From the IMG/VR virus record IMGVR_UViG_3300037483_000112, positions 1 to 28,617 of that record: a stretch of DNA of 28,617 nucleotides. The stretch is one strand, 5' to 3'. The DNA is from a virus. Taxonomy: Duplodnaviria > Caudoviricetes. Under the pieces are notes generated by a model. The model did no database searches. It saw only the letters and a program-made list of their open reading frames with translations, and was not told where the DNA came from. The translations under genes and the position numbers were made by a program. Positions within the stretch are counted from its first letter, which is position 1. Every line of letters starts with the position of its first letter. Shown piece by piece: positions 1 through 28,617 of the stretch.

Positions 1-68
1 TTCTCTGCCAGCAGGTGCGCCCGGCTCGCCAACTCGATCGCGCGACGGTTCTCTGTCGTCTCGGGCAC
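1..68 (-). CDS. hypothetical protein, 5' end only (runs off window)
   Basis: GGAGG RBS 8 nt before GTG at 68; frame (M)PETTENRRAIELASRAHLLAE... stays open to the window edge. Confidence 0.4.
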   Translation of the reverse strand, partial: MPETTENRRAIELASRAHLLAE

Positions 69-91
69 TGGTCCGGCCTCCTGCCATATTC

Positions 92-120
92 TAGACGGCG
101 CCCCGTGTTTCTGCTATGTT
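92..120 (+). promoter_or_regulatory. sigma70-type promoter for the plus-strand small-gene operon
   Basis: TAGACG (92-97), 17-nt spacer, TATGTT (115-120) with an extended -10 TG; 33 nt before ATG 154. Confidence 0.5.
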
Positions 121-153
121 CTCCCCACCGAAACCATTCCATGGGGATCAGAC

Positions 154-324
154 ATGACCGCAGAAGATGCCACCTGCTACGTCGCCCAGCTCCAGGCCAA
201 GGCCGAGATTCTCCGGCTTCTCATCGCTGCGGATCGCTACGCCAGCGCTTCCGAGCTGGAGGCCCAGGCGGTCAGCATGGCAAGCGAGCTGATCCATGCT
301 GTGCCCGGCGTCGGCGAGCCCTGA
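154..324 (+). CDS. small hypothetical protein (56 aa, MTAEDATCYVAQLQAKAEILRLL...)
   Basis: Hand-translated, below the ORF-track cutoff; GGGGA RBS; follows the promoter; next ATG starts 2 nt after its stop. Confidence 0.5.
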   Translation: MTAEDATCYVAQLQAKAEILRLLIAADRYASASELEAQAVSMASELIHAVPGVGEP

Positions 325-326
325 GA

Positions 327-530
327 ATGGCAAAGGACGATCTCCAGATTGAGCGTCACCAAGCCATCTCGGGCAAGACGCAGGTTGCCAGCTCCGGGGC
401 TATCCAGCTCGTGCCGGGCTACAACTATGTGGACGGTCGCAAGCAGTCTCCGTCCCCACGGTCCGCAAGCCAGAAGGGGCGCAAGGGCAATGCGCCATCT
501 CCATCCAGCCGTGGTGACAGGGGGGAATGA
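327..530 (+). CDS. small hypothetical protein (67 aa, MAKDDLQIERHQ...SRGDRGE)
   Basis: 3' part of track ORF 15..530; ATGA overlap with the next gene; C-terminus resembles that of the next gene. Confidence 0.5.
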   Translation: MAKDDLQIERHQAISGKTQVASSGAIQLVPGYNYVDGRKQSPSPRSASQKGRKGNAPSPSSRGDRGE

Positions 531-817
531 TGCTCTACCTCTTCGCCGTGCTGTTTGCCGTCTTCCTGGCCCTGCCTGCTGCGGCCGAGCCCGGCGGTTC
601 CCAGGATCGCGAGAGTCGGATCAATGCCAGGGAATCCAAGGCAAGCGGCAACCAGACCCCATACGGCTTTACCCAGGATGTCCTGCTCGGGACCGGGCCT
701 AAAGGTGCGGAGGGCGGCCACGCCTTCAATCAGCCGGTAGGCAGGGACAATACGGATGCGCGGGGAGCAAAGGGTGCCAATGCCAATACCGGCAGCCGAG
801 GCGCCCGCGGCGAGTGA
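527..817 (+). CDS. small secreted Gly-rich protein with Sec signal peptide
   Basis: Hydrophobic N-terminus LYLFAVLFAVFLALPAAA ending in an AxA site; AGGGGGGA RBS; ATGA coupling. Confidence 0.7.
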   Translation: MMLYLFAVLFAVFLALPAAAEPGGSQDRESRINARESKASGNQTPYGFTQDVLLGTGPKGAEGGHAFNQPVGRDNTDARGAKGANANTGSRGARGE

Positions 818-822
818 CCACC

Positions 823-845
823 GGGCCGCTCAGGCAGGGCGGCCC
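823..845. terminator. GC-rich hairpin between convergent genes
   Basis: GGGCCGC (823-829) pairs with GCGGCCC (839-845), between the stops at 817 and 847; no U-tract. Confidence 0.35.
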
Positions 846-846
846 C

Positions 847-1143
847 TCACCCGATCTCCAGCTTCCCCATCAACCGGTAGCCGTAGCCCCATTGGTTCTC
901 AATCGTTACCGGCCAGCCCACGATCTTGCGCCGCATGTTGCACACCGGCACGGCGATTGAGTTCTTCAGGTCTTGCGGAAACTGGCCGGGCCAGATGGCA
1001 CTGCCGATGCGCTCCAGCGGCATGAAGTGCTCCCCGCCCTGCCGCAGGACGCCGAGTATCTGACATTCCTGAGGCGTCAGCCTCGCCACGAGGCCGTTCC
1101 ATAGCAGCCGGCCGTCTCCGGGCACGAATACGACGGCGCTCAT
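847..1143 (-). CDS. stand-alone OmpR/PhoB-type winged-helix DNA-binding protein (CtrA C-domain-like)
   Basis: RLTPQECQILGVL...SIAVPVCNMRRKI...IENQWGYGYRL fits the Trans_reg_C pattern (LTxxE, recognition helix, xxxGxGY wing); no receiver domain. Confidence 0.8.
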   Translation of the reverse strand: MSAVVFVPGDGRLLWNGLVARLTPQECQILGVLRQGGEHFMPLERIGSAIWPGQFPQDLKNSIAVPVCNMRRKIVGWPVTIENQWGYGYRLMGKLEIG

Positions 1144-1216
1144 CGTACCACCACATGGCGCCGGTAATCAGCCGGAGCGGCCAGAGCAGAAGGCCCGCCA
1201 GAACGCGCACGGTGGC

Positions 1217-1408
1217 TCATGGCGAGCCTCCTTTGCCGGGGAAGCCGAAGTATCCCCAAACGCTGAGAAGCCCCCCCAGGACCATCAGGGCCAGCCAGAA
1301 CACCCGCTTGACGACAGACCGCCCGATCTCAGCGTAAACCCGCTGGAAAACCAGCTCCTCGGCCCGCCGGGCGATCCGCTCGTCGCGTTCGTCCAGATCG
1401 GACCTCAC
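1217..1408 (-). CDS. small single-pass membrane protein, possible holin
   Basis: Charged N-terminus followed by one TM segment VFWLALMVLGGLLSVWGYFGF; GTGA overlap with the upstream gene; late-region position. Confidence 0.5.
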   Translation of the reverse strand: MRSDLDERDERIARRAEELVFQRVYAEIGRSVVKRVFWLALMVLGGLLSVWGYFGFPGKGGSP

Positions 1409-1710
1409 GACGGGTCACCCACGGGTGGCGGGAGAACCGGCTGCCAGGCCGTGCCCCAGCTCGTCATGACCGAGCACCCGCCGGGGATCGTCACCACGAC
1501 CGACCACGTTCCGTCCGGGCCGGTCAGAACCTCGACCATCTGGCCGCGGTTGTTGACCCCTCGGAAGGCCAGGGATTCATCGGCTATGGCGGCGAGACGG
1601 GAGATGATTTGCGCCCGGGTCGGGTTACAGGCCTGTTCTGCAGCCCGCAAATCTAACGGAAAGTTAACAAGCCAGACGGCGAGCGCCGCGGCTATCGTTC
1701 GTGCAACCAT
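1405..1710 (-). CDS. secreted/periplasmic hypothetical protein
   Basis: GAGGA RBS; signal-peptide-like N-terminus; two Cys and a GTWSVVVTxPGG..W pattern that I recall from small alphaproteobacterial exported proteins. Confidence 0.7.
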   Translation of the reverse strand: MVARTIAAALAVWLVNFPLDLRAAEQACNPTRAQIISRLAAIADESLAFRGVNNRGQMVEVLTGPDGTWSVVVTIPGGCSVMTSWGTAWQPVLPPPVGDPS

Positions 1711-1740
1711 TCGCGTATCCTCTGACTCAGGATTGCGGGT

Positions 1741-1790
1741 GGCCAGGGACGGCGGGGTGCTGATCCCACTCCGCCGTCCCGTCTTTGGCC
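1741..1790. promoter_or_regulatory. strong hairpin in divergent intergenic region
   Basis: GGGACGGCGG (1746-1755) pairs with CCGCCGTCCC (1771-1780), extended by GGTG/CACT; outer GGCCA/TGGCC pair. Confidence 0.5.
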
Positions 1791-1823
1791 TGAATTGTAG
1801 GCGCCTCTCAACCGGAGGACTAG

Positions 1824-1970
1824 ATGAAATACCTTATAGCTATGGCGATTTTCATGCTCGCCGCACCCGTCCTGGCCTGCCCGGCCAAGGACCCGCAGGC
1901 CGTTGCCGCGCCCCATATCGAGCCCGCGTCGGTTGGGCAAGCGATAGCACCGCAGGGGCCGAAGGGGTAG
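1824..1970 (+). CDS. small secreted protein (48 aa, MKYLIAMAIFMLAAPVLACPAKDPQ...QGPKG)
   Basis: Hand-translated, missed by the track; strong GGAGGA RBS; classic signal peptide ending VLA. Confidence 0.7.
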   Translation: MKYLIAMAIFMLAAPVLACPAKDPQAVAAPHIEPASVGQAIAPQGPKG

Positions 1971-1980
1971 ACTGCCAGAC

Positions 1981-2277
1981 ATGCGATGGTCGCTCGCCCT
2001 GCTTTTTGTCGCCCTATCCGTCGCACCATCAGTTGTCGTCTATAACCGCATCCTGTTGCCGGCCGTAGCCTATGAACATGCGGGCGACCCCTGGTGTCGG
2101 CATACCGCGCCCAAGGCGCTCTGCAAGCCGATGCGTTGGACGATAGACCGCGACCCGCTCTGCCTGTTCGCGCCGAACGATGCGGCGGAATGTCCGATGG
2201 CCGAGTACGATCCGCTCGGCATCCTCACTCCCGAGGAGCCAGAACGCCGCCGGTCAACAGCGCTGCCGGACGGGTAA
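1981..2277 (+). CDS. membrane-anchored/exported Cys-containing protein, candidate superinfection exclusion protein
   Basis: Hydrophobic N-terminus, 4 Cys; convergent with the last ejection gene (53-nt overlap), like sieA after gene 16 in P22; shares YDPLGIL with the ejection protein at 4281..5426. Confidence 0.6.
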   Translation: MRWSLALLFVALSVAPSVVVYNRILLPAVAYEHAGDPWCRHTAPKALCKPMRWTIDRDPLCLFAPNDAAECPMAEYDPLGILTPEEPERRRSTALPDG

Positions 2278-4291
2278 TTCCTCCGGCCAGGAGCCCGCGC
2301 ATAGCCCCCGATGTGCTGCTGCCAGCGCTTTGGGCAATCAGATTCGCCAGGGTCAGCCGCACGACGTTTGGATCGGCCGAGAACAGCATGGGCGCCAGCT
2401 CGTCCGCCGTTGCCGATGTCATGCCCTGAGAGCGGCGCAGAATCGTGTTTGCAAGTTGCCCCCCCGCGCCGCGAAGATCGCCCGTCATGAGCGCGCCCAA
2501 CATGCTCGGATCGGTCGACATATCAGCCTTCTCCGCCTCGATCCGCGCCGTAGGCGACCCGCCTCGCACGAATTGAGCCGCCGAGTACATCTGTTGCTCG
2601 CGGCCGATGCTCATCAGGAATTGATTGAAGCTGGCTGCATTCGGAAAGGCTGCCTTCACCTTGTCGCGGAATGCCTCCTTGTTGAAAAACCGCTTCACCA
2701 CGTCCGCGCCGTCCGGTGCAGAGTCGATCCTGTCCTGAATGGCCCGGACCACGCCGAGACGGAAGAAATCCTTGTCCGCATCCGACATGCCGGCAACACG
2801 GGCGGTCGACAGCTCGGCATCCGGGCTGAAGATGTTTCGGCCAAACGCCATCGCGTCGAGCGACTGGCTGGGGCCGGAATAGGCGTCGAGCGCCTTGCCG
2901 TAGACCGGGACCAGTTGCCGCAGTTCATTTCTCATTGCAGTGCGCGTGGCGTCGATTGCCCGGCCGGATTCATCCAGCCGCAGCCGGCCCGTCACGGGGT
3001 CGCGGTATTGCTCGATCACGTCATCCAGGCCGCGCTTGACGTAATCCCATGTCTGCATTGAAGGAGTCTTGACCAAGTTCGCCTCGCCGGTCAACTGATC
3101 CCAGCTAATGCCAAGGTCGGCGGGATCGCGCCCCTCTTCAGCGGCGATACGGTAGGCCCGCGCAAGGGCTGCCTTCATGGAAGGCCGCTTAATCAGCGCG
3201 TCCAGGGTTTCGTTTGTGACGTTGACTGACAGATACGCTTCATCGTACAGCGGCGCCGCGTCTTGCGCCCGCTTGGTAATGATAGCCTGCATCGTCGGGT
3301 AGAGTTCCTCGCCGGTCTGTCCGAGAGCGGTTTTCAGGTCCGCCGCAACCCGTGTCGATTGTCCGCCGCCCATGCGTACGGGCACGCCGCCCACGTCTAT
3401 CTGCGGACCTTCCTGCCGCGTGCGCAACAGCTCTGTCGCTTCCTGCCTCGCCGCAGAGGGAATGCTATACGCGGCTCTCGCAAGCCCCTTCAGGTTCTCG
3501 CCACCAAGCTCAAACAGGGCCTCCGGCTTCGCACCGCGCATACGCCAGTTGTTGTAGCGCACCAGCGCGTCTTCTGGCGTGATGTTGTCACGCTCCATCG
3601 CTCGCAGGATTTGGTTTTTCGCGGACTCCTCGACGTTCCTGAGCCCAGCAAAATCAGCCACCTTGCCGCCGACCTTGCCAGCCGCAACGATAGCGATGGG
3701 CAAGAGGGCGCCAAGCGCGCCACCCGCCCCGGCACCGAACAAGCCACCTTCAACGCGCTCCGCGGCCCCGCCTTCAGCATGACCAATACCGGCCAGACCG
3801 CCGTAGCCCGCGCCCGTCGCGGCGCCGGTCTTTATCGTCTGCGGGAGCGTCTGCTTGACCAGCGACGTTGCGAGCTTGGCGGGAGCGGTAGCGAAGCCGC
3901 CCGTAAACTCAGCGAGGGTGGAGGCTATCGGCGCCTGCTCTTGAAACGCCTTCAGGTCTGAGCGCTTCTCAGACAGGATGCGATCGTAAGCCTCGCCCAT
4001 CTGCGGCGCCTCACCCGAGAGCATGTTTCTCAGCGCTGCACCAGTTGCGCCGCCGGCCGCGCCAACCTCATCGGCGAAACCGAACGTAACGCCCTGTTCG
4101 ACGGCGCCGGCCAAGCTCTTCAGATAGCCCGGCGTATCAATGCCAAGGCCCTTGAAGAACCCGGCACGATCTACCTTGCCCTTGTAGTTCTTCTCATAGT
4201 AGGCATCGATGAAGTCACGATCCTGCATCGCCTGATATTCAGGCCGGGAATTCTTCAGGGCGATGAGCTTGGTCAGGGCCTCATTTGGCAC
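2225..4291 (-). CDS. large DNA ejection/internal virion protein (P22 gp16 position)
   Basis: Long Ala/Gly-rich helical ORF with QGVTFGFADE and Gly-rich hydrophobic segments typical of podophage ejection proteins; GTG at 4291 with GGAGG RBS preferred over the track start 4357. Confidence 0.75.
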   Translation of the reverse strand: MPNEALTKLIALKNSRPEYQAMQDRDFIDAYYEKNYKGKVDRAGFFKGLGIDTPGYLKSLAGAVEQGVTFGFADEVGAAGGATGAALRNMLSGEAPQMGEAYDRILSEKRSDLKAFQEQAPIASTLAEFTGGFATAPAKLATSLVKQTLPQTIKTGAATGAGYGGLAGIGHAEGGAAERVEGGLFGAGAGGALGALLPIAIVAAGKVGGKVADFAGLRNVEESAKNQILRAMERDNITPEDALVRYNNWRMRGAKPEALFELGGENLKGLARAAYSIPSAARQEATELLRTRQEGPQIDVGGVPVRMGGGQSTRVAADLKTALGQTGEELYPTMQAIITKRAQDAAPLYDEAYLSVNVTNETLDALIKRPSMKAALARAYRIAAEEGRDPADLGISWDQLTGEANLVKTPSMQTWDYVKRGLDDVIEQYRDPVTGRLRLDESGRAIDATRTAMRNELRQLVPVYGKALDAYSGPSQSLDAMAFGRNIFSPDAELSTARVAGMSDADKDFFRLGVVRAIQDRIDSAPDGADVVKRFFNKEAFRDKVKAAFPNAASFNQFLMSIGREQQMYSAAQFVRGGSPTARIEAEKADMSTDPSMLGALMTGDLRGAGGQLANTILRRSQGMTSATADELAPMLFSADPNVVRLTLANLIAQSAGSSTSGAMRGLLAGGITRPAALLTGGVLAPRE

Positions 4292-5426
4292 TGGAGCCTC
4301 CGAGGATACCGAGCGGGTCATAGTTGGGATCGGTTGTCGGATCGCCCGCGCTGACACCGCCGCTTGCCAAGGGCACGATGATCTTGCTGGGGTCGATCAT
4401 GTACTTCTTGGCAATGTCGCTGTAGCTCTGCACCATCGAATCATACTGGTTCTGATAGACGGCGTATTGCTGTTCAGCCGCTTGTACGAACTGCTGCCGC
4501 TGCTCGGGCGTCAACCGCACGCCTCTCAGAATATTGTTGTATGTCGCCGTGATCTGGGCAGGAACGCCGGCCGTCTGCTCGGCCGTCGCAAACTCGCCTT
4601 CTCGCACCGTTGAACTGGGATCAATGGTCTTCATGAAGCCGAAGACCAGGGCCACGTCACCAGCACCCGTGTTGAGCGTTGCAGCCGAGCGGACCTTGTT
4701 GAGGCCAACCTGCGCCTCGCGTACCGGCTTGGTATGCGCGATAAACTCATCCCGCAACGTATTCTCATTCTTGAAACCTGCCTCGCCGCCGCCATCTTCG
4801 CCCGGCGCTTTCGACGGCATGCCGAGAGCTTCGCTAGGATCACGCCAGACCATCGTCTTGGTATTCGGGTCATAGACTTGGATCGGCGCGCGCGGGGCCG
4901 GGGGCTGCTGCGGCGCAATATAGGTATCCTTCTTCAGCAGGGCGTCGTACTCGGCTTGCGTGATGCGGCCCGCCTCAAGATCGGCCCGAAGCTTACCGGC
5001 CCCGGACTGCGCACCGCCGCCTTCCATTTGCTTCATGACGTAATCGCTGGCCGCAGTAAGCGCGCCATCAACATCGCCGCCTGCGTAGCGGGTCCGCACG
5101 ATGCTGTCGACCTCCGGCGGGAGCTGGTTGGTTTGCAGGTACTTCTCAACCGCGTCCGCCATCTTGTCGCGCTGCTCTTCGGTAAGCGCAGCCTTTCGCT
5201 CGTCGCGCTCCAGCCCCCGGAGCTGAAGGTCATAGAGCTGGTCCTGCCGCTGCTGATTGAGCGCGCCCTGCTGGCCCTGCTGGAACGCCCCGAGACCGCG
5301 CCCGAGGCTGGACAGCACACCCCCCTGCCCGCCCTGCATCAGGGCCGAGCCTAAGCTGAGAACGCCCTGGCCGAATGCCTGCCGGCGGGGATCGGTAGCG
5401 GGATTGGAGAGAACGCCGAATGCCAT
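4281..5426 (-). CDS. DNA ejection protein (P22 gp20 position)
   Basis: GGAGG RBS; Gly/Gln-rich N-terminus, coiled-coil-like middle, DPSSTVREGE motif, C-terminal DPLGI; synteny. Confidence 0.7.
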   Translation of the reverse strand: MAFGVLSNPATDPRRQAFGQGVLSLGSALMQGGQGGVLSSLGRGLGAFQQGQQGALNQQRQDQLYDLQLRGLERDERKAALTEEQRDKMADAVEKYLQTNQLPPEVDSIVRTRYAGGDVDGALTAASDYVMKQMEGGGAQSGAGKLRADLEAGRITQAEYDALLKKDTYIAPQQPPAPRAPIQVYDPNTKTMVWRDPSEALGMPSKAPGEDGGGEAGFKNENTLRDEFIAHTKPVREAQVGLNKVRSAATLNTGAGDVALVFGFMKTIDPSSTVREGEFATAEQTAGVPAQITATYNNILRGVRLTPEQRQQFVQAAEQQYAVYQNQYDSMVQSYSDIAKKYMIDPSKIIVPLASGGVSAGDPTTDPNYDPLGILGGSSAK

Positions 5427-5435
5427 GTCTGCCTC

Positions 5436-6407
5436 CTACCACCAGCCGCCGGCCAAGCCGAGTCCGCCGATCCCGAGGCCGAGCCCGCCGAGCTGGGCAA
5501 GCAGGTTGTTCTGGCTCGGCTGTGTCGACGTGCTGGTCCCGCCAACCGTCCCGCCGGAGATGAGCGCCATGTACCGGGCGAGCTGGTCCTGCGGACTCTG
5601 CTGGGCAAAGTCGAACCGCTCGCGGTCGGCGTTGATCTGAGCCTGCCCGTACTGGTCACGCATCTGGCCGGCCTGTCCCACGGCGGCGATGTCCTGATAG
5701 TCGGTCGCGGCCAGGCTGGGAGCGTTGCCGGCCGCCGCTTCCTGGATGCCCCGCTCCTGTCCGTAGGTTCCCGCGAGGGCGCCTGCCCCGGCTAGACGGT
5801 TCGCCACGTCTTGCTGACTGAGGCCGCCGATAGCCTGCTGAGCGTTAAGCTGATTGGCTCGCTCCTGGTTATAGGCCCCGCCGTACATTCCCGTAGCGAG
5901 CTGGTTCAAGCCCTGCTGGAACGTGTCCTGATGGGCGCCAGACCCATACCGGCCGGCGCCTGAAAACAGGCTATCGACATTCGACCGGATGTTGCCGGCG
6001 GCCTGATTGAACGATGCATCCAGGTAGGGGTTAGCGCCGATGAAATCTCCCTGCGCAGTGGATTGCAGCATCCCCAAGGCTGGGTTGACATAGCCCCCCT
6101 GGGCCGCCTGGGAAAAGTACGGATTGGCAGGATTGGCGTTGAGGTACTGCCCGCCAACGGTGCCCTGCTGCTGCTGCTGCGCTCCCTGCACAAGCGGGTT
6201 GCCGGTCATGCCCCTGCTGGCGAGCGCGCCGATCCCGGCCTGCGTCTCCGGGCTCTGGGGGGCCAAGGTCGAACCGGGATAGAACGACGGGCCGCCCGTC
6301 TGGTACTGGTTTTGCGCCTCGCCGAGCCCGTACTGGATATAGGGCTGGGCATACTCCGGGGGGTCGTTCCGCTGGACGACCGTGTCAGAACCGCCGCCGC
6401 CGCTCAT
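5436..6407 (-). CDS. DNA ejection/pilot protein (P22 gp7 position)
   Basis: MSGGGGSDTVVQ..PPEYAQPY start, repeated NPY motifs, Gln/Gly/Ala-rich, hydrophobic Gly-rich C-terminus; GAGGAG RBS and ATGA overlap at 6407. Confidence 0.7.
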   Translation of the reverse strand: MSGGGGSDTVVQRNDPPEYAQPYIQYGLGEAQNQYQTGGPSFYPGSTLAPQSPETQAGIGALASRGMTGNPLVQGAQQQQQGTVGGQYLNANPANPYFSQAAQGGYVNPALGMLQSTAQGDFIGANPYLDASFNQAAGNIRSNVDSLFSGAGRYGSGAHQDTFQQGLNQLATGMYGGAYNQERANQLNAQQAIGGLSQQDVANRLAGAGALAGTYGQERGIQEAAAGNAPSLAATDYQDIAAVGQAGQMRDQYGQAQINADRERFDFAQQSPQDQLARYMALISGGTVGGTSTSTQPSQNNLLAQLGGLGLGIGGLGLAGGWW

Positions 6408-6847
6408 AGGTCTCTCCTCAGGATAACAGCAGTTGACCACTCGGGGCCGAGCACCTTGGCCCAGCCCTGCCGACCGTGGCGGACCTCAAGCCCGTCGCAG
6501 CCTTCGGACCGAGCCCATGCCATCAGGACGGGCAGGTAGTTGAACCACCGGTCCATGCCCTCGCCGGCCAGAAGGAACAGGTTGCACAGCAACCGGCGGG
6601 GATATTTGGCAATCTGAGTGATGCAGATGGCCTCGATCCGGTCGCTCTGGGCCACATGAAGCTGCATCCGCCGCTCGATTAACGCTGCCTTCACGTCCTC
6701 GGGCCAATGCGTGCCGGAGCAGTATTCCAGGCCCAAGGCCACAAGCCCCTCGATCTCCGGCCAGACGGCCTCGATCCGGTCGGATTTGACGCCGATCAGG
6801 ACAGGCAGACAGTCCATTGTTTCACGTGAAACGGACTGTGATTTCAC
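6404..6847 (-). CDS. phage GNAT-like fold protein preceding the ejection genes
   Basis: VWPxI...QL...TQIxxYP...AG..W...WARxxGC...GRxGW pattern of the small protein usually found before podophage ejection genes. Confidence 0.65.
   Translation of the reverse strand: MKSQSVSRETMDCLPVLIGVKSDRIEAVWPEIEGLVALGLEYCSGTHWPEDVKAALIERRMQLHVAQSDRIEAICITQIAKYPRRLLCNLFLLAGEGMDRWFNYLPVLMAWARSEGCDGLEVRHGRQGWAKVLGPEWSTAVILRRDL
6818..6833. promoter_or_regulatory. parS: parS-like centromere palindrome
   Basis: TGTTTCACGTGAAACG matches 15/16 of the bacterial parS consensus TGTTTCACGTGAAACA; perfect 14-bp core. Confidence 0.65.
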
Positions 6848-8022
6848 TTCTTCCCGCCCTTGCTGCCCGTGCCCTTCGGCCCGGCACCGGCCGAGCCGCC
6901 GCCACTGCTCTTCCCGCCGCCCTTTTCCTTCCCACCGCCCTCGTACCCACCGCCCTTGCCAGCGCCGGCCTTAGCAGACTGTCCTGCGGCAGCTGAGCCA
7001 GATTTGCTCGGACTTGTCCCCGTCGTCGCATTCCCGACCCCATAGCCCTTGGCGAGCCCCCCGGCTTGGGCGGCGGCCCTAGCCTCGGAGGAACTTGCGC
7101 CCGCCTGCATGGACTTATCGACCTGAGCCATCATCTTGCCGAGCGAGGAACTAGCCGGGATTTGCGAGGAGCTGGTGACGTTCACCCCCATGCTCTGTGC
7201 CAAGGCAATCTTGGCCTTCTCGATAGAAGCGGCCGAAGCCGGGGCAGGAGCCGCCAGGGCGCCCGCTGGGGCCGTGGGAACCGCCATGCCAGGGGTAGAG
7301 GGCGTGGTGGCAAGAACGCCGCCAGTGGCCGTAGGCGTGCCCGGAGCGGGGCCTGAGAGCACGCCACCGGTGGCCGGGCCGATAGCCCCGGCCGGGTTGA
7401 ATTCGTTCACCAGGCTGGCCGCCTGAGCCCTGGCCGCACCCATCACACCGGGGTCCATCATGTTCTGCATCCCGGTATAGCCGCCGACCCCGAGTTCGCC
7501 GTAGCCGCCGAGCCCCCCGGCATAGGGGCTGTCCCCGAGGAAGCCACCGGTACCGGCGCTCAGTAGATCGCCCGTGCTGAGGTTGATCGGCTGACCGGTG
7601 ATCTTGGACATCATGTCGGCCTGCTGATTGGCCGCCTGGACACCGGAAAGAGCATTGCCCGCCGTGACCAGCGATCCCGCACCGGGGATGAGCGCCCCAA
7701 GACCAGCCCCGATCAAGGCGGCCGTATCCGAATAGCCCGGCGCGTAACCCGGATTGCCCTGGCCGAGCCCGCCGGGATTGTCATTGTTCCCGCCGGGGTC
7801 GTTGATCTGACCGCCCTGAAGCACCCCGCCGCCGCCCTGGCCCGGCGCCAGCACGCCACCGGGGGCGGGGGTTTGCGGCGCTGCACCCGCGCCAGCGCCG
7901 GGCTGCCCGAACGCGCCGGGGGTGTACGGGCTCTGGTACTGCGGCGCAGCCTGGAATGGGTTATAGGCGCCGAGCTGCTGGCCGCCGAAGCGCTGGGAGA
8001 AAAGCTCAAACGGACTAGGCAT
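6844..8022 (-). CDS. Gly/Ala/Pro-rich low-complexity putative virion (internal) protein
   Basis: Long ORF in the structural block; ATG at 8022 (MPSPFELF) preferred; hydrophobic Gly-rich segment and Lys/Gly-rich tail. Confidence 0.6.
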   Translation of the reverse strand: MPSPFELFSQRFGGQQLGAYNPFQAAPQYQSPYTPGAFGQPGAGAGAAPQTPAPGGVLAPGQGGGGVLQGGQINDPGGNNDNPGGLGQGNPGYAPGYSDTAALIGAGLGALIPGAGSLVTAGNALSGVQAANQQADMMSKITGQPINLSTGDLLSAGTGGFLGDSPYAGGLGGYGELGVGGYTGMQNMMDPGVMGAARAQAASLVNEFNPAGAIGPATGGVLSGPAPGTPTATGGVLATTPSTPGMAVPTAPAGALAAPAPASAASIEKAKIALAQSMGVNVTSSSQIPASSSLGKMMAQVDKSMQAGASSSEARAAAQAGGLAKGYGVGNATTGTSPSKSGSAAAGQSAKAGAGKGGGYEGGGKEKGGGKSSGGGSAGAGPKGTGSKGGKK

Positions 8023-8233
8023 GCTTCCAAACCCCTTGATACCCTTGTGCGGCCAGCGCCTTGCGCCAACGGTCGAAAGCCGAGCTGTTCGGTAGCCCAT
8101 CAGGCGTGGTCAATCCGGTCTTGGTATCCAGGAAGATCGCGACCTGTCCGGACGACATACCCTCAAGCTCCGGGAAATGCGGGAGCAGCAAGGGCACGAT
8201 CAGCGTGCGGTCGGTACGGGCCGGCATGTCCAT
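8015..8233 (-). CDS. hypothetical protein (72 aa)
   Basis: Fills the gap between neighbours with tight spacing; no motif recognised. Confidence 0.45.
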   Translation of the reverse strand: MDMPARTDRTLIVPLLLPHFPELEGMSSGQVAIFLDTKTGLTTPDGLPNSSAFDRWRKALAAQGYQGVWKHA

Positions 8234-8235
8234 TT

Positions 8236-8580
8236 CTAGCCTACCAATGACAGGACGAAATCCCTGTCCGTTTCAGCGTTGTTCGCATGTGTCAGCGTTG
8301 CCGTCTCGCTGTCCCTAGCACTCACGTAAAGCGTCCCCGCCCCGATCTCAGCAGCGGCATTTGCGGTCAACGGGCAGAACAGGATCACCGTATGGATCGA
8401 CAGTCGCGGGTCGGTAATGACCGTCGTCGCCGCATTGGCCGTCAACGTCACTTCAAGATCGGTGTTCATGTGCCCCTGCATGATGCCTCGCATGATCCAA
8501 TCGAGCATGATGCGAATCGCCGTGTCGACGGCCGCAACACCGGTTGAGGGAATAGTCGGGCGGATGAAAGCGTGGCTCAC
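8236..8580 (-). CDS. small virion structural protein
   Basis: GTGA overlap with the nozzle gene; Thr/Ala-rich beta-type sequence (VTLTANAATTVITDPR...PLTANAA...TLTHANNA). Confidence 0.65.
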   Translation of the reverse strand: MSHAFIRPTIPSTGVAAVDTAIRIMLDWIMRGIMQGHMNTDLEVTLTANAATTVITDPRLSIHTVILFCPLTANAAAEIGAGTLYVSARDSETATLTHANNAETDRDFVLSLVG

Positions 8581-10025
8581 CGCTGGCCCTCGGATACAGC
8601 GTCAACGTCGACACCTTGCGCATGTGCCCAGGTTTTACCGGCCGCGATGCTGATGCGCGCTCGGTGGAACCGGCCGGATGACCGCTGCGGCGAAAGGCCG
8701 CTGCCGTTCATCGCCACGGCCGTTGCGAACGTCACGGTATCGTTAGGGGCCGACCGGGCAGCGACAGCAACGGTAATGTCCGCGTCGTCGCCACCGTCTA
8801 TGATCGGACGCACACCCTGCACGAACGCCCGGCGACCGGGGAAAATCTGGGCCTCGGTGGTTTCCAGCGTGGCCGCAAGATTGGAGCCGACGAACATCTT
8901 ATGCCGGCCGTCCGCGCCTATAGCGCCCACTTGGATGGGACGTCGCTGAAACGCGCCGGTGCTTGAAGCATACCCGGCCGAACAGGTAAACAAACTTCCG
9001 TCAAAGCTCAGGTCGCCATTCGCGTCCAGGACATAGGACCAGCGCTGCGACGGCCAGTGATACATCAAAAGCCGGTATTCAATGCTGGTGTCGCTCAATG
9101 GTTCTGCCGCGTGCTGCACCATGTAGAGCTTTCTCAACGGGTCGACAGCGGCACTGTAGATCAAGCCGCTCGCGCCAAAAGTCCCCAAGATGTCGGTAAA
9201 ATATCTATCGACTTTCCCCGCTCCGATTGGCACGAGCTGGGTGCCGTCTACCAGCATCATGAAACCCGCATCCGAATAGAAAAACGTCAGATTCTCGAAT
9301 TGAGCTATTGACCTGTCGTTGCCGGACGCTCCCAGGCCGACATTGGTCGTGACCTTGTCGAACTGAAAAATCAGCGGCGAGCCAACATAAGACACCCGCC
9401 AGATTTGATTCTTCTGGAAAACCAGCCCCCTGTCGCCGCCGGCAAGCCCGCTAACACCGCCGCCGTCAGGAATATCCTGCGTATCGCTTTGTGTAGTGGA
9501 CGAGGGTGTCCAGTCCTCTGCGTCGTTGATTGCCGACCAATAGACGCGGTTGCGGTTTGCGGAGACACCCGCCATGAAAACAAAGTCGCGGATAGTCGTG
9601 ACGTATTTGGCCGTCGGCGGACTCCCGGCCAAAGCACTAAAATCTGTATCAGTGCCCTCCTCGAAAGCCTGCGGCACGTCAGCGTCATTGTTGGCGATTA
9701 CAAAATTTCCAAATTTGGCAAACCGCCACGTCACATTTGTATAAGCTCCGCCGGTCGTCCGGCTTACATCGGTCCAAGCTGCCGGCTCATCGCCGTTGAT
9801 TTGATAACGATACAAGTGCGTGGGGCTGCCTGAATAAATAAAATCACTTGCTCCTGGAGAATAGAAACCATACTGAGCGTCCGCTGCCGGTGCCGAATTA
9901 TCCACAGCAGACAGCCATGGCATCGGCCGGTAGCTATTGAAATCCGGGATGACGTTCTTCGCCTCGGTCGCGCCGGGATTCTGGAAATCGTGAAGGTCCG
10001 GGAGCCATTCACCGAATTCAATCAC
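8577..10025 (-). CDS. tail nozzle / packaged-DNA stabilisation protein (P22 gp10 / T7 gp12 analogue)
   Basis: IEFGEWLPD start, NRVYWSAIND..W..S..Q and beta-propeller-like strands; synteny after the adaptor; GTGA-coupled start at 10025 (track gives 10031). Confidence 0.75.
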   Translation of the reverse strand: MIEFGEWLPDLHDFQNPGATEAKNVIPDFNSYRPMPWLSAVDNSAPAADAQYGFYSPGASDFIYSGSPTHLYRYQINGDEPAAWTDVSRTTGGAYTNVTWRFAKFGNFVIANNDADVPQAFEEGTDTDFSALAGSPPTAKYVTTIRDFVFMAGVSANRNRVYWSAINDAEDWTPSSTTQSDTQDIPDGGGVSGLAGGDRGLVFQKNQIWRVSYVGSPLIFQFDKVTTNVGLGASGNDRSIAQFENLTFFYSDAGFMMLVDGTQLVPIGAGKVDRYFTDILGTFGASGLIYSAAVDPLRKLYMVQHAAEPLSDTSIEYRLLMYHWPSQRWSYVLDANGDLSFDGSLFTCSAGYASSTGAFQRRPIQVGAIGADGRHKMFVGSNLAATLETTEAQIFPGRRAFVQGVRPIIDGGDDADITVAVAARSAPNDTVTFATAVAMNGSGLSPQRSSGRFHRARISIAAGKTWAHAQGVDVDAVSEGQR

Positions 10026-10189
10026 GTCCACACCGTGCTTTCAGGCGTGACGGGGGTCCAAGAGCCGCCCTCTGCCGTGACCGGGGTCCAGACTTGATCT
10101 GACTCCTCGCCGATCTCCAAGCCGAACGTCAGCAGGCGCGTAACGCTGCCCTGCGGCCCGACGCCGAATGTGATGAGGTCGCCGCTCAT
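10022..10189 (-). CDS. small virion-associated protein with WT repeats (55 aa)
   Basis: Hand-translated MSGDLITFGVGPQGSVTRLLTFGLEIGEESDQVWTPVTAEGGSWTPVTPESTVWT; coupled to both neighbours by ATGA/GTGA overlaps. Confidence 0.65.
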   Translation of the reverse strand: MSGDLITFGVGPQGSVTRLLTFGLEIGEESDQVWTPVTAEGGSWTPVTPESTVWT

Positions 10190-12249
10190 GTCGCCCTGGT
10201 GATCGAGGTCGGAGTGGTCGCATCGTTTAGGGTGAACGTCATCGCGCTCGTACTGCCGTCGAGTTTCTTGGCCGTGAGCGTGGTGCTGGCAACCGACTTC
10301 TCCGCAAGCATCGCCCAGATCATGTAGAGAAGTTCTGCCATCGTCGCCGTGGCGCCATCCGTTGCATAGCCCTCCGTAAGGGCAGCCGAGCCTGTCGCCG
10401 ACAAGGTGTAGCCGGTCTTGGATGCGGCAGCGACGACAACGCCATCAGTCCCAGTGTCAGCGAGGATGCTGTCGACATTGGCATCAACCGTATCGACGCT
10501 GGCTTGTGTCGCGAGTGCCGTGAGCCCGGCTCCCGCCATGCCAATCTCCGCCGTGTCAATGACGATCGCGTCCACGATGCCATCCACGGTGTCCACACTG
10601 GCCTGCGAGGCCCTAGCATCAAGGATGAGGTCGAGGCGCCCGCCATTGGCCCAATCGGTCTGTAGCTCGTTCGTATCGGCCAGGATCGCCGCGACCTCGG
10701 TGTCGACCGCCGCCAGGATGGCCGCAACTTCCGTGTCGAGGAAGTCGTCGATCGTGTTGACGCTTGCCTGCGTTGCCAAAGCGGTCAGGCCCGCGCCGGC
10801 AGTCCCAATCTCTGCCGTATCGACCAGGATCGAGTCGATAATGCCGTCCACGGTATCAACGCTGGTCTGCGTTGCCCGGCTGCTGATCGTGGCGTTGATG
10901 TTGTCGCCGATAATCTTGCCGGCCGTGCCCGCCCCGTAGGCGCCTGGAAGCGCCGTGATCCACGGATCGCCGGCCGTGCCCGCCGCCGCCAAGGCTTCGC
11001 CTGTCGAGCCCGCCCCAGCATGCCCGGACAGAACTTCATCCCAAACAGCGTCAGCAATGCCAGCCTCGGTGAGCGCGGAACCGCCAGCGTTGTCGGCGAT
11101 CTCCTTGACCACGGAACCGGCAACGGCGGACGCGTAAGTCGTGCCACTGTCGGTATCGAAGAAGTCGGCAAGAGCGGTCGCGGTCAGACCGTTGATGGTT
11201 CCGCCAACATTGCCCGTGACAGACCCCACCGCGCCCGTGACGCTGCCGACAGAGCCGGAGAGATTGCCGGTGATGCTGCCGACGATGTCCATGGTCTGAT
11301 TGGGCAGGTTGATGTTCGTCAGCCCCGCGCCAGCCGTGCCGATCTCGGCGGTATCGACCAGGATGGAAGCAACCTCCGTGGCAATCTCACCGAAGGTGCC
11401 GGCGCCGACGTGGCCAGATTGCAGTTCATCCCAGACGGCATCCGCGACTTCGCCAGCGGTCGGCGCCGATGCGCCAGGAAGCGCGCCAAAGGCAAAGATG
11501 CTGTACGTGCTGGTGACGTCCGGCGTCACGACCCAATTGCCATTGACCGTGGCAACCTTGGTCGATCCGACATAGTCGCTGATGAACCGCGCCTGATTCG
11601 CACCGGTGCCGCCGCTAATCCATATCAGCGTGTTATTGTAGAAATCATCGTCGGCAGAAGAGCCAGACTGAAGGGTTATTGTTCCAGCCGCTCCTGCCTG
11701 CGCCGTATCGGCGTCGATAAGGCCATGCACAAGGTTGAGCGTCGTGTTGACGCCGTTTGCCAAAGTGCGGATTGAATCGCCGCCCGCCGAATCACCCACC
11801 GTCTGCCCGAACGTACCCGATGTCTGATGCCCGGTTGCGTCTTCGTCCCACACTTCGTCGACAATCTGGTCGATCTGCGCTGCCGTGATCTCCGCAAGCC
11901 CGCTCGCCACCGTCAACGTCTCACCGGCTGTGATCTTCGGCCGGTACAGCTCAATCGTGCGCGTCACTGGCGCCATGCCCGCATGCGTGATGTGGAACAC
12001 CATCTCCTGGCTGTCGTCGCCGGCGTCTATCGTCATGTCCTCGTCGAGCAGCAGCTCGTAGACGCCGGGCATGTTGGTGGCGTCGGTCTCGTTGATCGTC
12101 GGCGTGGTCATGGCTGCGGCGGCGCCGCCGTTGCGGGAGCGGTAGACCGTGAACGTGGTGAGACCGGTCTCGCGCGTCTTCAGGTCCGTCGCGTCGACCC
12201 CGACAAAGTACACATATTGGTCAACTACGCCGCTCGGAATACGCATCAC
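10186..12249 (-). CDS. repeat-containing acidic virion fibre/appendage protein
   Basis: 687 aa, rich in Thr/Ala/Gly/Asp; repeated [AD][DE][AE]VWDE-type and DTAEIGxAGAGLT motifs; tail-region synteny. Confidence 0.65.
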   Translation of the reverse strand: MMRIPSGVVDQYVYFVGVDATDLKTRETGLTTFTVYRSRNGGAAAAMTTPTINETDATNMPGVYELLLDEDMTIDAGDDSQEMVFHITHAGMAPVTRTIELYRPKITAGETLTVASGLAEITAAQIDQIVDEVWDEDATGHQTSGTFGQTVGDSAGGDSIRTLANGVNTTLNLVHGLIDADTAQAGAAGTITLQSGSSADDDFYNNTLIWISGGTGANQARFISDYVGSTKVATVNGNWVVTPDVTSTYSIFAFGALPGASAPTAGEVADAVWDELQSGHVGAGTFGEIATEVASILVDTAEIGTAGAGLTNINLPNQTMDIVGSITGNLSGSVGSVTGAVGSVTGNVGGTINGLTATALADFFDTDSGTTYASAVAGSVVKEIADNAGGSALTEAGIADAVWDEVLSGHAGAGSTGEALAAAGTAGDPWITALPGAYGAGTAGKIIGDNINATISSRATQTSVDTVDGIIDSILVDTAEIGTAGAGLTALATQASVNTIDDFLDTEVAAILAAVDTEVAAILADTNELQTDWANGGRLDLILDARASQASVDTVDGIVDAIVIDTAEIGMAGAGLTALATQASVDTVDANVDSILADTGTDGVVVAAASKTGYTLSATGSAALTEGYATDGATATMAELLYMIWAMLAEKSVASTTLTAKKLDGSTSAMTFTLNDATTPTSITRAT

Positions 12250-13103
12250 GCTATCCCATGCTCAATGCCGGAGAGGCCGCGGGACAGACCCGCGAGGCCG
12301 GCGGTTATCGGGTGGAGACCCTGCATCAGAAAGTCATCGCCGCCAGGGGCGGCAGCCGGCACGCTGACGATGGTGCGGCTTGGCAGCGGCTCCCACAGCG
12401 CGAACGGCTGCTCGGCCAACAGCCATATTTCAGAAGGCGTAAGCGCGCGTCTCGGCCACGACAGGAACTGGATGTAATTTCCAGTCATGCTCCCGGAAAA
12501 GCCGGTGCCGAGATACAAGTTAGCGCCCGTTGCGGTGGCGGTGTTTGTGTCTGCGCTTGTCCCGACTCGAACACCGTCCTGGTAGAACTGCCAATTGTTT
12601 GTGGCGTCCCACACACGGGCAGCGCAAAAAACCTTCCCATTCGCCAGAGGGACGCCTGACGTGGCATAGGCGCCTGGAGTAAAGAAAGACAACCGCCCGC
12701 TGGTAACGTTACTGACTGAGATTAGTTCTGCTGGATTAGAAAAATCTGCAAGCGCTGACAGATTGTAGATTGAGCGCGCAGTGGCAACATTATCCAGGCT
12801 CAGCCACATGACTACTGTGTGCGGCGTGGACGCTATCTTTATGTTTGGCCCGACCTCGGCAAGAGTATCCGCAGCTGCCGCATAGCGGCGCCCTAACCCC
12901 AGCGGGCCGTTACCCCAAGTCGGTGTGCCCGCAGCGGTTGCCAGCGCTTTCTCGCCACCAGACGGACTGTAGTCCTTTGGCGCTCCCGCTCCCTCGAACA
13001 GCGGAATGGTGATCCCAAGACCTTCGGCCAGCGGGTGGTTGCGGTTAAGCCTGAACGCCCCCGGCTTGATCAGATGTGGACGAGGCGGGAGAACGAGGCC
13101 CAT
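12246..13103 (-). CDS. LamG/concanavalin A-like lectin-fold virion protein
   Basis: TVVMWL...VWD...FYQDGVRVG...LYLG..F.G...W.RRALTPSEI matches the LamG_3 pattern. Confidence 0.75.
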   Translation of the reverse strand: MGLVLPPRPHLIKPGAFRLNRNHPLAEGLGITIPLFEGAGAPKDYSPSGGEKALATAAGTPTWGNGPLGLGRRYAAAADTLAEVGPNIKIASTPHTVVMWLSLDNVATARSIYNLSALADFSNPAELISVSNVTSGRLSFFTPGAYATSGVPLANGKVFCAARVWDATNNWQFYQDGVRVGTSADTNTATATGANLYLGTGFSGSMTGNYIQFLSWPRRALTPSEIWLLAEQPFALWEPLPSRTIVSVPAAAPGGDDFLMQGLHPITAGLAGLSRGLSGIEHGIA

Positions 13104-13106
13104 GGC

Positions 13107-13604
13107 TCAGGCTGCGGTGTTGTAATAGACCGGTGTGTACTTGACGGTGTTGCCGGATGCGGCGAGAGCGGCGCCAGTGTGGTTGATGATGACCAAGCCC
13201 CACTTGGGCGGCAGCGCGCCACCGAAGGCAGCGGCAACAGAGAAGATCGCGCTTTCAGCGACCTCGTCAGCGGTCGTGTACGGAATTGTGCCGATGAGCC
13301 GGAGGTTCTGGGCGTTGGCCGTGATATCGACGAGTGTGATCGTCCCCTCCGAGCCGCTGGCCGGATTCGTGTACGTCGTCTCCAGCCCCGCATAGGCATA
13401 GACGAACACGGCCTTGCTGTTCGCTGGGGCGGTGTTGGCGAAATCCAGAACCACCTGCACCAGAGCGTCAACATAGAGGTTGGTCGTGTTGTCGACCACG
13501 GCCGACTGCCAGCCCGCCGTCGCCGACGAGGCGAGGCTGTGCAGGTTCGTCACCGTCATAGCGGTCGCGGAACCATAGACGAGCTTGGTGTCACCGGTTG
13601 CCAT
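13107..13604 (-). CDS. putative structural protein (beta-rich)
   Basis: 165-aa Thr/Ala-rich ORF ending VIINHTGAALAASGNTVKYTP; coupled to the upstream gene. Confidence 0.6.
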   Translation of the reverse strand: MATGDTKLVYGSATAMTVTNLHSLASSATAGWQSAVVDNTTNLYVDALVQVVLDFANTAPANSKAVFVYAYAGLETTYTNPASGSEGTITLVDITANAQNLRLIGTIPYTTADEVAESAIFSVAAAFGGALPPKWGLVIINHTGAALAASGNTVKYTPVYYNTAA

Positions 13605-13939
13605 CAGTTAGCTCCTGCGGCGGTCCAGGATGCGCCATCCCAGAATGATCCATAGCGGCTCCACAGATTGCGGGCCGTGATCTCTGCCTGATAGTCGGCC
13701 CAGCGCGCCTCAAGAGCGGCTCTGATCTGGGCATTAGTGCCGTTCGACCCCAGCACGTCGATGAACTCGGTCACGGTGCCGGCAGCGATGGCGTCATTCT
13801 CCGCCTGCGAGGCGCCGGTCCAGGCCGATGTGGCGCCAGTGCGGGCATAAAACGCTTCCCGTCCAGCCGGGACGGTGGCCCAGAGCGCGTAACGCACCCG
13901 GCCGCCTTGCATGTCCAGAATGATCACCTGTTTCGCCAT
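13604..13939 (-). CDS. hypothetical virion-region protein
   Basis: GAGGAG RBS; ends in YGSFWDGASWT; TGATG coupling. Confidence 0.6.
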   Translation of the reverse strand: MAKQVIILDMQGGRVRYALWATVPAGREAFYARTGATSAWTGASQAENDAIAAGTVTEFIDVLGSNGTNAQIRAALEARWADYQAEITARNLWSRYGSFWDGASWTAAGAN

Positions 13940-13974
13940 TCCCGCTCCTCGCCCTCGCTGATCCCGAGAAGCTG

Positions 13975-14613
13975 TTATCCGTAAGTGATATCGAACGGCC
14001 GCGAGACGCCGATCTCCGTCGCCAGCGTGCCGGCCGACAGGATGGCCGTGTTCTGCTGCCGCAGCTGCCGCAGTTCGTCCGTCTCGGCCATGCGGTGCAG
14101 ATTGGCCCGCGGCTCGTCACGCATCACAAAGGCCGCAACCAAGGCAGCGGACCGGTGGTGAATCAGCATCTCCGCATCTTCCGTCCAGGCATTCGTATCC
14201 GCATCGGCGGAGAGCGCCGTCAATTCCTTCCGATAGGTCAGGGTCATCGTGTAGACCGCGTCCGGGATATCCCTCAGGCGGAACTGGCTCGCCAGGACAG
14301 CCCAATAGGTCGGGCGTCCCTGAGTCGCCGTCTCGAAATTCGCGTCCATCCATTGATTGGCCCTCCGAACCAGCCATTCCTTGGTCGTGCCATCGGAAAG
14401 CTGCATGCGCTTGGGCGCCTGGAAATCGGTGGGCAGGGCGTAGAATTCCTGAGCGGCAACGGTCGCGGCAGTCGCCTGCGCCTCGTTGAACCAGAAGTCC
14501 ATCTTGGCGTAGTGCGCGACCGCCCGGAGAACGTACCGGTTGATCTGCGTCGTCAGGTCCGAGCGGTTGAGATCGTCGGCGATGTTGCTCTTCAGGTCCG
14601 CGAAGCTGGTCAT
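13975..14613 (-). CDS. head-to-tail adaptor protein
   Basis: MTSFADLKSNIADDLNRSDLT...YALPTDF...GRPTYW...PDAVY...DTNAW pattern of podophage adaptors; ATG at 14613 with GAGGA RBS and ATGA overlap. Confidence 0.75.
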   Translation of the reverse strand: MTSFADLKSNIADDLNRSDLTTQINRYVLRAVAHYAKMDFWFNEAQATAATVAAQEFYALPTDFQAPKRMQLSDGTTKEWLVRRANQWMDANFETATQGRPTYWAVLASQFRLRDIPDAVYTMTLTYRKELTALSADADTNAWTEDAEMLIHHRSAALVAAFVMRDEPRANLHRMAETDELRQLRQQNTAILSAGTLATEIGVSRPFDITYG

Positions 14614-15878
14614 GCCGTCCTCTTCAGAATCAGCGCCGAGCGCTTGTCGACCTGGATCGTCCTGTCGTGATCGGCGGCCCATGTCGAAAGCTTGGCCGCA
14701 TATCCCGTATCGTCCGCATCGTCGGCCAGGATCGCCGACACCCTGTCGCCGAAAACATCGAAGAATTTCATTCGGCTCCCGAACATGCGCGGCGGACCGT
14801 CTACAAGGCCGGCCGCGAACCTCTCCGGCAGGCTTCCCATGTCTTCCGACAGGTCATACCAGCCGTCTCTGATCGGGCAGTGAACGATGGCGATGTTGCT
14901 GATCCCCGCCCGGCCAGCCATCGTCTCCAAACTACCGGCAAAGAATTCGTTGTGCTCTAGGCACCACACCTTCTGATCGGGGTTTGCCGCCGCCATCATG
15001 ATCGTGGTCAATCCCGATCCGGCCTCGATGATCGGCCCCGTCGCCTTGCGCGCCAGCATGACCGTGAAGGCCAGCATGTCGGCGTCGACAGACCAGGGAT
15101 TGCCGGCCGCCTTGATGGCTTCCTGGTACATCCCCACGGTTTCCGTGCCCTCGCGCACCTTGGCCGCGACGTAGCGCAACGTCGTTCCGGACTGCCGGCG
15201 GAGCGTGGCCGCGAGGCTGTCCTTGACCACATGCTTCCCGCAGTGGCCTAGACGCATCTCCGTCGCGGCGTAGAGTCTCCCGCCCATCGCGCGCCAGCGC
15301 ATGCAGAAATTGATGTCCCCTCCCCGTCTCCCGCCACCGAAAATGTCGCGCTCGAAAATCAGCGGCACCGGATTGTCGGTATCCTTGGCGAAATGTGCGG
15401 CGCTCTGCGCCATCATCTCCAACACAGGACGGCGGATGCGCAGGAAGCCCGTAGGCAGCCCTTCCACTTCAAGCAGGCCGTTCTCTTCCGGAAGGGTCCG
15501 GCCCGGCAATGGGCGATACGGCATCATGTCGTTGCCATCATCCCTGCGGTAGGGATAGACCCCGCCGACGATGTCCCGCTCATACCGGCAGAGCTGGATC
15601 AGGTGATCGGGCTCCCACGAAACATCCGCATCCAGCATCACAAGATCGGTGCAGTCTGATTTCAGGAAGTCCCGGACAACCGTATTCCTGGCGTCGTCCA
15701 CGTGGCAGTTGCCGCTCAGCAACATGTATGAGGTTGGTATCCCCGCCTTGTGCAGCTCCTCCCGGCTGCGGACAATAGAGAACGTGTAGGAAGCGTCGGG
15801 ATTGTCGTAAGCCGTGGTCGCAAGCAGAACCTTCTGCCCCGAAGCCTTGGGGCCGGCATCGAAGAAAAGCGAACTCAA
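14610..15878 (-). CDS. glycosyltransferase (GT-A)-class I SAM methyltransferase fusion
   Basis: N-domain: ARN, MLDADVSW (DxD), IVGGVYP, PTGFLRIRR, DINFCxRW, GHCG. C-domain: IIEAGSGLTT (motif I), CLEH, LVDGPP, DDA. Confidence 0.75.
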   Translation of the reverse strand: MSSLFFDAGPKASGQKVLLATTAYDNPDASYTFSIVRSREELHKAGIPTSYMLLSGNCHVDDARNTVVRDFLKSDCTDLVMLDADVSWEPDHLIQLCRYERDIVGGVYPYRRDDGNDMMPYRPLPGRTLPEENGLLEVEGLPTGFLRIRRPVLEMMAQSAAHFAKDTDNPVPLIFERDIFGGGRRGGDINFCMRWRAMGGRLYAATEMRLGHCGKHVVKDSLAATLRRQSGTTLRYVAAKVREGTETVGMYQEAIKAAGNPWSVDADMLAFTVMLARKATGPIIEAGSGLTTIMMAAANPDQKVWCLEHNEFFAGSLETMAGRAGISNIAIVHCPIRDGWYDLSEDMGSLPERFAAGLVDGPPRMFGSRMKFFDVFGDRVSAILADDADDTGYAAKLSTWAADHDRTIQVDKRSALILKRTA

Positions 15879-15893
15879 TGCCGGCCCTCCAGG

Positions 15894-16109
15894 TCAGGCT
15901 GTTGCGATCAGGCCCAAGTTCTCCAGCGCGGCATAGAGACGGTTGATCTTCGTCTCGTTGAGCGCCGTGGTCGCCGTCGCCGTCGTCACCCACGTGATGG
16001 TCGGACGGGCAATGGGCGTGGCGAGCCCGAAGAAGCCGAGCTTGTCGCTCGACGTGGTGCCGATGATGGTGCCGTCAGGATTCTGATCGGCGAGGTAACG
16101 GATCGTCAT
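15894..16109 (-). CDS. small capsid-associated hypothetical protein
   Basis: GAGGAG RBS; directly after the coat gene; KLGFFG.TP...AL..LGL motif. Confidence 0.65.
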   Translation of the reverse strand: MTIRYLADQNPDGTIIGTTSSDKLGFFGLATPIARPTITWVTTATATTALNETKINRLYAALENLGLIATA

Positions 16110-16121
16110 GTCTCATGCTCC

Positions 16122-17360
16122 TCAATTGAAGCCGTAGCGGCAGGCGAGCTGCGCCCGGACGGTCTTGTAGCCGTACAGCACGTCGATACGGCAGGGGAAG
16201 CTGTCGTCGTTGATGCTGTAGTCGCGCACGATGCGCATGGAAATTCCGTCCAGCACCTGGCGCGAGGCGAAGTCCACCCCCTTCGGCATCTCCAGGTCCG
16301 CCGTCGCGAACGCGAAGGCGTCCTTGTGGTAGCCGAGCGAGATGTTGTAGTCCGCCGAGGCCCCGATATCGGTGGTATCGTCCGACTCGTTCTTGTGCAG
16401 CGCCTTGCCATCGGCAAACCCGGTGACGTTCTGCCGCCCGCCCGACGTGACGATGTTCGGGCTGATGAACAGGCTTCCGCCGCCCGCACCCGGAGTAGCA
16501 TCGGCCGTCACGACGAACTTCTGGAGCACGCCGGTCGACACCTTGGTTTCGGGATGCACGCGGTAGCAGTCGGCGATGTAGAAGATATCGCCCTTCTTCC
16601 ATGTGCCGGCGCCGGTATCGACGTTGAGTTCGCCCGCCGAGCCGTCCGCCTCACCGGCCGCAACGTCGGTGAGATAGTCGCCGGTACCGTCGTCGGTACC
16701 GGTGGTGTGCAGACCGAGGAGCGTCGTTTCCATCACGTTCTGGTAGCCGAGGAAGTTGTTGGCGACCATGCCCTCGCGGAAGTTCTTGGAGAGCTTGGCC
16801 GGGTCATTGAAGAGACCCTTCAGCGCGTCGACGAGAGCGACGTTGTCCGTCGTATTCAGGAGCAGTGTGCGGTCCGACGACGGGGTCAGGTTGTCGGTCA
16901 GCTTCTTGGCACCGCTGAGAACGAATGTGAGGCTGCCCGAGGTCGAGATGGCGGCACCCACGTCCGAAATCTCGTTGTACACGTCCTTGTACATCGAGAG
17001 CGCGTCGGATTCGATGTTGGCCGCCAGGACGGTCATCGCCGGCTTCAGGATGCGGTCCGAAAAGTCCTGCAACGACAGGGTAAGCTCCGCCGACGTGAAA
17101 TTCATGTCGACGCCCTTCTGCGTTGCCACAGTGAGCGTGACGCTCGTCTCCGGCGTGTCCTGGACGGCAATCGCCCGGCCGGTGCGGACCGTGTATTCGT
17201 TGGGCAGGCGGATTTTCAGCGTCTCGCCGATCTTCGCGCCCGTCTTGGCGAACTGGTCGTCGTACTGCCGGTTGATGGTGCCGATGAAGTTAAGCTTCTG
17301 GTGGAGGATGCGGAGCGCTTCGCGCGTGACCGCAGTGGGAGTCAGAATCGTGTTGGACAT
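16122..17360 (-). CDS. major capsid protein, P22 coat (gp5) family
   Basis: MSNTILTP...REAL.IL...NRQYDDQFAKTGAKIGETLKIRLP and C-terminal RIDVLYG..VR..LAC are P22-coat hallmarks. Confidence 0.92.
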   Translation of the reverse strand: MSNTILTPTAVTREALRILHQKLNFIGTINRQYDDQFAKTGAKIGETLKIRLPNEYTVRTGRAIAVQDTPETSVTLTVATQKGVDMNFTSAELTLSLQDFSDRILKPAMTVLAANIESDALSMYKDVYNEISDVGAAISTSGSLTFVLSGAKKLTDNLTPSSDRTLLLNTTDNVALVDALKGLFNDPAKLSKNFREGMVANNFLGYQNVMETTLLGLHTTGTDDGTGDYLTDVAAGEADGSAGELNVDTGAGTWKKGDIFYIADCYRVHPETKVSTGVLQKFVVTADATPGAGGGSLFISPNIVTSGGRQNVTGFADGKALHKNESDDTTDIGASADYNISLGYHKDAFAFATADLEMPKGVDFASRQVLDGISMRIVRDYSINDDSFPCRIDVLYGYKTVRAQLACRYGFN

Positions 17361-17385
17361 GAGGAAATGATCCTTCTAAGGGCAT

Positions 17386-17405
17386 GCCGCGTCTCACGAC
17401 GGGGC
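17386..17405 (-). promoter_or_regulatory. GNRA-loop RNA hairpin upstream of the coat gene
   Basis: mRNA GCCC-CGUC-GUGA-GACG-CGGC in the scaffold-coat spacer, just upstream of the GAAGGA RBS. Confidence 0.45.
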
Positions 17406-17417
17406 TACGGGGGAGTT

Positions 17418-18278
17418 TCAGCGGCGCACTTGCCGCTCCTGCGCATCGCGGCGCTTCACCCATTCGTCCACCGGAAGATCGTCCCGGAGCCGCGTATCCA
17501 TCTTCCCTTTGGCTTGGACGGTCGGCACGGGCTTTGCTTCCGTGGGCTTGGGCTTGGCCATCGCCATGCGCTGCTTTTCTGCCAACTCATGGCCGATATG
17601 GGCGAGGTACAGGAGCTTGACGTGACGCGGATCGATCACGGCGTCGACCTCTTTCTGAGTGAGGCCGGCATGCGTCATGCCGAAGTCCCTGAGCTTGCTC
17701 ACCAGCTCGGGGCCGAAGTTGGGGATTTCCTTCCTTAGAACGGCTTGGCTTTCCTCAACACGCTTGGCATGTTCACGCTGCTGTGTCAGAGAGCGCTCGT
17801 CGATCTTCTGGCGCAGTCCGGTGGACAGCGCCGTACGCTGGTCTTTCAACTGGCTGAATTGGAACCACAAGTCCTGCGCGCGTACAGGGTCCTGCGCATT
17901 CAATTGCTGCCAGTTGACCTTCTCGAAATCACCGATGCGCTGGTTGAGCGCCTCGATCTTCGCGAAGTCCCCGATGAACGCCTCGTGTGCCTTGGCCTGC
18001 TCTTGGAACGCCGTCTGGCGTGCTTCGAGTTCCCGGCGCGTTTCGGCGACCTCCTGGGTCTTCTTCGTGTAGTCCGACTGCATCATGAAGAGCGGCTTGA
18101 GCGCCTTGGGGATGGCATGCTTCTTCCCCTCGTGCTCGATTTCGTCCAGCTCCTCCGGCGGGGCCTCTTCTTCCTCGCCCTCTTCCTCGCCTTCTTCAGG
18201 CTCGGCCTCCGTGACTTCCTGGTCCTCACCTTCGGCTTCGGTATCAGGCGTGGTCACGTCGTCAGTATCGTCGTCCAT
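17418..18278 (-). CDS. capsid scaffolding protein
   Basis: Very acidic N-terminus, MMQSDYTKKTQEVAE motif, coiled-coil body; lies between portal and coat; ATG 18278 follows GAGGAG. Confidence 0.85.
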   Translation of the reverse strand: MDDDTDDVTTPDTEAEGEDQEVTEAEPEEGEEEGEEEEAPPEELDEIEHEGKKHAIPKALKPLFMMQSDYTKKTQEVAETRRELEARQTAFQEQAKAHEAFIGDFAKIEALNQRIGDFEKVNWQQLNAQDPVRAQDLWFQFSQLKDQRTALSTGLRQKIDERSLTQQREHAKRVEESQAVLRKEIPNFGPELVSKLRDFGMTHAGLTQKEVDAVIDPRHVKLLYLAHIGHELAEKQRMAMAKPKPTEAKPVPTVQAKGKMDTRLRDDLPVDEWVKRRDAQERQVRR

Positions 18279-18309
18279 TTCCACTCCTCAGGGGTTGGTG
18301 GCAGTCATG

Positions 18310-18330
18310 AAAAAGCCGCCTAACGGCGGC
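18310..18330 (-). terminator. intrinsic terminator at the end of the portal gene
   Basis: mRNA GCCGCC-GUUA-GGCGGC-UUUUU overlapping the portal stop codon. Confidence 0.65.
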
Positions 18331-20320
18331 CGGCAGCCATAGGCATCGGACGGGGTTGCGGCGGCGGCTTCATCGCATCCGCGATAACCTCCAACCGGTC
18401 CGTCTGGGCTGCAAACTGGTCAGTCTCGGCGCCCATCATGCCGACCTGCTTATCGGCCTTCATGCCGGCGGCCTGTTGCTTGAGCAGCGCGTTCTCTTGC
18501 GTGAGCTTCTGAAGCTCGGCCTTCATCTTCGCGATTTCCGGGTTTTCACCCTGGGCCGCGGGATTCATGGCCTTCAGCCGCTCGGCAATCTCATCGGCAC
18601 CGGGCCAGTCGAGATTCTTGAACAGCAGATCGCCGGCAACTTGGGCCAGCGGCGGGAACGCCTGGACCATCTCGACCATGCTCTGCGCCGCCTCCTGCCG
18701 GAGCGTCGTGTAGCTCGGCCCGGTCTCGACAGTCAGGTCGTACTTGCCCGCCGTCAGGTCGAACACCTTCATTATCGGCTGCATCTGCTGCTGTCCGGTC
18801 ATCGGATCGGGGACGGGCTGCATCTTCGGCTGCCCGTCCGGCCCCTTGATTGGCGTCGGCTGGCCGAGCGGAACGCGGTCAACCGACCCGTCGTTGCCCA
18901 GCAAGCGGACAATCCGCTCGCCCGTGTAGACCTTGGGGATAAGGTCGATCAGCACCCGGCCAACCTGCCTGATGCCGCGAGCGAGGTTGTCCAAGAAATG
19001 AAACGTCGATACATCGCCTTCGCGCTGGCGGGCCATGATCGCCCGGCCGCTGGTCTCATTAGACCGCGCCCCAAGGGAGGCGTCATACACGCCCATGATG
19101 GCTTTCATGTCGTCCGAGGCGTTGAGGGCCTCTTGGAGATGCCCGGCAGGAACACCCGCGAAGGGCTGGCGCTGGGGCGACTGCTCGCCATCGTATTGCA
19201 GGAAACTGTGGTTCTGTGTGTTCGCCGTATCCCATTTCGCCAGATCGGTATCAAACGCGCCCGTCTTGCCAACCCAAGGCGCCTTGGGAGCCAGCGCGAC
19301 AAGCTCGGTAGCCGACGTGCGCCAGTAGTTGAACATCTGCTGGGCGTCTTTGGCGTCGTGAATCAGGCTGCGGAAGTACCGCTTGCCCTCCAAGTTGATC
19401 TCATCGCCATAGACGGGGATGATCGGGATGTATTTCCCGCCCCATTCGTGCTCTTCCAAAACCTCCGCGCCAGTCAGCAGGCACATCTTGACCTTGTGCG
19501 TCTTGGTCGTGCGCGTGTCGACGATCTGGACGTCCTCGACTTCCGCCAGATCGGCGCCCTTCGCGAATGTGTCGCGGTCCATGACCCGGCCGTCCGACAG
19601 CATCACAAGCTCGCGGTCGGCCTCCTCGCGGGTCCAATACTCGGCGACCAGGACGTTGTCGCCCTCCAGCCACGGCTCGCCCAGCCCGGCATAGCCCTCG
19701 GAATCCCAGTCGACCTTCTCGGCGCCCTTGTACTGGGCCTCGAATTCCTTCTTGGACATGCTGTCGACGCAGAACGCGACGTTCCAATCCGAGCTGTCGG
19801 CCGCCGTGCTGTCAGGATCGCCGAAGACCGCAAACGGGTTTGCAACCCGCTCGATCCGAAGCTCGCGGTCGAACGTGTCGTCATGCGCGTATTCGATGGC
19901 GACCCGGATGTACCCAATACCGCCTGACACCGCGAAGTCGGCAGCCGTGTCATAGGACACGTCGGCATTGCTGGACTGCTCGATGTTGCGGATGAGCCCG
20001 TTGAAAATCTCCGCCGTCTCGGGATCAGACCCGCTGTCGACCGGACGAACCTTGATCTGCGGCTTGTTCTGCCGGGCGTCGTTGACCACCTGGCGGATGA
20101 ATGACGGGAGTTTATTGATCGTCAGACAGGGCCGGGCCTCACGCTCGCGCTGCTTCTTGATCGCCTCAGGCCACTGCTCAGCAAGGCGCGCGAACCGAAT
20201 ATCGTCCTGCGCCTCCTTGTAGTTCTCCGAATGCCAGTCCTGACAACGGGTAAAGGCTTCCTTGGCTTCTTCCAGGATTTCATCGTCGGACTTGGAGGAG
20301 TAGGAGCTGCCCTTAGCCAC
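18320..20320 (-). CDS. portal protein, P22 gp1-like
   Basis: QWPE...RPCLTINKL..F...VVN, DAKDAQ..FNYW, SNETSGRAI.ARQ, GKYD..V..GPSY.T.RQEA motifs; follows TerL. Confidence 0.92.
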   Translation of the reverse strand: MAKGSSYSSKSDDEILEEAKEAFTRCQDWHSENYKEAQDDIRFARLAEQWPEAIKKQREREARPCLTINKLPSFIRQVVNDARQNKPQIKVRPVDSGSDPETAEIFNGLIRNIEQSSNADVSYDTAADFAVSGGIGYIRVAIEYAHDDTFDRELRIERVANPFAVFGDPDSTAADSSDWNVAFCVDSMSKKEFEAQYKGAEKVDWDSEGYAGLGEPWLEGDNVLVAEYWTREEADRELVMLSDGRVMDRDTFAKGADLAEVEDVQIVDTRTTKTHKVKMCLLTGAEVLEEHEWGGKYIPIIPVYGDEINLEGKRYFRSLIHDAKDAQQMFNYWRTSATELVALAPKAPWVGKTGAFDTDLAKWDTANTQNHSFLQYDGEQSPQRQPFAGVPAGHLQEALNASDDMKAIMGVYDASLGARSNETSGRAIMARQREGDVSTFHFLDNLARGIRQVGRVLIDLIPKVYTGERIVRLLGNDGSVDRVPLGQPTPIKGPDGQPKMQPVPDPMTGQQQMQPIMKVFDLTAGKYDLTVETGPSYTTLRQEAAQSMVEMVQAFPPLAQVAGDLLFKNLDWPGADEIAERLKAMNPAAQGENPEIAKMKAELQKLTQENALLKQQAAGMKADKQVGMMGAETDQFAAQTDRLEVIADAMKPPPQPRPMPMAAGRR

Positions 20321-20531
20321 CGGCTACAACCATCTTGAAGTGAGGGCCTTGCGCCTCAGCGTGTTCTGCACGATGAGCCGCGCTCTGAAGCTCAGCAGCT
20401 AGGGCATGTGCTTCTTGTGGCGTCATCACTGTGACCCGCTCCCGGCGCCCCTCGACAAAGCGAGCAAGCCACACGCTCCACACGCCATCCTTCTGCCCGT
20501 TGGCAACGCCGAAGGTCGTCTTGCGCTTCAT
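20313..20531 (-). CDS. hypothetical protein (72 aa) between TerL and portal
   Basis: ATGA overlap with the terL stop (MKRKTTFGVANG...). Confidence 0.55.
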   Translation of the reverse strand: MKRKTTFGVANGQKDGVWSVWLARFVEGRRERVTVMTPQEAHALAAELQSAAHRAEHAEAQGPHFKMVVAGG

Positions 20532-21775
20532 CCCAGCCACCCTCCAGCAACCACCGGCCGCTCTACCGTCACCCTGGCGGCCTTGCGGATCATGCTCGGA
20601 AACAGCTCGGTGAACGCCCACACCAGCGCGTCGACACGGTCAGGGCTGCCATCGCCCTCGAAACCCGCCGCCGTCATCTGGCACATCTGGTTCTCCAGTT
20701 CGATGAACGTCCCGACATGCGAAACCCGGTCCGCGCTGTACAGGGCTGAAATCGGCTCGGCCCGGACGTGCTTTCCACGACTGGCCCGGACCTCGATAAT
20801 CCGCACGTTGGGCCTGATGCTTTGCAGGGTGTGCTTCACCATGTCGCCGCCTTGGTTGACCTCAACCACGATGCCATCCGCCTCGTACAGGTCATGTGTC
20901 GCTAGAGCCCGCTGCGCCCATTCCTGTGGCTTACCCTTGATCGTCGCATCCGCCAGGACATACCCGCGCTTGTCAGTCCCCTGCCCTGCGCAGATGATCC
21001 CGTGCTCATTCGATCCGGGCTCGCTCGACACCGCAGGGTCGACCGCGACAAGCACCCGCTCCAGCTCCGGGGCTTCCTGCCGGCGGTTGCGGCGGAAGTT
21101 GTCCCGGTCCCAAATGGCTCCGATAGCCATCGGCTCGTATTCCCCGAGCCAGATATGCCCGTAGCGCCCAGGGTTGTTGAGCCGGTCATGTTCCCTCTCG
21201 GCAGCCAGTTCCTTGGGAAAGAATGGGTTGTCGCTGTAGTTCACCCTAACCACTGCCGCGTCGGCAGGAGGGTTAGGCCCGCGCAAGAGCTGGTCAACCG
21301 GATCGGTTGCTGAGCGGGGGTTCCAGGAGAACCACAGTTCCGACCCGTCAGCCCGGATGGTCGGGCGCAGCATCTCAAGGGACCTAGCGCTGAGCGTCTG
21401 GGCCTCTTCCACCCATGCCCAATCGAATCCTTCCAAGCTCTTGATCGACTCCGCAGTATGGTCCTGCATGCCCTGGAACAGGATAACGCCTCCGCCTGGC
21501 GTGCCGATCTCCGTATTCAGGATGTTGAATTGCTCGCCGACCTTGAGAGCGCCGATCTTGTCCTCGATCAGCCGCTTGGCCGATTCCTTCAGCGTCTTCT
21601 GGACCTCACGAATACAAACCCCACGCGAGCCGTTGCGCATCAGGCAGCGCTCTACCCCCAGCTCGGCGAAGAAATGTGACTTGCCAGACCCGCGGCCTCC
21701 GTACGCGCCCTTGTAGCGGCTGGGCTCAAGGAGCGGCAGGAAGACGCTAGGCGTCGGGATTTCGAGGGTAGACAA
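20528..21775 (-). CDS. terL: terminase large subunit
   Basis: Walker A GGRGSGKS, Walker B WVEEA, coupling motif SWNP, nuclease acidic residues in VAVDPA and SPDRVDA. Confidence 0.95.
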   Translation of the reverse strand: MSTLEIPTPSVFLPLLEPSRYKGAYGGRGSGKSHFFAELGVERCLMRNGSRGVCIREVQKTLKESAKRLIEDKIGALKVGEQFNILNTEIGTPGGGVILFQGMQDHTAESIKSLEGFDWAWVEEAQTLSARSLEMLRPTIRADGSELWFSWNPRSATDPVDQLLRGPNPPADAAVVRVNYSDNPFFPKELAAEREHDRLNNPGRYGHIWLGEYEPMAIGAIWDRDNFRRNRRQEAPELERVLVAVDPAVSSEPGSNEHGIICAGQGTDKRGYVLADATIKGKPQEWAQRALATHDLYEADGIVVEVNQGGDMVKHTLQSIRPNVRIIEVRASRGKHVRAEPISALYSADRVSHVGTFIELENQMCQMTAAGFEGDGSPDRVDALVWAFTELFPSMIRKAARVTVERPVVAGGWLG

Positions 21776-22010
21776 CGCGGCGCTCGATAACGCTCAAGGC
21801 CAGCGGGTTGTCCTTGTCGCCCGTCACCTGCAAAGGCAGCACCTTGCCGACCAGGGCCAGGAACGCCGTGGGGCTCTCCGCTGCCTGTCTGGCGAGGTAG
21901 TCCCGCCCGCCTACGTCATCCAAGGCGGAGAGGATCATGTCCTTGAGCGAGGCTGTGAGGCGGTTGGGCGTGCCTTTCACACGGCCACCGGTCTTTTTGC
22001 CCTTCGCCAT
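21747..22010 (-). CDS. probable terminase small subunit
   Basis: KTGGRVKGTPN...LKDMIL.AL...GG..YL...A...P.AFL.L.GKVLP motif; immediately upstream of and overlapping terL. Confidence 0.7.
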   Translation of the reverse strand: MAKGKKTGGRVKGTPNRLTASLKDMILSALDDVGGRDYLARQAAESPTAFLALVGKVLPLQVTGDKDNPLALSVIERRVVYPRNPDA

Positions 22011-22030
22011 CTACATCGCCCTACTGTGGA

Positions 22031-22135
22031 TCAGCACCGCTTCCCGCCCTTGCGCTTTGGCTTGGCCTTGCTCTTCATCCATGCCCGTTCCTGGCGGATG
22101 TAGACGGCGAGCTGCTTGCGGCGGGCAGGGGTCAT
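22031..22135 (-). CDS. very small basic protein (34 aa, MTPARRKQLAVYIRQERAWMKSKAKPKRKGGKRC)
   Basis: Hand-translated; ATGA overlap with the upstream stop; GGGGA RBS. Confidence 0.4.
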   Translation of the reverse strand: MTPARRKQLAVYIRQERAWMKSKAKPKRKGGKRC

Positions 22136-22344
22136 GACTGTCCCCACTGTGCCCCAGCGCGGCTGCGAACGCGATACAAGGGACCTTCGTGTGCTTGAAT
22201 GTTTCCGCCACTGACGCTGGGTTCGTCATCAAGCAGCTTCATTGCCATTTCAAGGCCCTGCACCTTATTCCGCAGCCGCTCAATCTCGCGGAGCAGGCTA
22301 TCGCGCGTTTCCATGATCTGCTGCTTGACGCTCTTCTCGCTCAC
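22132..22344 (-). CDS. small coiled-coil hypothetical protein
   Basis: GGAGG RBS before GTG; heptad-like LLREIERLRNKVQGLEMAMKLL. Confidence 0.55.
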   Translation of the reverse strand: MSEKSVKQQIMETRDSLLREIERLRNKVQGLEMAMKLLDDEPSVSGGNIQAHEGPLYRVRSRAGAQWGQS

Positions 22345-22383
22345 GGCGTAGGGCCTCCGTCGTCGGACCAGCGGCCCATGTCG

Positions 22384-22677
22384 TCAGACCAGCTTTTCGA
22401 TCTCATCCAGAACACCACTGATCTCAGTGAGCTTAGTCCTGACCGTATCGGCACGGGCCATCAGGCTCGGCGTCATGGCCGAAGCCGATTCACCAGCCGA
22501 ACCGCCCTGGCCCGCCATCACCGGTTCCGGCTTCACGCCGCGCAGGCGCCTCAACAGTGCGCGCAGCCGGTCGTGAGCTTCCTGAGCTGTTCCACAAGCC
22601 ATCGAAAGGTCATCCACGATACGAGGCGTCGGCTGCTCGGTTTCTGCCACCACGTTGTACGACTTAGCGTAGTCCAT
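22384..22677 (-). CDS. hypothetical protein (97 aa)
   Basis: GGAGG RBS directly after the repeated hairpin. Confidence 0.65.
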   Translation of the reverse strand: MDYAKSYNVVAETEQPTPRIVDDLSMACGTAQEAHDRLRALLRRLRGVKPEPVMAGQGGSAGESASAMTPSLMARADTVRTKLTEISGVLDEIEKLV

Positions 22678-22691
22678 GAAACCTCCAAACG

Positions 22692-22728
22692 GAAAAGCCC
22701 GCGAGCGGAATGCTGGCGGGCTGTCATG
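22692..22728 (-). terminator. terminator-like hairpin, copy 2 of a 37-bp repeat
   Basis: mRNA CAUGACAGCCCGC-N13-GCGGGCUUUUC. Confidence 0.65.
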
Positions 22729-22730
22729 CC

Positions 22731-22913
22731 TTAAGCCTTAGCCTTCAATGACTTGCGATATAGGAAAAATTTGCAACCACTAAGCCGGAACTCATCCGGC
22801 CACAGCCGCTCTACCGGCTCCAGCCAAATCAGCTCGCCATCAGCCACGACGGGGTGCCAAGCAAACCAATGATGCCAACGGCGCGGGATGCTTGGGATGT
22901 TGAAGAGTTTCAT
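22731..22913 (-). CDS. small Trp-rich phage protein (60 aa)
   Basis: MKLFNIP...WHHWFAWHPV...IWLEPVER; GGAG RBS; bracketed by the two 37-bp repeats. Confidence 0.6.
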   Translation of the reverse strand: MKLFNIPSIPRRWHHWFAWHPVVADGELIWLEPVERLWPDEFRLSGCKFFLYRKSLKAKA

Positions 22914-22930
22914 AGACGGCTCCGAATAGC

Positions 22931-22967
22931 GAAAAGCCCGCCTACCGTGGGGTAGCGGGCTGTCATG
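22931..22967 (-). terminator. terminator-like hairpin, copy 1 of a 37-bp repeat
   Basis: mRNA CAUGACAGCCCGC-N13-GCGGGCUUUUC; includes the NusG-paralog stop codon. Confidence 0.65.
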
Positions 22968-23520
22968 TTGCGGCGCGGGATAGCGGAGTTTCGGGATGGC
23001 TCCGCAGTTCGGGTGAAGCGGCTTCCAGGTCGCCGGGAAGGCATGACGCTTCGACCCGCCGGCCGAACAAGTCCATCCATATCTTGACCGCCGCCCCGGT
23101 GTCAACCCCAATTAGAGCCAGAAACCCGGCAAACGGCCCTGCCGTGACCCGGACCGTTGCCCCATGCTTCCAGCGTTGCCGCTCAATCGGGCTGGGGAGG
23201 GCGCACAGGCCGTTGACGTCTCCCCTGCCCCTGAGGTCGGCCAGGGCATCCGCGCTCAATGCCAGCGGCCCTGAAGGGCCGTGCAGCACCGTCGAGACTC
23301 CGGGGGTCGTGTTGATGGCGTAGATCGACTGGCCGGGGTGGACGGCGGCGAAGATGTACCGGGGGAGCTGGGAGCGCGTGACCAGCCGCTCCTGCCTGGC
23401 GTGCCTGACGGTCTTCCGGTGGTGCAGCCAGAAGACTTCATAGCCCTGGCGGATCAGGTGCTCTAGCGCGAATTGCTCGCGGTTGGCGTTCGTGTAGACG
23501 ACGTACCAGGACATGGTCAT
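22963..23520 (-). CDS. nusG: NusG-family transcription antitermination protein (NGN + KOW domains)
   Basis: WYVVYTNANRE...L..QGYEVF...LPRYIF...INTTPGVSTVL (NGN) and G..VRVTAGPFAGF...LFGR (KOW); ATGA-coupled start at 23520. Confidence 0.88.
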   Translation of the reverse strand: MTMSWYVVYTNANREQFALEHLIRQGYEVFWLHHRKTVRHARQERLVTRSQLPRYIFAAVHPGQSIYAINTTPGVSTVLHGPSGPLALSADALADLRGRGDVNGLCALPSPIERQRWKHGATVRVTAGPFAGFLALIGVDTGAAVKIWMDLFGRRVEASCLPGDLEAASPELRSHPETPLSRAAT

Positions 23521-24167
23521 TCCTTGGGCCGGGCGGCGATCATGGCGCGGTAGGCAGGCCCAATCAGTGACGACAAGGCCGCCTCTAGATCGTGACCGCG
23601 CCTGAGTCGCGCCTGAACCGCCGTGTACGACAAGCCGCTGTCTAGGCACGCATCCTTGAGGCACTTGCCACCAACCATCACCGTGCGGCGCGTGTTGCGG
23701 CTCTGCTCCGCCCTTGTCGCCCAGCGGCAGTTTTCGCCTGAGTAGTCGCCAGCGTTATTAATTCGCTCTACTGTGTGCGCTGGAGACGGCGCGCGGCCCA
23801 TGTCCGCCAAAAACCTGTCGAAGCTGGCCTTCCATTCATCCGAAACCCGGATGCCGCGGCCTCCGTAATTGTGATACCCGGCATCACCTGGGTTAGTGCA
23901 TCGGCCGACAATATGAGCCCAAGCGCGATATTCCTTAGATGCCCGGCCGCCACTAACCTCGCCATGGGTGAGGCGGGTCTTTCCCTGCGTCGCTGCCCGC
24001 AAGCATCCGCAGCTCTGCGTACTGCCGGCGCGGAGATTCCCAGTCGTGGCGGTGGTCTTCGAACCGCATCTGCACTCGCACAACCACTCACGCCGCCCAT
24101 TATCCTTGCGGATGGGGGAGATCACCGTAAGCATGTTAAATTGCTGGCCGACAAGGTCAGTCGCCAC
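23517..24167 (-). CDS. HNH-family homing endonuclease-like protein
   Basis: WLCECRCG...SCGC, YHNYGGRGIRV...W..F..F..DMG, ERINNAGDYSGENCRWAT..EQSRN; GTG at 24167 after GGAGGAGG. Confidence 0.85.
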   Translation of the reverse strand: MATDLVGQQFNMLTVISPIRKDNGRREWLCECRCGSKTTATTGNLRAGSTQSCGCLRAATQGKTRLTHGEVSGGRASKEYRAWAHIVGRCTNPGDAGYHNYGGRGIRVSDEWKASFDRFLADMGRAPSPAHTVERINNAGDYSGENCRWATRAEQSRNTRRTVMVGGKCLKDACLDSGLSYTAVQARLRRGHDLEAALSSLIGPAYRAMIAARPKE

Positions 24168-24339
24168 AATTTTCCCCCTCCTCCTTCGAGACACTGGAAA
24201 TGGGCACGATGCAGTAGCCGGCCTGTTCCAGCAGGGCCTCGAACACGGCAGCCCCGCAATCACATGGCCCGACAGGAAGAGCCGGCGCATTGTGCACGGC
24301 GCAGTCCGATAGGTGCATTACGTCTCGATAGCCTGCCAT
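24157..24339 (-). CDS. small Cys/His-motif protein (60 aa)
   Basis: HLSDCAVHNAPALPVGPCDCG possible metal-binding motif; ATG starts 1 nt after the initiator stop with a GGAGG RBS. Confidence 0.55.
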   Translation of the reverse strand: MAGYRDVMHLSDCAVHNAPALPVGPCDCGAAVFEALLEQAGYCIVPISSVSKEEGENCGD

Positions 24340-24340
24340 C

Positions 24341-25006
24341 TCACCCCTCCGAGGCGCCGTTGCGGGCGCTGGTAGCCTTGCGCTGTTCATCCGCCACATT
24401 GAAGGCTTTCTTCGCCCATTTATCACCGTGGCCGTAGGCGTCAATGATCCGCATCGCTTCATCCGCCCCCTTGGTTTCAATCAGAAAAGTCGAGACCTTC
24501 TGCTCCCAACGCTGCTTGCGAATGGCTGGGTCTGCGTACTGGGCTCCGTTCGCTTGCCGAGCAAGGCGGCGCGAAGCGCCGAGAGGGGAGTTATCCACAG
24601 GGCGTGAGCCCTCTTCCTTCTTCTCTGATTCTGACTCTGTTTCTGTATCTGCTTCTGGGGGCGTTTCGGAAACGGTCTGTGAAACGTTTCCTGACCGTTC
24701 CCTGAAACGTTTCACTCTCTCGGTTGAAACGTCGCTCTTGTACTGCCGGCCGTTCCAGTTGTGGGGGCGCAGTCCTGTTTCGTCCTGTTCCAGCAAGCCA
24801 GCATTGATGAGCCCGGCGACCGTTGCCTTTGCCCGGCTTTCTTGCATGCGAAGAGCGAATGCGATGTCCGTTATTCCGGGTAGACCGCCACCCATGCGGC
24901 AGGCGAGGCACAGCAGATTTACCCAGGCGCGGTACATCTCAGCCGAAAGCCGCTGCACCTTCGGGTCTTCCAGCACTTCGGCATACATGCGAAACCACTG
25001 GCTCAT
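24341..25006 (-). CDS. phage replication initiator (replisome-organiser-like N-terminal wHTH)
   Basis: MSQWFRMYAEVLEDPKVQRL...W..LLCLA...G.LP...IAF.LR...HNW..RQY.SD.ST.RVKRFR, then an acidic ETESE linker; carries internal iterons. Confidence 0.8.
   Translation of the reverse strand: MSQWFRMYAEVLEDPKVQRLSAEMYRAWVNLLCLACRMGGGLPGITDIAFALRMQESRAKATVAGLINAGLLEQDETGLRPHNWNGRQYKSDVSTERVKRFRERSGNVSQTVSETPPEADTETESESEKKEEGSRPVDNSPLGASRRLARQANGAQYADPAIRKQRWEQKVSTFLIETKGADEAMRIIDAYGHGDKWAKKAFNVADEQRKATSARNGASEG
24591..24732. promoter_or_regulatory. putative replication origin within the initiator gene
   Basis: Perfect DnaA box TTATCCACA (24591-24599); 6-bp-periodic TCTGNN pyrimidine tract (about 24624-24657); TGAAACGT iterons at 24680, 24703 and 24725, plus the palindrome CGTTTCGGAAACG at 24662. 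Confidence 0.65.
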
Positions 25007-25788
25007 GCAGCTTTCCAGCGCGCGGCAGGAGTATCAATCCACTCGCGAAACCACTCTCGATCTTGAGGAGGCGCGCTGTCCCATGAAGCAGCGAGCCGCT
25101 TCCTGACCTTATTGCTGATCTCCATGTCATTGAGTGGGGCTGACGGTGGCGGGGCGACGGGCTTCCTGATGGCCTCCCGCTGCTCCTCGGGCTCCATCTT
25201 CGCGAGCCGGTCCAGATGCACGCCCTTATCCCAGTCGGTGCCTTTGACGGCCTGGAGCACGTCGGGAGCGATGTTCTCGCCGCGGGCAACGGCACGGGTA
25301 ATGGTGCTCTTGTCGCGGCCGGTGGACGCGGCCGTTTCGGCTGCAAACTTCTTCTGGTGTTGCGGCTTGGTAGGTGGTGCAACTTGCACCACCTGAGCCT
25401 GCTTCTCAGCCCACAGCTTCTTCCGCCGCGTCATGTGGTCGGCGATCTCGGCCGGCGTCAGCTCGGAGCGTGCTAGATTCTCGTCGATCTCCCAGAGCTT
25501 GGCATCAATGTCATCTGCTGGAAGCAGAAAACATTCAACCGACTTCCACCCAAGAGACTTGATTGCCTCTAGCCTAGTCGCGCCTGCAATCAGCACGGGG
25601 ACGTTATCGACGAGCTCACCATCTTCCATTTCTACGTTGTTCATCAGTCGAACTGAGATCGGCGTCATCAGCCCGATGTCTTTGATGGAAGAGGCGAGCG
25701 CCGCCACCCGCTCTGCCGGGGCGTGACGCATGCGCCCGCCGATGTGGATTGCATCAACATCAAATGAGCGAAGTGGCGGTGTCTTCAT
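25003..25788 (-). CDS. ParB/Srx N-terminal domain protein with HTH
   Basis: V..LA.SI...GL.TPI.V...LIAGATRLEA...LGW...EIDENLAR.EL; ATG 25788 after GGAGG. Confidence 0.82.
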   Translation of the reverse strand: MKTPPLRSFDVDAIHIGGRMRHAPAERVAALASSIKDIGLMTPISVRLMNNVEMEDGELVDNVPVLIAGATRLEAIKSLGWKSVECFLLPADDIDAKLWEIDENLARSELTPAEIADHMTRRKKLWAEKQAQVVQVAPPTKPQHQKKFAAETAASTGRDKSTITRAVARGENIAPDVLQAVKGTDWDKGVHLDRLAKMEPEEQREAIRKPVAPPPSAPLNDMEISNKVRKRLAASWDSAPPQDREWFREWIDTPAARWKAA

Positions 25789-25789
25789 G

Positions 25790-26800
25790 TTAGGCGACCT
25801 CCGGGAAACCGGAGCCGGGGACAGGCTCAACTGTGGTGATACCCTTTCCGGCCTTGTACGCCGCCCAGGCGATCAAGATGTTTGCCAGCAGCGCCTCATT
25901 TGCAAACTGCTCCCCGGCGCGTCGATCCTTCATGATGTATTCGCGGAGAACCTTCGCCGGGTCGCGGCGGCGCACGACTTTGAGTCCGGTCCTCAGCGTC
26001 TCAAAGAAGCGAGCAGACTGATCGCGATTGGCGCGGGAACGGTTGATGAGGAAATACGCAGTGGCGATGGGCGTTGGTGCGCATTTGAGATTATGCCTCT
26101 GGGCCAATGTCTGGCCGGCCGTGCACGCTGCCGCGATATCAGGGTTGTCGCGGGCGAACTGCAACAGATCGTCGTTGTCGATCGCCTGCCTTCCCCGCGG
26201 CATGCCTGCGTCGTAGTGAATCACCAAACGGCAGACGGCTGCGGCGAGAGCAGAGTTTTCGATGCCGTCGATGTGGAACGTGTCGCAACCGGACCGGCTT
26301 GCCTGTGTATCAAGAACCTTGAACACCTCTGGGTCGAGCCCGAATTTTACGTCGCACACTGCCGACCTGCCGGCCTCGATGATCGCGAGAAGGCGATGCT
26401 GACCGTCGATCAAGGTCCCGTCCGACGCGACCCGGATGATGTCCCCAGTGTACTTCCACCGCCCCTCGCGTAAGGCCTTCACGATCTTGGCTACGCGCGC
26501 GCGGCGGATGCGGCGATTGCGGACGTTGAGCGTCAACAGAATCTCCGCCATGCCCGGTGTGATCGTGATTTCCTCCAAGGTAAACCGCCCCGTTTTCGCC
26601 ATGCGCTTGAGTTGCGCATCGAGCCACGCCTTCGCGCGGCGCATATCAGACCCGTCAGCAGTGAAGAGCGTTTCGCTCTTGCTTGGCCCAAGTACTTTTT
26701 GTACACTCTCAAGCATCTCATCATCCTTTTCCGTTGAGACGACCCCGCCCTTGCCCGGCGGGGCTTTTTCTGCCCAATGCAGAAAATTGAAAATCCTCAT
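25790..26800 (-). CDS. ParB-like (DGQHR motif) protein
   Basis: ITPGMA..LL..N..NR.I....V......G.W...G..I....G.LIDGQHRL.AI; ATGA-coupled start at 26800. Confidence 0.78.
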   Translation of the reverse strand: MRIFNFLHWAEKAPPGKGGVVSTEKDDEMLESVQKVLGPSKSETLFTADGSDMRRAKAWLDAQLKRMAKTGRFTLEEITITPGMAEILLTLNVRNRRIRRARVAKIVKALREGRWKYTGDIIRVASDGTLIDGQHRLLAIIEAGRSAVCDVKFGLDPEVFKVLDTQASRSGCDTFHIDGIENSALAAAVCRLVIHYDAGMPRGRQAIDNDDLLQFARDNPDIAAACTAGQTLAQRHNLKCAPTPIATAYFLINRSRANRDQSARFFETLRTGLKVVRRRDPAKVLREYIMKDRRAGEQFANEALLANILIAWAAYKAGKGITTVEPVPGSGFPEVA

Positions 26801-27030
26801 TCGCCCCTCTTCGGCCGGATCACCAGCTCGTAGCCCAGCGGTGCAAGTACCCTGTCCATCATGTCTATGCGCGTGCTGCGCTTGCACTTCAGGATGCGCC
26901 AGACGGCGTTAGGGCAGAGCCCAGCCTTGCCGGACAGCGCACCGGGGTTGGTTTCCAGTTGTACGATCAGGGCGTACAACTCCAGGATCAGCGGGTGGGC
27001 ATTGTCGGATGGGGTGGCGATGCGGGTCAT
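26797..27030 (-). CDS. XRE/Cro-type HTH protein (77 aa)
   Basis: LSGKAGLCPNAVWRI...TRIDMMDRVLAPLGYELVI; ATGA overlaps at both ends. Confidence 0.7.
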   Translation of the reverse strand: MTRIATPSDNAHPLILELYALIVQLETNPGALSGKAGLCPNAVWRILKCKRSTRIDMMDRVLAPLGYELVIRPKRGE

Positions 27031-27485
27031 TTGCCGGCCTCGATGTTCTTCCGCATCTCCGCCCACGCCAGCTCTGTAGAGCGGCGGGAGTCGTCGGCGG
27101 GGTCGTATCGCAACATCCGCCATCGGAACTTGATCGCCGTTTCCAGTTCGATCCCGAGCCGCCAGACAATCTGTTGTGCGTTGCTGTGCCGGGCCATGTT
27201 CTTGGCAGCCGTCCACACTTCTGGCGGGTACGACTTCCGGGGATCGCGAATAACTTCGAGCGCGGCACATTCGCAGCAGAGGTTGCAGGTAATATCCTCG
27301 AAGCTCCACTGCACCTGTTGGCAGCGGCAGCATCGTCCGACCTTATGCAGCTTCGCCGGGTTGACTGTGTCTGGGTCGATCAGCGCCGGCTCTACCGGCG
27401 GCTCGGCAGGACGCTTCAGCTTCGGTGGCTTGACTGCCGGCAGCTCAGTAGCTTTCGTATGCAGCAAGTCGAGAAGGTCGTTCAT
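27027..27485 (-). CDS. Cys-rich (zinc-finger-like) hypothetical protein
   Basis: CCRC...CNLCCEC cluster after a Pro-rich N-terminus; coupled overlaps. Confidence 0.6.
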   Translation of the reverse strand: MNDLLDLLHTKATELPAVKPPKLKRPAEPPVEPALIDPDTVNPAKLHKVGRCCRCQQVQWSFEDITCNLCCECAALEVIRDPRKSYPPEVWTAAKNMARHSNAQQIVWRLGIELETAIKFRWRMLRYDPADDSRRSTELAWAEMRKNIEAGK

Positions 27486-27643
27486 AGGCTCTCCGCAGCC
27501 GCCTGAGCCGCGTCCAGCTTCTCCCGGACGTGCGGGCTGACGCGATGACGCTCGGCCTCCAAGGCGTTCACAAGGGCCACAGCAGCGGCAGTGAACGACA
27601 GCACCGGGACAATCTCCTCGGGATGGTGGATGGTGCGGCTCAT
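27482..27643 (-). CDS. small hypothetical protein (53 aa, MSRTIHHPEEIVPVL...)
   Basis: Hand-translated; ATGA overlaps at both ends. Confidence 0.55.
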   Translation of the reverse strand: MSRTIHHPEEIVPVLSFTAAAVALVNALEAERHRVSPHVREKLDAAQAAAESL

Positions 27644-27807
27644 CCTGCCTTGCGCCTCCCCTTGCGCGTCTCCTGCTTCAGCAGCCGGTGGGCGAACTCA
27701 CGCAGCTCGCGCTCGCGCTTCCGTTTGTGACCATGCGGAGCATAGGCAGCACGGCGCTCCAGGGCGGACCACTTGGCGAGATAGGCGGCATCGTCGAGGC
27801 GCATCAT
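27640..27807 (-). CDS. small basic hypothetical protein (55 aa, MMRLDDAAYLAKW...)
   Basis: Hand-translated; ATGA overlaps at both ends. Confidence 0.55.
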   Translation of the reverse strand: MMRLDDAAYLAKWSALERRAAYAPHGHKRKRERELREFAHRLLKQETRKGRRKAG

Positions 27808-28058
27808 TGCTGCTCTGGATGCTCGACCGGCCGCCCATCTTCGTCGGCAACAACCATTACGTTGCGGTTGCAGTAGACGGGAATCTGGTGCTGGTTTTTC
27901 TTCTCAACGATGACGTTACCGCTTGGCAAAATCTCTGTTACCTTGGCGGTTCCGGCGAAAGCGTGATGCGAATCACCGCTCGGCTTGGGGGCCAAGCGAT
28001 GCTGCACGATCATGCCAATACGGATCGAACGGCCGGTGCAGTCGACGCTAGTTTGCAT
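27804..28058 (-). CDS. hypothetical protein (84 aa, MQTSVDCTGRSIRIG...)
   Basis: GAGGAG RBS just after the rusA stop; 3' part of track ORF 27804..28238. Confidence 0.6.
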   Translation of the reverse strand: MQTSVDCTGRSIRIGMIVQHRLAPKPSGDSHHAFAGTAKVTEILPSGNVIVEKKNQHQIPVYCNRNVMVVADEDGRPVEHPEQQ

Positions 28059-28072
28059 GCCTGTGTCTCCTC

Positions 28073-28450
28073 TTATACGGACGCCGAAATGGTCACGCGG
28101 CACGCCGGAAGGTCGGACCACTTGATGCGGATATCCACGATGAGCTTGTCGTTGACGAGCCAGCCATGGGTCTGGAGCTTGTCGGCAATGGCCTTGATCC
28201 GGTTCTCGGCGTCGGCCGTCTTTCTCTGCCGTGGGCATTCGATGAAGACCGCCACGTCATGCGCAATCGGGTTGCGCGGCGGAACGGCGATGCGGCGGAA
28301 ACCAAGGTCCGTCGTCTCGACGAAGAACGGTATGTTCGCCCATGCCTTGTACAGATCGGTCTTCACCAGTGCGCGGCTGGTCTTGGACTTCCGGCGGTAC
28401 AGGCGCCAGGAAGATGGCGGCGGTGAGGTCAGGAGGACGATTGCTTGCAC
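28073..28450 (-). CDS. rusA: RusA-like Holliday junction resolvase
   Basis: PPPS near the N-terminus, Y..W, and RKTADAENRIKAIADKL..GWLVNDKLI aligning to the RusA D-x-DN-xx-K-xxx-D-L...DD motif. Confidence 0.78.
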   Translation of the reverse strand: MQAIVLLTSPPPSSWRLYRRKSKTSRALVKTDLYKAWANIPFFVETTDLGFRRIAVPPRNPIAHDVAVFIECPRQRKTADAENRIKAIADKLQTHGWLVNDKLIVDIRIKWSDLPACRVTISASV

Positions 28451-28553
28451 TGGTCTGCCTATCTGGCCGCTAGGATTGTTAACCTATTAAATCTTGGTAA
28501 TTAACTATACATACGGATAGCCCTGCCCTGGATCACCCGCTAGGGTCGCGCGG

Positions 28554-28617
28554 ATGAAGACATTCCTGCACGCCCACGCCCCGCGCATCGTCGCTATCGT
28601 CGTGCGGGCTCATCGCG
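28554..28617 (+). CDS. possible divergent gene, 5' end only
   Basis: ATG at 28554, frame open to the edge (MKTFLHAHAPRIVAIVV...); TAGGGT -10-like box 7 nt upstream, so possibly leaderless. Confidence 0.3.
   Translation, partial: MKTFLHAHAPRIVAIVVRAHR

Follow-up and report, generated by a model that had tools for sequence, protein, structure and literature searches.

The closest described systems are the exclusion and ejection proteins of phages P22 and T7 and of several long-tailed phages. In P22, sieA is an accessory exclusion gene, present in 22 of 66 P22-like phages; mutants that escape SieA map to the ejection proteins gp16 and gp20, and the C-terminal 33 residues of gp20 are essential (PMC10883804). 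Ejection proteins of the gp20/gp16 type are very divergent as a group, and how they join into a conduit and tolerate mosaic exchange are open questions (PMC10883804). HK97 gp15 and the exclusion proteins of TP-J34 and Tuc2009 are membrane proteins that block DNA entry, and escape maps, for TP-J34 and HK97, to conduit-forming proteins (PMC10883804). In T7, gp16-N stabilises the C-terminal domain of gp15 (PMC8954989).

In P22, gene 16 (11484-13313) is followed by sieA (13336-13830), which lies on the opposite strand. The window analysed here, a stretch of phage DNA of 28,617 nucleotides, bears out the positional parallel drawn in the initial annotation: a gene for a 98-aa protein converges on the last presumed ejection gene, just as sieA does on gene 16 (Table 1). 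The cassette consists of three genes, E1, E2 and E3, and we infer the ejection role of the last two from gene position. The E2 stop codon overlaps the E3 start, a GTG with GGAGG in front of it at 4297-4301. E2 belongs to a family of 68 proteins, itself included, whose tails are highly variable, and E3 matches phrog_5880 (unknown function) with an E-value of 2e-69 over residues 53-650.

Table 1. Positions of the features discussed, numbered along the window
Feature	Positions	Strand	Basis or remark
48-aa ORF, hydrophobic N-terminus, GGAGG ribosome-binding site	1824..1970	+	ORF call
98-aa gene, candidate decoy	1981..2277	+	ORF call; homologue P0070
Hydrophobic segment, residues 3-21	1987..2043	+	mean hydropathy 2.01 over 19 residues
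AVA-[YW]-E, residues 28-32	2062..2076	+	retained in P0070 alignment
Second motif copy DPLCLF, residues 58-63	2152..2169	+	tail-motif matrix
Main motif copy YDPLGIL, residues 76-82	2206..2226	+	exact match to E2 tail
E3, 688-aa presumed third ejection protein	2225..4291	-	phrog_5880
E3 N-terminal helical head domain, ~50 residues	4142..4291	-	invariant residues, profiles, AlphaFold
E2, 381-aa presumed second ejection protein	4281..5426	-	phrog_13634, unknown function
E2 tail motif YDPLGIL	4302..4322	-	six residues before stop
E1, presumed first ejection protein	5436..6407	-	phrog_4287 'DNA ejection protein', E 9e-20

It had been reported that the 98-aa protein holds an exact copy of the E2 tail motif YDPLGIL (residues 369-375 of E2), and we find the match at both places. 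DPLGI occurs nowhere else in the six reading frames of the window, and YDPLGIL is the only 7-mer common to any two of the 33 called proteins (8,629 residues). A shared 7-mer is in itself not rare, given that 16.8% of 500 shuffles produced at least one; by expectation, 0.003 matches of this length would fall between the 98-aa ORF and all other window proteins and 2e-6 between it and the last 20 residues of E2, and DPLG[IL] is expected 4e-4 times within the ORF. Scored with a tail-motif matrix, the E2 tail is the top site of the window (18.5 bits), and DPLCLF in the 98-aa protein ranks third of 8,464 window sites (9.3 bits), a weaker second copy overlooked in the initial annotation, which had correctly listed the first. 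The last codon of the main copy overlaps the E3 stop codon. The two DNA copies are identical at 18 of 21 bases with synonymous differences, which had been taken as a sign of selection; independent encodings of one peptide are expected to agree at 16.8 bases (P(≥18) = 0.31), and the identity therefore shows neither selection nor copying. Also as first described, blastp-short reveals no further similarity between the 98-aa protein and its two neighbours, and no DNA similarity between the 98-aa gene and the ejection gene was found beyond the 21 bases.

A survey that started from the tail gave 120 DPLGIR-stop loci, 22 of them off-frame matches and 98 true ORF ends, of which 94 had a callable next gene. 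Every one of these 94 next genes starts with a helical head of ~45 residues, scoring at least 44.9 bits with a profile built from 61 of the 94 and hence partly circular; as a control, 1,551 ORFs at 18 loci with other tails scored at most 6.6 bits. Starting from the head, we observed DP[LAFVM]x[ILM] in all 73 distinct upstream tails and the strict DPLG[IL] in 60 of them, against five and none, respectively, of 245 control gene ends. Among cultured phages, DPLG[IL]R stands upstream of the head in all six records fetched (of 21), once out of frame, and the pair is found in Vibrio 1.183.O, vB_ValP_FGH, Thalassomonas BA3 and Pelagibacter HTVC106P. It spans 36 groups of E2 bodies and 36 groups of E3 bodies without BLAST links. 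In the sequences surveyed, DPLG-type E2 tails and one family of E3 heads thus co-occur almost without exception, and the proposed link between the E2 tail and the E3 N-terminus holds as a tight coupling in both directions of search. From these observations, which lend the docking proposal strong though indirect support, we hypothesize that the E2 tail binds the E3 head, its presumed receptor, during injection. We stress that the tail/head pairing is a firmer result than the decoy discussed below, which rests on two proteins. In the mostly open-access literature searched, the string 'DPLGIR' was not found, and neither the pair nor a decoy mechanism appeared in any title or abstract opening listed.

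Across 32 aligned heads, residues P17, Y19, D24, Y36 and F45 are invariant, and all five are present in E3. The E3 head scores 9.3 bits against the general head profile, the best among the window's ORFs but weak, and reaches 35 bits with a subtype profile, for which residues of the window had gone into the scan pattern; its AlphaFold model (pLDDT 86) has four helices. The window's E3 begins with a divergent member of the head family, to which the N-terminal segment RPEYQAMQD, singled out in the initial annotation, belongs. Ordinary heads match phrog_10691 (unknown function) at its N-terminal positions 5-49 with E-values of 2e-8 and 8e-10, whereas the window's divergent head gives no match; this profile of 3,925 positions is unannotated and does not describe the head as a module. 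Fold searches with the head model gave no clear match (best E 3.0 in BFVD and 4.9 in PDB, best Z 4.8 in VIA), which does not show that the fold is new, and a sequence-profile search with the head reached at best E 0.37.

The subtype is also visible in the tail. Window-like heads go with DP[LF]GIL tails in six of six in-frame matches, whereas the motif of the 73 ordinary tails is followed by R in 71 and by L in none, and in none is its D preceded by Y. The 98-aa protein carries both the Y before and the L after the motif, like the rare tail variant of its own phage. L is not exclusive to the subtype, four of six DPLGIL-x tails having other heads, and the residue after the motif tracks the head subtype in one direction.

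That the 98-aa ORF is a genuine gene, as had been assumed, is shown by the full-length homologue P0070 (44% identity, E 2.7e-12), in which all four cysteines are conserved, and by a strain variant in which nine of the 14 differences listed are synonymous (p=0.007 for the excess). Its GC content by codon position (0.68/0.52/0.73) resembles that of E2. The gene begins 10 bases after the end of the 48-aa ORF, its 3' end overlaps that of E3 by 53 bases, and its ribosome-binding site is weak; no promoter- or terminator-like site was found between 1400 and 2600, which is uninformative given a probably non-enteric host. The protein consists of one N-terminal hydrophobic segment, four cysteines and the two motif copies. 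Residues 3-21 are predicted to form a membrane anchor or signal peptide, and the AlphaFold model has a helix at residues 2-25, past which it is unusable (mean pLDDT 49). The AVA-[YW]-E stretch at residues 28-32 may be a signal-peptidase site by the A-x-A rule. Hydropathy and cysteine pattern fit a protein of the cell envelope, where it may reside.

Whether homologues keep the motif had been named as a check, and P0070 retains both copies while the linker drifts: five of six residues of DPLCLF are identical, residues 76-84 are identical at six of nine positions, and the linker ahead of the main motif is identical at two of 12. Both copies are the best-kept segments of the protein. The main motif reads DPMGLL in P0070, with M at the third position and T instead of Y in front. 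These two proteins are the only known family members. A word-index search with the 98-aa protein returned only itself and a search with the two-sequence alignment only P0070; homologues were absent from the viral, metagenome and genome contigs searched and from cultured phages, and Pfam, PHROGs and NCBIfam gave no family match. The pattern DPLC-gap-DPxG had no match in metagenomes (one Asp codon allowed at its start), and none of 11 matches to DP[LMI]G[ILM]LTP was a small membrane gene adjoining ejection genes. A full-library search gave P0070 and two repeat proteins, P0071 and P0072, both of which were rejected as compositional matches. Atlas look-alikes, with scores of 0.76 for the 98-aa protein and no higher than 0.89 for the head, are leads only.

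Downstream DNA was available for 100 other distinct tail/head cassettes, in 43 of which the slot contains a convergent hydrophobic ORF; no slot gene carries a motif reaching 9 bits, and a motif-bearing one is likewise missing at the five loci of the same subtype as the window for which downstream sequence exists. With such a gene in 0 of 100 other cassettes, the predicted co-variation between decoy and tail is not supported among phages and rests on one genome. A close relative (L001/G001), with 88% nucleotide identity over 1642-1970 and the 48-aa ORF kept, differs in its tail and in its E3, head included, and lacks the 98-aa gene. G001 contains a repressor-like gene and a divergent HTH, and no integrase match (PF00589, PF07508); in the window, a fragment, no repressor or integrase was identified.

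Of the decoy reading first put forward, the real gene, its position, the tail/head coupling and the kept motif stand, and the synonymous-site argument and the co-variation do not. We consider the chances evenly balanced that the 98-aa protein is a decoy that copies the E2 tail and blocks DNA entry by related phages. The protein, predicted to be membrane-anchored or exported, would be made in the lysogen or infected cell and display the E2 tail peptide twice, with the motif probably facing the periplasm, as one hydrophobic segment and four conserved cysteines suggest. It would occupy the E3 head of an incoming related phage, the presumed DNA-injection conduit would fail to join up, and phages with a matching head would be excluded. 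The fuller proposal falls somewhat short of even: E2 and E3 would form an exchangeable lock and key (six-residue DPLG tail and four-helix head, with subtypes) used in hundreds of otherwise unrelated cassettes, and a disulfide-stapled envelope protein showing two of the phage's own keys would exclude only phages with the same lock.

Tail and head might instead both engage a third partner, such as E1, the tail channel or a host envelope protein, for which the 98-aa protein competes; the protein would then still be a mimic, with a different target. The two lie within ~200 bases of each other, so a single exchange moves both and co-occurrence cannot separate binding from co-inheritance, and L001 changed tail, E3 and slot gene together. 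Yet the pair persists on bodies unrelated among themselves, 36 groups on each side, and direct lock and key is the simpler account of a residue after the motif that tracks head subtype; we regard a third partner as fairly unlikely. We think it slightly less probable still that the match is incidental, the product of a small cysteine-rich envelope protein built of D-P-x-C/G turns and with a function unrelated to injection. The 98-aa protein and P0070 do contain three and five DP dipeptides, several followed by Cys, and the shuffles with a shared 7-mer and the off-frame DPLGIR-stop matches speak for this reading as well; against it stand the low expectations for DPLG[IL] in this ORF and for a 7-mer shared with the E2 tail, the two motif copies as best-kept segments, and a gene adjoining the one gene that has the motif's presumed partner domain.

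A mimic could also serve the phage's own cycle, for example by holding or releasing E3 at the inner membrane while the phage injects or assembles, or by clearing the spent conduit. A motif equal to the phage's own tail would suit action on the phage itself no less than on its kin, and temperate life is only presumed in a window in which no repressor or integrase was identified; however, 100 other cassettes do without such a gene, which argues against a core part, and the gene runs opposite to the virion genes and sits in the slot of P22's accessory exclusion gene. We regard this reading as unlikely. Least probable by far, and largely refuted, is the reading of the ORF as a shadow, or as a decayed inverted copy of an ejection-gene segment: the weak ribosome-binding site, the overlap with E3 and the missing promoter-like site would suit it, but not the homologue with its four cysteines, the synonymous excess, the E2-like codon composition or the lack of DNA similarity past the 21 bases.

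With a domain of 45 residues and a peptide of six, found together on dozens of unrelated bodies, there is a small and directly testable interface, available in cultured phages as well. If display of the peptide is how the 98-aa protein blocks entry, the specificity of exclusion could be predicted from sequence, and the peptide could be used to halt injection at a defined step.

In T7, the last ejection protein touches the C-terminal part of the middle one with its N-terminus, an arrangement that would recur here; T7 gp16-N is an extended 'molecular tape' (PMC8954989), whereas here a four-helix head is predicted to meet a six-residue tail, and no sequence or fold link between the head and T7 gp15:gp16-N was found. 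The HK97 gp15, TP-J34 and Tuc2009 proteins act on long-tailed phages, and the available part of PMC10883804 mentions no target-peptide copy for them. The 98-aa gene resembles sieA as an accessory gene for a (here predicted) membrane protein, convergent directly after the last ejection gene. We rejected membership of the SieA family: blastp of the 98-aa protein and P0070 against P22 SieA gave at best E 2.6, both lack the motif FxRYPxEAxxFNK given in PMC10883804, and by the same hydropathy rule each has one hydrophobic segment against three in SieA (164 aa), the 98-aa protein lying outside the three or more transmembrane segments and ~164-210 residues of P22 types A-C. Compared by blastp with gp16 and the last ~325 residues of gp20, E2 and E3 gave no match below E 0.14. 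Nor does any 4-mer of SieA recur in gp16 or in that stretch of gp20, so the known system uses no exact copy; four conserved cysteines and a tail motif set the 98-aa protein apart. Ejection proteins are the demonstrated target of SieA and the presumed target of the 98-aa protein, and whereas SieA acts against phages whose ejection proteins diverge, the 98-aa protein is predicted to be type-specific.

The window is a viral record of 28.6 kb. Its genes for terminase, portal, scaffold, major head and tail, as matched to PHROGs, all lie on the minus strand, and the presumed ejection proteins, here named E1, E2 and E3, are its final three long virion genes. Because the PHROGs matches of E2 and E3 are unannotated and BLAST linked neither protein to P22 gp16 or to the C-terminal portion of gp20, we infer their ejection role from gene position. 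The 48-aa ORF has a hydrophobic N-terminus, one cysteine and a strong ribosome-binding site, and it is conserved in the close relative L001 (9402..9548, minus strand), which also contains an ORF resembling the winged-helix gene and has part of the 418-aa ORF in common with the window.

Features of the ejection cassette and its surroundings in the window
Feature	Coordinates	Strand	Remarks
E1	5436..6407	minus	phrog_4287 'DNA ejection protein', E 9e-20
E2, 381 aa	4281..5426	minus	match to unannotated PHROG only
E3, 688 aa	2225..4291	minus	match to unannotated PHROG only
98-aa ORF	1981..2277	plus	head-on toward E3
48-aa ORF	1824..1970	plus	head-on toward E3; no family match in Pfam or PHROGs
96-aa ORF	527..817	plus	Gly-rich body, signal-peptide-like start; no family match
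Winged-helix ORF	847..1143	minus	stand-alone domain after virion genes; Pfam Trans_reg_C, E 9e-9
418-aa ORF	6844..8100	minus	Gly/Ala-rich, between tail and ejection genes; no match in Pfam or PHROGs

The initial annotation had placed the peptide YDPLGIL in both the 98-aa protein and the C-terminus of E2; we found it at both positions and, in six frames, nowhere else in the window. It is the sole 7-mer common to any two of the 33 called proteins, and some shared 7-mer turns up in 16.8% of 500 shuffles. For the 98-aa ORF, the expected number of 7-mer matches is 0.003 with the other window proteins and 2e-6 with the final 20 residues of E2, a target picked post hoc. When 8,464 sites of the window were scored for the motif, the E2 tail and residues 77 and 58 of the 98-aa protein ranked as the top three. 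Identity of the two DNA copies at 18/21 positions had been taken as a sign of selection; it adds no evidence, because two independent encodings average 16.8 identities and 31% of those simulated with phage codon usage reach at least 18.

Sequence comparison identifies the 98-aa ORF as a gene. Among 1.84 billion representatives, four proteins matched: the ORF's own product, two repeat proteins that were rejected as homologues, and the homologue P0070 (100 aa, 44% identity, E 2.7e-12). P0070 keeps the motif in the forms DPLCL and DPMGLLTP, together with the hydrophobic N-terminus, AVA-[YW]-E (A-x-A is the signal-peptidase rule) and all four cysteines. Identity is 5/6 in the first motif copy, 6/9 in the second, 2/12 in the linker and 3/14 in the tail overlapping E3. 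A contig of sequencing run X1 (depth 2.9) differs from the window at 18 positions over 2009-2168; nine of the 14 listed differences are synonymous in the 98-aa frame against 0.29 expected (p=0.007), although two of the 14 share a codon, eight of the 14 are also synonymous in the antisense frame, which shares third positions, and a contig of this depth may carry errors. A second contig, of depth 4, aligns to 2141-2229 and departs from the window by 15 differences plus 3 inserted bases; its 10 listed differences all fall within the linker (2175-2198), and its similarity to the window stops one codon past the motif. With a single hydrophobic stretch spanning residues 3-21 and with four cysteines, the protein may have an anchored or exported periplasmic domain, as judged from hydropathy.

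The tails of E2 relatives are highly variable, with 3/68, the window's E2 included, ending in DPLGI. A scan for a tail variant ending in R, DPLGIR-stop, retrieved 120 viral loci out of roughly 140 present in the collection. Of these 120, 22 carried the match off-frame and 98 were true ORF ends, and in all 94 with a callable next gene that gene opens with one domain of ~45 residues, the head. The head profile draws on 61 of those 94, which makes its scores partly circular; its maximum over 1,551 control ORFs from 18 other-tail loci was 6.6 bits. The reverse scan with the domain alone (120 loci of about 390 in the collection) gave a DPLG-like upstream tail in 94/109 distinct entries, the 15 misses being six one-residue variants and nine short-flank loci whose upstream ORF was uncalled or called in another frame. 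The 80 full-flank loci have 73 distinct tails; every one conforms to DP[LAFVM]x[ILM], which was loosened after those misses had been inspected, and 60 conform to strict DPLG[IL], against 5 and 0, respectively, of 245 control gene ends. DPLG[IL]R also lies upstream in all six cultured phages examined, of 21 records with the domain. The pair occurs on 36 E2-body groups (167 sequences) and 36 E3-body groups (155), sets that contain duplicates and whose groups have no BLAST link between them. Since tail and head are adjacent in DNA, co-inheritance contributes to the pairing; because the pairing nevertheless persists on unrelated bodies, these comparisons point to a functional pair. The simplest reading is that the tail would bind the head, for which T7 offers a precedent, the gp15 C-terminal domain being stabilised by gp16-N (PMC8954989).

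One full-flank locus (L067) is an exception to the pairing, with a 257-aa ORF ending in DPLGIR and no head-bearing next gene called. In Ruegeria phage 45A6 (L185, KT820175.1; 4352-4489), an out-of-frame DPLGLR-stop within 136 bases past the annotated gene end suggests that the record contains either a frameshift or a sequencing error. Where E2 relatives end differently (L001-L018), the E3 starts differ as well, which suggests that several exchangeable tail/head types exist beyond DPLG. E3 heads are seemingly duplicated internally in L026, L031, L057, L075, L078, L084 and L128, and the motif occurs twice in the E2 tails of L021, L062 and L103, so that tandem motifs, as in the 98-aa protein, are natural there.

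The window's E3 head is a divergent member of the head family. With the general profile it reaches 9.3 bits, the highest among window ORFs; it retains five invariant residues and is predicted to form four helices (pLDDT 86); structure searches with this model gave no clear match. A subtype pattern has eight matches, six of them in frame (two being contigs used to design it), with DP[LF]GIL upstream in 6/6. In ordinary tails the residue after the motif is R in 71/73 and L in 0/73, and Y precedes D in 0/73; both Y and L are present in the 98-aa protein, matching its own E2. The link between L and the head subtype is one-way, four of the six DPLGIL-x tails with a next-gene head carrying other head types.

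P22 sieA is convergent with gene 16, separated from it by 22 bases. The equivalent slot, directly after E3, holds a short hydrophobic convergent ORF in 42/100 distinct DPLG cassettes with downstream DNA, against 12/100 at the E2 stop as a control, and in 15/19 bacterial-genome loci, mostly Alphaproteobacteria; the DPLG motif is absent from every such ORF of the other cassettes and bacterial-genome loci. Since slot ORFs are common but motif-free, the slot is, by this comparison, a general home of accessory membrane genes in which a motif-bearing occupant is rare. Slot ORFs of 45-120 aa lie in L025, L049-L051, L054, L068, L078, L089, L092, L094, L140, L159 and L164-L182. Judged by eye, at least two families recur, a rhizobial 'GPGF' family (L068, L092, L166, L168, L172, L247) and an 'hKRxLh' family (L089, L140, L181, L213, L324, L327). 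Slot ORFs without the motif are candidates for unrecognised exclusion genes.

The relative L001/G001 is 88% identical to the window over 1642-1970 and shares 86% of residues in the E2 N-terminus; its E2 tail and its E3 are different, it lacks the 98-aa gene, and its 48-aa gene abuts E3. A more abundant X1 contig likewise departs from the window sequence at 1976. The pattern fits a 98-aa gene that travels with the cassette, from one or two events. Lysogeny is plausible because G001 carries a repressor-like gene as well as a divergent HTH gene, though it matched neither of two integrase families (PF00589, PF07508). The G001 record (L321, L322) bears direct terminal repeats, and two ParB-like genes occur in the window; the phage may have a plasmid-like prophage state.

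We hypothesize, at about even odds, that the 98-aa protein is a decoy. As the conduit forms, the E2 tail would dock into the E3 head; the 98-aa protein would present two tail copies in the envelope, and these would capture the E3 of an incoming phage. Such ejectosome mimicry, proposed in the initial annotation, is partly supported: sequence establishes the gene, the conservation of its motif, the tail/head coupling and the position; binding, topology, expression and exclusion we infer.

A third partner shared by tail and head is a rather unlikely alternative; the pairing across unrelated bodies speaks against it. A little less probable is a match arising from chance turns in a Cys-rich protein; shared 7-mers do occur in shuffles, but P0070 retains both motif copies. 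The 98-aa protein could act in the phage's own cycle, a reading to which we give less weight again; the match to its own E2 would fit it, and its place in the slot that sieA holds in P22 speaks against it. That the ORF is a shadow ORF is very improbable, as the homologue conserves the encoded features.

As for known systems, the decoy is not SieA itself, an identity ruled out by the lack of homology and of any SieA motif, and P22 SieA has three hydrophobic segments whereas the 98-aa protein has one. In the literature searched, we found no description of the tail/head pair or of exclusion through mimicry of this kind. Mutations that confer escape from SieA lie in gp16 and gp20, and the study reporting them leaves open how SieA makes contact (PMC10883804). 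The 98-aa protein would work like SieA in having ejection proteins as its target and, if the hypothesis is true, the decoy would be a new form of injection-blocking exclusion.
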